This document shows positions 1 to 64,000 of a DNA stretch of 64,000 nt, in pieces. Under the pieces are notes generated by a model. It did no database searches. It worked only from the letters and a program-made list of their open reading frames with translations, and was not told the DNA's origin. Source of the DNA: an uncultured delta proteobacterium. GTDB taxonomy: Bacteria; Myxococcota_A; Polyangia; Fen-1088. The first letter of the stretch is position 1. Each line of letters starts with the position of its first letter. Position numbers and translations under genes: made by a program. The stretch lies in NCBI GenBank assembly GCA_963737265.1, contig CAVTRY010000013.1, forward strand, positions 352,001 to 416,000, written 5' to 3'.

Positions 1-1260
1 GGTTACGACAGCAATCAAATGCGGTGGAACTACGGTGGAACGCCGCTCTTGCTCAATGTCGATACTTGGCAATACGCAGCCCGCGCCTCGTACCGGCGCC
101 GCGTGGCAAGTAACGTCACGCTTTCGCTGGGCATGGATTTCCAGGGGCGTAGTACGTCGGCCGAGCGCGTGGGGTCGATCAACCTGCCGGCGCGCGAAGG
201 CGACATCGCGGTGTTCGGCCAGCCGCCGGGAAATGACCTGGAATTCGACCAATGGAAGGTCAACATGCTGGCCGCCGCGCCGTATGCCTTTGCCGAAATC
301 ACGTTGGGAAAGTTCACGATTACGCCAGGGTTGCGCTTCGAACCCACGGTCATTGATGGCAACTTGCGCAGTCCGCACACGTACCTTTCGCCGGACATCG
401 GGTACAGTCGCATGGATTTGCCCAAGAATCCGTGGAGCAGTCTGGGACTTCTCGCCTGGATGCCCAATCCGCGTCTTTCCCTCGCCTATCGCGCAACCAA
501 TAGGCTGACCCTGACCGCGGGCGGGGGCGTGTACGGTCAGCCGCCGCAGGCCGAGGACTTGAGCTCGGTCTTCGGCAATCCCAATTTGGCCAGCTCGTCC
601 GCGGTGCACGCGAGTGGCGGCGGATCGTACAAGCTACGTGGAACGCTGACCCTTGAGGGCACCCTGTTCTACAAGCAGCTCTACGACCTGGTGGCTCGCA
701 ACGCCTCGCCCTCGCCGCCGGTGGGCCAGGCGTTGGAACAGACTGGTAAGGGACGAAGTTACGGAGGACAGTTGCTGCTTCGCCAAGAACTGGCCAAGGG
801 CTTCTTCGGTTGGATTACCTACACCCTCAGTCGAAGCGAACGCAAGGATCGACCGGACAGCGACTGGCGCCTCTTCGACTACGATCAGACCCATGTGTTC
901 GCGGCTTTGGCCAGCTACGAGATCGGCCGCGGGATCCAGGCCGGCGTGCGCTTTCGCTATACCACGGGAGCGCCAAGGACGCCCGTCGTAGGCGCCTATT
1001 TCAACACCCTGAACGCGCAATACGAGCCGATCTTCGGCGCGCAGAACTCGATTCGCCTTCCAGCCTTCTATTCGTTGGATATTCGAGTCGAAAAGGCGTT
1101 TGTATTCCAGCGTGTCAAGATGAACGCGTTCGCCGACGTACAGAATATCACCAATAGGAAGAACCCGGAAGAGGTCACCTTCAGCGCCAACTTCAGCCAA
1201 CGCGACTACATCACCGGGTTGCCGATATTGGCGGTCGTTGGCGCGCGGGTGGAGTTCTAA
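1..1260 (+). CDS. TonB-dependent receptor, C-terminal part (runs off window start)
   Basis: Beta-barrel-type sequence ending in Phe (GARVEF); DVQNITNRKN motif; clearly paralogous to 9784-12432. Confidence 0.9.
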   Translation, partial: GYDSNQMRWNYGGTPLLLNVDTWQYAARASYRRRVASNVTLSLGMDFQGRSTSAERVGSINLPAREGDIAVFGQPPGNDLEFDQWKVNMLAAAPYAFAEITLGKFTITPGLRFEPTVIDGNLRSPHTYLSPDIGYSRMDLPKNPWSSLGLLAWMPNPRLSLAYRATNRLTLTAGGGVYGQPPQAEDLSSVFGNPNLASSSAVHASGGGSYKLRGTLTLEGTLFYKQLYDLVARNASPSPPVGQALEQTGKGRSYGGQLLLRQELAKGFFGWITYTLSRSERKDRPDSDWRLFDYDQTHVFAALASYEIGRGIQAGVRFRYTTGAPRTPVVGAYFNTLNAQYEPIFGAQNSIRLPAFYSLDIRVEKAFVFQRVKMNAFADVQNITNRKNPEEVTFSANFSQRDYITGLPILAVVGARVEF

Positions 1261-2279
1261 TGAGACACCACAAGCTTGCGATGGCGTGTTGGTTCTTGCC
1301 GTTGGCCGTAACGACCGCTTGCCAGCCGACCGTGGGGGCACCCATTTCGCTCATTGGCGGGCCGTCTATTCTGGCCATGAAAGCGCAACCCGCGGAGGCG
1401 CTTCAAGGAGCGGTGGTGACTTACGAGGTCTTGGCGGCCGATGGCAACGGGAGAATTCCCGCGCCAGACGCGGATGTTACCTCGCCCGCGCAATGGGCGA
1501 TTTGCGAATTGCCCAAGCCTCCCATCGATACCAACTCCGTGAATACTAACTGTTTGGACACGGTCGCCTTGCCAGGCCAGCCCGGAGCGACGAACGACAC
1601 CTATTCGGCGCCGATGCCCGCCGATGCGTGCCGAGAGTTCGGACCCGAAAGCCCGCCAGCGCTACCTGGTCAACCTCCAATCCAGCCACGCGCCGCCGAT
1701 GTGACGGGTGGCTATTACCTCCCCGTGCGCGTCAGCTTGGCGGGTATTCCGGCGAACCTGCAGCGCCCAGGGACGGCGACGCCGGATTCCATCGTGGCGT
1801 TCGGTTTGGAAAGAATTAGCTGCGGTTTGGCCAACGCGCCTAACGGGCCGGTGCTCCAGTTCAACAAGACCTACACCCTCAACAACAACCCGACCATCGA
1901 CCAACTGACGTGGCAGCAAGGCGGCGCCGCTCCCGCCGATGTTCCGCGCGTGGAAACCGGGAGCGCCCCTATCCAGGTCCAGAGCGGCCAGACCGTGACC
2001 TTCTCCTTGTCTTGGACCGCCGATTCGGTCGAAACCTATCCTGCCTACGACATCCTTGCCCGCGTTCTCGTGTCTCACCGCGAGGCGATGCGCGTGGCTT
2101 GGTACGCAACCGGCGGAACATTCGAGCACGATGTCACTGGCCGAACCGAGACTGAAACGGAGGTTTTCGCCGGCAACACCTGGAAGTCCACCGCCACCGG
2201 CGCAATCCATCTGTGGATCGTCTTGCACGACAGCCGGGGCGGCACGGATTTCGCTTCGTTTGACTTGCAAGTCATGTAG
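1260..2279 (+). CDS. Receptor-associated lipoprotein, uncharacterised
   Basis: Lipobox-like VTTAC; TAATG overlap with the receptor; C-terminal WYATGG...NTW...LWIVLHDSRGG shared with 12442 and 40344. Confidence 0.85.
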   Translation: MRHHKLAMACWFLPLAVTTACQPTVGAPISLIGGPSILAMKAQPAEALQGAVVTYEVLAADGNGRIPAPDADVTSPAQWAICELPKPPIDTNSVNTNCLDTVALPGQPGATNDTYSAPMPADACREFGPESPPALPGQPPIQPRAADVTGGYYLPVRVSLAGIPANLQRPGTATPDSIVAFGLERISCGLANAPNGPVLQFNKTYTLNNNPTIDQLTWQQGGAAPADVPRVETGSAPIQVQSGQTVTFSLSWTADSVETYPAYDILARVLVSHREAMRVAWYATGGTFEHDVTGRTETETEVFAGNTWKSTATGAIHLWIVLHDSRGGTDFASFDLQVM

Positions 2280-2427
2280 GGCTCCCGCAGTCGAGACTCT
2301 CACGAAGTAGCTCCTGGCGTGTGTCATCTGTCCGACGGTTGTGAAAACTCTGCGTTTCGGCTCGCCTGCGGCATCCAACAACATTTTCGGGCAATCGTGC
2401 TACGCCTCCCGTGCCGCGTCGATCCCC

Positions 2428-2468
2428 TTACACAAAGGAGTCACACGTATGTCACAGGATTGCAACCA
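2428..2468 (+). promoter_or_regulatory. PHO-box-like 11-bp-phased direct repeats
   Basis: TACAC/GTCAC/GTCAC/GCAAC at 2429, 2440, 2451 and 2462, upstream of the response regulator. Confidence 0.55.
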
Positions 2469-2492
2469 GAGACGTCGATACTGCCTCCTTCC

Positions 2493-3311
2493 ATGGCTGC
2501 CGAACCGCTTCGCAGGAATCGTATCCTCATCGTCGAAGACGAGGTCGATCTCAGCAGCTCGATGGCGTATGCCTTGCGGGCGCACGGGTACGAGACTGAG
2601 ATCGCCGACCGCGGCGAATCGGCCATGCGCGCGCTCAACTCCTTTCATCCCGATCTGGTGCTACTCGACTTGATGCTGCCGGACATGTCGGGTCTGGAGG
2701 TCTGCCGGCGCCTGCGTAGCTCGACCCGTGCCGACCAACCCGCGGTGATCATTGTTTCGGCCCGGGCCCAGGAGATCGACCGCGTGGTTGGTTTTGAAAT
2801 TGGCGCGGACGACTATGTCGTCAAGCCATTCAGCGTGCGCGAGTTGATCTTGAGGATCGAGGCGCGCCTGAAAGCGCGACGGGCGCTCGCCGAAACCCCG
2901 GTAACCGGAACTTTGTCGGCCGTTGCCGAGGCCGAAAGGCCGCTTGCCCTGGGAAGCCTCAGAGTCGACGAGTCAGGGCATCGCGTCTTCGTGGAGGACA
3001 AGGAGATCCACGTCAGCGCCTTGGAAATGCGCGTCCTCGCCTACCTCTTTCATTCTCCGGGAAGAATGCGCACGCGTCGCGAATTGTTGACCGAGGTGTG
3101 GGGCTACCATCCGGAGGTGTCCAGTCGAACGGTGGATACGCATATCAAGCGCATCCGGGACAAGTTGGGCAGCGCGGCCGGGATTCTGCAAACGGTTCGC
3201 GGCGTGGGGTTCCGTCTGGCGGAGCCCGCAACGTCAAGCCTGCGGCCGGGTGGCAGCGAGAGGCCCGGCCCGCCCCAGAGCGGCGCGCCCAACAAAAGTA
3301 AACGGCGCTGA
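2493..3311 (+). CDS. OmpR/PhoB-family response regulator
   Basis: Receiver motifs ILIVEDE, LLDLMLP, GADDYVVKPFS; winged helix SRTVDTHIKRIRDKLG...TVRGVGF. Start set at ATG 2493. Confidence 0.93.
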   Translation: MAAEPLRRNRILIVEDEVDLSSSMAYALRAHGYETEIADRGESAMRALNSFHPDLVLLDLMLPDMSGLEVCRRLRSSTRADQPAVIIVSARAQEIDRVVGFEIGADDYVVKPFSVRELILRIEARLKARRALAETPVTGTLSAVAEAERPLALGSLRVDESGHRVFVEDKEIHVSALEMRVLAYLFHSPGRMRTRRELLTEVWGYHPEVSSRTVDTHIKRIRDKLGSAAGILQTVRGVGFRLAEPATSSLRPGGSERPGPPQSGAPNKSKRR

Positions 3312-3400
3312 TGAACGCACCACGCGAACCAAGCCTCGTCGATGGAAAGCCGGCGAATCCTGAATCTTATCGGATAACTCGGCCAAGATTCGGTCGCCAC

Positions 3401-3423
3401 CAATTCTGTTTCAATTTTGTAAC
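3401..3423 (+). promoter_or_regulatory. PHO-box-like site
   Basis: CAATTCTGTTT/CAATTTTGTAA 11-bp direct repeat (CTGTTTC-AATT-TTGTAAC) upstream of the PstS-like gene. Confidence 0.5.
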
Positions 3424-3567
3424 GCATCCGTTGCGGAGTTCTGGCTTCCATCCTGCGGACATATCGCTATGTTCTGCGCGCCACTTGCAATGGTACTTGA
3501 AGGTGCAGGAACCCGATCACCGAGCAATTCAGCAAAGCCAATCACGAATGATAAGGGAGGACTTTTG

Positions 3568-4787
3568 ATGACGGATAGAAGACGACTCGTAACCTTGGCA
3601 GGGCTGGCGGTCGCGCTGCTCAGTGCGGTGCCAGCGATGGCCCAGACCACCGCCGTCGCCTGCAGCGACACTTCGGTGCTTCCAAACCCGGTCTATCTCG
3701 CGGGAAGCAGCGCCTTCGAACCGACGCTGGCCCAGCTCGCGGTACAGATCAAGGCCAAGCGAGGAATATCGATTATCTACGACCCAATTTCGTCATGCAG
3801 TGGCGTCACCGACGTCTCCGACAGCACGCAAGTGTTGTCCGGCACTGCCCACTACTATGTCGCCGATGCAACCCAGAGCAGTGGTGTCGCTATCCCTTCT
3901 TGCACGCTGGCTGGCGGAACCAAACCGCTTATCGGTGTCTCCGACGTGGCCTACGATTCGTGCATGGGCAGCGCGGCGCCCGCCACCATCGGCGAGTGGC
4001 ACGGCCCCGTGCAGTCGATGTTGATTATCGTCCCCAAAGCCAATGTCACGACCACCGCCATGTCGGCGGACCAAGCGGCGGCTATTTGGGGCTGCGGTGC
4101 GAACGGAGGGGTAACACCCTTTACCGATGAGAACGCGATTCAGCAGCGGAGTGCGACCTCGGGAACGCAGATCATGGTTGCTCGCGCCATCGGCGTGCCA
4201 GAGTCGGCATTCAAGGGTAATCCCAATTCGAGTGGTAGTGCTCTCATCACCTCCCTGCTCGCCGTGGCCAACCCTCAGACTGCTATCGGAATTCTGGCCG
4301 CCGATGCCTACGCAACCAATAGGGCCAAGTTGAACGCGGTCGCTTTCAGGGGCAAGGCGCAAACCAAGGCCTTTTACGCGGACTCGGGCCCGAACGACGT
4401 GGACAAGAAGAACGTGCGCGAGGGTCGCTACGTCATCCAAGGACCGCTGCATTTCTTCACCCAGCTAACCGCCGGTCAACCCGCCGTCAACGCCCAACAG
4501 GTCCTCGATTGGCTCACCGGCAACAAGCCGATCGATCCCGCCGACACGAGCAACACAAACTACACCACCACCGTGGCCTTGTTGGGCGACGTTCCCCAGT
4601 GCGCCATGAAGGTTCAAATCGACAAGGACGGCGGACTCTTCTCGCCGTTCACACCTCCGGTTTCATGCAACTGCTTCTTCGAGACGGCTGTCAGCCTGCT
4701 GGCGGCGCCGCCCGCCGGTTGCGTGGCATGCACTTCGGATGCCGGGTGCACGGGGGAAAACGTTGCCAGACCGGATACTGCGAATAG
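3568..4787 (+). CDS. PstS-like (PBP2) secreted substrate-binding protein with Cys-rich tail; frameshift near 4755
   Basis: RBS AGGGAGG, signal peptide, AGSSA and RSATSGTQ motifs typical of phosphate-binding proteins; the likely true end (GKRCQTGYCE*) lies in another frame after a G run. Confidence 0.75.
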
Positions 4788-4806
4788 CCAATTGGAGGAC
4801 ACGAAG

Positions 4807-5286
4807 ATGAACTTGATGAAGATTGCAACAGTGGTACTCGGATTGGCCTATTTCGGAGCTATCGGCTGCGGCAGCGACGGCACCGGTGGGGGTGGCACGG
4901 GCGGGACCATCGGCGGAGGCACGGGCGGGGCTGGTGGTTCCGTCGGCACGGATGCCGCGGGATCCGGTGGGGCGCTCGCAACCGGCGGCAGCACGGGGCT
5001 CGACGCCGCCGGCGGGACGGTGAGTCTCGACGGTGGTGGCGCGGGTGGAGCTGTGGCTCTGGACGCGAACATTGCCGATGCCGCGTTTCCGGTCGATGGC
5101 GGCCCAAGTAGCGACAGCAGCGGTTCGGAGGTGGGCGGGCTAGCAGGCATCTGCGCAGGGTTGAGCGCGGTGGCTTGCGACGTACTAATCCGGGCTCCGG
5201 ATCCCGCCACTCTTCCGGCCACTGTTATCGCGCAGAATGTCCCTGGACCCACGCCGCCGGCCTACGCGGTTTGCATCGCCCAGTAG
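4807..5286 (+). CDS. Gly-rich lipoprotein, hypothetical
   Basis: Own RBS GGAGG, ATG 4807, lipobox GAIGC, Gly/Thr linker. Confidence 0.75.
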   Translation: MNLMKIATVVLGLAYFGAIGCGSDGTGGGGTGGTIGGGTGGAGGSVGTDAAGSGGALATGGSTGLDAAGGTVSLDGGGAGGAVALDANIADAAFPVDGGPSSDSSGSEVGGLAGICAGLSAVACDVLIRAPDPATLPATVIAQNVPGPTPPAYAVCIAQ

Positions 5287-5313
5287 TACCATAGCCAGAG
5301 AGAGAGCCCGACG

Positions 5314-6888
5314 GTGCACAGAGATGATTTATCGACGAAGGTTCGGACTATTCGTGTGCGGCCTCGGCCAACACACCTGTGCAGCCGTTGGGCAAAGATC
5401 GCGTGGTTTGTTGGTTCGGTGATGTTACTAGGATCGCAGGGGATGGCTCTCGGTCAGGACCTTCCTCCTGGTCGGGCGCCTGACAGCGCATTGGCCGGCG
5501 CCACGCTGACGGTAGTGGGGAGCTCCGACGAGACTGCTGAGCTTGCGGCGCAAGTGGCGCGACAGCAGGGGGAAATCACGGCCCTGCGCCAAGAAATCGA
5601 GCGCCGTTTTCACGAAGAGAAGGCCGTGCGCGAGGCCGCGGAAGCCAAGGCGGCCCAAGAGGGCAAGGCGGAAAGCCAAGGCGCTGCGGCGGCGGAACTG
5701 GCGAAGAGTCCGCGAGTTTCGGGAAGCGACGGATTGACTCTGTCTGGCTTCATGCAGAACGACTTCTACGTCAAGCAGATATCGGAGGACCAGCTCAACA
5801 CTTCAACCGGCGCTCCGCTGAACGACAATCGCTTTACCATCCGCCGGGCGCGTCTGCGCGGCTCCATCGACCGTCGCTATTTAGCGGCGGTACTGGAAGT
5901 CGACGCCAATACGACCAATGGGCCACAAGTGCGGCCCATGAATATAGAGGCGACGGTCAAGCTGCCCGGGGACTCGGTGCCGACAATCGCCGGAACGGTT
6001 GGGGTTTTCAAAATCCCTTTTGGCTACGAGGTCGGTCAGGCCGACTACGAACGCCTGTTTGCCGAGCGCAGCAACATGGAGCGCGCGTTCTTTCCTGGCG
6101 AATACGACCTCGGTGCCAAGGTCGGCGGAGGTTGGCGCTTCGTGCGCTACGTGCTGGCCGTCCAGAACGGTGAACCATTGGGTGAAAGCACTTTTCCTGG
6201 GCGGGATCCGAATGCGGCCAAGGACGTGATCGGACGACTCGGCATGACCTCGCCGCTGGCCGAGAACGTCGACATCCAAGCGGGATTTTCCGGCCTAGTC
6301 GGCACGGGATTCCACCCGGGCACGCCACCCACGAAACCGACTGTCGGCTGGCAAGACCGAAACGAGAACGGCCGCGTGGATCCCAATGAATTGATCGGCA
6401 TACCTGGCAGCTCTGGACTTCCATCCCAGACTTTCGGCCGGTATGCATTGGGAGCCGATTTGTTGATTTCCGTCCGAACCCCGCAGCTTGGCAAGACGAC
6501 TGTCTATGGAGAAATCGAATGGGCCAAGAACCTGGACCGCGTCATTGCCGATCCCTACGGCCCGCTCGGCCGCGACATGCGCGAAAGGGGCTACTATTTG
6601 GCCTTGGTTCAGGACATCGGCAAGCACGTACAGCTCGGGGTGCGCTACGACTACTATGACCCCGACCAGGACAGCACGGATCGCGTGGCGGCGAACGTGC
6701 TGTTGTCGAGTCAAGCAGTCTCCACGGTCGCGCTGGCGGCGGCGGTTCGTTGGAAAATCGGTGGGCTGACGAATCGGCTGCTGGCCCAATACGACATCAA
6801 CCGGAACCATTTGGGCCGCGACCAGGCCGGCCTTACCATCAATCTTGCCAGCAATGTCTTCACCCTGCGCGCGGAGGCGGTCTTCTAA
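5314..6888 (+). CDS. OprO/OprP-like (phosphate-selective porin family) outer-membrane protein
   Basis: N-terminal coiled coil; RRARL, GVFKIPFGYE and ERS motifs; C-terminal Phe; true start probably near 5420. Confidence 0.7.
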   Translation: MHRDDLSTKVRTIRVRPRPTHLCSRWAKIAWFVGSVMLLGSQGMALGQDLPPGRAPDSALAGATLTVVGSSDETAELAAQVARQQGEITALRQEIERRFHEEKAVREAAEAKAAQEGKAESQGAAAAELAKSPRVSGSDGLTLSGFMQNDFYVKQISEDQLNTSTGAPLNDNRFTIRRARLRGSIDRRYLAAVLEVDANTTNGPQVRPMNIEATVKLPGDSVPTIAGTVGVFKIPFGYEVGQADYERLFAERSNMERAFFPGEYDLGAKVGGGWRFVRYVLAVQNGEPLGESTFPGRDPNAAKDVIGRLGMTSPLAENVDIQAGFSGLVGTGFHPGTPPTKPTVGWQDRNENGRVDPNELIGIPGSSGLPSQTFGRYALGADLLISVRTPQLGKTTVYGEIEWAKNLDRVIADPYGPLGRDMRERGYYLALVQDIGKHVQLGVRYDYYDPDQDSTDRVAANVLLSSQAVSTVALAAAVRWKIGGLTNRLLAQYDINRNHLGRDQAGLTINLASNVFTLRAEAVF

Positions 6889-7811
6889 TGCGCGGCTTGT
6901 CCATCGCTGCAGCCGCGACGTCGCTCGCGATGGTCGCATGCTCGGGCGCAAATCCAAGCTCGGGGCAAACCGCCCTGATGCGCGTCCAAGGTGCGCAATT
7001 CGTGGCGGGCGCAATCGACACCACCACGCACGGCGCCACTCCTGCGGTAGGCTCGATCGCCATGCAAAACAACGATCTCTATCCAGGAGTCTCTGGTAAG
7101 AGCATATCCGGCTCGGTGGGTCCGGGCTCAACAGCGGTATTGCTGGGGCTTGAGGGTGACAGTGGCTATTGGATAGTGCCGGTTAAGGTTCTGGACCAGA
7201 ACACACCCGGAAACTTCACCTTCTCCGCCGTGGTCTCGTTCTCGCCGGAGACGCCAGCCGGCGATGCGGGCAACCTAAACCTCGTGGTTCGAGCGACAGA
7301 CAAGAACGGGAACCTTGGGCCCGCCGTGCTTCAGCCCATGACGATGGATGCCCCTCGCCCCGCGGGTCTTCTGGTTATCAGCCTGGATTGGGATACAGAC
7401 GCCGACTTGGACCTGCACGTGGTCGTGCCGGAGGGGGATGCCGGTACCACCGAAATCTGGTCGCGCAAGCCTTCGGCACTACCCTTTGGGCAACCCAACG
7501 CCACCGTGGATGACGGCATGGCCGCTGGCTATCTCGATTCCGATTCCAACAGCCAGTGCGTAATCGACGGTCGTGACGCGGAGAACGTCATCTTTCCGAC
7601 GACCGCGCCTGCGGGGCATTACATCGTGCGCGTCGACACCTTCTCGCTGTGCGGGCAAGTAACCGCGCAATGGCGCGTCCGCGTCTTTTACCAGGGACAA
7701 TCCACTCCGGTCCGAGAGGCATTCGGACAGTCAACCGACACGGATACGCGCTTTCCGCACGGTCAGGGTGCGGGCGTTCAAGCGCTGAGCTTCGATTACG
7801 CGGGTTCTTGA
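6888..7811 (+). CDS. Lipoprotein with YfaP/DUF2135-like domain
   Basis: Lipobox MVAC; ISLDWDTDADLDLHVV and ENV motifs; TAATG overlap. Confidence 0.75.
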   Translation: MRGLSIAAAATSLAMVACSGANPSSGQTALMRVQGAQFVAGAIDTTTHGATPAVGSIAMQNNDLYPGVSGKSISGSVGPGSTAVLLGLEGDSGYWIVPVKVLDQNTPGNFTFSAVVSFSPETPAGDAGNLNLVVRATDKNGNLGPAVLQPMTMDAPRPAGLLVISLDWDTDADLDLHVVVPEGDAGTTEIWSRKPSALPFGQPNATVDDGMAAGYLDSDSNSQCVIDGRDAENVIFPTTAPAGHYIVRVDTFSLCGQVTAQWRVRVFYQGQSTPVREAFGQSTDTDTRFPHGQGAGVQALSFDYAGS

Positions 7812-7839
7812 TTTCAACGATACAAAAGGAAGGTGACCA

Positions 7840-8583
7840 ATGCTGCTAATGCAAAAACTCGTTCTCGTGGCTTCGACAGGCGCCACGGCGGTTCTTTATC
7901 TGCTCTTGGCCCTGTCGGTGTTCTCAGTTGGCATTGTCGTGGAGCGCTGGTGGTTCTTCAGGAAGCGCAAAATCGATGTCGAGACGGTCGGCGACGAGCT
8001 TGCCAAGCGCTTGCGCGCAAATGATGTAGATGGCGCCAAGCGCGGCCTGGGCGCATTCCGCGCGGTAGAGGCCGAGGTTATGAAGGACGCCCTCGACTAC
8101 TACAAGGATGGTCCCGAGTCACTTCAGGAGATCGTGCAAAAGGGGATTCGCCAACGTCGCAAGATCTTCGAAAGCGGGCTGTTGTTTCTTGGCACCCTCG
8201 GCAGCAACTCGCCCTTCGTCGGTCTATTCGGCACCGTGCTTGGCGTGGTCGCGGCCTTCAAGGAGCTCGGTGCGGCGTCGGCCAACATGGCGGCATCCGG
8301 CGGCGGCATGGGCAACGTCATGGGCGGCATCGCGGAAGCGCTCATCGCGACCGCGGTCGGTATCTTGGTCGCCATTCCGGCCGTCATTGCCTACAACATT
8401 TTTCAGAAGAAGTGCAATGACATCGAAGAGAACACCGGCGCTCTTGCCAATCAGGTTCTGGCCGTCATGAAGGCCAGGCCTGCAAGGCCGGCAAGCAACA
8501 ACAAGACAGGCAAAAAGGTCACGCCGATGGATGATGTCGACGAGCCCGACATGGCCTTGCGTCAGGCAGAGGTAAACAGCTAA
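7840..8583 (+). CDS. exbB: MotA/TolQ/ExbB proton channel
   Basis: LGTLGSNSPFVGLFGTVLG...GIAEALIATAVGILVAIPA. Confidence 0.93.
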   Translation: MLLMQKLVLVASTGATAVLYLLLALSVFSVGIVVERWWFFRKRKIDVETVGDELAKRLRANDVDGAKRGLGAFRAVEAEVMKDALDYYKDGPESLQEIVQKGIRQRRKIFESGLLFLGTLGSNSPFVGLFGTVLGVVAAFKELGAASANMAASGGGMGNVMGGIAEALIATAVGILVAIPAVIAYNIFQKKCNDIEENTGALANQVLAVMKARPARPASNNKTGKKVTPMDDVDEPDMALRQAEVNS

Positions 8584-9002
8584 TGGCCGGCGCGGTCACG
8601 GGCTCCGGGCGGGCCAAAACTATTGCGGCCATCAACGTCACGCCGCTCGTCGACGTGGTACTCGTGTTGCTGGTCATTCTGATGGTTGCGTCCACCTACA
8701 TCGTTGCCCAAACCCTGAAAGTGCACCTGCCCAAGGCGCGCATGAGCGATGGCACGGCCGACAAACCGAACACGGTGCAATTGATGAAGAACGGCGATAT
8801 GCGCTGGAACGAGCAGCCGGTGAGCGAGCAGCAATTGGAGGGTCTAATTCGCACCGCGGTTGGCGCCGACTCGGAAATGAGCTTGGTGGTGAGCGCCGAC
8901 AAGGACGCTGCTCACGGTCAGGTCGTGCACATCATGGATCTCGCCAAGGTGGCCGGTGTGACCAAGTTCGCCATCAACGTCATGCAAGTTGGGGGGCCGT
9001 AG
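8583..9002 (+). CDS. exbD: ExbD/TolR
   Basis: INVTPLVDVVLVLLVILMV, ADK motif. Confidence 0.93.
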   Translation: MAGAVTGSGRAKTIAAINVTPLVDVVLVLLVILMVASTYIVAQTLKVHLPKARMSDGTADKPNTVQLMKNGDMRWNEQPVSEQQLEGLIRTAVGADSEMSLVVSADKDAAHGQVVHIMDLAKVAGVTKFAINVMQVGGP

Positions 9003-9048
9003 ACACTGGCGACTGCGCTCGCCGTCTCTTGTGCTGTGAGGTGCTCCT

Positions 9049-9783
9049 GTGAAGAAGGCCACATTTCTTGTTTCGATGATCGTTCACGGCGGCGTTGCCG
9101 TTGCGCTGCTCACGGCCTCGCAGCACCGTGCGTCCGGCAAGAACTTCTTCGTGCAAATGACCGAAGCGAAGAAGAAGGAGCTTGCGGACAAGCCGCACAA
9201 GGCGCCACCACCCAAGCCGAAAGTGGCGAAGGTCGATCGCCCGGCCGAGCACAAGGTCACCGCAGCGCCCAAGGCGGCGCCGATCGAGGCGCCGCAACCG
9301 ACAGCCAAGCTTGCCACGGCGCCGCTGGCGATGGACGTTGCCATGAGCAACGAGGACATCGGCGACGCGGTGGCTATTCCAGTCATGCGGGCACCGCAGG
9401 CCGCGGCGCCCACCAAGGTGGCGTCGATCGATTCCGAGCCCCGTCGCCGCCGCATGCACGATCTTGGACCGGGGGGACCGACCGTCGTCGAAGAACGCTG
9501 TACCGAAGAGCCATCGAAACCAGAGCCGGTGGTCAAGACCGAGATCGAGTACACGGCGGCGGCGCGCGCCGAGGGTATCGAAGGAAAGCTGAAGTTGAAA
9601 GTGGTTGTCGGCGCCGACGGTGCGGTGCTGACAGTGGAAGTTCTGTCGAGCGTGTCCCCGGAGCTCGACGCCGCGGCCATCGCTGCGGTCAAACACTGGC
9701 GTTTTCGACCGGCCATGGCCTGTGGCAAGCCGGTCGCCGGAGGGACCTACGTTCTTGCCCGGCGTTTCGAGCTGGGGGATTGA
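9049..9783 (+). CDS. tonB: TonB energy transducer
   Basis: N-terminal TM with SxxxH, Pro/Lys-rich linker, YTAAARAEGIEG...WRFRPA C-domain. Confidence 0.88.
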   Translation: MKKATFLVSMIVHGGVAVALLTASQHRASGKNFFVQMTEAKKKELADKPHKAPPPKPKVAKVDRPAEHKVTAAPKAAPIEAPQPTAKLATAPLAMDVAMSNEDIGDAVAIPVMRAPQAAAPTKVASIDSEPRRRRMHDLGPGGPTVVEERCTEEPSKPEPVVKTEIEYTAAARAEGIEGKLKLKVVVGADGAVLTVEVLSSVSPELDAAAIAAVKHWRFRPAMACGKPVAGGTYVLARRFELGD

Positions 9784-12432
9784 TTGCGACATTGCCTTAC
9801 CCTGGTGGCGGCCCTCGCGCTCGCATGGATAGCTCCATGTTCGCTGCGTGCTGACGAACCGTCCGCCATTACCAAGCCGCCACACTTGATTCATTTTGTG
9901 CCGGCCGATTATCCCAAGGAGAAGCACGACGCGGGCATTATCGCCAAGGTGTTGCTGTCGATCGAGATTGGCGACGACGGCAAGGTGGGCAATGTGGAGG
10001 TTGTGGAGAGCGGGGGCGCCGATTTCGACGCGGCCGCGGTGGCCGCCGCCCGACAATTCGTCTTCTCGCCCGCCGAAGCGAGCGGGCAATCCATCCCGGT
10101 CAAGATTACCTATCGCTATGACTTCACCATCGTGACCAAGATGGTTGCGGTGGGGCCCCAGGTGAATTTCGACGGCGTCGTTCTCGATCGATTCAAGAAG
10201 GCGCCCCTGGCCAATGTGGTAGTGAAGATCAAGGACTTGGACCTCGCCACCAAGACCGACGACGAGGGCGCGTTCGCCTTTACCGACTTGGCGCCCGGCA
10301 CCTACAAGGTCGAGATTCGCCACCCGCGCCTGGTGACGGTTCTGACCGACGAGACCATTCGTCCTGGCCAGAAACGGACCATGAAGTACTTCGTCGAAGA
10401 ACGAGAAGAGGACGTGGACGAGGAAGTCGTTGTGCGAGCCGCGCGTATCAAGAAAGAGGCGGTGGAGACGCGCATTCGCACCGAAGAAGCGCGCAAGGTG
10501 CCGGGCACGCAGGGGGACACATTGAAGGTGGTGGAGAATCTGCCCGGCGTGGCTCGCGCCAGCTTTGGCTCGGGCCAGATAGTGGTGTGGGGCTCGTCGG
10601 CCCAGGACACTCGGGTGAATGTGGATGGCGTGGAGATTCCCGCCTTGTACCACATGGGCGGTCTGCGCTCGACGGTCAATTCGGACTTGGTGAAGTCGAT
10701 CGATCTGTCGCCCGGAGCGTACAGCGCGGAATACGGACGCGGGCTCGGCGGACTTTTGCGCATCGAACTTTCCCAGGTGCCGACCGCAGGGGTCCACGGC
10801 TACGTCGCTAGTGACATTCTGGACACGTCGGGCGAAGTCTCGGTGGCAGCCACGCCGCGCTTGCGTTTCGCGGTGGCGGGGCGGATGAGCTATCTTGACC
10901 GGCTGCTGCCAGAGGTGACATCGTCCGACATCGGCGACTACTTTCCCATCCCTCGCTACGACGATTACCAAGCGCGCGCGGCGCTGTCCTTGCGCAAGGA
11001 CGAGGAAGTCACCGCCACCTTTCTCGCGTCGGACGATCACTTGCGCAGGGCCATTCCCGCCAGCGACCCCGCCGAAGTGCGCGCGGAAAACGACGACAGC
11101 TCGTTTCGGCGCTTCTTTGTCAGCTACAGTCGGCTGTTCAGCGATGGTTCCAGCGTGCGTGTGACGCCGTCCCTGGGCTACGACACGAGCTCGACACTGC
11201 AAACCTTCGGCGACCAAAGCGCGCAACTGCAAACGAATACCTGGCAGTACGCCGTACGCGCAAATCTGCGGCGCAAGGTGAGCGCCGGGGCGGTCTTGCT
11301 GGTGGGAATGGATGTGGAGGGGCGCGATATCCAGCTTGCGCGCCACGGTTCCGTGAATCAGCCGCCGCGTGAAGGCGACATCGTCGTATTTGGTCAGCGG
11401 CCATCACTTGAAGAGGCTTTTGACAATTGGAAGGTCAATATCCTCAGCGTTGCCAGTTATGCCGTCCTCGATGTGAAGTTGGGCCAGTGGACACTGACTC
11501 CGGGTCTTCGCTTCGAACCGACGCAAGTCGAAGGAGATCATAGACTGCCGTTCAGTACTATTTCGGCCCCGGTCGGCTACGCACACTTCGACGTTCCCCA
11601 GAACCCCATCGGCATTCCAGTCGTGCGCTACCTGCCCAATCCACGCTTGCAGGTGTCGTGGCACGCCCTGCCTCGCCTCGTCCTGACGAGCGGCGCGGGC
11701 GTGTACGGTCAGCCGCCGGCGCCCGAAGATATGTCGCCGGTATTTGGCAACCCGTCGATTACACAATCGCGGGCCGTTCACCTGACCGCCGGATTTTCGG
11801 TCAAGGTGCGCCCGACCCTGACCTTGGAATCCGTGGCTTTCTACAAGAAGCTGTACGACATCGTCTCGCGCAGCGCCGACCCGTCGCCTCCGGTCGCGCA
11901 GGCACTCACCCAAGACGGCAGCGGTCGCGTGCGCGGCGTGCAGGTGCTGCTGCGCCAGGAGCTGGTCAGGGGCTTCTTCGGTTGGATGACCTACACGCTG
12001 TCGCGCAGCGAACGGCGCGACCATCCCGACCTCGGCTACCGCCTGTTCGATCAAGACCAGACGCATGTATTCGCCGTGCTCGCAAGCTACGACTTCGGGA
12101 AGGGCTTCGAGGTGGGGGGCCGCTTTCGCTATGCCACCGGGATGCCGCGCACGCCGGTCACCGGCAGCTATCTCGACGGCCTGACCGGCAACTACGAGCC
12201 CATCTTCGGGGCGCAGAACTCCATTCGCATTCCGGCCTTCTATCAGCTGGACGCGCGCGCCGAGAAAAGCTTCGTCATGCGCAGGGCGAAATTGAGCGTA
12301 TCGGTCGACGTTCAGAACATAACCAACCGCAAGAATTCCGAGGAGATCGTCTATAACGAGAACTACACGCAGAAGAGCTACATCATTGGATTGCCCATCC
12401 TGGCGGTGGCCGGCGCGCGGTTGGAGTTCTAG
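9784..12432 (+). CDS. TonB-dependent receptor with N-terminal TonB_C and carboxypeptidase-regulatory-like domains
   Basis: YP...FVFSPA TonB_C domain; plug motifs NLPGV and DGVEIP; barrel ending ARLEF. Confidence 0.92.
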   Translation: MRHCLTLVAALALAWIAPCSLRADEPSAITKPPHLIHFVPADYPKEKHDAGIIAKVLLSIEIGDDGKVGNVEVVESGGADFDAAAVAAARQFVFSPAEASGQSIPVKITYRYDFTIVTKMVAVGPQVNFDGVVLDRFKKAPLANVVVKIKDLDLATKTDDEGAFAFTDLAPGTYKVEIRHPRLVTVLTDETIRPGQKRTMKYFVEEREEDVDEEVVVRAARIKKEAVETRIRTEEARKVPGTQGDTLKVVENLPGVARASFGSGQIVVWGSSAQDTRVNVDGVEIPALYHMGGLRSTVNSDLVKSIDLSPGAYSAEYGRGLGGLLRIELSQVPTAGVHGYVASDILDTSGEVSVAATPRLRFAVAGRMSYLDRLLPEVTSSDIGDYFPIPRYDDYQARAALSLRKDEEVTATFLASDDHLRRAIPASDPAEVRAENDDSSFRRFFVSYSRLFSDGSSVRVTPSLGYDTSSTLQTFGDQSAQLQTNTWQYAVRANLRRKVSAGAVLLVGMDVEGRDIQLARHGSVNQPPREGDIVVFGQRPSLEEAFDNWKVNILSVASYAVLDVKLGQWTLTPGLRFEPTQVEGDHRLPFSTISAPVGYAHFDVPQNPIGIPVVRYLPNPRLQVSWHALPRLVLTSGAGVYGQPPAPEDMSPVFGNPSITQSRAVHLTAGFSVKVRPTLTLESVAFYKKLYDIVSRSADPSPPVAQALTQDGSGRVRGVQVLLRQELVRGFFGWMTYTLSRSERRDHPDLGYRLFDQDQTHVFAVLASYDFGKGFEVGGRFRYATGMPRTPVTGSYLDGLTGNYEPIFGAQNSIRIPAFYQLDARAEKSFVMRRAKLSVSVDVQNITNRKNSEEIVYNENYTQKSYIIGLPILAVAGARLEF

Positions 12433-12441
12433 GATCCCGCA

Positions 12442-13401
12442 ATGGCATTGAAGGACCAACATCGACTCTTCGCCTTCGCACTTTGCGTGCTGCCGATGGC
12501 GTGCAAACCGACCGTGGGCCAGCCGCCGTATCTCATCACCGACTTCACCTTGCTTGCGGTGCGCGGCGATCCGCCCGAGGCCCTACCGGGCGCTAACGTG
12601 ACCTATAGCTTCCTCCTCGCCTCGCCGGTCGATGGGACAGTCAGCAACGCGGACGCGACCTGGGATGTGTGCATGACACCGAAGCCACCCGCGGTCAGCA
12701 ACTCGGTGTCGAGCACATGCACCCAAAACCCGGATCCCGCGACCATCACCGCCGGCCAGACCTTCGCATCGGCAATTCCCACCACGGCGTGCTCGCTGTT
12801 TGGCCCGGTCGCGCCGCCGCCCGTTGCCGGCCAGCCGCCCGTGGCTCCCCGCAATCCCGACAGCACGGGCGGTTACTATCTGCCCGTTCGCTTGCGTGTG
12901 AACACGGCGAGCGCCGAGGAGCTGTCCGGCTTTGCCTTCGAGAGGATCCAGTGCAACCTCGCCAGCGCCCCAGTCAGCGCGATTCAAGCCTACAACAGCC
13001 AATACACACCCAACCATCCTCCGGGCATCGACCACACCGACCTTGTAGATGCCGCGGGCAATAGGCTTTCTCTCGACTCCGGGACGCAAAACGCAGCCAT
13101 TGGATCGGTGCTCAGTGTTGAGGCGACCTTCGCGGCCGGAGCGGCCGAGACCTTTCCGGTGTACGACCAGCAAAGCGAAGCCTTGGTGAATCAGCAAGAA
13201 AGCCTGCACATGTCGTGGTTCGTGACAGGCGGGACATTCGAGCACGACCGCACCGGCGTGGCAGCCGGCCAGACCGCCTCGTCAACCAGCAACCAATGGA
13301 CCGCGCCGGCGCAAAATGGCACGATTTATCTCTGGTTGGTTCTGCGCGACTCGCGCGGCGGCGTGGACTACAAGAGCTACCAGATTCAAGTTGGGTCCTA
13401 G
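12442..13401 (+). CDS. Receptor-associated lipoprotein (paralog of 1260-2279)
   Basis: Lipobox PMAC; WFVTGG...NQWTAP...LWLVLRDSRGG. Confidence 0.85.
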   Translation: MALKDQHRLFAFALCVLPMACKPTVGQPPYLITDFTLLAVRGDPPEALPGANVTYSFLLASPVDGTVSNADATWDVCMTPKPPAVSNSVSSTCTQNPDPATITAGQTFASAIPTTACSLFGPVAPPPVAGQPPVAPRNPDSTGGYYLPVRLRVNTASAEELSGFAFERIQCNLASAPVSAIQAYNSQYTPNHPPGIDHTDLVDAAGNRLSLDSGTQNAAIGSVLSVEATFAAGAAETFPVYDQQSEALVNQQESLHMSWFVTGGTFEHDRTGVAAGQTASSTSNQWTAPAQNGTIYLWLVLRDSRGGVDYKSYQIQVGS

Positions 13402-13565
13402 CAGCCCGTGGTGAAAGTCGGACCGAGCCGTTCGGAGTGGATTTGGGCCGGATGCAAGGAGCAGCGAAGCGCCGAATACTAGAGGTATTCAAGCGAGCGG
13501 CGACGCAGCAGACGGCCCAAATCCGCCCGAACAACGACGTGGAGACTTTTACCACGGGCTGCTAG
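13398..13565. mobile_element. MITE A (CTAG-flanked)
   Basis: TIR CAGCCCGTGGTGAAAGTC / GACTTTTACCACGGGCTG, CTAG on both sides, non-coding hairpin interior. Confidence 0.8.
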
Positions 13566-13575
13566 ACTAGCCTGG

Positions 13576-15177
13576 CTAGTAGTAAAGCTCGGCACTCGCA
13601 AGGCTGGCGGTACCAGTGTAGCCGCCGACAACGATGACCCTACCGTTGGGCAACAACGTTGCCGTTGGCCATGCCCTTGCCGTCGTTAAGCTGTTGGTGG
13701 GTGCGAATGTCCTGGCGACCGGGTCGTAGATCTCCACGCTCGCGAGAGCGTTGGGGCCATAGCCGCCGGCGATGAACACCGAGCCGCTCGACAGTGCAGT
13801 GATGCCGTAGCATTGCCTTGCTGCGGTCATGTTCCCGGTGACGGTGAAGGTTTCCGCCGCAGGATCATATAGCTCCGCGCTCGCGGTGTACCCGCCGGCA
13901 ACGAGCACCTTGCCGCCGGGCAACAAGGTCGCTCCGTGCCACATCCGTGATGTCGACATGCGGCCCGTGGCTGTGAAGGTTCCCGTTGTCGAATTGTACA
14001 GCTCCGCGCTCGCGAGTACGTCAGCGATCAATGCTCCGCTGTCGGGATGTACCATGAAGGCGCCACCCGCGATCAGTACCGACCCAGTGGACAACAAGGT
14101 CGCTGTGTGCGATTCCCTGGCCGCGGTCATGTTTCCAGTGGCTGTGAATGTCCCTGCCGCTGGGTCGTATAGCTCCGCGCTCGCAAGCGTAGTTTGCGCG
14201 GTCGCAAGGGCGCTGGTTTTATAGACGCCCCCAGCGATGAGAACTTTTCCGCTGGGCAACAGGGTAGCCGTATGCGATGTCCTGGCCGAGCTCATGCCTC
14301 CGGTGGCTGTGAATGTCCCTGCCGCTGGGTCGTATAGCTCAGCGCTCGCAACAGGCCCATCTCCACTCCATCCGCCGGTGACAAGGACCTTGCCGTTCTG
14401 CAGAAGCGTTGCCGTGTGCAATTCCCTTGCAACAGACATGCTGCCGGTGAATGCGAATGTCCCAGCCGCAGGGTCGTATAGCTCTGCAGTTGCTGTGACG
14501 TCCCCGCCAATGATGATAACCTTGCCGTTCGGCAATAGCGTTGCTGTGTGTTCGCTTCTTGCCACGGCCATGCTGCCAGTCGGCGCGACAGGTCCTTGAC
14601 CGCCAGCTGCTGTCGAGCCTGCGGTAGCGGTGGCCGTGCCGCCGGTGGAGCTCGCGGTGCCGCCGGTGGAACCGGCCTTGCCACCGGTAGAGACCGTCGT
14701 GGCACCGCCATTGCCTCCCGCGGAGCCATCAACGACACCGACGTTGCCGCCCGCGCTGTCCAATGCGCTAGCGTCTCTCGTGCCTGCGTAACCGCCAGTG
14801 CCTCCGTGACCGCCAAACCCTCCGCCGAAACCGGTTGGGATGGCTCCCCCGCTGCCGACGATTCCCCCGCTTCCGAACATGCCGCCAGTGCTGACTGCGC
14901 CGCCATAACTTGTCGCACCCCCGGAAGCACCCATCCCGCCTGTGCCGCCTGCGCCCGCCACATCTATCCCGCCATCATCGATCGTTCCACCTGAAGCGAC
15001 CGTTCCGTCGGCAACGAGCACGCCGTTGCTTTCTTCCGAAGCGCTGTCACCTGCGATTTGGTTTCCGCCATCAGCCGCGGATCCGTCCGTGTTCGTACCC
15101 ATCTTCAGCTTGGGATACAGACAACCCGCCGCCAGCGCGACAATCGGAAGCCAACTCAATCTGAGTCTTCGGCGCAT
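13576..15177 (-). CDS. Kelch-repeat lipoprotein with Gly-rich linker
   Basis: Lipobox AAGC; repeated HTATLL..GKVL..GG...SAELYDP units. Confidence 0.9.
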   Translation of the reverse strand: MRRRLRLSWLPIVALAAGCLYPKLKMGTNTDGSAADGGNQIAGDSASEESNGVLVADGTVASGGTIDDGGIDVAGAGGTGGMGASGGATSYGGAVSTGGMFGSGGIVGSGGAIPTGFGGGFGGHGGTGGYAGTRDASALDSAGGNVGVVDGSAGGNGGATTVSTGGKAGSTGGTASSTGGTATATAGSTAAGGQGPVAPTGSMAVARSEHTATLLPNGKVIIIGGDVTATAELYDPAAGTFAFTGSMSVARELHTATLLQNGKVLVTGGWSGDGPVASAELYDPAAGTFTATGGMSSARTSHTATLLPSGKVLIAGGVYKTSALATAQTTLASAELYDPAAGTFTATGNMTAARESHTATLLSTGSVLIAGGAFMVHPDSGALIADVLASAELYNSTTGTFTATGRMSTSRMWHGATLLPGGKVLVAGGYTASAELYDPAAETFTVTGNMTAARQCYGITALSSGSVFIAGGYGPNALASVEIYDPVARTFAPTNSLTTARAWPTATLLPNGRVIVVGGYTGTASLASAELYY

Positions 15178-15207
15178 TAGCGTCGCCTCCGCGGAGGGTT
15201 CGTTCGC

Positions 15208-16273
15208 TCAGAATGCACCTTGGACACCCGCCGAACTGGGCCCAAGCCAGAGAGCCATTTGGGCCTCCCGCTCCTGTTTTGGAGTCCAAGATAGCAACGT
15301 CACGCCCACGGCAGTACCGACTCCGCCAACGATGAACCCCGTTACCGAGAGGTCGCGCATGAGATTGTATCGGTTGACCGAGCTGCTACCGACCCTGGCT
15401 GGATCGCAGGTCTGGCTCGGGCAATTGCTCCGTAGACCCGAGCTCGAACATGACATCGATTCCCGTCGCCATCCCGGTAAGCAAGCTCACTGCCCCGACA
15501 CCAACCGCAACCCAGCCCCACCTTCGTCGGCTTTGGCCAATCGGCGGGATCGGCTGCGCCAAGGTTAAGGCGCGGGTAGACGCCGCCGACAATCCATCGC
15601 GAGGTTCTTCCGCCGGCAACTCTGGGCGTGCCGATTCTAGCTTCGCCCTCACGATTGCTGCCGGCTGATGGGCGTGCGCGACCGTCGCTGTGGCTGCGTC
15701 GAACCTCAGCACTGCCTCCTGGCGTTCACCCTCGGCGAGATCGATTACGCGCTCCGCGGTCTGCGCGCCCTGCCTACCCACAACGCGCCGCCGGCCGGGA
15801 TCGACAGGGAGATCGACCCCGAGCAACACCGTCGCGATCGCGAGGTCATCCATCGTCAGTTCGATGTCGCTCGCCGCAGCGCCTTCGATGCGAATGCGCA
15901 GCCTTGGTATTCTAGCTTGCAAGTCGCCGAGCTCTCTTGCTGCATCCGCCTGGGCCTGTTGCTGGGCGCCCGCCACCCAGAGGTCATTGGGCGCGAGTAG
16001 GGTAGCTTGCCGGTACATTTCGGACGCCGCAACCAGTTGACCGCGCTTGACCAAGGTCCGCGCTACCCAAACTGCCAGCATCGGCACTTTTGCGATCTCG
16101 AAAGCCCGTTCAAATCCGCGGCCCGCCTCTTCGTAGTTGCCGGCATCGAGGTTGCGTTTGGCCTCATTCGCCAGATCGCGTGCGGCCCCTTTGGCACTGT
16201 CATCGGTGGCCCAAGCCGGCCCAGCCCCAGCGACGAGCAACCCGACGACGGCCCAAACAACTTTGCAATTCAT
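15208..16273 (-). CDS. Secreted TPR/PEGA-like myxobacterial protein; frameshift near 15450
   Basis: Signal peptide, TPR-like N-terminus, VDPGRRRV motif; the C-terminal TM part continues in ORF 15208-15456. Confidence 0.7.
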
Positions 16274-16299
16274 CGGTGGCTACGCCTTTCATCGATTAT

Positions 16300-17739
16300 C
16301 TAGAAACCCGTGACGTCTTCCGGCTTTTGCCGCGTGGATTGCGCCGGCGCGCGGGCCAACGGATTGGACGCGGCTGTGGCGCGCTGGCGCGCCGAGGTGG
16401 GTGTTCGCGGGTTTACGTGATGACGGTTCGTTGGCGGCGCCGCTGCGGCGAGGGTTGCCGAGTTCGTGGCAGGCTTCGCCCGCGCTACCGCGGATGGCGT
16501 CGTTTCACCTTCGGTTCCGAGGACAGGCGCCAGCGGATCCGCATTCCGCACCTGTGCTCGCCCAGCCGGTTCGACCGGACCGGCACCTGCGGTGGCAAAG
16601 CCGCTGGACGGACCACGGGTTTCTCCGGGCGCAGAGTCGCGGCTCGGCCTCGACCCCGCAAAGAGCACGAGACTCGCAGCAATCGCTCCCCCGAGGGACA
16701 ACAACGCCCACCGACGTGGTCGCGTGGCCGGCGAAAGTGCCACCGTGAGATCCGCCAGCGCAAGCTCGCCCGTCGCTCGGGAAAATGTGGTGCCCCCCGC
16801 GAGGGTTGCGGTTCGCTTTACGGCTACGGCGCGTCTTATCCCTCCAGCGGGCCGTCGCGCGGAGTGGGCCGAGACCAATGGTTCGGCCTCACCCCGCAGC
16901 GCCCGCAGAAACGATGCAATGCTGTCGAAGCGGTCGTCGCGCGTCCGCGCCAGGGCGCGCGCGATGGCGGCCTCCACATGAGCGGGCACGTTGCCGGCCA
17001 ACGCGCGCAAGGGTCGGGGAGTGTCGGTCAGATGCATCACCAGCAGCGCTGTTCCGGTAGCCGCCACAAACGGTGTCTGTCCCGCCAGCATCTCGTAAAT
17101 GATGGTCGCGAACGAGTAGATGTCCGAGCGCAAATCCACATTCGAGCTGTCCGTGCACTGCTCGGGGGACATGTACGCGGGGCTCCCCATGACGAGTCCG
17201 GCTTGCGTTCGACGCGTCCCGCCCGTTTTGCTGCCGTGCTTTATCTTGGCAATTCCAAAGTCCAGAATTTTCACGCGCTCGCCGCAAGGCAAGCTTGGGT
17301 CGGTCACCAGGAACAAGTTCTCGGGCTTGAGATCGCGGTGTACGATTCCGGCTGCATGGGCCGCGGCCAGCGCCGAACCTGCCTGGCCCGCAATTTCAAG
17401 CGCATCCGAGACGGCGAGCCGGACCCGCTCGGCCAGGCGCGTCTGCAAGGACACGCCTTCGAGAAATTCCATGAGGATGTAAGGCGCGCCTTCGGGCGTC
17501 GCGCCAGCGTCGAAGACTTCAATGATGTTGGGATGATGGATGGCACTGGCGGCTCGTGCTTCGTTGAGAAATCGCCGAACCAATTCTGCATCCTGTGCCA
17601 GCGCGGGATGCAGGACCTTGACGACCGCGTGGCGTTCGATGAGCGAATTTTCCGCCAGGTAGACCTCGCCAAAGCCGCCTTCGCCGATAAGCCGAACGAT
17701 GCGGTAGTTACCGAAGAGTTGGCCTGCCTGTAATGTCAT
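16300..17739 (-). CDS. Hanks-type Ser/Thr protein kinase with TM segment
   Basis: GEGGFGEVY, HRDLKPEN, DFG, GSPAYMSPEQ. Confidence 0.95.
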   Translation of the reverse strand: MTLQAGQLFGNYRIVRLIGEGGFGEVYLAENSLIERHAVVKVLHPALAQDAELVRRFLNEARAASAIHHPNIIEVFDAGATPEGAPYILMEFLEGVSLQTRLAERVRLAVSDALEIAGQAGSALAAAHAAGIVHRDLKPENLFLVTDPSLPCGERVKILDFGIAKIKHGSKTGGTRRTQAGLVMGSPAYMSPEQCTDSSNVDLRSDIYSFATIIYEMLAGQTPFVAATGTALLVMHLTDTPRPLRALAGNVPAHVEAAIARALARTRDDRFDSIASFLRALRGEAEPLVSAHSARRPAGGIRRAVAVKRTATLAGGTTFSRATGELALADLTVALSPATRPRRWALLSLGGAIAASLVLFAGSRPSRDSAPGETRGPSSGFATAGAGPVEPAGRAQVRNADPLAPVLGTEGETTPSAVARAKPATNSATLAAAAPPTNRHHVNPRTPTSARQRATAASNPLARAPAQSTRQKPEDVTGF

Positions 17740-17984
17740 GATGATAGGCGCCTACCTCGGGCTCGCCAAAACGAGTCACGATGACCTTGCTATCGACAAG
17801 TCACGTTACAGGCTTGAATCGAACGCGGGCGTCGTAGCTAAGGTCGCTCGACCCGCGTCACGCGGGCGCCCGCGACTACGTCATCGGCGTTGGCATGCTA
17901 TGCTGACGACGTGCTGTCCGGCGCGGAGCAGCATTCATCCCATCGAGGCTGGGCCGGACCCCACTGTGTCAGCCAGGCGTGGGC

Positions 17985-18506
17985 ATGCCGTCGTACCTAG
18001 CCGATTTCGAGACGGAGTACCTGCGGCTCGGGCCGAAGTCGTTCGAGCGGGCCTATCCTTGGCCCATGCTCATCGTGGCCGGTATCACCGGCGTGCTCGC
18101 CGACAACCTCAGCAAGAGCGGCACGATGGCGGCGACCACCAGCGCTGTCTTGCAGATTACAGCGCTGGCCGGACGTGTGTTTCCCGTGGTCAAGGGCCGC
18201 AACTCGGCGCCCGGACCGGTCAGCATCGGCCGCACTTCGGACAACGATGTGGCCATTCCCGAGTACACCATCTCCACTCGTCATTGCATGCTGGCGCTGG
18301 TCGACGGCGAATACCGGCTGACCGATATGGGCTCCATCAACGGCACCCTGGTCGACGGCGTGCAACTGGCACCGCGCCAGCCGTGCCGCCTCAAGGGTGG
18401 CGAAACCGTGCGAATGGGCCGCTTTAGCCTGCTCTTCCACCTGCCCCGTGGCTTCGCCGAATACATGCGCCAGCGGACCGACCCGACCACTGCGCAGGAT
18501 CGCTGA
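17985..18506 (+). CDS. FHA-domain protein
   Basis: IGRTSDND, ISTRH, DMGSINGT motifs. Confidence 0.9.
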   Translation: MPSYLADFETEYLRLGPKSFERAYPWPMLIVAGITGVLADNLSKSGTMAATTSAVLQITALAGRVFPVVKGRNSAPGPVSIGRTSDNDVAIPEYTISTRHCMLALVDGEYRLTDMGSINGTLVDGVQLAPRQPCRLKGGETVRMGRFSLLFHLPRGFAEYMRQRTDPTTAQDR

Positions 18507-18579
18507 ACCACACGCAAGACCTCGACTCCATCTCGATGGTCAGTGGTCTTCCTTGCACTACGATGTCGATGCGGCAGGA

Positions 18580-18602
18580 CAGTCTGCAACGGCTTGTTGG
18601 GC
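18580..18602 (-). repeat. attC remnant (R'' and L'' half)
   Basis: Minus strand GCCCAAC-AAGCCGTTGCAGAC shortly after the GNAT stop. Confidence 0.65.
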
Positions 18603-18626
18603 GGCACTTCCGCGGCTTGCGCTTCC

Positions 18627-19010
18627 TCATCGAAGTGGCTTGACGAAATTTGCGAAGTCATCGCGCTCTCGAAATTCATGTTTCGGGTAGAAGTCTCTCG
18701 CATATGACAGATCCGTCTTGTGGTTGTTGAGCATCAGCCGAACGCATCCGCGCTCGCGTGCCTCGCTTTCCACAGCTCGCAAGAGAAGGCCGCCGATTCC
18801 AAACCCGCGCATCGCACTGGCGACAAGGAGGTCCGACACGTACGCTTCCACGCCCTGGATCATCGGAAATGGCACGAAGTGGAACGCCACGTAGCCTGCG
18901 ACCTTCCAATCCAGCTCCGCCACAAGGATTCGGTCCAGTGTAGAAGAAGTGAAGAAAGTCAGCGACGCTACGACTGCGTTTCGATCAGCGACCCGACCGG
19001 GTTGCTCGGT
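18627..19010 (-). pseudogene. GNAT acetyltransferase cassette, 5'-damaged
   Basis: YVSDLLVASAMRGFGIGGLLL acetyl-CoA motif A; no clean start. Confidence 0.7.
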
Positions 19011-19029
19011 TCTGTAGTCTGCGCTGCAA

Positions 19030-19052
19030 CAGTCAGCAACGGTTTGTTCGGC
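19030..19052 (-). repeat. attC remnant (R'' and L'' half)
   Basis: Minus strand GCCGAAC-AAACCGTTGCTGAC right after the parE-like stop. Confidence 0.65.
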
Positions 19053-19056
19053 AGCG

Positions 19057-19410
19057 CTACGTGTGCCGCAGCCACCGGTCAAAGTCCATCGCTCCGTGGA
19101 GAATCGCGAGTATACGAACCTCGCCGGAAAAGACCTGATGCATGAGCCGAAGTCGGTAGACGAAGATCTCTCGAATCGACCGGCTCCCGATCTCCGGCAC
19201 GATCCGTCCACGTTCCGAGAGCACCGAGAGGGACTCCGCCGCAGCGAGGACACCTCCAGGACCTTGGCGGCGGCGGAAGGCGAATCAGCCGCGATGTATT
19301 GCAAGACCTCGTCGCACGCCGATTTGGTCGAGCATGTCGCGCAGGTATTGCGAATCAGCCGCGATGTATTGCAAGACCTCGTCGAGACAGTCCCGAGCGG
19401 ACGGAGAGTT
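19057..19410 (-). pseudogene. ParE/RelE-family toxin, disrupted
   Basis: Reconstructed SPSARDCLDEVLQYIAADSPSAAAKV...ERGRIVPE...VRILAILHGAMD; internal duplication and frameshifts. Confidence 0.8.
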
Positions 19411-19576
19411 TTCCACGCCTTCGAGCACGCACGATTCTCGTTTTCTCCGTTCACTCGCGACCGTCGACAAACTCCGACCCCAGCAAAAGCATCGTCCCGA
19501 TCGCCCCGCTACTCGAAAAGTCGACCTGTTTGCCCGTGGGCAGAAGAGTCACTCCTCCTCCCGAACCCGTGGCTTG

Positions 19577-19668
19577 GCTCAACCAGACGCTTAATCCGGC
19601 CGCGCGCGAATTCAGCCAGTCGGGGAATATCTATGGCTGCGGCCGGATCAAACGCCTACTTGTTAGCC
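19577..19668 (-). repeat. Atypical attC-like long hairpin
   Basis: Minus strand GGCTAAC...AGGCGTTTGATCCGGCCGC / GCGGCCGGATTAAGCGTCT...GTTGAGC. Confidence 0.5.
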
Positions 19669-19673
19669 AGCAC

Positions 19674-19710
19674 TTGCACGGAGGCTACGAATGTGTAAAC
19701 TTCTACACAT
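19674..19710 (+). promoter_or_regulatory. Leaderless vapBC promoter with operator palindrome
   Basis: TTGCAC-N16-TAAACT ending 7 nt before the ATG; ATGTGTA-N6-TACACAT inverted repeat. Confidence 0.7.
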
Positions 19711-19909
19711 GGCGACCAACCTTGCTATCGATGACCGGCTGCTGAACGAGGCCGTCCGAGTCGGAGGCCAGCGAACGAAGAAGGGCACCGTGACGCAGGC
19801 TTTGGTGGAGTACGTTCAGCGACGGAAGCAGGCTCGGATCCTGGACCTGTTTGGGAAGATCGATTTTGATCCGAAGTACGACTACAAGCAGCAGCGCCGA
19901 CGCGCATGA
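19709..19909 (+). CDS. vapB: VapB antitoxin (DUF2191-like)
   Basis: MATNLAIDDRLLNEA...TKKGTVTQAL; ATGA overlap with the PIN gene. Confidence 0.88.
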   Translation: MATNLAIDDRLLNEAVRVGGQRTKKGTVTQALVEYVQRRKQARILDLFGKIDFDPKYDYKQQRRRA

Positions 19910-20325
19910 ACATCATCGTCGATACCTCGGTCTGGTCGCTTGCGCTTCGCAGACAGCGCTCATCGCATAGCGCCGAGACGCAGGAACTTGCCGAGTTGGT
20001 GCGGGAGGGCCGGGCGGCCATGCTGGGAGCTGTCAGGCAGGAACTCCTCTCGGGCGTCCGAGCGGATCAGCAGTTCGAAACGCTGCGCAATCATCTTCGT
20101 GCGTTCCCGGACGTCCCTTTGGAGGCTGAGGACTACGAGGAGGCCGCCTCCTTCTTCAACAAATGCCGAGCAAAGGGGATCCAGGGCTCCCACACAGACT
20201 ACCTCATCTGCGCCGCCGCCACCCGTCGAGGATTCGGCATCCTGACGACGGATACGGACTTGGCGAACTTCGCGCGCGTGCTCCCGATCGAACTCCACAC
20301 CCCGCGCGCGTCGGTGACTGGCTAA
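19906..20325 (+). CDS. vapC: VapC PIN-domain toxin (inverted cassette)
   Basis: IIVDTSVW, QELL, TDYLI, TTDTD; stop codon lies inside the attC R' box. Confidence 0.92.
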   Translation: MNIIVDTSVWSLALRRQRSSHSAETQELAELVREGRAAMLGAVRQELLSGVRADQQFETLRNHLRAFPDVPLEAEDYEEAASFFNKCRAKGIQGSHTDYLICAAATRRGFGILTTDTDLANFARVLPIELHTPRASVTG

Positions 20326-20340
20326 CGCCTTGCCGTTAAT
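20320..20340 (-). repeat. attC remnant (L' and R' half)
   Basis: Minus strand TTAACGGCAAGGC-GTTAGCC. Confidence 0.7.
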
Positions 20341-20760
20341 TCTCATACCAGAGCGCGGCCTCGATGATATCGAGTTCGGCTCCGCCCGAATCTCGATGGG
20401 CTTCATCTGGTTGGAGCACGCAGCAGTGACCGCATCTCATCGCGGATGCACGCTCCATCGTCTTTCAGACGAACAGCGCTTCGGTCTCTCTCCCCCAGAA
20501 AGCAGGAATGCCAGGATGGCCGGCCTGTTTGACCTGGCATCCGCTGGTATTTTGGCGACCGCCAGCTGAGCACGCCGGCTCTTCGGCTCTTCGAATATTT
20601 GTGAAATCGGATCCGCACGCAGCCAGGCCACCAGCAATCGCCGCGCTTGGGCCACCGAATGAAGGTGCCTCGTCGTTGCCAGACGTGATCAACCACGGTC
20701 AAGACGTCACCGGGAACTTCAGCACGCATCTTCTTCAGCCAGTTCAAGCGATGTCTCCTC
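20341..20760 (-). pseudogene. Mosaic cassette remnant: unknown ORF fragment plus partial copy of the antitoxin/parE junction at 25016-25120
   Basis: RDEMRSLLRAPTR*/MKPIEIRAE...AALWYE mirrors cassette 1. Confidence 0.7.
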
Positions 20761-20766
20761 AAATCT

Positions 20767-20824
20767 GTCGAACGCTATGCCGTTAAGCTGCGGGCGGCCG
20801 TCCGCGGCCGACCGTCTGTTAGAC
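20767..20824 (-). repeat. attC lacking its L'' box
   Basis: Minus strand GTCTAAC-AGACGGTCGGCCGC...GCAGCTTAACGGCATAGC-GTTCGAC. Confidence 0.75.
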
Positions 20825-20865
20825 GTCACCTTTCGCATTTCGGTCCAGATCAGGAACCTGCGGCG

Positions 20866-21162
20866 TCACGACGCTCGACGAACACGTTCCCGCCGGATGC
20901 GCTCGTTGAGATAGACCTTCATCAGGGACTGGTAGGGGACATCCTGCTTGTTCGCCAAGGCTTTGAGTTCCTCGATCATCGAAATCGGAAGCCGCAGAGA
21001 GATAGCGGTCGTTGACGGTTTCAAGTTGGGAAAGGTCGGCTGCACGGCCTTGCTCCAATCGAAGGAGTCCGTGACATCGTGCTCGGCCCAGTATTTCCGC
21101 TCCGCGTCCTCGCTTGCGAAGTGAGGGACGGATACTTTGCTTCTTTTAGGTCGCTTGTTCAT
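20866..21162 (-). CDS. brnA: BrnA/CopG-family antitoxin
   Basis: VPHFASEDAERKYWAEHD, ISLRLP, DVPYQSLMK. Confidence 0.88.
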   Translation of the reverse strand: MNKRPKRSKVSVPHFASEDAERKYWAEHDVTDSFDWSKAVQPTFPNLKPSTTAISLRLPISMIEELKALANKQDVPYQSLMKVYLNERIRRERVRRAS

Positions 21163-21454
21163 ATAGACCCCGTTCTCTTCGACTCATGTCTCGGGCGGAG
21201 ATGACCCTCACCAAATTTTCTCGAACCGTGAAAACGATCGCGAGTAGGCGGTCGGCGTCGGTCTTTCCAAGGGCCGCCAGGCGAATCTCTCTTTCGGAAT
21301 GCTTGTCGTCCGATGCCACGACGAGCGGTCGGTTGAAGAACGTCTCCTCCGCTTCCGCCCTCGATACATGATGGAGTTCCCAGTTCTTGTTCGCGTTGCC
21401 CTCATCCCACTGAAACCCAACGCAATGTGCGAGAATCTCAGGGAAGCCAGTCAT
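21146..21454 (-). CDS. brnT: BrnT toxin (DUF497)
   Basis: FQWDEGNANKN..H...VFTVRENLVRVISARDM. Confidence 0.92.
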   Translation of the reverse strand: MTGFPEILAHCVGFQWDEGNANKNWELHHVSRAEAEETFFNRPLVVASDDKHSEREIRLAALGKTDADRLLAIVFTVRENLVRVISARDMSRRERGLYEQAT

Positions 21455-21524
21455 CCGGTCATGTATATACCAAGCATATACATCTGGCAAGACATCGTGC
21501 ATCACCATCGCGCTGGGCGTGTAC

Positions 21525-21564
21525 GTCTAACGCCTTGCCGTTAAGCTTCAACGGCTTGTTCGGC
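21525..21564 (-). repeat. attC with central deletion (40 bp)
   Basis: Minus strand GCCGAAC-AAGCCGTTGAAGCTTAACGGCAAGGC-GTTAGAC. Confidence 0.75.
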
Positions 21565-21570
21565 GGCGGC

Positions 21571-21918
21571 CTACCGCCCAAGCATCACATCCACTCCGGA
21601 TAGCACAAGCTCCAGTTTTGCCTTGGGCAACTTGCCCACTCGCGCTGTCAGCTCAGACTTGTCGAGAGTCACGATCTGCGAGACGTTCGCCACCGATTCC
21701 TTGGGAAGCCCGGTCGCGCTCTCAGAAAGAAGGACGTTCCCCGGGGCTGACGCCCACTTCACGTTGCTCGTAAAGGTAACACAAACGGCAGTCGCGATTC
21801 GACTACGGTTCAAAGGATCACCTTGAATCACCAGAACTGGTCTGCGAAAACCTGGCTTCGATCCGCGCGGTTCACCAAGATCCGCCCACCACACCTCTCC
21901 CTGAGAGACCGTCACCAC
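21571..21918 (-). CDS. mazF: MazF/PemK toxin
   Basis: QGEVWWADL...GFRRPVLVIQ...ESVANVSQIVTLDK. Confidence 0.93.
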   Translation of the reverse strand: MVTVSQGEVWWADLGEPRGSKPGFRRPVLVIQGDPLNRSRIATAVCVTFTSNVKWASAPGNVLLSESATGLPKESVANVSQIVTLDKSELTARVGKLPKAKLELVLSGVDVMLGR

Positions 21919-22148
21919 TCGCTGCGCTCCAGCGTACGCCGGGCAGCTCGCGGCGCAAATCCATCAGCTGGCTCCTTCACGTCGTCGAGAACACGATTCA
22001 TCGCCTCCGTTACGCTGTCCGGCGCGTGGCGCGCGACGTACTCGCTGAGTGCACACGAGTACACCTCGCTTCTCGACCGCTTCGCCCGGTGGGCGAGGGT
22101 CTCAGCCCTCTCAAAGATGTCGTCTGGAATGGAAACCGCCGTCTTCAT
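21912..22148 (-). CDS. RHH antitoxin cognate to MazF
   Basis: MKTAVSIPDDIFERAE...SRSEVY; ends in EW and overlaps the toxin. Confidence 0.88.
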   Translation of the reverse strand: MKTAVSIPDDIFERAETLAHRAKRSRSEVYSCALSEYVARHAPDSVTEAMNRVLDDVKEPADGFAPRAARRTLERSEW

Positions 22149-22154
22149 ACTCGC

Positions 22155-22182
22155 AGTATAACCCGGTATAACCTTCGGTCAA
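22155..22182 (-). promoter_or_regulatory. Leaderless mazEF promoter/operator
   Basis: TTGACC-N16-TATACT ending 6 nt before the ATG; GGTTATAC direct repeat overlapping it. Confidence 0.7.
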
Positions 22183-22201
22183 CCCTCACTGCATCACGTC
22201 C

Positions 22202-22261
22202 GCCCAACGCTTTGCCGTTAAGCGGCGGGCCAAGCCCGTCCGCTGCAATGACTTGTTAGGC
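22202..22261 (-). repeat. Intact attC (60 bp)
   Basis: GCCTAAC-AAGTCATTGCAGCGGACGGGC-TTG-GCCCGCCGCTTAACGGCAAAGC-GTTGGGC; stop TAA inside R''; extrahelical bases present. Confidence 0.92.
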
Positions 22262-22492
22262 TGCGCCCCGCCGGAGGGAGCGAACGGAAACCAGATCCTC
22301 GTCCATGACATTTCGGACGTCACCCTCGTGAAGCGTCACCAGCGCCTGGGTCCGGCCCGATGCAGTCACAAACTCCACGTCGAGTCCATCCGGATCATAC
22401 GTGCCCACGACAGCGCCCAGATCCCCGCATCGCAGACCGTCGCCTGGAAGGTCCCGAATCAAAACTACCGTGTCGAGTTCTTTGAACTTCAT
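22256..22492 (-). CDS. DUF4926-family protein
   Basis: FKELDTVVLIRDLP..GL..GDLGAVV...VEFVTASGRT. Confidence 0.85.
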   Translation of the reverse strand: MKFKELDTVVLIRDLPGDGLRCGDLGAVVGTYDPDGLDVEFVTASGRTQALVTLHEGDVRNVMDEDLVSVRSLRRGAA

Positions 22493-22827
22493 GACGTCTC
22501 ACCCGGAAATGCTGTGACAAATCTCGGAAAGCTCTCGCCAGTCCGCACCATCCAGACCGTTACTGTTTCTGCGCCCCGTCCAGATGGCCCGACAAGCATA
22601 CCACGCACCTCGTACTTTTCCCCGAACGCACTGGGCTGGCCCTCGGTGGCGGTCCCGGATCGGCAAAGCGTGAGGAGGTCGGCCTGCAGCCGCGACCAGT
22701 CAGACCGTTCGTAGCCGAGTGACCGAAAGAAGACGGCCTTGAATCGACCAACCGGATGCTCGGGCGACAACAGGTAGTCGCGAACTTTCGCGATGTCGAT
22801 GGATGCATGCTCGGCTCCCGGTATCAT
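22489..22827 (-). CDS. DUF6883-family protein
   Basis: KVRDYLLSPEHPVGRFKAVFF..LGY...FGEKY...TVW...PRFVTAFP. Confidence 0.82.
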   Translation of the reverse strand: MIPGAEHASIDIAKVRDYLLSPEHPVGRFKAVFFRSLGYERSDWSRLQADLLTLCRSGTATEGQPSAFGEKYEVRGMLVGPSGRGAETVTVWMVRTGESFPRFVTAFPGETS

Positions 22828-22976
22828 TTCCAATTTCCCTCAAGCCAGCCTAACGCTTTGCCGTTCAGCGGCGGGCGCCGAAGGCGACCGTCAGTCAGCT
22901 AAAGGTAGTTGCAAATGGAAACGGGGACGTCCCAAAAGTGCCGAAGTCCGAAACCATGACGAAGGATGTCATCCCC

Positions 22977-24245
22977 ATGAAGAAGCGTATCTATCGCAGA
23001 ATGCCCGTCAATGATTTTCAACCACAAAGCATCTCGCCCGCCGACCTGGGCGGCAAGCTGGTCCTCGCCATCGATGTCGCCAAGGTCGACATGGTTGCAG
23101 CGTTCGCTGGCGCCGACGGGCGTGTGCTGCACACCATCTCTTGGAAAGCCCCAGAGCAGAACCCCACGGTGCTCTCCATCCTGCGCGGCTACCGCACCGC
23201 CGGCATCATCGTCGAAGCCGTCATGGAGCCTTCCGGAACCTACGGCGATGTGCTTCGCCACCAGCTCGAACAGGACCGCTTTCCGATCTTCATGGTCAGC
23301 GGCAAGCGCACCCACGATGCGAAGGAAATCTTCGACGGCGTGCCCAGTCTTCACGACGCCAAGGCTGCCGCCATCATCGCCAGGCTGCACGCCGACGGCC
23401 TTTCCACCCGCCTGCCTGACGAAGTCCCAGAACGTCGGCAGCTCAAGGCAGCACTGGCCATCATGGATCTGCACCAGGAGCGCTACCTGCAGCTCGTGCA
23501 TCGCTTGGAAAGCTGGCTCGCTCGCCACTGGCCCGAGTTGCCCAGCCTGCTTGATTTGACCTCGGCATCGCTTATGGCGCTGGTCGCGCGTATCGGCGGT
23601 CCTGCCGATGTCGCCGCTGCCCCGGACAAGGCGACGAAGCTCCTTCGTGGTATCAGTCACAGGCTGATTGCCGACGACGACGTTGCTGCCGTTGTCGCCT
23701 CGGCCAGCACCTCCGTCGGCGTCCCGATGGTCGGGCTTGAACGCGACGCTTTGATGGTAATCGCCGAAGAGGCCTATGACGCCCACCGGGCCTTCAGCAC
23801 GGCCAAGACGAAAGTCGAAAAACTCGCCGCCACCACGCCCGCCGCCGCGCTTGCCCCCGTCGTCGGCCGCACCACCGCTGCCGCCATCTTCGCCGAGGTC
23901 GGTGATGCACGATCGTACTCGTGTACACGCGCTTTCCTCAAAGCCATGGGCCTCAACCTCAAGGAGAAAAGCAGCGGTACCATGCACGGTCAGATCAAGA
24001 TCACCAAGCGTGGTCCATCCCGCGTACGCCAGCTACTCTGGCTCGCCATCTTCCGCTGGATTCAGGATGATCCCATCGCCAACGCCTGGTACCAGCGCAA
24101 AAAGCAACGAGACGGCGGCCGAGCCTCGCGAGCTGCCGTCGCGCTGATGCGCAAGCTGGCCAAGGGGCTGTACCACGTCGGTCGCGGTGGCACCTTTGAT
24201 AGCAGCAAGCTCTTCGACACACGCCGTCTGCAGGTGACGACGTAG
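22977..24245 (+). CDS. IS110-family transposase/recombinase
   Basis: LAIDVAK, MEPSGTY, HDAKAA (RuvC-like); GLNLKEKSSG...ITKRG (Ser-containing C-domain); start could be 22956. Confidence 0.92.
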   Translation: MKKRIYRRMPVNDFQPQSISPADLGGKLVLAIDVAKVDMVAAFAGADGRVLHTISWKAPEQNPTVLSILRGYRTAGIIVEAVMEPSGTYGDVLRHQLEQDRFPIFMVSGKRTHDAKEIFDGVPSLHDAKAAAIIARLHADGLSTRLPDEVPERRQLKAALAIMDLHQERYLQLVHRLESWLARHWPELPSLLDLTSASLMALVARIGGPADVAAAPDKATKLLRGISHRLIADDDVAAVVASASTSVGVPMVGLERDALMVIAEEAYDAHRAFSTAKTKVEKLAATTPAAALAPVVGRTTAAAIFAEVGDARSYSCTRAFLKAMGLNLKEKSSGTMHGQIKITKRGPSRVRQLLWLAIFRWIQDDPIANAWYQRKKQRDGGRASRAAVALMRKLAKGLYHVGRGGTFDSSKLFDTRRLQVTT

Positions 24246-24271
24246 CCATGGTGGTGTTGGAACGACCCATG

Positions 24272-24605
24272 TTGAACATTCTGGATTTCCGAAGGGTGAC
24301 CTTCTGTTGAAGCGTATCTCTGCCATGTGCAAGAGCGCCGTCTGTCTTGAGGCACCCCGAGGATTTTTGATCTGACCCTGTCCATCTTGGTCAGACCCAC
24401 TTGCAGAAAAGGAGCAAACAACCAAAGCAAACCAATTCCTTGAACGTGTGAGATATCCGACGGGTGACCTCCTGTTGAAGCTCATCTCTGCCTTGTGCAA
24501 GAGCGCTGTCTGTTTCGAGGCACCCTGAGGATCCATCGACCTGACCCAATCTCCGTTGCAAGCTGACTCGATGCCGGCCCTCGCGGACATCCTACTGGAG
24601 CGTTT
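24272..24605 (+). ncRNA. Putative bridge/seek RNA with two tandem target-binding modules and one donor-binding loop
   Basis: About 107-bp direct repeat with 168-bp period; each copy folds stem-internal loop-stem with loop segments matching the attC target; a downstream segment matches the IS end junction. Confidence 0.7.
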
Positions 24606-24788
24606 CGTTTACCCAGGCCGATTGCCGCCCGATCTCTCGCCCGCTCAATCCGCTTCGCGTACCAGATCCTTTCCACCGCATCTTTCAGACTGCGGAACGG
24701 ATCTCGTGTGCCCAGACGACCCCGATCACTCCCTGTTCTTTTTACTTGCACTGCCTACGAGCGCTGCAACGGCTTGTTCGGCGGCACC

Positions 24789-25082
24789 TCACCGCCGATG
24801 CTTCCAAACCTCGGGATCGCGATGAAGATGGATGACACCAAAGAGTATGATCTTGTCGAACTCGTCGACGAAGTACAAACCGTAGGGGAAGCGCCCGACC
24901 TTTGCCATGCGCATCCCCACTTCTCTCTCCTGAAACATGAGCGGATTCTCAGCAATTCGAGCAACCGCCCTTTCAACCTCAAGCGAGAACTCCGCCCCGA
25001 ATCCTTCGCGTTCGTTCTCATACCAGAGCGCGGCCTCGATGACATCAAGCTCGGCTTCCGCCCGAATCTCGACGGGCTTCAT
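24789..25082 (-). CDS. ParE/RelE-family toxin
   Basis: AELDVIEAALWYENEREGFG...RFPYGLYF...HLHRDP. Confidence 0.9.
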   Translation of the reverse strand: MKPVEIRAEAELDVIEAALWYENEREGFGAEFSLEVERAVARIAENPLMFQEREVGMRMAKVGRFPYGLYFVDEFDKIILFGVIHLHRDPEVWKHRR

Positions 25083-25324
25083 CTGGTTGGAGAACGCAGG
25101 ATCGATCGCATCTCATCGCGAAACTCGCTCCACGGGCGAGAACTACCCTTGCCCGAACGATACGCTGCAAGACGTTCCGCCAGAATCTTTCGGTGCCAGT
25201 CCGGCACCGGAATCTGCTCGGGTTTCGACACGACGCGAGCCCAAAGAGCCTCAAGGTAGTCGAGCTTTTCCTCGACGGAAAGTTCGTCGAATCCGGGAGG
25301 GGCAGTGATGGGGACCGATGCCAT
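25079..25324 (-). CDS. Addiction-module antitoxin component
   Basis: LSVEEKLDYLEALW...PDWHRKILAERL...PWSE; ATGA overlap with the toxin. Confidence 0.88.
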   Translation of the reverse strand: MASVPITAPPGFDELSVEEKLDYLEALWARVVSKPEQIPVPDWHRKILAERLAAYRSGKGSSRPWSEFRDEMRSILRSPTR

Positions 25325-25393
25325 GGAGGAAGTATACCTCCGATGCGGCCTTTGGACAGCCGCTTGTGTGGGCCGGTCACCACGCGCGTGTCC

Positions 25394-25412
25394 GTCGAAC
25401 TTACTATTAGCC
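25394..25412 (-). other. attI-like site
   Basis: GGCTAAT-AGTAA-GTTCGAC: degenerate L box, 5-bp spacer and GTT core, same geometry as attI1 (CCCTAAA-ACAAA-GTT); lies ahead of the first cassette with no attC hairpin. Confidence 0.6.
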
Positions 25413-25633
25413 TGCAAAGAGTACCCCAATATTTCTGCGAGCGTCTCGCAAGCTTTCAGGCGCGGACGGAGACGGTCTGCCCGTGACTTCGCGGGGTTCG
25501 ACTTCGGGGAGGTTTGCCATTCCACTGCTGGCGCCTCGGATTGGCGTGCGCGCAAGCTTGATAAGACGATAACAAAACGCTGCCAGGCAGCTGGATATCA
25601 CCGGTCGAGGGGGCTGCGAACGCCGCAGGCACT

Positions 25634-25978
25634 GAAGCTACGTGGTAGGTGGCTTCGGTGAACGTGTACGTTGACCCAAGCCACGTTGCATGGGGCTTCG
25701 CTGGACGTATACGTTCGCCAAGCCTACGTCGTACGGGGCTTTCGTGGACCGACGCGTTGGAAGAAGCCGCGTTGGACGTGGCTTCGCTGGACGCATACGT
25801 TCGCCAAGGCTGCGTGGGACGTGGCTTCGCTGGACGTATACGTTCGCCAAGGCTGCGTGGGACGGGGCTTTCGTGGACCGCCGCGTTGGGAAAGGCTGCG
25901 TGAGACGCGGCTTTGCTGGACGTATACGTTGGCCGAGGCTGCTTGGTACGGGGCTTTCGTGGACCGACGCGTTGGGCG
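25634..25978. repeat. Tandem array of 8 x about 43-bp double-hairpin units
   Basis: Unit AAGGCTGCGTGGGACGTGGCTTCGCTGGACGTATACGTTCGCC with two variants in order AABAABAB. Confidence 0.9.
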
Positions 25979-26089
25979 GGGACGTCTACGGCCACGACCA
26001 CCCTTCGTCGCCCTGCCAGGCGAGAGAATTGGCCTTGGAATGGTGCCTTCAGCCCGGCGCCCCGCGATGTCGCTGCGCTTGTCGCGGGA

Positions 26090-26824
26090 TTACGGGGCAG
26101 GCGCCGGAGGTGTTGGCTTGGGGCTGTTGCTCCACCGATCGTCGGCCTTTTGCATGGCTTCGCGCAAGGGGGCGAAGAGCAGGGCGTCGTCCGCGGGGTT
26201 GATCCCGGCGTTCTCGGCGGTGGTCACGAGGATCTTGGTCCAGCGGATCCATTCGCGACGGGCGGCCTGGGTTTGCGCCGCCAAGGTCTTCGAGGGGTGT
26301 TTGAGCAGCGCACGCTTTTCTTCCACGGCTCCCATTTGCGTGGAGACGCTCTGCCACTGGTTGTACAGATCGAACATGGTCGAATCGCCCAATGGCAGCG
26401 ACTTCAGGAACGTGAGCTGGTCGTCGGTCATGGCGGCGGCCACGGCGGCGGCGTGACCGGCCTCGGCCAAGTGGCTCTTGTTGTTGTGGCTCAATCCCAG
26501 CGGGAAAAGTTGGTTGCGCAAGCTCCGCACCTGGTCGCCGTTCTTCGCCAGCTTCGCCAGCGTGGTCAGTGCGCCGAACATCCCGCGCAGCAGATCGTCG
26601 TGCTGAATATCGAGCTGCTTGCCTTGCAGGGTGAGCTGCTGGATTTCGGGATCGCTCGATTGGGCAGCCACGGCCACAATGGCCGCGTGCACCTGTTCCA
26701 GCGTGGGCAAGAGAGGCGCCATCATGGGCGTCTTCTCAATCACCGCCCGCGCCGCGCTTTCCGTTGTGACCCACGCCTTCGAGACCTCACTCATCTCCGC
26801 CTCGTCCAACTTTCGTTCGTCCAT
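26090..26824 (-). CDS. Hypothetical alpha-helical protein
   Basis: Strong RBS (GGAGGTAGGAGG), coding-like codon use; no motif recognised. Confidence 0.8.
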   Translation of the reverse strand: MDERKLDEAEMSEVSKAWVTTESAARAVIEKTPMMAPLLPTLEQVHAAIVAVAAQSSDPEIQQLTLQGKQLDIQHDDLLRGMFGALTTLAKLAKNGDQVRSLRNQLFPLGLSHNNKSHLAEAGHAAAVAAAMTDDQLTFLKSLPLGDSTMFDLYNQWQSVSTQMGAVEEKRALLKHPSKTLAAQTQAARREWIRWTKILVTTAENAGINPADDALLFAPLREAMQKADDRWSNSPKPTPPAPAP

Positions 26825-26978
26825 CACAGTCCTCCTACCTCCAATAAGTTGATACGGCACCGATCCGCCCGGACCGGTCCCCTTGGGTCGGGCGGCAGGC
26901 TACGATTTGCTTTTCGTCAAAATGGCAACGGTACTGTGACGGATCTTGATGCGTTTCACGGGTAGTCTCCCGCGAGCC

Positions 26979-27698
26979 ATGCAGTTCTCACGACCGGGCC
27001 TTCGCGCCCACACAGTCCTTGCGTTGTTGGTTCTCCTCAGTGCTTGCAAGAAAGGCGCGCCTCTACCCGCGGCACCCGCGCTTCGGGCCGAGCTGCCACC
27101 GCCCGAAGTCAGCCGGGATTCGGCGCTGCTGTTCACCTACGTCGAGGCGAACGGAATGTTCGCCACGAGCGAACAGGCAGAGAAGGTGCCCGAGGTGGGC
27201 CGGCGAGTGGTAAGGATCATGGGACAGGGCAGGGGCGAGGTTCAACGGCGGAACAATGCCAATGTCGAGGTCATCGACCTGCGCGACTTGCTCGTCAAGG
27301 GAAAGACACTGCCGCGGGTGATGTCGCGCGAGGAATTCGAGAGCCGCGCGCTGGCGCAGTTGCCGCCGGGCGATTCCTGCTCGCTGTCCGAGCCGCACGG
27401 CCCGCCGTTGGCCGAAGAGCCGGGTCGGGCGGGGCCCCCGGATGAACCGCCCATCGCGATCCTCTATGGCACGCGCTGGTGCAAGGCCTGCAAGGCGGCA
27501 CGCCGGTACCTGGTCTCCAACCTCATTCCCTTCGCCTCGAGGGACGTCGAGAAGGATCCTTCCGCCGCCCGCGAGCTAAAAGCGAAAGCCTTGCCCTTCG
27601 GGATTACGGCCGATCGCGTGCCCATCCTCGATGTGCGAGGTCGCCTGTTGGTCGGATTCGACGAGACGCGAATGAATGGGCTGCTGGCCGACTGGTAG
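26979..27698 (+). CDS. Glutaredoxin/NrdH-like domain lipoprotein
   Basis: Lipobox LSAC; YGTRWCKAC, RDVEKD, VPILDV..R..VGF. Confidence 0.85.
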   Translation: MQFSRPGLRAHTVLALLVLLSACKKGAPLPAAPALRAELPPPEVSRDSALLFTYVEANGMFATSEQAEKVPEVGRRVVRIMGQGRGEVQRRNNANVEVIDLRDLLVKGKTLPRVMSREEFESRALAQLPPGDSCSLSEPHGPPLAEEPGRAGPPDEPPIAILYGTRWCKACKAARRYLVSNLIPFASRDVEKDPSAARELKAKALPFGITADRVPILDVRGRLLVGFDETRMNGLLADW

Positions 27699-27718
27699 AG
27701 CTTCTCGCAAAAAGGAGT

Positions 27719-27752
27719 GCGGCCCTGGGGCCGATGAAGGCGCCAGGGCCGC
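27719..27752. terminator. Hairpin between convergent genes
   Basis: GCGGCCCTGG...CCAGGGCCGC with an A run on its left side. Confidence 0.6.
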
Positions 27753-27786
27753 GTTGGGTTTCTAGGCTAGTTGGCTGCTGCGGCTG

Positions 27787-30691
27787 TTAGAACCGGGCGA
27801 TGGCGAACTGGCCGGCGTGGTTGACGACGGCCCAGGCGGTGTTGGTGGCGGGGTCGACGCCGAAGGTGCCGAGCCGGTAGCTGACGTTCCAGGCGCCGAG
27901 CACGAAGGCCGGCGTTCCGCCCACGTTCTGCGCGACGGCGCTGGTCCAGTTGCCGGTGCTGTCCTGCGTGGCCAAGCCGAAGCCGCCGCTGACCAGGGTC
28001 GCATCGCTGACGGCGCTGCGGTCGAACGACATCGACAGGGCGATGGTGTCGCCGCTGGCTGCTGCCGACATCCGCCGTGCCCCACAGGTTCATAATGGCG
28101 CTGGAGGTGGCGCAGGTGGCGGCGCTCCAGCCGATGTCCACGGCATGGGTAAGCGCGCGGTTAATGTAGTCCTTCGCGGCGCTGGTATTCGTGCCAGCGA
28201 GGAACTGCGCCGTCGTGCCGGCGAAGGTGAAGGGCGTGGTCGGGTAGGAAGCTCCCTCGGCAACCAGGATCTCGGTCCCGTTCTGGCTGTAGCCGAAGGT
28301 CTGCTTCTTGGCGAAGGTGAAGTTCGGGGTGACGTTGATAGGATAGGCGGCGTTCCCGGTACCCATCGGGTAGTTCGCGTCCGACTGCCAGGCGCCGTGC
28401 GTGTCGGAGTAGAAGTCCACCGTCACGTTCGCCCCATCCACGGTGAAGATGTAGTAACCGACCGTGTAGAGCTCTTGCGCCACGGGAGTCTCGCGCACCT
28501 TCTGGCCGAACCAGTTCGCGCTCGTGACGGCCGCAGGCGTGTAGAACTTGCTGCTGTCCGAGGAGCCGATGAGCTCGTGCACGTTCGACAGTCCGTCGGG
28601 GCTGGCGACGATCGAGTGCTGGTTTATGTGGTCGTGGCCGGCCATGAAGTACTTGACGTTGTTGGCGTTCAGGCTGGCGTAGAAGGCATTCTGCATGGCC
28701 GGGTTGGCGTTGGTGTAACCCTGGAACATGGTGTCCTGGTGGCTCTCGGCCATGAGCGGCTGGTGCGTATACACGAAGGCATGGTCGGTGCCGCGCGTGG
28801 TCTTGTCGAGCCGGCTGCTGATCCACGGCTGCTGTTGCGCGACCGAGTAGCCGAAGTCGTAGCCCGCGGCGGAGATGTCCACGCTCGGAGTCACCCAGGG
28901 ATCGACGATGACGAAGCGGGCGTTGTTGTAGTCGAACGAGTAGCTCATACCCTTGAGCTCACTGGCCATATTGGGAGGATCACCGGCGTTGTTGCCGGGG
29001 CTGCTGAAGTTGGTGGCGCCGAAGGTGTTGGAGAGGCCTTGCGTCTGCGGGTAGAGCGACTGCAGCACCGGGATGGCGAATTGGTTGCCCGTGCCGTACG
29101 TCTCGTGGTTACCACGCATCGGGAAGAAGCCGATGCCGGCGTTGAGAAGCTGCTGGGCGGCCTGGGCGCGCACGGTCTCGTCGGCGTCGTTGCCGGTGTC
29201 GGCGAGGTCACCGACCTGGATGACGAACTTGACACCCGCGGCGATAAACTGCGGGTTGAGCTGGTCGATGATCGACACCGAGACGGTGGTCGGGTTCTGA
29301 CCCGCCGGATCCGTGGTCGTCCACTGCGTATCCGACATCACGCCGAACTTCCACGCTGTGGAAGCGGGAGGCGTGCAGGTCGCCGCCAAGGCCGCCGTCT
29401 TGACGGCGAAGTCGTACTGAACGCTGCCGCCCACGGCGTTGGTCGCGATCACCGAGACGGTGAAGGTGGCGCTCGGCGTGGCCGGGGCCGTCCACACGAC
29501 CTGCGACGAGCCGGCGCTGTTGATTTGGTTGGCCAGCGTGCCGGCGGCGGCGACCCACGCGAAGGTGAGGGCGCTGCCTTGCGGATCGGTCGCGGCGACC
29601 GAGAAATTCACGCTGCCATTGACGTCGACCACTCTGACCGACTGGACGCTGTCGGTGACGGACGGAGCCTGAATGGCGACGGGCTTGCCAATCGGCAGGG
29701 TCGTCTGACCGGTGGTCGTGCCACCCTTGCCATCGCTGACCGTCACGGCGAGGTCGCAGCTGGTGTCGATAGAGCCGACTGGGAGGGCGACGCTGGTCAC
29801 GGCCGCCTGGGCTGAGAAGACCGCGCTCGCGCACGAGCTGGTCCATGCGTACGACAGGGCATCGCCGTCCGCATCGCTCGCGGTGACGGTGAGGGAAGTG
29901 GGCGAACCGAGCACGATGTAGCCCGGGGACGCGACGAGATCCGTGACCACTGGCCAGGTGTTGAAGCTGACATTGACGTCGGCCTGGCCGCGGCCGTTGC
30001 TGGCCGAGACGTGGACGACGATAGAGGCCGAGGTCGAGGCGCCGTGGTTATCGGTCACGGCGAGGACGAGGGTCTGGTCTCCCTCGGTGGCTGGCGCGGT
30101 CCAGTTGGTCGTGGCGGCGGTGGGGGCCGAGAAACCATCGCTGGCCGGGCTGACCGACCACGCGAAGGCGACGGTGTCGCCGGCGTTGGGGTCGTGCGCG
30201 GTCGCCTTGGCAGTGATGGTGGCGCCGGGAACGATGTTGGTCGACGACAGGACCAAGGAATCGATCACGGGCACGGCATTCTTGAAGGGCACCCCTGTCG
30301 CGGTCTGCTGGGCGGTGATGATGACCGTGGTCGTCTGATCCTTGAGGATGGCGACGCCAGAGGTCGTGCCCGCGTAATCGGGGTTGGCCGACTTGTCGAG
30401 GGCGCTGACGGTGAAGACGTAGTTGCTGCCCACGGGCAGCGAGCCGATGAGGGCGCCCCAGGCGCCGGTGCTTCCGCGCGCGGAAAGCTGGATGGAAAGT
30501 GGTGCCGCAAGAGCGGGGCCGCTCACCGTGGCGACGACGCTCTGCACGTTGAGCGCGCCGAGCGCGCGAACGCTGAGGTCGGCGCCGCCGGTGCTGGCGG
30601 AGTCGGCATGGTTACCACAGCCCGCGAGAAGCGCGGCTGCGGCGAAAGCTCCGAGCGGGAGCAGGAAAGGCTGCGAGGGGCGATGGAACAT
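27787..30691 (-). CDS. Large lipoprotein: Ig/PKD-like repeats plus calcineurin-like metallophosphoesterase; frameshift near 28070
   Basis: Lipobox LAGC; SDTQ, GDL, RGNHE, THQP, AGHDH motifs; C-terminus in ORF 27787-28071. Confidence 0.85.
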
Positions 30692-31019
30692 GGAGGACCT
30701 CCTTGTTGGTCGCGCGCACCCTACGATTTCAATTCCATACAAAGCGCGACGGTCGTGTTACGGAATTTCGTACGCTGAATACGACTAATGGAGCTTACGG
30801 GCGGTTTTGGCGAGAAACACCTGCCAAGGCCGGCAGGCGCAAAACCCATTTCGCTCGTGCCGCCCTCGGTCGTAATGCGCGTTGGCTGCGCCGTGTCCAA
30901 CGTCGAACCCATTGCTATTGCGCCATTTTTCGCGTGCAGAACAGCGTTGCTTGCCCGTTGTGCTCTGGTCCACCAGGGGCTCCTGGCGCACTTCGCGACT
31001 GCGTGGCAGCCTTGGGGCC

Positions 31020-31265
31020 ATGCGAACAATTAAGCGCTACGCGAACCGAAAACTCTACGACGTCCAAGAAAGTCACTACGTGACCCTCGACAAGCTTGCG
31101 AGTCTTGTACGTCAGGGCGAGGAAATCCGGGTGGTCGACCACGTTGCCGGCCGTGACCTGACCGCAGCCACACTCGCTCAAATCATATTCGAGGAAGAGA
31201 AGCGCGGGGCAGGACCGCCAGCGGCTGACCTGTGCCGAATCATCACGACCGGACAGATTCCATAG
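31020..31265 (+). CDS. PhaR-like PHA-regulator DNA-binding domain protein
   Basis: IKRYANRKLYD...YVTL...GEEIRVVD...DLT..TLAQII. Confidence 0.88.
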   Translation: MRTIKRYANRKLYDVQESHYVTLDKLASLVRQGEEIRVVDHVAGRDLTAATLAQIIFEEEKRGAGPPAADLCRIITTGQIP

Positions 31266-31350
31266 CGGCGGTTCCTTTTCCGACCATCCTATCGTCGCCT
31301 ATCGTCGCGAGGTTGCTGCTCGCCTCGGTAGTGCGCTGCTATCCTTCCTG

Positions 31351-33390
31351 CTATCCTGGCGGCTCTTGGCCGTAGATCAGCGTGCCGTCTCGATAGACCG
31401 GGATCTTGGCGGTCTGCGCCGGGGTATTTGCGTTCGATGAAACACCATCAAACGACCAATCGTTGCTCGGGTCAAAGTACGACGTGTTCTGCGGGGCCGC
31501 GATGCGGAACTGCGCCTCCTTCTTGAAAGCCGACTGGCCCCCTGGGTAGATGAGCGTTCCGGTGAAGTCGAGTGTCACGTAATAGATCGTTTGCGAGCCA
31601 TTCCAGGCAAACGGCCCGCTAAGTGTCGCCCCTTGGTTGTAGTTGCTCGTGAGCGTGATGTCGGCGGCCGAGCCTCCGTTGGCGAGGAACTGTGAGATGT
31701 CGATGAAGTATCGAAACGAAAGCTTGTCGTCCGCCCGTGCGGGCCAGCCAGATTTGTTGTTCAGCAGGGCCCTGATTTCGATGAAGTTCGGTCCCTGCGC
31801 ATTGACGGCGGCCTCGACGTAATATTCGTCATTGGTCGGCGTTTCCATTGCGGTGAGATCCGCGACGCTCTGTCCGCCCAGTTCTACCGTCAGCTTGGCG
31901 AGTACGCCGACGAATCCGGCATTGTAGTCGCAAGCGGGTTCGTTCGAGACGTAGTTGTCAATTGTGTCCGTGTACGAGTCATCCTGGCCCGGCCCTCCCA
32001 CGAGCGCGCCGATCAGCAAATGTCGGGGGGCGGCGGGAATCGTCATTGAATCCTCCCAGGAGCTGTCCGCGGTCCTGTGGTGAGGATGGAGGGGATAGCT
32101 CGGCCCGAACCCGACGAGGAAGCTCCTTCCCGTGCTTCCGAGGGCGTAGTCCACCTGGGACCTGGCGAAAGCCCTGTAGACATCGACTCTCCCCTGGGTG
32201 CAGAGCTTGCTGTCAGCCCAAACGCTGGCGAGAAACGCCGTCGCCATTGCGTATCTGAGCGGGCCCCACGAGGATAGCCACGCGAGTCCGGCGGGGGTGT
32301 ATGCGATGCGGTTTCCTTGATAGCCGACAGTCCAGTAGTCGAGGTTCCGTTCCACCGACTCGCTGTAGAGGGACTTGCCGGTGATTCTTGCCAAGAGCAG
32401 CTGGGCGCCGTAGTGAACGTCGTCCCAGCATTGGCCCCATGCATAGGCGATGGTCGAGGTCTGCTGCACGGTACCCCATTGGGGCACGTATTGTTCGGCC
32501 TTGCTGAGGTAGGTCTTGTCGCCGGTCGCGAGGTACAGCCAAACCGCAGCCCACGAGAGATCGTCATAGAAGCCGCTCGAGGAGTAGTAGCCATTGGCTG
32601 CCGTGTAGCCGGCGTCGCTTTTCGTGGTTTCCGCGAAGTCGTACAAGGACTCGGCGTGCGAGATACACTGGGCGGCGTACGCCGGATCTGAGCCCTTGAA
32701 GACAGCCGCCGTCGCCGCAAGGGCGGCCGCTGTCTCGCCCAACACCGCCGATCCGCTGCTGCTCTTGGTCAGCTCGAACGACGGGCGCTTCATCTGCATG
32801 ACCTCGGCCGGCCCCCACCATGCGTGGTCCAGCCCGGGATCGCCCACCTGGTAGTAGTAGACATTGGGACTCGGGTGACACTTCATGAGATAGTCGGCTG
32901 CCCACTTGATGTTCTCCAGAATCCTGGGCAGCTCCCCGGTCTTGTCGTAGGCGCTCGGGTATTCGTAGACGCTCCAGGCCAGCATGGCCACCGAATACGC
33001 CATCGGCAGGTTGAACTTGACGTGGTCGCCCGCATCGTGCCATCCACCGGTGAGATCGACCCCGACGTCTGCACCGTCGTTCAGACCAGAATCTCCTCGC
33101 CAGTTGTTGCGCTGGCCGGACGGCAGTTTGCCCGAGCGCTGAAACTCGTAGAACATGATCGCCTTCTGCAACGCTTCGGCATAGGAGTACGGCCCAGCCG
33201 CCCCCGTGTCGCCTCGGCTGCCAGAGCCCCCTCCGCCAGCATCGGTGTCGGCACCAGCGCCGGCGGTCCCTCTGGAGCAGGCTGGGACGAGAGTCATGAC
33301 GGCCAGAACCGCGGCGCCGACTGAATGCAGGTGCCGTTGGGAGTTGGTTCTTGTCGATCGAAGGCGGACAGGATGGCAAAGCCTAGTCAT
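31351..33390 (-). CDS. GH9 cellulase with CBM3, lipoprotein
   Basis: [39 protein letters not shown]; CBM3c-like tail; start uncertain. Confidence 0.92.
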
Positions 33391-33427
33391 CAAGGGCACA
33401 TTCTTACACTTTTTCTTGGACAGTTCT

Positions 33428-34582
33428 TCAGCGCTGGCAGACGCGCACGTAGTCGACGATGGTGGTCTGCGGGAAGGTCGTGGTACCGTCGGGACTGCCC
33501 GGCCAGGTGCCACCCACGGCGAAGTTGAGCAGGATGAAGAAGGGCCGGTCGAAGACCCAGGTGTTGCCGCTGCCGATGTCGGCGGGCGTCTTCGTCGAGT
33601 AGAGCGTACCGTCGACGTACCAGCGGATGACGTCGGTCTCCCACTCGATGGCGAAGACGTGGAAGTCGTCGGCGAACTTGCCGCTTCCGGGCAGGGTGAA
33701 GCTGGCCGTCGGACCCGCGGCGCCCGCATAGCCCGGGCCGTGCATGGTCCCGTGCACTATGTTCGGCTCCTTGCCGATGTTCTCCATGACGTCGATCTCG
33801 CCACACGCCGGCCATGGGCTGGTGCCGATGTCGTCGCCGAGCAGCCAGAAGGCGGGCCACACGCCCTGGCCGTAAGGGATCTTGATGCGCGACTCGATGT
33901 GGCCGTGGGTCCATGTCGACTTGCCCTGGGTCTTCAAGCGCGCCGAGGTATAGTTGAAGCCGCCGTAGCTCTCTTGCCTGGCGGTGATGACCAGGTTGCC
34001 GTTGCCGTCGAGCACGCCGTTCTGTGCGCGGTAGTACTCGAGCTCGGAATTGCCCCACCCGCCCGAGCCGTTGCCGGTCTCATAGACCCACTTGCTGCTG
34101 TCGGCATTCGCGCCGGCGGTGCCATCGAAATCGTCGCTCCACACGAGATTCCAGCCGGCCGGGCAAGGACCCGCGGTGCCGTCCGCATCCGGCGACGTGT
34201 CCGCGCCACGGGCAAGGTCGGCGTTCCCGCTACCGTCGTTGCCGATGCTCACATCGGGATCGGCATCCTGCGCACCGGTTCCGATCGCGCCGCCGGCACC
34301 AGCGAATCCGCCGGTGCCAGCGCTCGCGTCGCGGCCGGTGCTGCCGCCGCCGCCGGTCGCGCCGCCACCAGTTTTGCCGGCGGTGCCCTGGGTGCCTCCC
34401 GCGGCGATACTGCCGCCGCTTCCCACCGCGCCGCCCGTCGCCGACACGCCACCCGTGCCCGTTGCCCCGCTAGTCGCCGGCGCGCCGCCGGTTCCGGACG
34501 TGCCACCACCCTTGCTGCTGCCGCAAGCCAGAAGCATGAACACGAACCCGAGCCGCGCCATCGAGAGTCGCCGCATGTGCAT
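33428..34582 (-). CDS. GH16 beta-glucanase, lipoprotein with Gly-rich linker
   Basis: WPAFW, GEIDVME, LNFAVGG; lipobox LLAC. Confidence 0.92.
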
Positions 34583-34645
34583 ATTCAAGCAGAATGAGCA
34601 CAAAGCGTCGTGACTGGCAACCTCGCGCCAAACAACCCCAGCCAT

Positions 34646-35196
34646 TCATCGAGCGAGTCGGCCGACCGCGCTTTGTAGTGCTTGCTCGAAGGCGCGAAAG
34701 CTTGGCAGATCACGCAAAGAAACGAGATCGACGTTTGCGCCGAAGAACGCCTGAAAGTCGCGGAGTGTGCGAAGGTTGGCCCCCAGTTTCTTCAAGATGG
34801 TGTTCACTTCGGTCTTCGGGTCGGGGAGCATCTCCGGCTTAGGGGGAAGACTGGGGTCCTGCGACCCACCCAGCAATCGATTGAAGACTTTGCTGTCGCT
34901 GAGCATCCACGCCTGGTTGCACCCTCTCCACCAGTGCGCGAGCTTCATCGCCATTCGCGTCCCCGTGAATGGAATATCGTGCAATCGTTCCAGTGGTCGT
35001 GCACGGCAGAAGCGATGCGTTCGGCGCGATTCGAAGGAGCTGGAGGTGGTGCGTCGATAGGTACCGTGTCGGCAATCTCGGGAAGACTCGGTAGCACACG
35101 TGGCGCCAGCTCTTGGAGAAGGCGCGTGATGACGGGAACCAAGAACCTATAGTCGCTGGGGCCCTCGGCGTAGAGACCGGCTCGGATGTAGATCAT
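34646..35196 (-). pseudogene. DUF4276-like (TOPRIM-type) protein, broken
   Basis: GLYAEGPSDYRFL N-terminal motif; AWMLSD, PDPK and LPSFRAF in a second frame. Confidence 0.7.
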
Positions 35197-35480
35197 GGCC
35201 GTTCATCCACCCTCGCCGTCTCCAGCAGTCGTTCTACCTCGCGACGAGAAGCGACGGTCGCTCCACGGTCAGTAGCCGTTTCACCCGCGACATGTCGCAT
35301 TCTTGTAAATCGTCGCACCGAGTCCTGTTCCGTTCGCGTGATCTTGTCTGCCAAGATGATCGCACTTGGCCGCTTGCCGAGAACGGACAGGACAACAGGC
35401 GAATGGGTGTTGAGAATGATCTGTGCCGGCAGCTCATCGGCGGGTTCCGTCTCGGCGACAAGCTTGCCGAGCAGCGCGGT
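35193..35480 (-). pseudogene. C-terminal remnant of an ABC/AAA_21-type ATPase
   Basis: QIILNTHSPVVLS H-loop; ATGA overlap with the DUF4276-like gene; Walker motifs missing. Confidence 0.7.
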
Positions 35481-35635
35481 CGATGCGCCTATACAACCAT
35501 GACGGCTGGGCTGATTCCCCCCCGCCTACTCCGCGGTTTGCTACCCGTTTGCTACCTGAGGAGCCCAGGAACGACTGCTTGGCCTTGGTGTCGGTCGGGA
35601 AAACCTAGTCAAGTCGCCAACTTGTAGCGGTAGAT

Positions 35636-35711
35636 TGGTCGGGGCGGCCGGATTTGAACCGACGACATCCTGCTCCCAAAGCAGGCGCGCTACCAACTGC
35701 GCTACGCCCCG
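35636..35711 (-). tRNA. tRNA-Pro(TGG)
   Basis: CGGGGCGTAGCGCAGTTGGTAGCGCG-CCTGC-TTTGGGA-GCAGG...GGTTCAAATCC...CGCCCCGACCA, 76 nt with CCA. Confidence 0.97.
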
Positions 35712-35794
35712 ATCTCCCGCCGGGACCGGCAAGAGGGCGCCGATACTAGCAGAATCGAATCGAGTTGCTCACCTGGTTGTCTTTTCTTGTCGCT

Positions 35795-36961
35795 TTAGAA
35801 GTTGGGGCTTCCGCGCAGGCGCCACGCGACCTGGACCATGGCGACCACCATGAGAGGGCCGGCGATAAGCAGGGCGTGTACGAGGGTGAGCTTGGGTAAC
35901 CCAAGAAGCGCGTAGATCAAGAAGGCGAGCACGAAGAAGTCGCGTCGTCCCAGGCTGTAGAGCGCGATGAGTGGATTGCCTTTGCCTTGGGACAAGCGGG
36001 CTTTCATGTTGCTGCGGCCAGTGATGCGCCAGCGCACTTTGATGATCTCGCCGCCCTCGCCCTGGCGTCGAATTTCGTTCAGGGCCACGGTGTCGTACAC
36101 CAGGTGCATCACCGACGCTGCCAGCCCGGCGCACAGAACCAAAGGCGAGCCGCCTGCGCGATAGAGCCCGACGCCGATGGCGGCGAAGATGACGACGTTG
36201 AGACCATCGTCGACGATGGTGTCCAGCCATTCGCCGACGGCGCTCTGCTGGAAGCGCACGCGGGCAAGCTCGCCGTCGCAACCGTCGAGGATCGACTGCA
36301 CATGGGCCAGGAAAAAGCCCCAGATCATGAGCGAGTAATTGCCGCTGGCGATCAGACCGGCGCCCACCAGGCCCACTGCCGCGGCGCCGATCGTGATGTG
36401 GTTGGGCGTGAGGGGCAAAAAGCAGAGAAGGTGTCGGGTAATGAAGAACGAAACGGGCTTGTTGAGGTAGCGGGCGACAAAGCCTAGATCGCCGCGCATC
36501 AGCTCGGCGAAGACGGCGCTCTCGGCGCGCTTGCGTGAGGCCTCGTCGACGACTTTCATGCCGCCTTCGAGCGAACGGTTCGAAGGACGAACTTCGTTGG
36601 CGCCGATCTCGAAAGCGGCAGCCTGCTCCCTGCGCAAGGCCGCGAGGTCGTCGGGCCTTGGCACCCGTCGCACCAGCACGGATGGTGGCAGATACTTGGG
36701 CAGCGGGCAGCTTCCGTCGGAGGCGATGGTGATTGAGTGACCCATGCGATCGAGTTGCTTGATCGATCGTTCCAGCACGGACAGGCCAGCCACGCGCATG
36801 GTGGCGCCCACGACTTCGGCAACCCCGGCGCGTAGGAGCACTGCTCGCTTGGACGACGGCGGCTCCGTGCTCTCGACTGGTTGCTCCGGGAAGGAAGTTT
36901 TTACTGTCACTGGGACGACTCGTACGGGGGCGAGTTTGCCCGAGGCTGGCACAAAGTGCAC
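35795..36961 (-). CDS. CDP-alcohol phosphatidyltransferase family protein
   Basis: TPNHIT and DGCDGELAR...GEWLDTIVD signature; start uncertain. Confidence 0.9.
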   Translation of the reverse strand: MHFVPASGKLAPVRVVPVTVKTSFPEQPVESTEPPSSKRAVLLRAGVAEVVGATMRVAGLSVLERSIKQLDRMGHSITIASDGSCPLPKYLPPSVLVRRVPRPDDLAALRREQAAAFEIGANEVRPSNRSLEGGMKVVDEASRKRAESAVFAELMRGDLGFVARYLNKPVSFFITRHLLCFLPLTPNHITIGAAAVGLVGAGLIASGNYSLMIWGFFLAHVQSILDGCDGELARVRFQQSAVGEWLDTIVDDGLNVVIFAAIGVGLYRAGGSPLVLCAGLAASVMHLVYDTVALNEIRRQGEGGEIIKVRWRITGRSNMKARLSQGKGNPLIALYSLGRRDFFVLAFLIYALLGLPKLTLVHALLIAGPLMVVAMVQVAWRLRGSPNF

Positions 36962-36981
36962 GAACTACGCGCAGTAAAAGG

Positions 36982-37644
36982 CTAGTCCTCCGGCAGGTGC
37001 AGCATATTGTCGGGCAGGCCCGACCACCACGTCGCCTGGAAGCCGGCGAGCAGGGCAAGGAAATGAATATTGCCGTCCGGCATGACGTGAAAATCGACGA
37101 CTGGAGTGATTGCCCAACCTCCGGTTCGCTTCTTCTTGAACGGGAAGAGATCGTAGCTGGCGCCAAGTAGGAGATAGGAACCGCCGCCCCCACGCAGGGA
37201 TGTGTCGATCGCCTTGCTGTCGCTCACCATGACGAAGCCGATGCCGAAGCCGGTGTGGACGGAAAGATCTCGCCACACGAGGCAGCTTCCTTCCAGGGTG
37301 AGCCCGCCGATGGAACCTTTGTCGGAGCCCTTCGCGATGCCATCGGGCCGGTACTCGACGAGCAGGCCCAGTCCGAGTCGGCGTGTGATCAGCTGGCCGA
37401 TGCGGAAGGTTGCAGTGTAGCCGCCATAGATGCCGCGATCTTTGCCTTGTTCGTTGAGCTGGGCCGCGACGCCGGACGCGCCAAATCCGATCCAGTATCC
37501 CTGGCGTGAGCGCGGTTCTTCGAGGATGGGATGGGTGTCGTCCGCTTCGTCGGCATGGGCTGCGCGAAGACCGGTTCCGAGCAAAGCGGTGGCAAGGACG
37601 CCGAGCCAAACAAGTCGAGACTCTTGCGACATGAGGCGCCTCAT
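36982..37644 (-). CDS. Small outer-membrane beta-barrel-like protein
   Basis: Signal peptide, alternating amphipathic strands; overlaps the receptor stop. Confidence 0.7.
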   Translation of the reverse strand: MRRLMSQESRLVWLGVLATALLGTGLRAAHADEADDTHPILEEPRSRQGYWIGFGASGVAAQLNEQGKDRGIYGGYTATFRIGQLITRRLGLGLLVEYRPDGIAKGSDKGSIGGLTLEGSCLVWRDLSVHTGFGIGFVMVSDSKAIDTSLRGGGGSYLLLGASYDLFPFKKKRTGGWAITPVVDFHVMPDGNIHFLALLAGFQATWWSGLPDNMLHLPED

Positions 37645-40347
37645 CAGAGCTCCCCCCGCAGGCCGATGATGGGATAGATGGGAAAGCCAGTGCTGTACTG
37701 GGACTTTTGATAGTTGTAGTTGAATTCCGCCTGTTCAGGATTGGATCGGTCGGTCACGTTCTGAAGGTCCACATAGGCGTTGAAGATCCACTTGTTGTAG
37801 ATCCACTTCTTGTCGAGACGGATGTTCGAGCTGCGCGAACGCTGGCACTCGGGTGGAGTACTTGGCCCCGTAAATCGGCGAGTACGTGTCGGCCGAGGCA
37901 TTGTAGACAGAGCCAATCACGGGGGTCGTGGGATCGCCGCTCGTGTAGCGAAACCGGCCACCGATCTGCCAGTTGCGCGGTAGTTGGTAAGAGCCCAGAA
38001 CAGTGAGAATGTAGGGTTGATCGTATTCAAAGAGACGCCAGGCGGTGGAGCCCGAATCGAGGCGCTCGGAGCGCATCATGGTGAAAGCGATCCAGCCGAC
38101 GAATTTCTTAGTCAGCTCGTGCTTCGCGACGAACTCCAAACCATAGGCGCGACCCTTGCCGTTGTTGTCGTAGCGCGTGGCCGGATTGCCGCCATCGGCA
38201 AGAGCCGGTGTGGGACTGACCATGCTCTCGAGGTCTTTGTAGAACCCCGTGGCGTCCAGGGTGATGAACGAGCGCGGCTTCCACTCGACGCCAGCCGAAT
38301 AGTGAATGGCCCACTCGCACTTCAGGGCTGGATTGCCGAATACTTTATCCGTCTGGTCGATGCTGGGCGGCTGGTAGAAAAGACCTATGCCACCCTTAAG
38401 CGTCACCTGTTTGGTGAGATCGTAGCGCGTGGTAAAGCGCGGGGCGGCCGTAAATTGCGAGACCTGGGAGTAGTAGTCGAGGCGAATGCCGGGCAAAAGC
38501 AGCCACTGCGGAAGCGGCTTTAGCTCTAGTTCGGCGAAAACGCCGGGGGCGAAGTAGTTCGCACCGGAGATCTGTTCATGGAGGACATTGCCCAGATCGT
38601 TTACCGTGAAGGTCTGACCCTCCTGAGGCGGGGGCGGAACGTTGAACAGCCCGCTGATCCGTCCATACAAAAAGTCGATGCCGGTCATCAGGGCCAGTCT
38701 TTTCGACCATTCATAGCGGGCAGTGTCGCGGAGATTCGTCAGGTCGACGGTGTCGTCGAAAATGAAGTTGAAGAACTGGTTGTTGTTGGTGTCGCGTCCT
38801 TGGGAAAGTCGAATCGTGTTGGTGAACTGATCGCTGGGGATATATTTGTAGGTCGCAAGGACGCGATAGAAAGAAGTCGCCAATTGAAGCTGATTGCCGA
38901 CCACCTGCGTGCCGGCGACGCCAGGGTTCTTCAAGATGATTCTGAAAGCGTCGTCGGAACCGAAGACAAAGAGTCGAAGATCGTGGGCCGGAGCCGGGCG
39001 ATAGGTGGCCAGCAATTGATAGTCGTAGTAGCGGGGCAGCTGGATGGCATTGATGGGAGCATTCGCGGGCAGCACGGCATTGATGATGTAGTCGATGTAA
39101 CTCCGGCGTGCAGCGATGGCCACCGCTGCCTTATCTCCCAAAGGAGCCTCGAAATAGAAGCCGCCATCGAGCAAGTTGACGTCGATGTAACCGCCCGCCC
39201 TTTTGGGCTTGAGCTTCTTGGTGTCGACATCGATGAGGCCTGCGGTCGTGCCGCCGTAGTAAGGCGAAAAGTTGCCGGGATAGAACTCCAGGCTGTCGAT
39301 CATGCCGGTGGGCAGGACGCTGCGAATACCGCCAAAGTGGTAGACGTTGGGAATCGCAGTGCCGTCGACAAAGTAGAGCGTGTCGGTCGGGGCGGATCCG
39401 CGAATGATGATTTCACCCGATCCGGCGGCGGCGCGGGCCACCCCGGCGAAGTTCTGCACGACCGCCAGGGGGTCGCCCATGGCGCCGGGCAGTTTGTCGA
39501 TGACGGCGCTTTCGATGACCGTGCGGCTGACCTCTTTGCGCTCGCGCTTGGCCTCGACCACGACGTCGAAGGGATTGTACGAGCCGCGCTCGAGGTAGTA
39601 GGTGACCTGCGTGCGCTCGCCTTTGTTGATTTCCTCGCTGGTGCGAAAGGGATAGTACGCAGGCGGCTCGATGCGCACTTTCCAGGTGCCCGGCCCGAGG
39701 TCGAAGAAGTGGAATGTCCCCTTGGCGTCGGTGTGATCTTCGAAGCCGACTGTCGTTTCGCCTTCGCTTCGGTAGACCGTGACCAGGAAGCCCGAGAGCG
39801 GCAGGCGCGTTCCGCGTTCGACCAGCACGCCGGTAAAATTCTCGACCGGGACGGGCTTGGGCTTTTCCACCGCGACGACCTTCTCCGGTTCCGGCTTGGG
39901 CGGTAGCGGAGCCAGAAATTTGAAAGTGTAGATGATTTGAACCGCGGTCGGTTTGCCGGCGACCTCCGCGGGCTCGAAGCCGAGGTCGTAGGCCGCAGTC
40001 AGCGCCGCTTCTTCGAAGCCGAGCCCGGTCGGCGTCTTGGGTTCGAGGACGGCTGCGCCGACGACGGATCCCTTGTCGTCGAGATCGACGGCCAGCGTGA
40101 TCTGGAGGTCGCCCGCCTTGCCCACGGCTTCCTTGGGGTAGGCGACCTTGGCTTGCCGGACCAGCTTGGGCTGTTTGCTGAGCTGATCGGCGTCGATAGA
40201 TGAGGCGGCATTCTTTCCCGCGATTGAGCTCTCGCCCGCGCGCTCGGCGGCAGCCTTCGTGTCGTTGTTCTCGCTTTCTTCGGCCGCGTTGACCGAGGCG
40301 GCAAAAAGGACGATCAGCGCAAGGACTGCGAGGCGCGCCAGCCTCAC
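37644..40347 (-). CDS. TonB_C-fused TonB-dependent receptor; frameshift near 37825
   Basis: Same architecture as 9784-12432; C-terminus (IRLDKKW...DLQNVTDR...GLRGEL) in ORF 37644-37916. Confidence 0.9.
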
Positions 40348-41738
40348 GGCTTATCCTCCAGGGTAGCGACGCCCGATGTCCAAGCCACGCCGCCTCGGCT
40401 ATCGCGCACCACCACGATGATGCGCGCCGTGGAGGGTGGATAGTCGCTGGATAGGGGCAAGGTCCAGGTGTTGCTGAGGGCCTGTTGGAACAATGTCGTG
40501 TCGACCCCGCCGTCCGCTCCGGCGCCAGACTGATCGTTGAGGTCCGGAAGATAGCCGGTCCTGCGACCGCCCTGGCCGTTGCTACCAAGGTCGCCCGCCT
40601 CGATAAACCAGGCGAAGTTGAGGCGCTCGAATTGTAGCGTCCCAAGGAGGTTGCCGTTGCTGTCGTACACGTCATCGAGCATCCATGGTTGAGGCATGCG
40701 CTCCGAGGACGAGCTGGGCACGTCCAGTTGGATGGACACGTGCTGGTTGCGCAGAATGGGAACGGTGCCTCGGTCATCCAACTCCCAGCCGGCAATCGGG
40801 GCAGAGGGAGCACCCGCATCCTCTCCTGCCGTGCCGGCAGTTGCAGCGGGACCATCGGCCCAGGCTGCGCCTCCGTCATCGTCGGACGTCGCCTGGTCAA
40901 CCGGCGCGCCATCGGCCGCGGCTGCTCCACCGTCGCTGTCGGCCGGTGCTGCGTCAAAGGCAGCGCCGTCGGTTGGCGGAATTGGAGCCGCATCGTAAGA
41001 CGGTATTGCCCCGCTCGGAAGCGGCGATGTGACGAAGATGCCGTTCATGATCGGGTTCAAGTTTCCCGCAAGACCGTCTTGCGTGGGCAGGTGGACGGTG
41101 ACGAACGCGGCCAGCGGGCTGAAGCCAGCGGGAAGCAAGGCTGGGCACGAAGGAGTGACGACCAATCTGATCGTGATCTGGAAGCCGATGGGCTTGGTCT
41201 TCGCTGGTGGGGTTTGGGTGTTTTCTCCGCTCGGGCGATCGCACTGAAACGGCAACGACTGTCCGCCGCCGTCAGGTTCCGCCGGCGCGCCAGCCGTGGA
41301 GAAGAGGCCTAGGTCTCCTCGACACAGGCCGTAGAGGAGGGCGGCAGGAAAGGGATTGGTGAAGGTCGCGGTTTCGCCGGTGCTGAAATTTTCGAGAGGC
41401 GTGGCCGCGCCTGCGCCGAGCGCACCAAGCGCCTGATCCATGCTCGCTTGGTCGATGGGGCACACATAGTTGTTGCTGGCATCCAGTACGTAGGGCAGCG
41501 GGCACCACGACCACGCATAGGTCGTTGCACCTGCGTCCGGGCACGCGCCGCCGTCGCCGGTCACGGGCGGTTGATAGACCAGCGCGCGCAGGGTAGTCGA
41601 TGTGCCGACGGTGGGCTGCGGTGGTTCGGCCTGGACCGCCAGGATGCGCGGCTGGATAAGCAGGTCGGGCCTGTTGAAATCGCTGTTGCCACAGCCCAGA
41701 AGTGCCAGCGTACCGGCGAGGAATATAGTTTTTCGCAT
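40344..41738 (-). CDS. Receptor-associated lipoprotein (distant paralog of 1260 and 12442)
   Basis: Lipobox LLGC; RILAVQAEPP; WFIEAG...NTWTLP...VVVRDSRGG. Confidence 0.85.
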   Translation of the reverse strand: MRKTIFLAGTLALLGCGNSDFNRPDLLIQPRILAVQAEPPQPTVGTSTTLRALVYQPPVTGDGGACPDAGATTYAWSWCPLPYVLDASNNYVCPIDQASMDQALGALGAGAATPLENFSTGETATFTNPFPAALLYGLCRGDLGLFSTAGAPAEPDGGGQSLPFQCDRPSGENTQTPPAKTKPIGFQITIRLVVTPSCPALLPAGFSPLAAFVTVHLPTQDGLAGNLNPIMNGIFVTSPLPSGAIPSYDAAPIPPTDGAAFDAAPADSDGGAAAADGAPVDQATSDDDGGAAWADGPAATAGTAGEDAGAPSAPIAGWELDDRGTVPILRNQHVSIQLDVPSSSSERMPQPWMLDDVYDSNGNLLGTLQFERLNFAWFIEAGDLGSNGQGGRRTGYLPDLNDQSGAGADGGVDTTLFQQALSNTWTLPLSSDYPPSTARIIVVVRDSRGGVAWTSGVATLEDKP

Positions 41739-41740
41739 AG

Positions 41741-42706
41741 TCAGTCGTCCGTGATTCGGAATCGGTAGGAGTACTTTTTGGTCGACGGCATGGCTTCGCC
41801 GTTGCGTGTTGCCGGTTCCCATTCCTGGGCCAGGGCGGCCTTCTTGGCATTGTCGTTGAACTCAGGGTAGGGCGACTCGTGCAGGATTTTCACGTTGGTT
41901 ACCTTGCCGGTGGCGTCGATAAAGACCAGCACCTCGACGTCCGCCTCGATGCCCTGTGCCTTGAGCGTGGGCGGAAAATCGGGCTTCACCTGTTTTTTGT
42001 ACTTCGCTTCGGTGAAGGTCACGCCCTTGGACGGAACGCGCGTGGCGGCCTGGTTGGCCGTCGTCGGCATTTCGGTGCCGTTCACTGGCGCCGGTCGCTC
42101 CTTGGGTACATCGTCCTTCTTCGCCGCGACCTTGTCGGTCTCGCCCAGCCGAGTATTGCCCACGGCAAAGGCGGGACCCTCGCCGCTGCCTTCGCCCACG
42201 GTGGACTCGAAGTTGAGGCCCACGATGCGCGGCGGGGGCTTCTTGTCCGGCTCTTTGGGCGGCTCCTCGATTTTGGGCGCCGGCGGTGCCTTGGTCACCA
42301 CCACGCGCTCGGGCTCCCTCTTTGGCTCAGGTGCCTTCTCGGGCTCTGGCTCTTTCGGCGGCGCCTCGTGCTCGCGCATTTCGATGGCGAGCTGTTCGCG
42401 GATTTGCGCCTTGTGCGCGCCGAGCCTGCCCACGCCGAAGGCCATGATGACGAAGCCGACGTGCAAACCGAGCGACACCAGCAGCATGAAGATGCCGAGA
42501 GCGGCGCGCAGCCAGCCCGGCATACGGTGCTGTTCGCGGCGAGTGCGAAATTCGGCGTGAATCGGCACGCGCACGTGGGTCAGGGCGCGTGCGCGCGAAG
42601 CTTGGCGCCGCCGCAACCTTTTCTCGACGAAAGGATTGGTCCGGGCTGGGCGCGTGCTTCGGCCGGGCTCGGGACCAGGCTTGCGCGAAGATGGCTTGAA
42701 TTCCAT
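41741..42706 (-). CDS. tonB: TonB
   Basis: TM with SLGLH, EP/KP linker, C-domain ending WEPATRNG. Confidence 0.88.
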   Translation of the reverse strand: MEFKPSSRKPGPEPGRSTRPARTNPFVEKRLRRRQASRARALTHVRVPIHAEFRTRREQHRMPGWLRAALGIFMLLVSLGLHVGFVIMAFGVGRLGAHKAQIREQLAIEMREHEAPPKEPEPEKAPEPKREPERVVVTKAPPAPKIEEPPKEPDKKPPPRIVGLNFESTVGEGSGEGPAFAVGNTRLGETDKVAAKKDDVPKERPAPVNGTEMPTTANQAATRVPSKGVTFTEAKYKKQVKPDFPPTLKAQGIEADVEVLVFIDATGKVTNVKILHESPYPEFNDNAKKAALAQEWEPATRNGEAMPSTKKYSYRFRITDD

Positions 42707-42721
42707 GACGAAGCAACTGGA

Positions 42722-43150
42722 CTAAGGAGCGTTTGGCGCTGCCTGGCGTTCGACGTCGAGAGCGAAGGCTGAGACGCCGTTGCGTTTGACGAGGTCGATC
42801 AAATCGACGACGTGGCCGTATTCGACGCCCTTGTCGGCCGCGATGACGGCCTGCAGTTTAGGGTTGGTGGCGCTCTCGCGTTTGACGAAAATTCCGATCT
42901 GTTCCGTCGTGGACGCCGCGCCGTTTAGCATCAGGCTGCCGTCCTTGTTGCACACGATGTTGACCGTGCTCTCGACGCGGGCGCCGCCGGTCGCGGCCTT
43001 GGGCAGGTTCACCACCAGGCTGGCGCGTACGATGGCGATCGAGGTCAGCATGAAGATGATGAGCAAGACGAGCACGATGTCGACGAACGGGATGATGTTG
43101 ATGCTGGCGAGCGGCCCTTCGTCCTCGCCGTTGCCGTTTTGTGCAGCCAT
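42722..43150 (-). CDS. exbD: ExbD/TolR
   Basis: INIIPFVDIVLVLLIIFM, AADKGVEYG. Confidence 0.92.
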   Translation of the reverse strand: MAAQNGNGEDEGPLASINIIPFVDIVLVLLIIFMLTSIAIVRASLVVNLPKAATGGARVESTVNIVCNKDGSLMLNGAASTTEQIGIFVKRESATNPKLQAVIAADKGVEYGHVVDLIDLVKRNGVSAFALDVERQAAPNAP

Positions 43151-43167
43151 GGTCGCGTCGCACCTAG

Positions 43168-43821
43168 CTAGGGGTTCTTGCCGGCGGACTTGAGCTCGGC
43201 CATGAGGACGCGCGACAGGGCCTCGGTGTTGGTCACCGAGTCTTTGACCATGCCCTTGAAGACGTTGTAGGCCACCACCGCCGGGATGGCCACGAGCAGG
43301 CCGACGGCTGTCGCGACCAAGGCCTCGGCGATGCCGGCCATGACGCCGGAGCTGGCATTGGCGATGTCTTTCGACATTTCCTTGAACGAGCGCACGATGC
43401 CGAGCACGGTGCCGAACAGGCCAATGTAGGGCGAGTTCGAAGCCAGCGTGGCAAGGATCGACAAGCGGCGCTCGTACTCGGCCTTGCCGCGGCTCATGGC
43501 GCCTGAAATCAAATCCTCGACCGACTCCGGGCCCTTTTCGTAGCCGCGCAGACCCGCGAGCGTGACGTTGGTTTCGAGGCTGTCGTACTTGGCGAGGAGC
43601 TTGGCCGCGGCGTCGAAATCGCCCTTGTCGAGCAGCTTGGAAAAGTCGTCCCGAACGGCCTCGAAATCGATCTTGCGCCGTCGGTAGAAGAACGAACGTT
43701 CGACCATCACGCCGACCGACAGCAGGGACAGCAGCAGTAGCAGGTAGATGACCCACTCGGAACGAAACACGGGCAGGGCGAGCAGACTTTGGACCAGACC
43801 TTGGGCAGCATTCGTATTCAT
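43168..43821 (-). CDS. exbB: ExbB/TolQ
   Basis: LATLASNSPYIGLFGTVLG...GIAEALVATAVG. Confidence 0.93.
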   Translation of the reverse strand: MNTNAAQGLVQSLLALPVFRSEWVIYLLLLLSLLSVGVMVERSFFYRRRKIDFEAVRDDFSKLLDKGDFDAAAKLLAKYDSLETNVTLAGLRGYEKGPESVEDLISGAMSRGKAEYERRLSILATLASNSPYIGLFGTVLGIVRSFKEMSKDIANASSGVMAGIAEALVATAVGLLVAIPAVVAYNVFKGMVKDSVTNTEALSRVLMAELKSAGKNP

Positions 43822-43924
43822 GACTTGTTCCTAAATAACACCGGAGCGACAGATTTTTGTCACCCCCCGCGTGGCGGCGGGTGTGATTCTTGTAGCGAAG
43901 CCACCACGCGGCGGCAAGCGAAGA

Positions 43925-44620
43925 CTACTTGGCCGACGGGCCGCCGCCGACCAGCCCGTTCATCTTCGCCGGGTCGAACGGCTTGGCCTTCTTGGTGATG
44001 GCCGCCTTCGCGCCCTTGCCCACGCCTGACAATTCCATGGTGGCCGCCGGAATTTGCATCGCGGATGGGGCGCCTTTTTCTACATCGGGCGTGGTACGCA
44101 CCTTGACGAGGCCGAGCGGCAGGACGGTCTCGTTGACCCAGACGTCGACGGTGCCCATGGCGTTCTTGTCGCGGAAATGGGACGTTTGAAAGGTTCCAGC
44201 CGGGACCTTGACCTCTTCCTTGCCGACCAGGGATTTGGGATCGGGGCGCTGGAACTTCTGCGCCGGCGTTTCGGTGGGCGCGATCATCGGCGCGTCGTCG
44301 CCAAATTGAATGACCATCGGCTTTCCCGGCTTGGCGTCGCTGGTGGGATCCGCGGCCAGCACCATGCGGAGCACGACCGGTTTGGCGACCGGCCCGCCCC
44401 GGGTGCTCATCTCCAGCGTGTTCGACTTGGCATCGCGGGCCACCAGCGCCCAGCGCGACGTCAGCGACATGCTTCCCATGCTCATGGCGTACTCGGCCCA
44501 GGACCCAATCTCGACCTTCTTGAGATCCACGACGAGCGGCATGGCCGCCGGTGCGCCCTGGGCTCTGGCGAATGAAGGTACCAACAGGGTAGCGAGCACA
44601 AGCGACGAAAGAAAGCGCAT
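43925..44620 (-). CDS. Secreted hypothetical protein
   Basis: Signal peptide ARA-Q; GSWAEY and EEVKVPAGTF motifs. Confidence 0.8.
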   Translation of the reverse strand: MRFLSSLVLATLLVPSFARAQGAPAAMPLVVDLKKVEIGSWAEYAMSMGSMSLTSRWALVARDAKSNTLEMSTRGGPVAKPVVLRMVLAADPTSDAKPGKPMVIQFGDDAPMIAPTETPAQKFQRPDPKSLVGKEEVKVPAGTFQTSHFRDKNAMGTVDVWVNETVLPLGLVKVRTTPDVEKGAPSAMQIPAATMELSGVGKGAKAAITKKAKPFDPAKMNGLVGGGPSAK

Positions 44621-44706
44621 GGGAACTCCTTGGCGCCCCTTCTACCCCAAGGCGGCGCCGCTGGCTTTGCCAAACTGCTACGACTTCCCGTTCGCCTCCA
44701 GCAAGG

Positions 44707-45190
44707 TCAGAGGCCGCCGCTGCCCCCTGGGGCCAGGTAGCCGGGGCACGCAGCCTCGAAAGCCTGGCAGGAAGCTGGGCTTGCCGTGAGATCGGTGGTG
44801 GTGCCACCGGTGCTCGAACTCGACAGCTCCGCCAGGGTGATCGCATTGCAGCCGGGGATGGCGTCAAGCAACTCATTGAGCGCGACAAGGGAATCCGTCG
44901 CGCACGCCGAGTATTGTGCGACTGTGGCCGTGCAGGCAGCAGGTATGGTATCGCAGGTTTGGGTGGTTGAACTGGCGGGGGCTGCCATGCACTGGTTGTA
45001 GGCGGACGTGCATGCGGCCCGCGCCGCTGCGTCGCTGGTCGAACCGGCGAAGGCGGCGGCCATCGTCGCAGCCATCTTGCACATGTCTGCCTTGGACACG
45101 GCCTTTAGCACGTATGCGTCAGTGTCGTTGCACAGTTGTGTGGTCTCGGCCGCCGTCAAGGTATTAAGGGGCTTGGTTCGGTTGGTGCGC
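44707..45190 (-). pseudogene. Cys-rich secreted protein, apparently lacking its N-terminus
   Basis: KPLNTLTAAETTQLC...CTATVAQYSAC; no signal peptide or good start. Confidence 0.55.
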
Positions 45191-45291
45191 GTCGCCTTGA
45201 CAGCGACCGGGACCGGGGTCTAGCTTGGCGTGGTTCTGACAAAACTCGCTCGCGCCAGAGCCGCCATCGCGGGTGTCGGGCCGTTTCGGTC

Positions 45292-46272
45292 ATGAAGATT
45301 GCGCTCACGTATGCGATTTTGTTCGTGCTGCTTGTCGGCGCGACGTGCGTGGCCCTGGTCGTGGGTCACGGCAGCCTGGCCGACCCGACACTGCGAGCCA
45401 CGCTGCTCGAACTGCGTGCGACCCGCGTCGCGGCCGCCTTGTTGGCGGGGGCGGCGTTAGCCGTTGGCGGTTCGGTGGTCCAGGGCGTGTTCCGCAACCC
45501 GCTCGTCAGCCCGTCGATCCTCGGCACCACCGCGGGCGCTAGTCTGGGCGGTCAGCTCGCCTTGCTCGCGCTTGCCTGGGGCTCAGCCGGTACTGCGATT
45601 CCACCCGAGCTCGTCATGCCCGTCGGTTGTCTAGCCGGCGCCGGCCTGTCGCTCGCCATCGTGCTGCTGTTCTGCCGCGAGCGCACCGGCACACTGATGC
45701 TGATCCTGACCGGCTTCATCCTCTCTTCGCTGTTTCTGGCCATCGGGGGCTTCGTGACCAGTCTGGCCCAGGATCAGTGGGACCTGAGTCGCGCCGTGGT
45801 GGCCTTCACTTTAGGAGGCGTGGGCGGCACCAGTCTGCGCCAGGTCGTGGCGGCTCTGCCCCTCGTGCTCGTGGGCCTCGGGGCTTGCTGGGCCTGGAGC
45901 GGCACCCTCGACGTCCTGCTCTCCGGCGAGGACGAGGCACGCACGCTCGGCGTCGAGGTCGGGCAGGCCCGCCGCTGGACAGTCGTGTGGGTCGCCGTGG
46001 TCACCTCGGCAGCCATCGCCGTGGGCGGCAACGTCGCCTTCGTCGGCCTGGTGGTTCCGCACGTCTTGCGCCCCATCGTGGGCGTGCGCCACCGCCGATT
46101 GATTCCGGCGGCCGCGCTTCTCGGCGGAACCTTCTTGGTCGGGTGCGATGTCATCGCCCGCGTGGTTCCGAGCCGCACCGAGCTTCCGCTTGGCGTGATC
46201 ACCGGCATCATCGGCGCGCCAGTCTTTCTTTTCCTGCTGGCCCGATCCTACCGCGAGGTCGAGCATGGCTAA
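45292..46272 (+). CDS. FecCD/BtuC-family ABC permease
   Basis: QGVFRNPLVSPSILG, GEDEARTLGV, FVGLVVPH, ELPLGVITGIIGAP. Confidence 0.93.
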   Translation: MKIALTYAILFVLLVGATCVALVVGHGSLADPTLRATLLELRATRVAAALLAGAALAVGGSVVQGVFRNPLVSPSILGTTAGASLGGQLALLALAWGSAGTAIPPELVMPVGCLAGAGLSLAIVLLFCRERTGTLMLILTGFILSSLFLAIGGFVTSLAQDQWDLSRAVVAFTLGGVGGTSLRQVVAALPLVLVGLGACWAWSGTLDVLLSGEDEARTLGVEVGQARRWTVVWVAVVTSAAIAVGGNVAFVGLVVPHVLRPIVGVRHRRLIPAAALLGGTFLVGCDVIARVVPSRTELPLGVITGIIGAPVFLFLLARSYREVEHG

Positions 46273-47044
46273 TGTGCCTCTCCTGCAGGCCTGCAACCTG
46301 ACCGTCGTCCACGGCCAGCGCAAGCTGCTCGACGACATCTCCGTCTCGCTCGACGCTGGCCAGATCCTTGCGCTGGTCGGCCCCAACGGCGCCGGCAAGA
46401 GCACGCTGATGAAGGCGTTGGCCGGCATCCTTTCGCCCCAGCAGGGCGAGATTTTCTTCGACGGTCAATCGCACGAGGCGCTTCCGCAGCGCGAGCGAGC
46501 TCGCCGCCTGGCCTACGTTCCCCAACACTCGGCCCTCGATGCACCCATGCCGGCCCGTGAAGTCGTGGCCCAGGGCCGCTTCCTTCATCGCGATCGTTGG
46601 GGGCGATCGTCCCCTGACGATGAAGGCGCCATTACCTCGGCGTTTGAAGCCACCGGCGCGCTGCACTTGGCAGATCGGCTTTTCACGCGCCTGTCCTACG
46701 GTGAGCGCCGGCTGGTTCTGCTCGCGCGCGCCCTGGCCACCGGCGCGCGCATTCTTCTGCTCGATGAACCGACGGCCGCGCTCGATGTCGCCCACGCGCT
46801 GTCGCTGCTGCACGTCCTGTGCGATCTGGCGGATCGTGGCCACGCCTTGATCGTGGCCCTGCACCAGCTCGACGAGGTCGCGGAGTTTTGCACCCAGGTG
46901 CTGCTCTTGCGCCAAGGCCGCGTCGTCCGCGCCGGCTCGGTCACGGATGTGATCGCCGCCGCGCCGGTGCGCGAAGTGTTCGGCGTCGATCTGATCCCTG
47001 GCGCCCATTTCGGCTACCGCATCGCCGGCGAGGGCAAGCCATGA
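46265..47044 (+). CDS. FepC/BtuD-type ABC ATPase
   Basis: GPNGAGKS, LSYGE, LLLDEPT. Confidence 0.93.
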   Translation: MANVPLLQACNLTVVHGQRKLLDDISVSLDAGQILALVGPNGAGKSTLMKALAGILSPQQGEIFFDGQSHEALPQRERARRLAYVPQHSALDAPMPAREVVAQGRFLHRDRWGRSSPDDEGAITSAFEATGALHLADRLFTRLSYGERRLVLLARALATGARILLLDEPTAALDVAHALSLLHVLCDLADRGHALIVALHQLDEVAEFCTQVLLLRQGRVVRAGSVTDVIAAAPVREVFGVDLIPGAHFGYRIAGEGKP

Positions 47045-48018
47045 ATCGCGTGGCGGTGGTGAATCTCTCGGCCTTCCTGCTCGCTCTCACGGGCACGCTG
47101 GCGCTCGCCTGGCCGCATTCGGATGCAACCGGTGGCAGGACCGTGTTGCGCGGGCACGCGAGTGGCGCGGCCCCGGCGCGAATTTCTCTCGGCAACGGCG
47201 CCTTCGCGGTGGCCGATGCTTCCCGCCACCTGGTTCCCCTGCGACGGTACCAGCGCATCGTCTCGACCAACCTCGTGACCGACCGCTTGCTGGTTGAGCT
47301 GTGCGAGCCCGCGCGCATTCGCGCCGTCACCACCGCGTCGGCCGAGCGCAAACGCGACGGTTACCGTTACCGAGGCTTGCCTACCGTGGACGGCTTCGGC
47401 CCCGTGGAGGCGATTTTGGCGTTGCAGCCCGATCTCGTGCTGACCAACAGCTTTGGTGCGCCCGCAAGCAGCGATCGATTGCGATCCGCAGGCGTGGAAG
47501 TCTTCGACCTCGGCGAGCTGCGCGGCACCGACAGTTTATCCAGGGTCGCGTGGAACCTCGGCGAGCTTCTCGGCGCACCCGAGCGTGCCCAGCGATTCGT
47601 GCAAAGCTTCTCCACTCGTATGCACAACGTGAGCGCGCGCATGGGTGCTCGCAAGCCCGTGCGCGCGATGTTCCTGTCCACGCTTGGCCCCGACCTGCAG
47701 GGCGGCACGCGCGGCACGTCGTATCACGACATCCTAGCTGCCGCCGGGCTCGACGACATCGCGGCCGAGCAGTACCGCGACTGGCCCGCCTATTCGGCCG
47801 AACAGGTGCTTGCCCTTGCGCCCGACATTTTTGTCACGCGCGAAGGCTTCGCCGCCGGGATCTGCAAATACCCCGGAATGGACCACGTGCCAGCCTGTCG
47901 CGGGAAGGGCCGCATCGTCGAGCTGCCCGGCGAGCTGCTCGACGAGCCCGGCATCGCCATGCTCGAGGCGGCAGAAGATCTGTTCGCACTGGTGTACGGC
48001 CCGTACGGCCCGCCGTAG
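47041..48018 (+). CDS. BtuF/TroA-like substrate-binding protein
   Basis: RIVSTNLVTDRLL, VEAILALQPDLV, SAEQVLALAPD. Confidence 0.88.
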   Translation: MNRVAVVNLSAFLLALTGTLALAWPHSDATGGRTVLRGHASGAAPARISLGNGAFAVADASRHLVPLRRYQRIVSTNLVTDRLLVELCEPARIRAVTTASAERKRDGYRYRGLPTVDGFGPVEAILALQPDLVLTNSFGAPASSDRLRSAGVEVFDLGELRGTDSLSRVAWNLGELLGAPERAQRFVQSFSTRMHNVSARMGARKPVRAMFLSTLGPDLQGGTRGTSYHDILAAAGLDDIAAEQYRDWPAYSAEQVLALAPDIFVTREGFAAGICKYPGMDHVPACRGKGRIVELPGELLDEPGIAMLEAAEDLFALVYGPYGPP

Positions 48019-48032
48019 TTGCGCTTCGGCCG

Positions 48033-48452
48033 TCACAGCTTCGTTTCGGTCAGCTCCAAGATGCGCGCGAATTCCTCCGCCGTCACCGGGCTAACGCTGA
48101 GCCGCGGCCGCCGTAGCAAGGCCATCGCGGCGAGCTTCTTTTCGGCCTTGAGCGCGCCCAGGTCGACGGGCTTGGCCACCGCCTTGACCGGAGCCAGATC
48201 GACCACCGACCAGTCTCCCTCCTTCGCCGTGGGATCGGCGTACGCCTCCTTGACCACCTTGGCGACCCCGACAATCTCCTTGCCTTCGCCCGAGTGGTAG
48301 TAGAAGACGAGGTCGCCGCTCTTCATCGCGCGCAAATTGTTGCGAGCGGCGAAGTTGCGCACGCCCTCCCAGCGCGTGCGCCCATCCTTCACCAGCTGCC
48401 GCCACGAATACGTGGAGGGTTCGCTCTTCACCAACCAATGATTCGCCGTCAT
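48033..48452 (-). CDS. EVE-domain protein
   Basis: WLVKSEP, WEGVRNFAARN, FYYHS, RLSVSPV. Confidence 0.93.
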   Translation of the reverse strand: MTANHWLVKSEPSTYSWRQLVKDGRTRWEGVRNFAARNNLRAMKSGDLVFYYHSGEGKEIVGVAKVVKEAYADPTAKEGDWSVVDLAPVKAVAKPVDLGALKAEKKLAAMALLRRPRLSVSPVTAEEFARILELTETKL

Positions 48453-48495
48453 GGTCGACGAATTCTACCCGATTCCCCGCCAACGCCAGCCGACC

Positions 48496-48940
48496 CTACC
48501 GCTTCGGCGGTTGAGCGCCGCCCTTGCCGCCACCCTTGCCGAAGCGTTTCCAGACCACGGAGTCGAGTGCGTAGCGGCCGCAACCCAGGAGCAGAATGGT
48601 CAGGCTGGCGGCGAAGTAGAGCATCCACACCTCGCGCTCGCGCCAGGATGTGCCGTGCAGGCCGGAAAAAAGGCTCAGCGCGACGACGAAGGAAAGCACG
48701 AAGGCAGCGGCGCGGCCCACGAGCCCGGTGGCCAGCAATATGCCGCCGACGAATTCGCCGGCGATGGCCAGGATGAGCGAATATTTGTGGCCCATGCCGA
48801 GTGGGTCGGGAAAGGCGCCGACCTGCGAGCTGTAGTGGTGCAGCCTTGTCCCAGCCGTGCAGGCAGGCGACGTTGACGCCCACCACGGCACGCAGCACTA
48901 GTAAGGCGAAGTTGGAAGGTAGTTCCCTGCTGATTGCCAC
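48496..48940 (-). CDS. DoxX-family membrane protein; frameshift near 48845
   Basis: LLVLR...HGWDK then FPDPLGMG...EFVGG...GCGRYALD in a second frame. Confidence 0.8.
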
Positions 48941-49218
48941 GGCCGAAGAGTGGCACGATCGCCCCTCGACCCCCAAAAAATCTGTCGTTTGAGGCAGCCA
49001 GCGGCGGTGCTGGCAGCGGGGGAAACGGGCCTGTGTCGCGGCGGTCTTCGCGCGACGCTCAGCATTCGACTGAACGGAGGCACTCATGCACGTCGCCAAC
49101 CCACTTGAGCCGCCCAAGAACTGTTCCCTATCAGCCGATGCTGATGGGCGAATGGCCGGCGTGCTAGCATGGCGACCGCTTCACAGGTCAAAGAAAACTT
49201 CAGCAACGAAGGAAGCCC

Positions 49219-49446
49219 ATGAAACGCCTCTTTATCACGTCGGTCGTAAGCTTGGTCGCTGGCCTCATTCTCGGCCTCGTTGCTGGCCGGCGGCTGCCGC
49301 CGTCAGGCGAGCAAGTTGAGAGCTACCTCAACAACCTGAGCGTCGGCGAGTTTTCGAATTTCGCCAAGCGTGTGAATGCCCAGTTGGGTTTCCATGCCTT
49401 CCCGGAGCGCCTCCTGCCCGGGACCGCCGCCGAGCCCAGCAAGTAG
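49219..49446 (+). CDS. Small membrane protein, hypothetical
   Basis: RBS AAGGA, N-terminal TM helix. Confidence 0.6.
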   Translation: MKRLFITSVVSLVAGLILGLVAGRRLPPSGEQVESYLNNLSVGEFSNFAKRVNAQLGFHAFPERLLPGTAAEPSK

Positions 49447-49451
49447 CAGCT

Positions 49452-50456
49452 TCAGCTCCGCGGTCCCGGCTGATCGCCGCCGACCGCGGCAATGGTTTCT
49501 TCCACCGTGGGCAGCGCCGAGCGCGCGCCGATACTGCGACACACGAGGCCGGCGGCAGCGTTGGCAAACGGGACGGCTCGCTCAAGCGGCCAGCCATGCA
49601 TGTGCGCGAACGCGAACGCGCCCGCGAACGCGTCGCCCGCGCCCGAGGTGTCGGCGACGAAAATGTCGAGGGCTTCCTGCTCGACCAGCTTCGTGCCTTC
49701 GAGTCCGACCGCGCCGGATTCGCCCATGGTCAGCAGGGCGATGCGCGGGCCGAGATTGAGGATCTCGCGCAGGCTGTCGCCCAGGTTGTCCGCGGGCGCG
49801 AGCTCGTGGGCGAAGCGCTCGGAGCCGATGACGATATCAGACAGCGAAAGAAGCTCGCCCATGCCACCGGAAAGCTGGCTGGCATTGAGCAGAACCTGGA
49901 TGCCTTTGTCGCGGGCCTTTTCGGCGACGGCGGCCTGCAAGGCGGGCTGGGTTCCGTCGATGACCAGCATGGCGGCGCCGTCAAGCAGGTGCGCGGGCAG
50001 GTCGCGCGGAGTCAGCGGCGTCACGTTGCCGCGCGAGCGCAGGATTTTTCGCCGTCGGGTGAGCTCGTCGATTTGCAGCACCGACACCGGCGACACCTTG
50101 TCCTTCTCGATGGAAAGCATCGAGGTGTCGATGTGGAGGTTCTGCATGCTGCGCAGAATGAAGTGGCCGTGTTCGTCGTCGCCGATACGGCCGAAGAAGC
50201 GCGTGTTGGATCCCATTACCGCCAGCGTCGCCACCATGTTCGACGCCGACCCGCCGGCCTGCATGCTGAAAACCGGAGCGTCGACGAGGCGTTCGTCAAT
50301 GCGCGGGGACAGGAACAGCAAATCGACGGTTGCGAGACCGACGCCGACGACGACGCCCCGAGGCTGCGCCGGCCGGGCCTTCGCGGTTTTCTTTTCCGTT
50401 GTCCTAGCCCTGCTTTTGACACGGGCTGGTTTGCGAACAACTCGTCGTTTCGTCAC
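49452..50456 (-). CDS. PfkB-family carbohydrate kinase
   Basis: GGSASN, GRIGDDEHG, DTSGAGDAF. Confidence 0.93.
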   Translation of the reverse strand: MTKRRVVRKPARVKSRARTTEKKTAKARPAQPRGVVVGVGLATVDLLFLSPRIDERLVDAPVFSMQAGGSASNMVATLAVMGSNTRFFGRIGDDEHGHFILRSMQNLHIDTSMLSIEKDKVSPVSVLQIDELTRRRKILRSRGNVTPLTPRDLPAHLLDGAAMLVIDGTQPALQAAVAEKARDKGIQVLLNASQLSGGMGELLSLSDIVIGSERFAHELAPADNLGDSLREILNLGPRIALLTMGESGAVGLEGTKLVEQEALDIFVADTSGAGDAFAGAFAFAHMHGWPLERAVPFANAAAGLVCRSIGARSALPTVEETIAAVGGDQPGPRS

Positions 50457-50521
50457 GGCCTTATGGTACCGCAGTTTATGTTTTTTCTACATCTTCCGGT
50501 CTGGCCGATTTGGCCGATCAT

Positions 50522-50734
50522 CTAGGAGCCTGCCGCGGTAACCCGGACCGAGCGCGGCGGAGCGCAGCCGGGCCGGATATGAGGCGCGACGAGGGCGCGC
50601 CTTGCGGGGAGGGGCAGGGCGGGTGGTGGGTCCCTCGGGCGAATACTCGACGTATTCAACCGACGAGCAACGAAGCAGACGGCCCGGCTCCGCCCGCCAC
50701 GCGACATGGAGTGGTTACCGCGACAGGCTCCTAG
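50522..50734. mobile_element. MITE B (CTAG-flanked)
   Basis: TIR GAGCCTGCCGCGGTAACC / GGTTACCGCGACAGGCTC with CTAG duplicated; removing it restores a nearby stop codon. Confidence 0.85.
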
Positions 50735-53700
50735 TGGCTGATCCCGGCAACAGCGGCCGGCCGAGGGCTTGCTGAGCCACAACATAGCGTTCCAGCGCAG
50801 CCACGGCTTTGGCGCAGTTGGCGTTGGCGAAGTACGAGCGGCCGAGGTAGTAGAGCAATTCGGGCCGCAGCTTGGCGAACTCGGCGTCATCGGCCAGGGG
50901 TTTCAGCTCGTCGATGGCATCGCCGTAAAACTCCGCCTTGTAGTCGAGAAACCCGGTGAGCAGCGAGAAGTCCTTGCCGAGCTTCCCGCCCCAGGTTTGC
51001 TCGGGCCAGTCCTCGACGATCTTGAACGCGCTGGCGTATTTGTTCTTTTCGACCGAGGCCACGATTTGCCCGTATTCCTCGTGCACGCGCGTCGCCACGT
51101 CGGGCGCCAGGCTGGGCGGCACAACCGGCGGCGCAAGACCATCGGACGGGGCCAACGGCACCTCCGGATCGCGATCTTCGCGCGTCGCCACCAAGTCCAG
51201 CAGCAAGCGGGCGTGGGCGACGTCGGGGGTGTCGCCGGCGGCCTCGGCGCGCTTTTGCCAAAGCTTCGCCTCGCGCGCTTTGCCGTGGGCGAGCAGGCTG
51301 CGCGCCAGGTGGGCCATGTCGGATGCACGGGTTTCGCCGTCGTAGCCTTCTACGAGTCCGGTGAGGTGGCCGTACGGCCACATCGGCCCGTAAACCTTGG
51401 CCAGGTAGGGATCGTAGGCCTGGTAGCGCAGAAGGTCGCGCGGGGCTGCGAATTCGATGAGGGCGTTGTCGTCCGTGTTGAGCTGCGCGCCCGCGGTGAA
51501 CGAATGCAGCTCTTCCGGGCCGAGCAGGAGAAATGCAGGAATGTCGTGCGGCGAATTGAACCCCGCGCGTTTTGCCTCGGCTGCGGTCAGCGGGTTTTCG
51601 AAGGCGCGCGCGATTTTGTGGATGTCGAGCTCGATGGGTTTCCGACTGGCGATGAGAATCGTATCCGACGACAGATCCTCGGCGGCGAACACCATCACGT
51701 AGGGAAATTCGTCGGCCAGGGTGCGGTAGATGGCCTTAATGTTCCACGGCGCCATCTCGTAAAGCTGCGCCCACTGGCAGAAGATGCCGTCCTCGGCCAG
51801 ACGTGACTTGACCGATTGGAAATACTCGCGCGTGAAGAGGTTGGACACGCCGGTAATCCACGGGTTGGATGGCTGGCTGATGATGATGTCGTAGAGGTCG
51901 CGGCGCTGGCTGAGAAAGTTGCGACCGTCGCCGGCGATGGCCCGGACATGCGGGTTCTCCGTCGGGCGGTGGTTTACGTCATCGAAGAAGTGCGCGGCGG
52001 CGTAGATGGCGGGTTCCAGCTCGACGACTTCCAGACTGGCGATGGGGTATTGGGTGGTGGCGCCGGCGGTGACGCCCGAGCCGTAGCCGATGAGCGCGAC
52101 CTTGGGCGCATGGTCGTTGTTGTAGAGCAGGAGCGGCAAGAGGCCGACGCTGATCTGGGTCGGCATGTCGGCGTCGTTCGAGGCGTCGACCTTGCCGTTG
52201 TTCTTCATCGAGAAGACCTTGCCCCATTGATCGACCGATACCGTCGTGGCGATGCCGTCCTTGTAATAAACCAGCTTCGGCGTCTGCCACTTCTTCTTCT
52301 GGTGGCGCCGCTCGACCATGTCGATGTAGTCGCGCGCCATGGAAATGCGGAAAAATCCGATGGAAAAGTTGGTCAGGTTCCAGCGCGGCAGCGCCAGCGC
52401 GGCGCAGGCCATGGCAAGGGCGGTCGCCATGCCGAGAATTCGGCGCGCGCGGGGCAGGGCGGGTGCCACGGCGAAAAGCAGAAAGGCCAGCGCGAGGTCG
52501 ACTACGGCGGCGAGATAGATTCCGCGCTGCAGGCCGAGCCCCGGCAAGATGAAGAACCCGGAGAAGAATGATCCGACAATGGCGCCCACGGTATTGAGGG
52601 CGTAGGCGGAGCCGACGTCGCGGCCCACGGTCGCGAGATCGCCGGTCACCACGCGAACCGTGAGCGGGAAAATGCCGCCCATGAGAAAGGTCGAGGGCAG
52701 CACGGTCAGACAGGCGAGGGCGAATTGACAGGTCAGCACCGCATCCGCGCTCACCAAGGTGGACGACAACAGGTAGGTGAACACGAAGGGCAGGCGGTCG
52801 GTGATGATGTAGGACAGCCCGATGCAGGCCACGATGCCGAGGTGGGTAAGCGCCAGCCCGCGCACCGGATTGCGCAAGCGGCCGACCAGACGGCCGAACA
52901 CCGCCGAGCCACTTCCGAGGCCAATGAGAAACGCCAGCAAGATGATGGTGAAGGAGAAAATCGACGAACCGATGATCACGGCCAGGGCGCGCGTCCACAG
53001 CACCTGCAGGGTCATGGCCGTCGCGCCCGACACCGCGAAGGCGAACAAGACCGCGCGACGGGCCGCCGGCGAAATTCGCGCGATGGCAGGGGTGGACGCC
53101 GGTAGCCCTTCCGCCGCCGCGGCAAGCTCGTCGAGGGTTTCGCCCACGGCGCCGGCGGACTTTTTAGGGGCCAGCCGACGTGCGACCAAGATGGCGACGG
53201 CCAGCGATATGTCGAAGCTGGCCGCCACCCGATTGGTGCTGCGCACGCCCACCATGGGCAAAAAGATGAAGCCGGCCAGGAACGTCCCGGCCACCGCGCC
53301 AAACAGGTTCACCGCGTAAAGCGTCCCCAAGCGCAGGCTTACGCGACCGAGCTCGAACGGCCGCGACACGAAATAGCGGGCCAGAATCGGCAGCGTGGCC
53401 CCCATCAGCGTCGTCGGCACGATGAGCAGGCCCGCCGACGCAAAGAAGCGCAGGATGGAAAGCAGGGTGTAGCGGTCGCCGAAGGTCGACCACAGCCACT
53501 GGTTGAGCGCCGGGTAGTAGCCGATGATCCACGGCACCGAAAGCGCGTAGATGCCGATGGCGGCCTCGGCCATGGCGTAGGCGCGCACGGGATCCTTGAG
53601 TCGGTCGCTGAATTTGCCCGCCAGATAGGAGCCGAGGCCGAGCCCTCCCATGTAGGCGGTCAGCACGGTCGACACGGCCAGGGCCGTCGAGCCGAAGACC

Positions 53701-53786
53701 AGGGTCAACATGCGCGTCCAGAGCAGCTCGAGAATCAGGCCCGAAGCTCCGGAAAGAAAGAAGCAGGAAAGCACGACGGATGGCAT
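50715..53786 (-). CDS. Fused membrane domain/spermidine-synthase-like methyltransferase with TPR tail
   Basis: SGASGLILELLWTR TM repeats; IGYGSGVT, VELEP, GDGRNFL, YDIIISQPSNPW. Confidence 0.9.
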   Translation of the reverse strand: MPSVVLSCFFLSGASGLILELLWTRMLTLVFGSTALAVSTVLTAYMGGLGLGSYLAGKFSDRLKDPVRAYAMAEAAIGIYALSVPWIIGYYPALNQWLWSTFGDRYTLLSILRFFASAGLLIVPTTLMGATLPILARYFVSRPFELGRVSLRLGTLYAVNLFGAVAGTFLAGFIFLPMVGVRSTNRVAASFDISLAVAILVARRLAPKKSAGAVGETLDELAAAAEGLPASTPAIARISPAARRAVLFAFAVSGATAMTLQVLWTRALAVIIGSSIFSFTIILLAFLIGLGSGSAVFGRLVGRLRNPVRGLALTHLGIVACIGLSYIITDRLPFVFTYLLSSTLVSADAVLTCQFALACLTVLPSTFLMGGIFPLTVRVVTGDLATVGRDVGSAYALNTVGAIVGSFFSGFFILPGLGLQRGIYLAAVVDLALAFLLFAVAPALPRARRILGMATALAMACAALALPRWNLTNFSIGFFRISMARDYIDMVERRHQKKKWQTPKLVYYKDGIATTVSVDQWGKVFSMKNNGKVDASNDADMPTQISVGLLPLLLYNNDHAPKVALIGYGSGVTAGATTQYPIASLEVVELEPAIYAAAHFFDDVNHRPTENPHVRAIAGDGRNFLSQRRDLYDIIISQPSNPWITGVSNLFTREYFQSVKSRLAEDGIFCQWAQLYEMAPWNIKAIYRTLADEFPYVMVFAAEDLSSDTILIASRKPIELDIHKIARAFENPLTAAEAKRAGFNSPHDIPAFLLLGPEELHSFTAGAQLNTDDNALIEFAAPRDLLRYQAYDPYLAKVYGPMWPYGHLTGLVEGYDGETRASDMAHLARSLLAHGKAREAKLWQKRAEAAGDTPDVAHARLLLDLVATREDRDPEVPLAPSDGLAPPVVPPSLAPDVATRVHEEYGQIVASVEKNKYASAFKIVEDWPEQTWGGKLGKDFSLLTGFLDYKAEFYGDAIDELKPLADDAEFAKLRPELLYYLGRSYFANANCAKAVAALERYVVAQQALGRPLLPGSATRSLSR

Positions 53787-53862
53787 GACCTGGGGCGTGC
53801 TTCTAACACGAGCGCAGTTGTTCCCGGCGACGGCGCATGCTTGATGCTATAGTCGTCTGCCG

Positions 53863-54600
53863 ATGCGCTACGGCATCCTTTCCGACACACACGCGAACAT
53901 CGAGGCATTGGAGGCGGTACTCAAGGCCTATGGATCCGAACGCGTGGATAAATTCATCTGCCTCGGGGACACCGTCGGCTATGGCGCCAGCCCCAACGAA
54001 GCGTGCAAGCTCATGCGCGCGACGGCGGCGCAAACCGTGCTCGGCAACCACGACGCCGCCGTGGCCGGCCGCATGGACTATTCCTACTACTATCACGCCG
54101 CCCGCTTCGCCCTCGACAAGCACGCCCAGATGCTCGAACCCGAAAACATGGCGTGGTTGAAGTCGCTGCCCTACGAATTTCGCGAGAATGGCGTGCTCTT
54201 CTGCCACGGCTCGCCCATCAGCGTGGAGGAATTCGACTACATCTTCGCGCGCGACCAAGCGGCCCAGTGCCTTGGCATCTGGGAACGTCTACCGCAGCTC
54301 ACGCTGATCGGGCATTCGCACCTGTGCAAGGCGTTCGCCATCAACCCCCAGCACCAGGGCTCGCAGGAAGTCGTGACCCAGCGGTTCCAGTTGCGCGACG
54401 GATGGAAGTACATCATCAGCGTCGGGTCGGTCGGCCAGCCACGCGATTTCGACCCGCGCGCCAGCTACACGCTCTACGATACGGACAGCAAGACCTTCGA
54501 ATTCAAACGCGTCGAGTACGATACCAAGGCCTCGGCGGGCAAGATCCTGGCGTCCGACCTGGAGCCGAACTTCGGGACGCGCCTGTTCCTGGGAATCTGA
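53863..54600 (+). CDS. Metallophosphoesterase family protein
   Basis: SDTHAN, LGDTVGYG, GNHD, GHSH, GSVGQPRD. Confidence 0.92.
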   Translation: MRYGILSDTHANIEALEAVLKAYGSERVDKFICLGDTVGYGASPNEACKLMRATAAQTVLGNHDAAVAGRMDYSYYYHAARFALDKHAQMLEPENMAWLKSLPYEFRENGVLFCHGSPISVEEFDYIFARDQAAQCLGIWERLPQLTLIGHSHLCKAFAINPQHQGSQEVVTQRFQLRDGWKYIISVGSVGQPRDFDPRASYTLYDTDSKTFEFKRVEYDTKASAGKILASDLEPNFGTRLFLGI

Positions 54601-54604
54601 GAAG

Positions 54605-56032
54605 TTACGGTTTCGGTGCGGTGACGTCGGTCCCGGTGGCGCGAGTGAGGGCCGCGGCAGCGATGTTGTAGTCGTAGGTGCTTTGCAAGAAGCGAACGCG
54701 GGCCTGGAAGAAGGCAATGAGCGCGTCGGAAAAGTCCTTGGCCTCGCTCACCCCGACCGCGATGTTCTGGGCGACGGCGGCAATCCACTGCCGGCCGGCC
54801 TTTTCGCCCTTTTGCATGACCTTGGTGCGCTTGCCCGCTTCCATCAGCTCGGTGTGCGCCTTTTCGACCTCGAAGGCGATTCCGCCCAGGGCCTCACGAC
54901 GCCTCTGCTCGGCTTCCCGGGCCTCGGCGTGCAGCTTGGCGGCATGCGCGTTCTTCACGCCGAGGTCGAGCGGCATGTGGAATCCAGCCGCGATGCCGGC
55001 GCCCAGCGAGTGAAAAGGGTCGTTCAGATACGCGTTCTGGGGCGTGTCGACGCTGCTGGCATAGGCGTATGCCGCGGTTCCGATGAGCACGATGTCCGGG
55101 TACTGCCGCCGCGACTCCAATTCGGCCAAGGCAAGCTTGGCCGCCACCATGTGGTCGAGCGCCTTGACCTCCGGCCTCGACTCATGGGCCTGGTCTTCGT
55201 ACTGCTGCAAGGAACGTTCGGTCACGGTCACGGTTTCCAGCCGATCCGCGTCCACGTCGAGGTCGGTGGGTGCCTCCGGTCCGATGAGCGCGCGTAGGCC
55301 GCTGCGCGCCAGATCCGCCCCGCGTTGCGCCTCCAGGATTCTTCCGTCGATGTCGGCGCGCATGGTGCGCAGGCGCAGGCGGTCGGTGACGGACGCGTCT
55401 CCGGTTCCTTCCGCCAGCTCGTCCTCGATCTTCTTCTGCGCTTGGTCCAAGTAGTTGCTGGCTTCGTTGAGCGTGGACAGAATTTCCGTCGCCAGCTTGG
55501 CGCCCCAGTACGCCTTGCGCACGTTGAGCTCGAGATCCGCCACCATTCCGAACTGCCGGCTTTGCGAAGCCTTCACGCCCGATTCGGCGGCGGCCACTCC
55601 GGCGGAGAGCTTGCCGAAGGTGTAAATGGGCTGCACCAACTTTAGCTCGGTGCGGGTGAAAATACCGGCCGGCGTGATGGCGTTGAGGAAACCCGACGAA
55701 TTGGTCCCGATGGATTGCGTTTGCACGCAGTTCTGCTCACCGGTGAGGAGCCTCCCTTCAGAATCTTTTGCCGCCGTCTCGCCAGTGCAGGAGATGCGCG
55801 GCGCTTGGGCAAAAAGCGAGTTGAGCTCGCCCGTGGGCATCCAGCTCCGCTTCGCCTCGAGCAGCTGGGCTTCGATGCCGGCCGTGGCTTGCTCGCCCGC
55901 GGCCAGGCCGGGATTTCCCTTTCTCGCCAGATCGAGAATCTCGTCGAGCTTGTACGGTTTCGCCTGCGCCCAATCGGGCTGGCACAATCCAAACACTAGG
56001 AATGCGGTGGCAGCTAGCTGTTGCTTCATCAT
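54605..56032 (-). CDS. TolC-family outer-membrane protein
   Basis: Signal peptide, QPIYTFGK, RPEV, helical repeats, LTRATG end. Confidence 0.9.
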   Translation of the reverse strand: MMKQQLAATAFLVFGLCQPDWAQAKPYKLDEILDLARKGNPGLAAGEQATAGIEAQLLEAKRSWMPTGELNSLFAQAPRISCTGETAAKDSEGRLLTGEQNCVQTQSIGTNSSGFLNAITPAGIFTRTELKLVQPIYTFGKLSAGVAAAESGVKASQSRQFGMVADLELNVRKAYWGAKLATEILSTLNEASNYLDQAQKKIEDELAEGTGDASVTDRLRLRTMRADIDGRILEAQRGADLARSGLRALIGPEAPTDLDVDADRLETVTVTERSLQQYEDQAHESRPEVKALDHMVAAKLALAELESRRQYPDIVLIGTAAYAYASSVDTPQNAYLNDPFHSLGAGIAAGFHMPLDLGVKNAHAAKLHAEAREAEQRRREALGGIAFEVEKAHTELMEAGKRTKVMQKGEKAGRQWIAAVAQNIAVGVSEAKDFSDALIAFFQARVRFLQSTYDYNIAAAALTRATGTDVTAPKP

Positions 56033-56094
56033 GGTGAGTCGCAGGGTGTTTCGCGTTTGACCCAGAGGGAGTCACATGATACCGCAAACCAACG

Positions 56095-56616
56095 ATGAAA
56101 AGCCCGGTGGAGAATAGGCACACGGTGGCCGCGTCGCGGGTCGAGACGGCCCAGGCCGTGCTGCCGGGACATACGAATACCATGGGCACGCTGTTCGGCG
56201 GCCTTCTGATGCAATGGATCGACGTGGCGGCGGCGATTTCGGCCTCGCGCCATGCCCGCGGCCCGGTGGTGACCGCGTCCATGGACCGACTGCATTTTCT
56301 GCGGCCGGTGCGCCTCGAAGAATTCGTGATCGTTCGCGCCGAGGTCAGCTTCACGGCGCGCACGTCGCTGGAGGTCGAGGTGGATGTGCTGTCGGAAAAT
56401 ACCTGGACCGGCGAACGCGCCGCGACCACCCACGCACTGCTGACCTTCGTCGCCGTCGACGAACAAGGGCAGCCGCGCCCCGTGCCCAAGCTGCATCTCG
56501 AAACCGCCTCCGAACGGCGGCGTTTCAAGCAGGCCGCCGCTCGCCGGGCAGTCCGCCTGCGGGAACGCGCGGATCTCGAACGCAGTCGCGCGCATCGAAG
56601 GAGCAACCATGTCTGA
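56095..56616 (+). CDS. Acyl-CoA thioesterase (hotdog fold)
   Basis: HTNTMGTLFGG..MQWID, VVTASMD, LTFVAVD. Confidence 0.93.
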   Translation: MKSPVENRHTVAASRVETAQAVLPGHTNTMGTLFGGLLMQWIDVAAAISASRHARGPVVTASMDRLHFLRPVRLEEFVIVRAEVSFTARTSLEVEVDVLSENTWTGERAATTHALLTFVAVDEQGQPRPVPKLHLETASERRRFKQAAARRAVRLRERADLERSRAHRRSNHV

Positions 56617-57595
56617 CCATTCTGAATTGCAGGCGATGCGCGCATCGGCTGTGCTGGCCGGCGGCGCCGGTCACGACGTTCTCCGCGCCACCGGCAACGA
56701 CCGGGTGAGCTTCCTGCACCGGATCACGTCCGGCAAGGTCGCCGGGACGGAGCCGGGCCAGGGCTGCCGTACGCTGTTGCTCGACGTGCGTGGACGCGTC
56801 CTGGCTAGCCTGCTGGTGTTCGTGCGCGGCAAGAGTGTCCGCCTCATAGCCCCCGGCGGGCAGGGCGCGGACGTCGTGGCCGGCCTTTCCAAGTACGCCA
56901 TCATGGATGACTTCCAGATCGTCCTCGAACCTGAGCTGGCCACGCTGGCCGTGCTGGGCCCGCAGGCAGCTCGCGCGCTAGCCGACGTGGGCGTGTCCAC
57001 GCCTTTGTCGCTGCTCGAGGCACCGCTTTACGCTCACACGGAAGTCGCCAGCGAGTCGTACGGCCCGCTTTGGATCGCGCACGGGCGCGTCAGCGGGGCG
57101 GATGGTTTGTGCGTGGTCGCCGGCAAGGTCGCGCGCGACGCCTTGGCCCAGGCGCTGCTGGATCGAGGCATGCCCCGGCTGTCGCAGGAGCTCGCCGAAG
57201 CCCTGCGCATTGTCGCGATGGAACCTAAGCCAGGAAACGAAATCACGCCGGACCGATTTCCTGTCGAGATCGGCCTCGGCGCGGCCATCGACCACAACAA
57301 GGGCTGCTACGTCGGCCAGGAAACCATCGTGCGCATGCGCGACCGCGGAATCATCCGCAAGCGGCTGGTGCTGTTGCGCTTGGCTGGTGAAACGACGCCC
57401 GATCCCTGCGACAAGCTGGTGGCGCAAGCTCAGCCCGTCGGCCAGATCACCAGCGTCGGTTGCCTACCCGGCGATAAGCCCGTGGCACTCGCCATCCTGG
57501 CCGCGGCGATACCCGTTGGAGCCACGGTCCAGATTCAACATGCGGATGCGCCGCTGGACGCCGACGTTGGCGCGGAATCGCCCCCCTGGGGCTAG
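56609..57595 (+). CDS. ygfZ: YgfZ/GcvT folate-binding protein
   Basis: KGCYVGQE signature. Confidence 0.92.
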   Translation: MSDHSELQAMRASAVLAGGAGHDVLRATGNDRVSFLHRITSGKVAGTEPGQGCRTLLLDVRGRVLASLLVFVRGKSVRLIAPGGQGADVVAGLSKYAIMDDFQIVLEPELATLAVLGPQAARALADVGVSTPLSLLEAPLYAHTEVASESYGPLWIAHGRVSGADGLCVVAGKVARDALAQALLDRGMPRLSQELAEALRIVAMEPKPGNEITPDRFPVEIGLGAAIDHNKGCYVGQETIVRMRDRGIIRKRLVLLRLAGETTPDPCDKLVAQAQPVGQITSVGCLPGDKPVALAILAAAIPVGATVQIQHADAPLDADVGAESPPWG

Positions 57596-57645
57596 AAACG
57601 GGTTGACTCCCGTCGTGAATTTTCGCGTTCCGGAATCTAGTTCCG

Positions 57646-57960
57646 TCAGTCGTCCAGTTTCCGTGTCGTGCGGCTCTTGCGCGCAAACCAACCGACCATA
57701 GCCACGAGCGCGAAAAGAATGGCCGGTGATGTCGATCGGTCGTTCAAACGAGCCGTAGTCAGGCGGCATGCGCACCCTCCTGAAGTACTATTTGCGGAGC
57801 TGGTCACGCCGCCGATTTCGGTGGTGCCGCCGGTCCCGGTCGCGCTGTTCGTGCCGCCGGAGCCCAGCTTGCCAGCGCTTTAGGTCGTGCCGATAGGTTG
57901 AGAGAAGATCGACGTGTACGTGACTGTAGTTGACGTAATGTTTTTATCAGGCATTGAAAG
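57646..57960 (-). pseudogene. C-terminal remnant of a MYXO-CTERM-sorted protein
   Basis: Gly/Thr linker, GGCACR, hydrophobic stretch, basic tail; in-frame TAA at 57880. Confidence 0.6.
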
Positions 57961-58077
57961 CAAAGTGGCGCTCGAATGGACCATCGCCACTATGTCGACG
58001 ATTTCCTCGCGGACTGGCAACTTTTCCCAGCCAGTAGTGTTAAGATACCCTTGGCTTTCATCCATGGGAGCGAATTA

Positions 58078-59523
58078 ATGAAGCGGAACGCGATTTCTGT
58101 TTTCGGTATGGGAGTACTTCTGACGTTTGGACTGCTCGCACCCGGTTGCGGAAGCAGCTTCGGTGGAAGCCCAGGTTCAGGCGGTGTCACCAGCACGGGC
58201 GGCAATTTCCTCTCGGGAGGAAGCACCAGCGCAGGCGGCAGCGGGAGCGGCGGTACGGTCGGATTGGGCGGCGTAAGTGGCAGCGGTGGCACATTGTCGT
58301 CAGGCGGTGTCGGCTCGGGCGGTACAACGGCCAGAGGCGGCAGCACGGGGAGCGGTGGAACATCGACTGGTGGCGTGGCAAGTGGCGGCACGATTGGCAG
58401 TGGCGGCACGATTGGCAGTGGCGGCACGATTGGCAGTGGCGGCACGATTGGCAGTGGCGGCTCGGTTGCATCAGGCGGGACCACGGCCAGGGGCGGGGCC
58501 AGTGGCGGTGCGGGCGGGGCAGCCGGAAGCCCCGGCACAGGTGGTTCGACGGTCGCCAGCGGCGGCTCGACGGCGACCGGTGGCTCGGGCGGTGTTTCGG
58601 TCGTGCAATGTGGCCTTCCGGCAATCGGCAGTGGCAACGTGGCAAAGCCAGCCGGAGCTGCAGGCAATCTCAAGGTCATCAATTGGGCTGGATTCCAAGG
58701 CGCCGTCAGTTACACCTTCGACGACGCCAACCAGACGCAAATTGACAATTACCCCACGCTCAATGGGCTTGGCGCTCACATGACATTCTACCTGATCACG
58801 AGCAAGAGCACGATGTCGAGCAGCGTTTGGCCGCAAGCGGTGAAAGACGGACACGAACTGGGCAACCACAGCCAAACTCACCCACAGATCGCCACCGCCG
58901 CTGAAATCGATGGGGCCACGGCATTTATCGAACAGCACTTTGGCGTAACGCCCTACACCATGGCCGCGCCATACGGTGACCCGAGCTACGAGCCATTTGC
59001 AAAGACACGGTTCCTCATCAATCGTGGCGTCAGCAATGCGCTAATCATGCCCAACGACAACACCGACCCATGGAATTTGTCTTGTTACATTCCGCCGGCT
59101 GGAGCACTCGCGAGCGCCTTCAACGCGCAAATCGATTCGGCGCAATCGGGCGGTGGGTGGCGGGTGGTCCTGGTCCACGGCTTCACCGGTGGAACCGATG
59201 GCGCCTATCAACCGGTCGCCATCGCGGAATTCGCGTCGGGCGTTACGCACGCCAAGTCTCTCGGCAACATGTGGCTCGACAGTGTCGAGAACGTGGGTTC
59301 TTATTGGGTTGCACAAAAGCTGATTTCGTCGACCGTCGCAAGCACATCGGGCAGCGACAAGACGTGGACCTGGACGCTCCCCAGTAACTTCCCTCCGGGA
59401 AAATGCGTCCGTGTCACCGTCGACGGAGGCACCCTCAAGCAGGGCGGCGCCACGCTTACCTGGAGCCCCAACGGTTACTACGAGGTCTCCCTGGATTCGG
59501 GCGCGCTCACCTTGTCGCCCTGA
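58078..59523 (+). CDS. Polysaccharide deacetylase (NodB/CE4-like) lipoprotein
   Basis: YTFDD, GHELGNHSQTH, APYG; lipobox APGC; GGTIGS repeats. Confidence 0.88.
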   Translation: MKRNAISVFGMGVLLTFGLLAPGCGSSFGGSPGSGGVTSTGGNFLSGGSTSAGGSGSGGTVGLGGVSGSGGTLSSGGVGSGGTTARGGSTGSGGTSTGGVASGGTIGSGGTIGSGGTIGSGGTIGSGGSVASGGTTARGGASGGAGGAAGSPGTGGSTVASGGSTATGGSGGVSVVQCGLPAIGSGNVAKPAGAAGNLKVINWAGFQGAVSYTFDDANQTQIDNYPTLNGLGAHMTFYLITSKSTMSSSVWPQAVKDGHELGNHSQTHPQIATAAEIDGATAFIEQHFGVTPYTMAAPYGDPSYEPFAKTRFLINRGVSNALIMPNDNTDPWNLSCYIPPAGALASAFNAQIDSAQSGGGWRVVLVHGFTGGTDGAYQPVAIAEFASGVTHAKSLGNMWLDSVENVGSYWVAQKLISSTVASTSGSDKTWTWTLPSNFPPGKCVRVTVDGGTLKQGGATLTWSPNGYYEVSLDSGALTLSP

Positions 59524-59705
59524 CCTGAAACTACCTCAAGAGCGAGTGCCTCGAACGGATGGTGCCACTGCGCGAAGGGCATTTGCGACGGAAATTTCGG
59601 AATACATGGCTCACCACCGCTGTGGGTGCCTCCCTGAAACAGGGGCCCCAGCCGGGGGCTCGGTGAGGTAGCAACTTCTGGCGGAGTGCCGCCGAAAACG
59701 CAGAT

Positions 59706-60125
59706 ATGGAACAGCGAGGAACGGAGAAACAGAGACAGGATGACTTTACTGGGCAAATTATCGCCGCCTGCATCGAAGTCCACCGTCACCTCGGTCCCGG
59801 GCTGCTTGAGTCGGCCTACGAGCACTGCCTGGCGCGCGAGCTAGGCCTGCGTGGATTTCGCACGCAACGTCAGGTCGCGATTTCTCTGCAGTACAAAGGC
59901 ATTGACCTCGACTGCGGCTATCGCCTCGACCTCATGGTGGAAGGCCGTTTGGTCGTCGAAGTCAAGGCGGTAGAGCAGTTGCTTCCTGTCCACTTGGCAC
60001 AGTCATTACCTATCTCATGCCGGTGGGCCTGCTCGTCAATTTCCACGTCCCCGTACTTCGCGAGGGTCTCCGCCGCCTCGTCAACCCAACCCGTGATTCC
60101 TCTGGTCCTCCGTTCCTCCCTGTTT
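59706..60125 (+). pseudogene. GxxExxY protein, frameshifted near 60003
   Basis: LGPGLLESAY, RLDLMVE, VEVKAV, then GLLVNF in another frame; 3' end uncertain. Confidence 0.85.
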
Positions 60126-60281
60126 TTCCCTCCGATCCCACCTGCGCGGGGCGAGGTGAAGCCACAGCCCCCATTTCAGGGAAGCACCCCACCGCTGTTG
60201 CGCGCTTCCCTTTCTCAACCGTGATCGCTACACTGTTGATCCGATCGCGACAGTCGACTTTACGAGACAAGGAGAACGACC

Positions 60282-61752
60282 ATGACGTACTCATCGCTGA
60301 CCAGAGCGTGCGCTGCATGCATGGGTGTGCTCGGCATGCTCGCCTGGCTTGACGGCTGCGATGGCGGTGGAGGCACGGCGGGCGCGGGCGGCGCGACGGG
60401 AACCGGCGGTACATCGAGCACCGGCGGAACCTCGGGCACGGGTAGCACATCGAGCACCGGCGGAACCTCGGGCACGGGTGGCACATCGAGCGCCGGCGGA
60501 ACCTCGAGCGCGGGTGGCACATCGAGCACCGGCGGGGCGGGTGCGGGCGGCTCGTCGGGCGGAGGCAGAACCTCGTCGAGCACGGGCGGCGCATCGGCCG
60601 CGGGCGGCACATTCGCGGCCGGTGGGACGTTCGAGCACGGGGGGAACGTCGGGTACGGGCGGCGTGTCGAACACGGGCGGCTCTTCGGCACCGCGTGACG
60701 GCGGCGCCAACCCGGATAGCTCTCCCGCCCCGGATGGCAGGCCCGACACGGGCGAGGGCGGGCCGGCCAGCGTCCGGCTGCAGGGACGTTTCGACATGAC
60801 GGACGCCACGCGGCCGTCCTTCGGCTGGTCTGGTAGTGCGATGATCGCGCGCTTCCAGGGCACCGGCGCCAACTTGCGCATCGACGGCAGCCCCAACCAG
60901 TTCGCGGTGGTCGTGGACGGCACGCTGGTTTCGCAAGTTCTCAAGGTCGTGAGCGGCACCACGCAATACACACTGGCGAGCGGCCTTTCCTCGGGCGTAC
61001 ACGACGTGGTGGTTTGGCGTCGCACCGAGGGCAACCAGGGCGAGAACCGCTTCCTTGGCCTCGACGTCGTGGGCGGGCAACTGCAAGCCCCTCCGGCGCA
61101 AGTCGATCGCCGCATCGAGATCTATGGCGACTCGATCACCGCAGGCTATGGAATGGATGGGGCCGGGCCGAACTGTGCTTTTACGCCCGACACGGAAGAC
61201 CACTACTTGACCTACGGCGCGCTGACGGCGCGCACGCTGGGCGCCGATCTCCACACCATCGCGTGGTCGGGCATCGGGATGTACCGAAACTACGGCGTCA
61301 GCGGCGCATCGCCCGATGCCATGCCGTCGGTGTACGCACGCACCCTGCCCACGCAGTCGGGCAGCGTGTGGGACTTCACCATCTGGCAACCGCATGCGGT
61401 GGTCATCAATCTGGGAACCAACGACGCCTCGACCAATGGAGATCCCGGCACGCCCTACGAGACCGCCTACCTGAGCTTCGTGCGCAACCTGCGCCAGAAA
61501 TACCCGAACACCTTTTTCGTGCTCACCATCGGACCCATGCTGGGCGGCAGCAGCCTCGCGGCCATCAGAGGGCACCTCCAAAATGTGATTTCGACCCGCG
61601 GCAGCGAGGGCGATACCAAGATGTCCTATCTTGAGTTCCCGGTGCAGGATGCGGCGGATGGTCTCGGTTGTGATTGGCACCCCAGCCCGACGACCAACGC
61701 CAAGATGGCAACCCTGCTCACCGCCGAACTCAAGACACGCCTAGGCTGGTAG
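60282..61752 (+). CDS. SGNH hydrolase (CE2-like esterase) lipoprotein; frameshift near 60640
   Basis: IEIYGDSITAGYG, AWSG, NLGTND, DWHP; Gly-rich linker; frameshift in a G run. Confidence 0.85.
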
Positions 61753-61798
61753 CAGCCGCCAACCCCGGAATCGGGTCTGCCGCCGCTGGTGGAAACCG

Positions 61799-62101
61799 AC
61801 TGTCCGCCGCTGCAGCAAGCGCATCCTCCGCTTCCTCCAGCGCCACGGCGTCATCGCCCTCGTCACCGCTCCCGGCGATGGCGAAGTCACCGTCGTCAGC
61901 GACGAGTCGATGGCCGAGCAAGACCCGCTGCCGGCCAAGCTTTTGGCCGCCGCCACCGCTGGCGAGGCGCCCGCGGGTCCCGCCAGCAAGCGTTAGCCCG
62001 TGCGCATCGTGCTCCACCCCGACGACCGCCCCGTCACCAAGGGCATCTTGTGCGCGCAGGCCCACGGCTTCAACCTGCAAGCCGCCACCCGGGTTGGAGC
62101 A
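61799..62101 (+). pseudogene. IS91-family transposase internal fragment
   Basis: KRILRFLQRHG...PAGPASKR*...CAQAHGFNLQAATRV, with an in-frame stop. Confidence 0.65.
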
Positions 62102-62128
62102 TGGTACTGTGAGAAAACACAAAACGAA

Positions 62129-62199
62129 GAGCCGTATGCCTAAATTGGGCACGTACGGTTCTGTGAGGAGCGCCGGCCTAAAGCCGGTGTTTACTTGAT
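62129..62199 (+). ncRNA. Group II intron domains V-VI (3' remnant)
   Basis: GAGCCGTATGCC...GGCACGTACGGTTC (DV, AGC triad), TGTGAG linker, DVI hairpin with bulged A, ends in AT. Confidence 0.85.
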
Positions 62200-62210
62200 G
62201 GTCAAGACAC

Positions 62211-62418
62211 CTAGAGCACCGAACGGTTTGACTCCCGTCGTGAAATCGCGCATTTGCGTCGCGTCCCTGCGTTGCTCGTCGGTCAAATACGTCGAGTATT
62301 CTCCCTCGGCACCCGCCACCCACCCCACCGTCCCCTCGCTTCGCTCGGCCTCGCCGCGCCTTGGGCCGCTCGCAACTGCGCAATTTCACTCGGTCCCTCA
62401 AACCGTTCGGTGCTCTAG
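62211..62418. mobile_element. MITE C (CTAG-flanked)
   Basis: Perfect IR CTAGAGCACCGAACGGTTTGA / TCAAACCGTTCGGTGCTCTAG. Confidence 0.85.
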
Positions 62419-62485
62419 GGAGCAAGGGGTTCTCGAACAGAAAATCCTCCTTCGAAAAGGGCCGTGCACACCGAAAGGAAGGGTC

Positions 62486-64000
62486 ATGAAGCGAGCAATG
62501 AGAAGCGCACTCCTGGCAATCGTGGTTCTTGGTTTCGCGGCAGCCGGTACCTCGTGCTCGAGCGATTCCGGCAGGTCCAACGGATCGGGCGGCGCGGGGA
62601 TCGGCGGTGCAGGGCGCGGAGGCGGAGGCCAGGGCGCGGGCGGTGCAAGCGCGGGGGCCGGCGGCGCTGCGATTGGGTTCGGTGGCACGACAGGGATCGG
62701 CGGCGCGACCGGCAACGGTGGCGCGACCGGCAACGGTGGCGCGACCGGCAACGGTGGCGCGACTGGCGGCGGTGGAGCGAAGGACGCGGGTGGCGCGGCG
62801 GGCACGGGTGGTGCGACCGGCAACGGTGGCGCGGCCGCCGGCGGCGGTGGTGCAAAGGACGCGGGGGGCGCGGCGGACGGTGCGGCCGTGGGGGGTGGCA
62901 GCGGGCAGCCAGCGGGAGGCGTCGCAGGTGGCAGCGGGGGAACGGGACCGAGCTCCGGCGGTGCGCTCGGAACGGCGGGCGCGTCCGGGAGCGGTGGCGC
63001 GTCCGCCGCGGGCGTCATCCAGAACGACGTATTCTGGAAGGATACGTCGGGTAACCCGATCTACTCGCAGAGCGGCACCGTTATCCAGGTGGGCGGCACT
63101 TACTATTGGTACGGCGACAAATACGCGGGGGCGGTCACGTACGCGGCGAACCCCACCGCAAAGAATTCGGGCACCACCTTCGAGGGGGTGACGTGTTACT
63201 CGTCAACCGACCTCGTCCACTGGAAATTCGAAAACATCGTCCTTCCGCAAAGCGCGGTTCCGAATTCCACCAATCAGGATTGGTTCGGCCGGATGGGCGT
63301 GGTCCACAACCTCAAGACCGGCAAATACGTGCTGGTCATCGCCTACGTTCAGTTGGGGGGGATCGCGCCCGGGAGCTGTTCGCGACGAGCAGCACGCCGA
63401 CCGGAAGCTTCACCTTCGATCACATCCAAGAGAACCTCGATGGCGTGGCGACCAACGAGCCGGGTGACCAGACGGTGTTTACCGACGACGACGGACAGGC
63501 GTACCTCATCCTTTCGAGCGCTAACGGGCGAGCGAATCTCTACGTGGTGCCGTTGCGCGCCGCGGACTTTTTGGCGACCGACTCGGCGACTCTCGTGTTC
63601 CATGGTCCCGGCCGTGAGGGCAACTGCATGTTCAAGTACAACGGCCGCTACTATTTCAACTCGTCCGATTTGCATGGCTGGAACGCTTCGCACACGTACA
63701 CGATTTCTGCGACCAACATCATGGGCCCGTACTCCGCCGAAACCGTCATGGCGAACACGGACGCGGACTTTTCGCATGTTACGCAGACAGGGTTCTTCAT
63801 CACCGTGCATGGGTCGCAGCAGACGACCGTGATCTTCGCCGGTGACAGGTGGAGCGATTTTGCGGGCAACGGGATCGGGTTCAACCAGTGGATGCCCCTC
63901 ACCTTCGCGGGCAGCGCGCCGCAGTTCCAGTCGCTCAGTCAATGGTCGCTCGATGCGCGGGCCGGCACCTGGAGCGTGGGTCCGGGAAACAACTACGCCC
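62486..64000 (+). CDS. GH43-family glycoside hydrolase lipoprotein (runs off window end); frameshift near 63358
   Basis: WKDTSGNPI, YYWYG, YSSTDLVHW, then GDQTVF, REGNCMFKYNGRYY, HGWN; GGATGN repeats. Confidence 0.85.

Follow-up and report, generated by a model that had tools for sequence, protein, structure and literature searches.

A candidate guide-RNA gene with two target-binding modules in an IS110-family element inserted in an integron attC site

Results

The element and its insertion site

The window, i.e., the whole stretch of 64,000 nucleotides that we analysed, contains an IS110-family element (22895-24763) that sits inside an integron attC site and carries a repeat in its 3' non-coding region (Table 1). 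This region is bounded by the stop codon of the transposase gene (24245) and by the right end of the element (24763). An alternative GTG start at 22938 would lengthen the transposase to 435 aa; alignments with relatives begin at residue 1 of the protein read from the ATG. The protein matches the Pfam profile PF02371 (54.3 bits) and, slightly below the 29-bit cut-off, PF01548 (26.9 bits). Its score with the NCBIfam profile NF033542, "IS110 family RNA-guided transposase", is 112 bits, below the cut-off of 140. The likeness to PDB chains of IS621 and ISCro4 is weak (E about 1e-3) and restricted to the Tnp domain. The best tblastn match of the transposase in 72,556 plasmid records had 38% identity in the C-terminal part only, and blastn of the element found no match in the plasmid records.

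Comparison of the junctions gave the same left boundary in all copies and relatives, and the first letters of the element (TCAGCT, 22895) are retained in relatives with 38-41% transposase identity. Left junctions always read ..C-AG-TCA(G/C)CT in the four copies of the same genome and the 10 loci compared. All junctions had the form ..C-AG followed by TCAGCT on the left, and CCTACGAG-NG followed by (C/G)T(G/T)CAACG.. on the right. The base before the final G of the right end varies among insertions (C, A, G, T), as expected of a crossover or core position. By eye, the subterminal inverted repeat is an interrupted GTAG..TGCAA (22905-22914 versus 24746-24758) with terminal extensions of about 10 and 5 nt. 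A promoter and terminator scan revealed no promoter-like site in the region and nothing in the element. As a side observation, the joined ends may form, by eye, a putative promoter TTGCAC-17 nt-TAAAGG.

Table 1. Features of the element, its guide region and the interrupted attC site.
Feature	Coordinates	Strand	Description
Left flank	22848..22894	-	Interrupted attC part: R', L', left target ..CCGTC, core AG
R'	22848-22854	-	GTTAGGC (minus strand), from sequence
Core AG	22893-22894		End of left flank, after left target ..CCGTC
Left end (LE)	22895..22976	+	Start TCAGCTAAAG; short interrupted subterminal inverted repeat GTAGTTGCAA (22905-22914)
IS110-family transposase/recombinase	22977..24245	+	422 aa from ATG; intact
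TBL1, target-binding module 1	24282..24370	+	CM match 103.6 bits; fold; covariation
TBL1 outer stems	24288-24290/24362-24364 and 24294-24303/24349-24357
TBL1 5' guide	24304-24314		CTGTTGAAGC-G in the window copy; CTGTTGCAGC-G in four sister copies
TBL1 inner hairpin	about 24319-24336
TBL1 3' guide	24338-24344		CCGTCTG
Spacer between modules	24371..24449	+	Local hairpin CUGACC...GGUCAG (24371-24397)
TBL2, target-binding module 2	24450..24538	+	CM match 97.2 bits
TBL2 stems	24462-24471/24517-24525
TBL2 5' guide	24472-24482		CTGTTGAAGC-T
TBL2 3' guide	24506-24512		CTGTCTG
DBL, donor-binding loop unit	24540..24617	+	Closing stem CCUG 24540-24543 / CAGG 24614-24617
DBL 5' guide	24561-24568		AGCUGAC(U), complementary to (A)G-TCAGCT of LE
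DBL inner hairpin	24570-24591		GAUGCCG...CGGACAUC
DBL 3' guide	24591-24602		CCUACUGGAGCG, resembles RE end CCTACGAG-CG
Long hairpin between DBL and RE	24657..24712	+	Fold; conservation 0.68-0.91
Right end (RE)	24713..24763	+	Subterminal repeat TTGCACTGCCTAC (24746-24758); end ..CCTACGAG (24761); core CG (24762-24763)
Right flank	24764..24782	-	Right target CTGCAACGG = attC L'' on minus strand, then R''
R''	24776-24782	-	GCCGAAC (minus strand), from sequence and junction comparison

Within integron attC sites, insertion is always at the same point and in the same orientation, next to an R''-like box (GCCGAAC or GCTAAC). An uninterrupted attC of the same array lies at 21520-21564. The initial annotation gave the position of its uninterrupted motif CCGTTGAAGC as 21525, whereas it lies on the minus strand at 21545-21554. 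An intact integron integrase gene (intI) adjoins a sister copy of the element in the same genome. Right junctions are mostly CG, while left junctions and empty sites are AG. The occupied sites of the genome are of the GCAGC type, plus the GAAGC type for two RE remnants. We listed attC sites with a further search, one pattern being too loose and another too strict. The elements reside in cassette arrays with many near-identical attC sites, among which two variants are common, ..GTTGCAG.. and ..GTTGAAG..; elements of the family occupy both. Work by Post and Hall in 2009 is said to deal with attC-targeting IS1111 members.

Two putative target-binding modules and one putative donor-binding unit

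The non-coding region contains one family of direct repeats (24272-24364 and 24440-24532). The repeat search aligned 93 nt at 84% identity with a spacing of 168, in line with the imperfect repeat of period 168 described initially, and gapped alignment stretched the likeness to about 24388 and 24556 (mean column identity 85%). Each copy folds alone as had been proposed: GGGUG-A-CCU(U/C) and GAGG-CACCC form the stem, which encloses a large internal loop and then the inner hairpin, and RNAalifold returned the same consensus fold for 17 modules. The loop segments CTGTTGAAGC (24304 and 24472), CCGTCTG (24338) and CTGTCTG (24506) lie where they had been reported. No bridge-RNA-like family was matched in a permissive Rfam 15 scan of 22000-26000, which gave two chance-level matches elsewhere only.

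The loops resemble the two sides of the insertion site. The 12/15 match of the first copy to this site, noted initially, is correct, and the TBL1 3' guide CCGUC.G matches the left target CCGTCAG. The two 5' guides are identical in the window copy, and TBL1 reads CTGTTGCAGC in the four other copies of the genome. This sister-copy guide fits the actual site better than the TBL1 guide of the window copy; it pairs 10/10, one G:U included, to G-CTGCAACGG of the top strand. The TBL2 guide pairs 10/10 with G-CTTCAACGG sites, which are occupied by relatives (L012, L109 and others) and by the two RE remnants of the same genome. TBL2 is identical in four of the five copies of the genome and has one substitution in the fifth.

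A single DBL follows the last module in every complete element. The donor motifs AGCTGAC (24561) and CCTACTGGAGCG (24591) had been likened to the element's ends, and they do resemble the LE start TCAGCT and the RE end CCTACGAGCG (24754-24763). Across three lineages the 3' guide follows the RE end, although in the window clade the match needs a 2-nt bulge; in several lineages the 5' guide has an A opposite the core G. Compensatory changes affect the closing stem (CCCG/CGGG in L021, ACGG/CCGU in the distant clade) and the inner hairpin (G-C to A-U). We also considered that the two repeats might be a TBL and a DBL in disguise. This was rejected because neither repeat matches the termini of the element, and because all elements have, after the repeats, a distinct donor unit of another build.

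Distant relatives (38-41% transposase identity) have one TBL and then one DBL with the same scaffolds. Their guides, GCGCGCCCCU, GCUAAG and UAUGACAG, are unrelated to those of the window and are identical, respectively, to the right target, the left target and the RE end of those same relatives. The initial proposal of two target modules and one donor loop is thus supported by a scaffold shared with the single TBL of distant relatives and by guides that track the sites.

Conservation and covariation of the modules

Folding energies of single sequences were ordinary when compared with shuffled sequences (modules, z about -1.0 to -1.2; region as a whole, +1.1), and the structural support therefore comes from covariation, not from folding energy. 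The covariance analysis of homologues that had been suggested gave clear results. Among 24 distinct modules, 96.3% of the cells were paired, with compensatory changes in five pairs and 12 cells. None of 500 shuffles reached the observed pairing or compensation, and slid controls were at most 55% paired. In an independent set of 80 distinct modules, 98.1% of the cells were paired and eight of the 18 pairs were compensatory (0/500 shuffles). Variation concentrates in the loops: across 67 distinct modules, paired columns had a mean entropy of 0.069 bits, compared with 0.67 for the 5' loop and 0.49 for the 3' loop.

These results bear on whether the repeats act as DNA, e.g., as repeated protein-binding sites, and not as RNA. 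Nothing specific favours this, and we find it hardly credible. The compensatory changes preserve the hairpin, and the conserved U-G pair agrees with RNA from the + strand, such pairs forming only in that sense. Furthermore, the loop strands match opposite target strands across the crossover point, and the layout is homologous to experimentally defined seekRNA and bridge RNA modules.

Both copies are conserved. Identity to four relatives was 0.86-0.88 for TBL1 and 0.81-0.94 for TBL2, versus 0.63-0.75 for the spacer, the least conserved part of the non-coding region, and 0.62-0.71 at third codon positions of the transposase. Conservation above the spacer or synonymous sites supports the view that both modules are constrained.

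Number of modules among relatives

All five elements of the genome have two modules. Among the genome loci we found two modules in L011-L018 and L027, three in L019 and one in L021. We also counted modules in 49 complete elements from metagenome contigs. Most close relatives have the duplication: at 80% identity or more, 27 of the 33 elements have two modules and six have one. At 58-79% identity, two modules were found in one element and a single module in five, while the 10 elements below 45% identity, which are at 38-40%, all have one TBL and one DBL. Module number thus varies between one, two and three. The presence of both modules in five copies of the same genome and in many contigs of other assemblies rules out an assembly artefact, a concern raised at the outset.

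Some elements depart from this picture. L020 (62% transposase identity) has neither module nor repeat downstream of the transposase gene, and its non-coding region seems to have been replaced or lost. A degenerate copy of the same genome (L006/L010) and RE-only remnants (L009) gave no module at E up to 1. In L011, TBL2 has lost its outer stem and gained a base (63 bits versus about 97). L061 and L108 have, like the window copy, two 5' guides alike. No module was found in a sample of 150 other genomes of the phylum, which does not imply absence but suggests a rare or narrowly distributed family.

Metatranscriptome contigs, drawn from four runs, span the transposase gene and the whole non-coding region of close relatives, both modules included, although strand and transcript ends are invisible in such contigs and DNA carry-over is possible. 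One contig joins 24368 to 24441 and corresponds to a relative with a shorter spacer (n = 1).

Match between guides and insertion sites

The test of guide-target covariation proposed at the outset was run on 36 element-site pairs within the clade. The Watson-Crick score was 305 against a permuted mean of 290, and none of 20000 permutations reached it; 44/20000 did when G:U pairs were allowed, and these permutations treat elements as independent though they are related, so that significance is overstated. This test supersedes an earlier one on seven lineages (12/5040 with Watson-Crick pairs only; 1224/5040 with G:U, not significant). A GCA guide was present in 21 of 22 elements at xTGCAAC sites and in two of 14 at xTTCAAC sites, and all 14 of the latter have a GAA guide. 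Guides and sites also changed together: GAUGAAGC with CTTCATCGG (L093, L099), AAUUGCAGC with CTGCAATG (L019), and GCACC with GTGCAAC (L097). These patterns support covariation of guides and insertion sites, both between clades and within the clade. The two usual guide classes, GCA-type and GAA-type, correspond to the attC variants ..GTTGCAG.. and ..GTTGAAG...

The fit is imperfect in places. The site common to the L013-L017 lineage, CTTCAACGG, has one mismatch to each guide, and the L094 site fits both guides poorly. The 3' guide of many modules reads ..GUC-UG, whereas all left junctions read ..GTC-AG. Both module positions appear to be in use: L109 and L067 have GCA and GAA guides, yet are located in TTCA sites. 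Among elements with several modules, the best-fitting one was the upstream module in 10 cases and the DBL-adjacent module in six, with 12 ties.

One alternative accepts the duplication but leaves each element with a single working module, the other being a hitch-hiking spare or a decaying copy without any array advantage. This would fit the degraded TBL2 of L011, the paired identical guides of L061 and L108, a window TBL1 guide that became identical to that of TBL2 after insertion, and the evident viability of one-module relatives. Just two of the 17 elements with GCA and GAA guides lie in a site that requires the second, GAA guide. In the main-text passages available, a preprint (10.64898/2026.08.14.744561) treats the tandem units beside IS110 transposases as arising incidentally from half-match recombination. 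We nevertheless regard this alternative as rather unlikely. Both modules outconserve the spacer and synonymous sites in elements about 30% diverged at third codon positions, the stems are 98% paired in the large module set, and most complete close relatives retain two modules. The guides also partition regularly into one GCA-type and one GAA-type, and each module position is the best fit in different insertions.

The base that follows the 5' guide raises another alternative, in which the extra module does not target insertion but is a decoy that titrates the recombinase, an excision guide, or an element for processing or stability of the downstream RNA. This base is regularly G in first modules and U in many second modules. 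TBL1 continues ..GC-G, which would pair with the CG of right junctions, and TBL2 continues ..GC-U, which would pair with the AG of empty sites; the distribution of CG and AG at the junctions fits the excision idea. Moreover, IS1111 excision is described as needing flanking target sequence (PMC11187229, in the text available). However, G also follows the guide in many second modules (L080, L081, L090, L109, L118), single-module relatives perform both reactions, and the guides of upstream modules track insertion sites as an insertion guide does. Such another role for the extra module has, in our view, a low probability.

Discussion

A probable guide-RNA gene with an array of target modules

We propose that the region is probably the guide-RNA gene of an attC-inserting IS110-family element, with two TBL and one DBL, either TBL being usable, in an array that has been kept and has diverged. 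The comparative data support every structural part of this two-target-module reading. The anatomy, the homology with single TBL, the constraint on both copies, the covariation of guides and sites and the variable module number are direct results of these comparisons. That the region is transcribed, its RNA processed and loaded, and each module put to independent use is inferred.

The gene would lie downstream of the gene for the transposase, in an IS1111-like layout, and its transcript would contain TBL1, TBL2 and DBL. In the TBL loop, the 5' side would pair with the right target (core G plus CT[G/T]CAACGG) on its top strand. The 3' side has the sense of the left target (..CCGTC-AG) and would hence pair with the bottom strand. 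The DBL would pair in the same manner with the ends that are joined in the circle after excision (..CCTACGAG-CG-TCAGCT..). By analogy with IS621, a recombinase dimer could take up either TBL and bring it together with the DBL. A single element might then address two attC variants, ..GTTGCAG.. with a GCA-type guide and ..GTTGAAG.. with a GAA-type guide. The corresponding target forms would be ..GTTGCAGCTGACGG.. for TBL1 (GCAGC, sister copy) and ..GTTGAAGCTGACGG.. for TBL2 (GAAGC). In one clade, a tandem TBL duplication may have given rise to the array, after which the copies would have been kept and the guides would have diverged, with three modules in at least one element. That the array widens the recognition of variable attC sites is inferred, with good support.

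A different use of two target loops would be to synapse two attC sites and recombine them, which would produce cassette deletion, inversion and shuffling independently of the integrase. The support for this is indirect. In IS621 the TBL and the DBL act as separate molecules, and the loops of one synaptic complex are considered to derive from two separate RNAs (PMC11208158). Donor-donor recognition is reportedly enough for excision, according to the available part of a preprint (10.64898/2026.08.31.748434), and arrays of near-identical attC sites would offer many partners. Against this, single-TBL elements could use two copies of one RNA, so that the duplication is unnecessary, and ordinary insertion explains the covariation of guides and sites. 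We judge such recombination between attC sites very improbable as an explanation of the two modules. If true, it would make an insertion sequence an integrase-independent driver of cassette deletion, inversion and shuffling. The broadest version of the idea is a natural heritable guide array in which TBLs duplicate and diverge, one recombinase and donor loop serve two or three specificities, and attC sites are recombined with each other as well. We think it improbable in this full form.

The proposed two-target array would have several implications. Bridge and seek RNAs are described with one target and one donor loop; the window clade would offer a naturally multiplexed target loop, with two apparently constrained copies tuned to two common variants of attC, a polymorphic structured target. 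A site-specific mobile element could in this simple manner keep pace with a target family that varies. The clade would also provide natural guide-target pairs for the study of pairing rules in a recombinase branch far from IS621, and a natural precedent for engineering multi-target bridge RNA transcripts with a common donor loop. For integrons, the attC-targeting elements would gain a second lineage, divergent in protein, from Myxococcota-like genomes of soil and peat.

Comparison with known systems

Among the closest known systems are the bridge RNAs of IS621 and ISCro4, of the IS110 group (Durrant et al. 2024, PMC11208160; Hiraizumi et al. 2024, PMC11208158). As in the window, the recombinase has RuvC-like DEDD and Tnp domains, and the element encodes an RNA made of units of stem, internal loop and hairpin, one type for the target and one for the donor, whose loop strands pair with opposite DNA strands around a short core. 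The window element differs in that its RNA gene comes after the recombinase gene, on the downstream side, its top- and bottom-strand guides follow each other in the opposite order, and the recombinase (422 aa) is only weakly similar. It also departs from the canonical architecture of one TBL and one DBL, having two target units per donor unit (one to three in relatives).

The layout is like that of the IS1111 group. Members of this group have inverted repeats of 7-17 bp in subterminal position, extended by short terminal sequences. Siddiquee et al. 2024 (PMC11187229), in the text available, describe transposases of 330-350 aa and seekRNAs in which the top-strand match lies 5' of the bottom-strand match. 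The window element has the downstream non-coding region and the top-strand match first, but its transposase is longer. For ISKpn4, ISPst6 and ISPa25, the same source reports that the non-coding region lies downstream of the transposase gene, that a short module (about 82-96 nt) holds both target matches with the top-strand one on the 5' side, and that insertion takes place at one attC end in a single orientation, all as in the window. Compared by description and not by sequence, these elements are presented in that text with one seekRNA, whereas the module is duplicated in the window and triplicated in at least one relative.

Our literature search found no paper describing an IS110-family element with duplicated target-binding modules. 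The preprint on tandem units (10.64898/2026.08.14.744561) surveys non-coding units that adjoin IS110 transposases, as here. In its main-text passages available to us, units had to be at least 95% identical to be counted and are read as local one-sided (half-match) growth, whereas the window units are 84% identical, old, constrained and guide-bearing. Those passages nowhere call the units target-binding loops with diverged guides, and the figures and supplements may hold similar cases. Finally, CRISPR and TIGR guide arrays (PMC12045711, in the part available) share with the window element a tandem conserved scaffold, variable target-specifying letters and one effector protein. Unlike them, the window clade has two or three units and no sign of acquisition machinery, and each unit has two split guides for two DNA strands, the outcome being recombination and not cleavage or binding.

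Element and insertion site

An intact IS110-family recombinase gene, which matches Pfam PF02371 and PF01548 (and NCBIfam NF033542 below the cut-off), precedes the duplicated units; these lie past its stop codon and before the element's right end. The source genome carries four full copies of the element, 97–100% identical, and a fifth split in two pieces. The junctions of these copies set the element boundaries at 22895 and 24763. With a slash at the junction, the left one reads ..C-AG/TCAGCTAAAGG and the right one ..CCTACGAG-CG/CTGCAACGGCTTGTT. Read on the minus strand, the flanking sequences make up an attC site (R'' GCCGAAC, L'' ..CCGTTGCAG, then L' and R' GTTAGGC), and uninterrupted attC sites of like kind read ..GCCGTTGCAG-CTGAC.. 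or ..GCCGTTGAAGCTTAACGGC... Insertion therefore occurs at a single point and in a single orientation, at the inner edge of L''.

The window's attC-like site at 21520-21564 is very short (about 45 nt, GCCGAAC to GTTAGAC). No integrase match was found within the window, although it contains attC sites. In other parts of the genome, an integron integrase gene that is intact (456 bits, above the cut-off) is separated from sister copy C17a by a few hundred bases, and a partial one with an internal stop adjoins copy C11a. Across loci, the base before the last G of the right junction is C, A, G or T (e.g., window 24762), and that of the left junction is constantly A; this pattern fits a two-base core whose first position needs no donor-target match. 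The 3' guides of many modules have a U at the variable core position, a base unable to pair with any site observed. Some loci are irregular: the 10 bases to the left of the L018 element (TCCGACCGTC) are repeated right after its right end, ahead of the usual right target, and L027 has an extra AGCG after the right end. L017 holds two element copies separated by about 2.5 kb; their left flanks are identical, suggestive of a duplicated segment made up of cassette and element. The left flank of L011, from a different assembly, is identical to that of L017.

Features of the element, its relatives and its sites (positions are those of the window unless a contig, C, or element locus, L, is named)
Feature	Position	Strand	Remarks
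IS110-family element	22895-24763	+	in attC site
Recombinase gene	22977-24245		intact
Direct repeat	24272-24364, 24440-24532		units 1 and 2
TBL1	24282-24370		target-binding module
TBL1 5' guide	24304-24313		C-to-A change
Spacer	24371-24449
TBL2	24450-24538		target-binding module
DBL	24540-24617		donor-binding loop unit
DBL 5' loop	24551-24568
attC-like sites of cassette array	18602, 21520-21564, 22261	-	
Metatranscriptome contig matches	24245-24438, 24463-24576		2 and 4 differences
Integron integrase gene	C17:93644-94585		own genome
Partial integron integrase	C11:1165137-1165457		own genome
Right-end remnants	C7:295572-295609, C7:296180-296241, C13:450512-450607 (outside window), C6:119466-119552, C11:2905		own genome
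Degenerate related element	C11:1196718-1198843		L006, L010
Gene fragment with module	L040:1359-1810
Irregular junctions	L018:2903-4770, L027:3810-3830
Double element copy	L017:2902-7211

Two target-binding modules and one donor-binding loop

A repeat search of the window recovered a direct repeat of 93 nt (84% identity, spacing 168 nt), whose likeness extends in a gapped alignment to about 24388 and 24556. The duplicated units of the initial annotation were thus confirmed, with its loop strings and downstream motifs at the positions claimed. They are not an assembly artefact, since both units occur in all five own-genome copies and in elements on other assemblies' contigs. Either copy folded alone gives the pairing GGGUG-A-CCU(U/C):GAGG-CACCC, enclosing a large internal loop and an inner hairpin. 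Folding energies were ordinary relative to shuffles for the repeat unit (z of about -1) and for the whole 520-nt non-coding region (z of +1.1), and are therefore uninformative in either direction.

Alignments of distinct target-binding modules (TBL) had 96.3% of cells paired in a set of 24 from both clades (compensatory changes at five pairs, 12 cells) and 98.1% in a set of 80 from metagenome contigs (compensatory at 8 of 18 pairs), values reached by none of 500 shuffles in either set, but both alignments were fitted to the structure model, which biases them in favour of the fold. Slid controls of the 24-module set had at most 55% paired, and the whole inner hairpin is swapped between clades, which argues for a real fold. 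A U-G pair conserved in the modules is consistent with a + strand RNA. Within the attC-targeting clade the variation is located in the loops, where mean entropy is 0.67 bits (5' loop) and 0.49 (3' loop), versus 0.069 in paired columns.

Distant relatives (L022-L025, from Methylococcales-like and Nitrosomonas MAGs; 38–41% recombinase identity) have a single first unit downstream of the gene, on a scaffold common with that of the window (UCCG..GGGGUGACCUUC, loop, hairpin, loop, GAGGCACCC..CGG). It is followed by a differently built unit, recognisably the window's donor-binding loop unit (DBL): AGCUGA.(C/U)CGAUGCC, hairpin, GGACAUCC, loop, UUUACCC. The loops of their first unit are GCGCGCCCCU and GCUAAG, the right flank being AG-GGGCGCGC and the left one GCTA-AG or GGTA-AG; the 3' loop of the second, UAUGACAG, equals their own right end TATGAC-AG.

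Changes in the closing stem of the DBL are compensatory (CCUG/CAGG; CCCG/CGGG in L021; ACGG/CCGU in the distant clade), and its inner hairpin shows a G-C to A-U change. In three lineages the 3' loop of the DBL tracks the right end: GGAGCG with CGAGCG, CGUAAGUG with CACAAGCG in L046 (wobble allowed), and UAUGACAG with TATGACAG in the distant clade. The match requires a 2-nt bulge in the window's clade, and the 5' loop of several lineages has an A opposite the core G, so the DBL is less tidy than the TBLs. In the window this 5' loop reads UCCGUUGC(A/C)AGCUGACU; its 3' part is complementary to the left end (AG-TCAGCT), and the whole string plus one extra base to the right side of the target (AG-CTGCAACGG). 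Such complementarity may represent an extended 'handshake' with the target once strands have been exchanged, or may be a side effect of the GTCAGCT common to left end and target; it is absent from the distant clade.

On this comparative evidence, which supports the initial annotation's interpretation of two target modules and one donor loop, the window element has the layout TBL, spacer, TBL, DBL, and the locus is classed among bridge/seek RNA loci, in a divergent IS110-family branch that targets attC sites, with a multiplied, non-canonical target loop.

Guides and insertion sites

The two strands of a module's internal loop (5' and 3' guides) would serve opposite target strands. We compared the 10-nt 5' guides with the 10 right-junction bases in 36 element-site pairs, taking the own-genome copies as one entry and excluding visibly duplicated contigs. 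Best-module scores summed to 305 with Watson-Crick pairs only (permuted mean 290; reached by 0 of 20000 permutations) and to 325 with G:U allowed (permuted 315.3; 44 of 20000), and in a smaller test on seven lineages 12 and 1224 of 5040 permutations, respectively, reached the score; relatedness of the elements inflates these permutation figures. GCA-type guides were present in 21 of 22 elements at xTGCAAC sites and in only 2 of 14 at xTTCAAC sites, where all 14 had GAA-type guides. Co-changes paired GAUGAAGC with CTTCATCGG (L093, L099), AAUUGCAGC with CTGCAATG (L019), and GCACC with GTGCAAC (L097).

Among multi-module elements, the best-fitting module was the upstream one in 10 and the DBL-adjacent one in six, with 12 ties. 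L109 and L067, with both GCA- and GAA-type guides, are located in TTCA sites, an indication that the second guide is used. As counter-evidence, the common site of the L013-L017 lineage has one mismatch to each guide, L094 fits both guides poorly, and 3' guides are often ..GUC-UG versus ..GTC-AG at all left junctions.

In the four sister copies (L002, L003, L004, L007), unit 1 has the 5' loop string CTGTTGCAGC, which pairs 10/10 (one G:U) with top strand G-CTGCAACGG, the site type of all five own-genome copies. The unit 2 string, CTGTTGAAGC, has one mismatch to these sites and pairs 10/10 with G-CTTCAACGG. Of the sites occupied in the genome, those of the five copies and of three remnants belong to the GCAGC type, and those of two right-end remnants to the GAAGC type. 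Only in the window copy is a C of the unit 1 string replaced by A, which makes its two 5' guides identical, by either post-insertion mutation or conversion between the modules. The right-end remnants, at attC sites, retain only the last 38–95 nt, with neither transposase gene nor module, and may be products of aberrant excision or of a deletion. A related element (86% identity) is degenerate: its gene is frameshifted, about 1.1 kb lie from gene to right end, and it has no detectable module. L040 consists of a transposase-gene fragment, one target module, donor unit and right end, and may be a non-autonomous, miniature form.

Module number and conservation

At genome-derived loci, nhmmer and a covariance model found two modules in L011-L018 and L027, three in L019, and one in L021 (80% identity), L046 (58%), L047, L022-L025 and the deletion derivative L040. 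Modules were present in 8 of the 100 relatives' genomes sampled (six of these from 12 same-genus genomes) and in none of 150 other genomes of the phylum. The metagenome search gave 80 loci, 19 of which were left out (14 whose match did not include the 3' part of the gene, five ending before residue 410). Of the 61 examined, 49 were complete, i.e., with a DBL downstream; the remaining 12 either ran off the contig end or (L089, L092) had two modules and no detectable DBL. Two modules were found in 27 complete loci with at least 80% recombinase identity to the window (one module in 6), in one locus (L134) at 58–79% (one module in 5), and in none below 45% (one module in 10). The general state is therefore a single TBL with a single DBL; doubling of the TBL marks one clade.

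Identity to four relatives was 0.86–0.88 for TBL1, 0.81–0.94 for TBL2, 0.86–0.94 for the DBL, 0.63–0.75 for the spacer and 0.62–0.71 for third codon positions of the transposase. Judging by sequence conservation, TBL1 and TBL2 are under constraint, with exceptions: TBL2 of L011 no longer has its outer stem and carries an additional base in its guide, and the 5' guides of both modules are identical in the window copy, L061 and L108. We consider it likely that both modules are functional.

Expression

A scan of the element for promoter-like sites found none. By analogy with published elements, transcription would start from a promoter created by the joined ends, for which TTGCAC, 17 nt, TAAAGG, read by eye, could be a candidate. 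Contigs from four soil/wetland metatranscriptome runs cover the gene of near relatives and every part of the non-coding region, only a hint of expression, as they are blind to strand and ends and DNA was possibly present.

Comparison with known systems

In the synaptic complex of IS621, the two loops are thought to be supplied by two RNA molecules, according to PMC11208158. If this applies here, each TBL would be an independent cartridge; whichever is loaded would set the target, and a single DBL would serve both. The likeliest benefit would be to cover both common L'' variants of the attC sites in cassette arrays. We found no published element with more than one target-binding loop in the literature searched, which covers few subscription journals. 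Passages of one preprint read tandem non-coding units beside IS110 transposases as growth by half-match recombination (10.64898/2026.08.14.744561); those of another 2026 preprint report clustering of bridge RNA loci and longer guides, with no mention of duplicated loops. IS1111-type seekRNAs, as described in PMC11187229, have the bottom-strand match 3' of the top-strand match, and the order is identical in the window modules. Bridge/seek RNAs are known, and what is new, as far as the literature searched shows, is a target loop multiplied within one locus.
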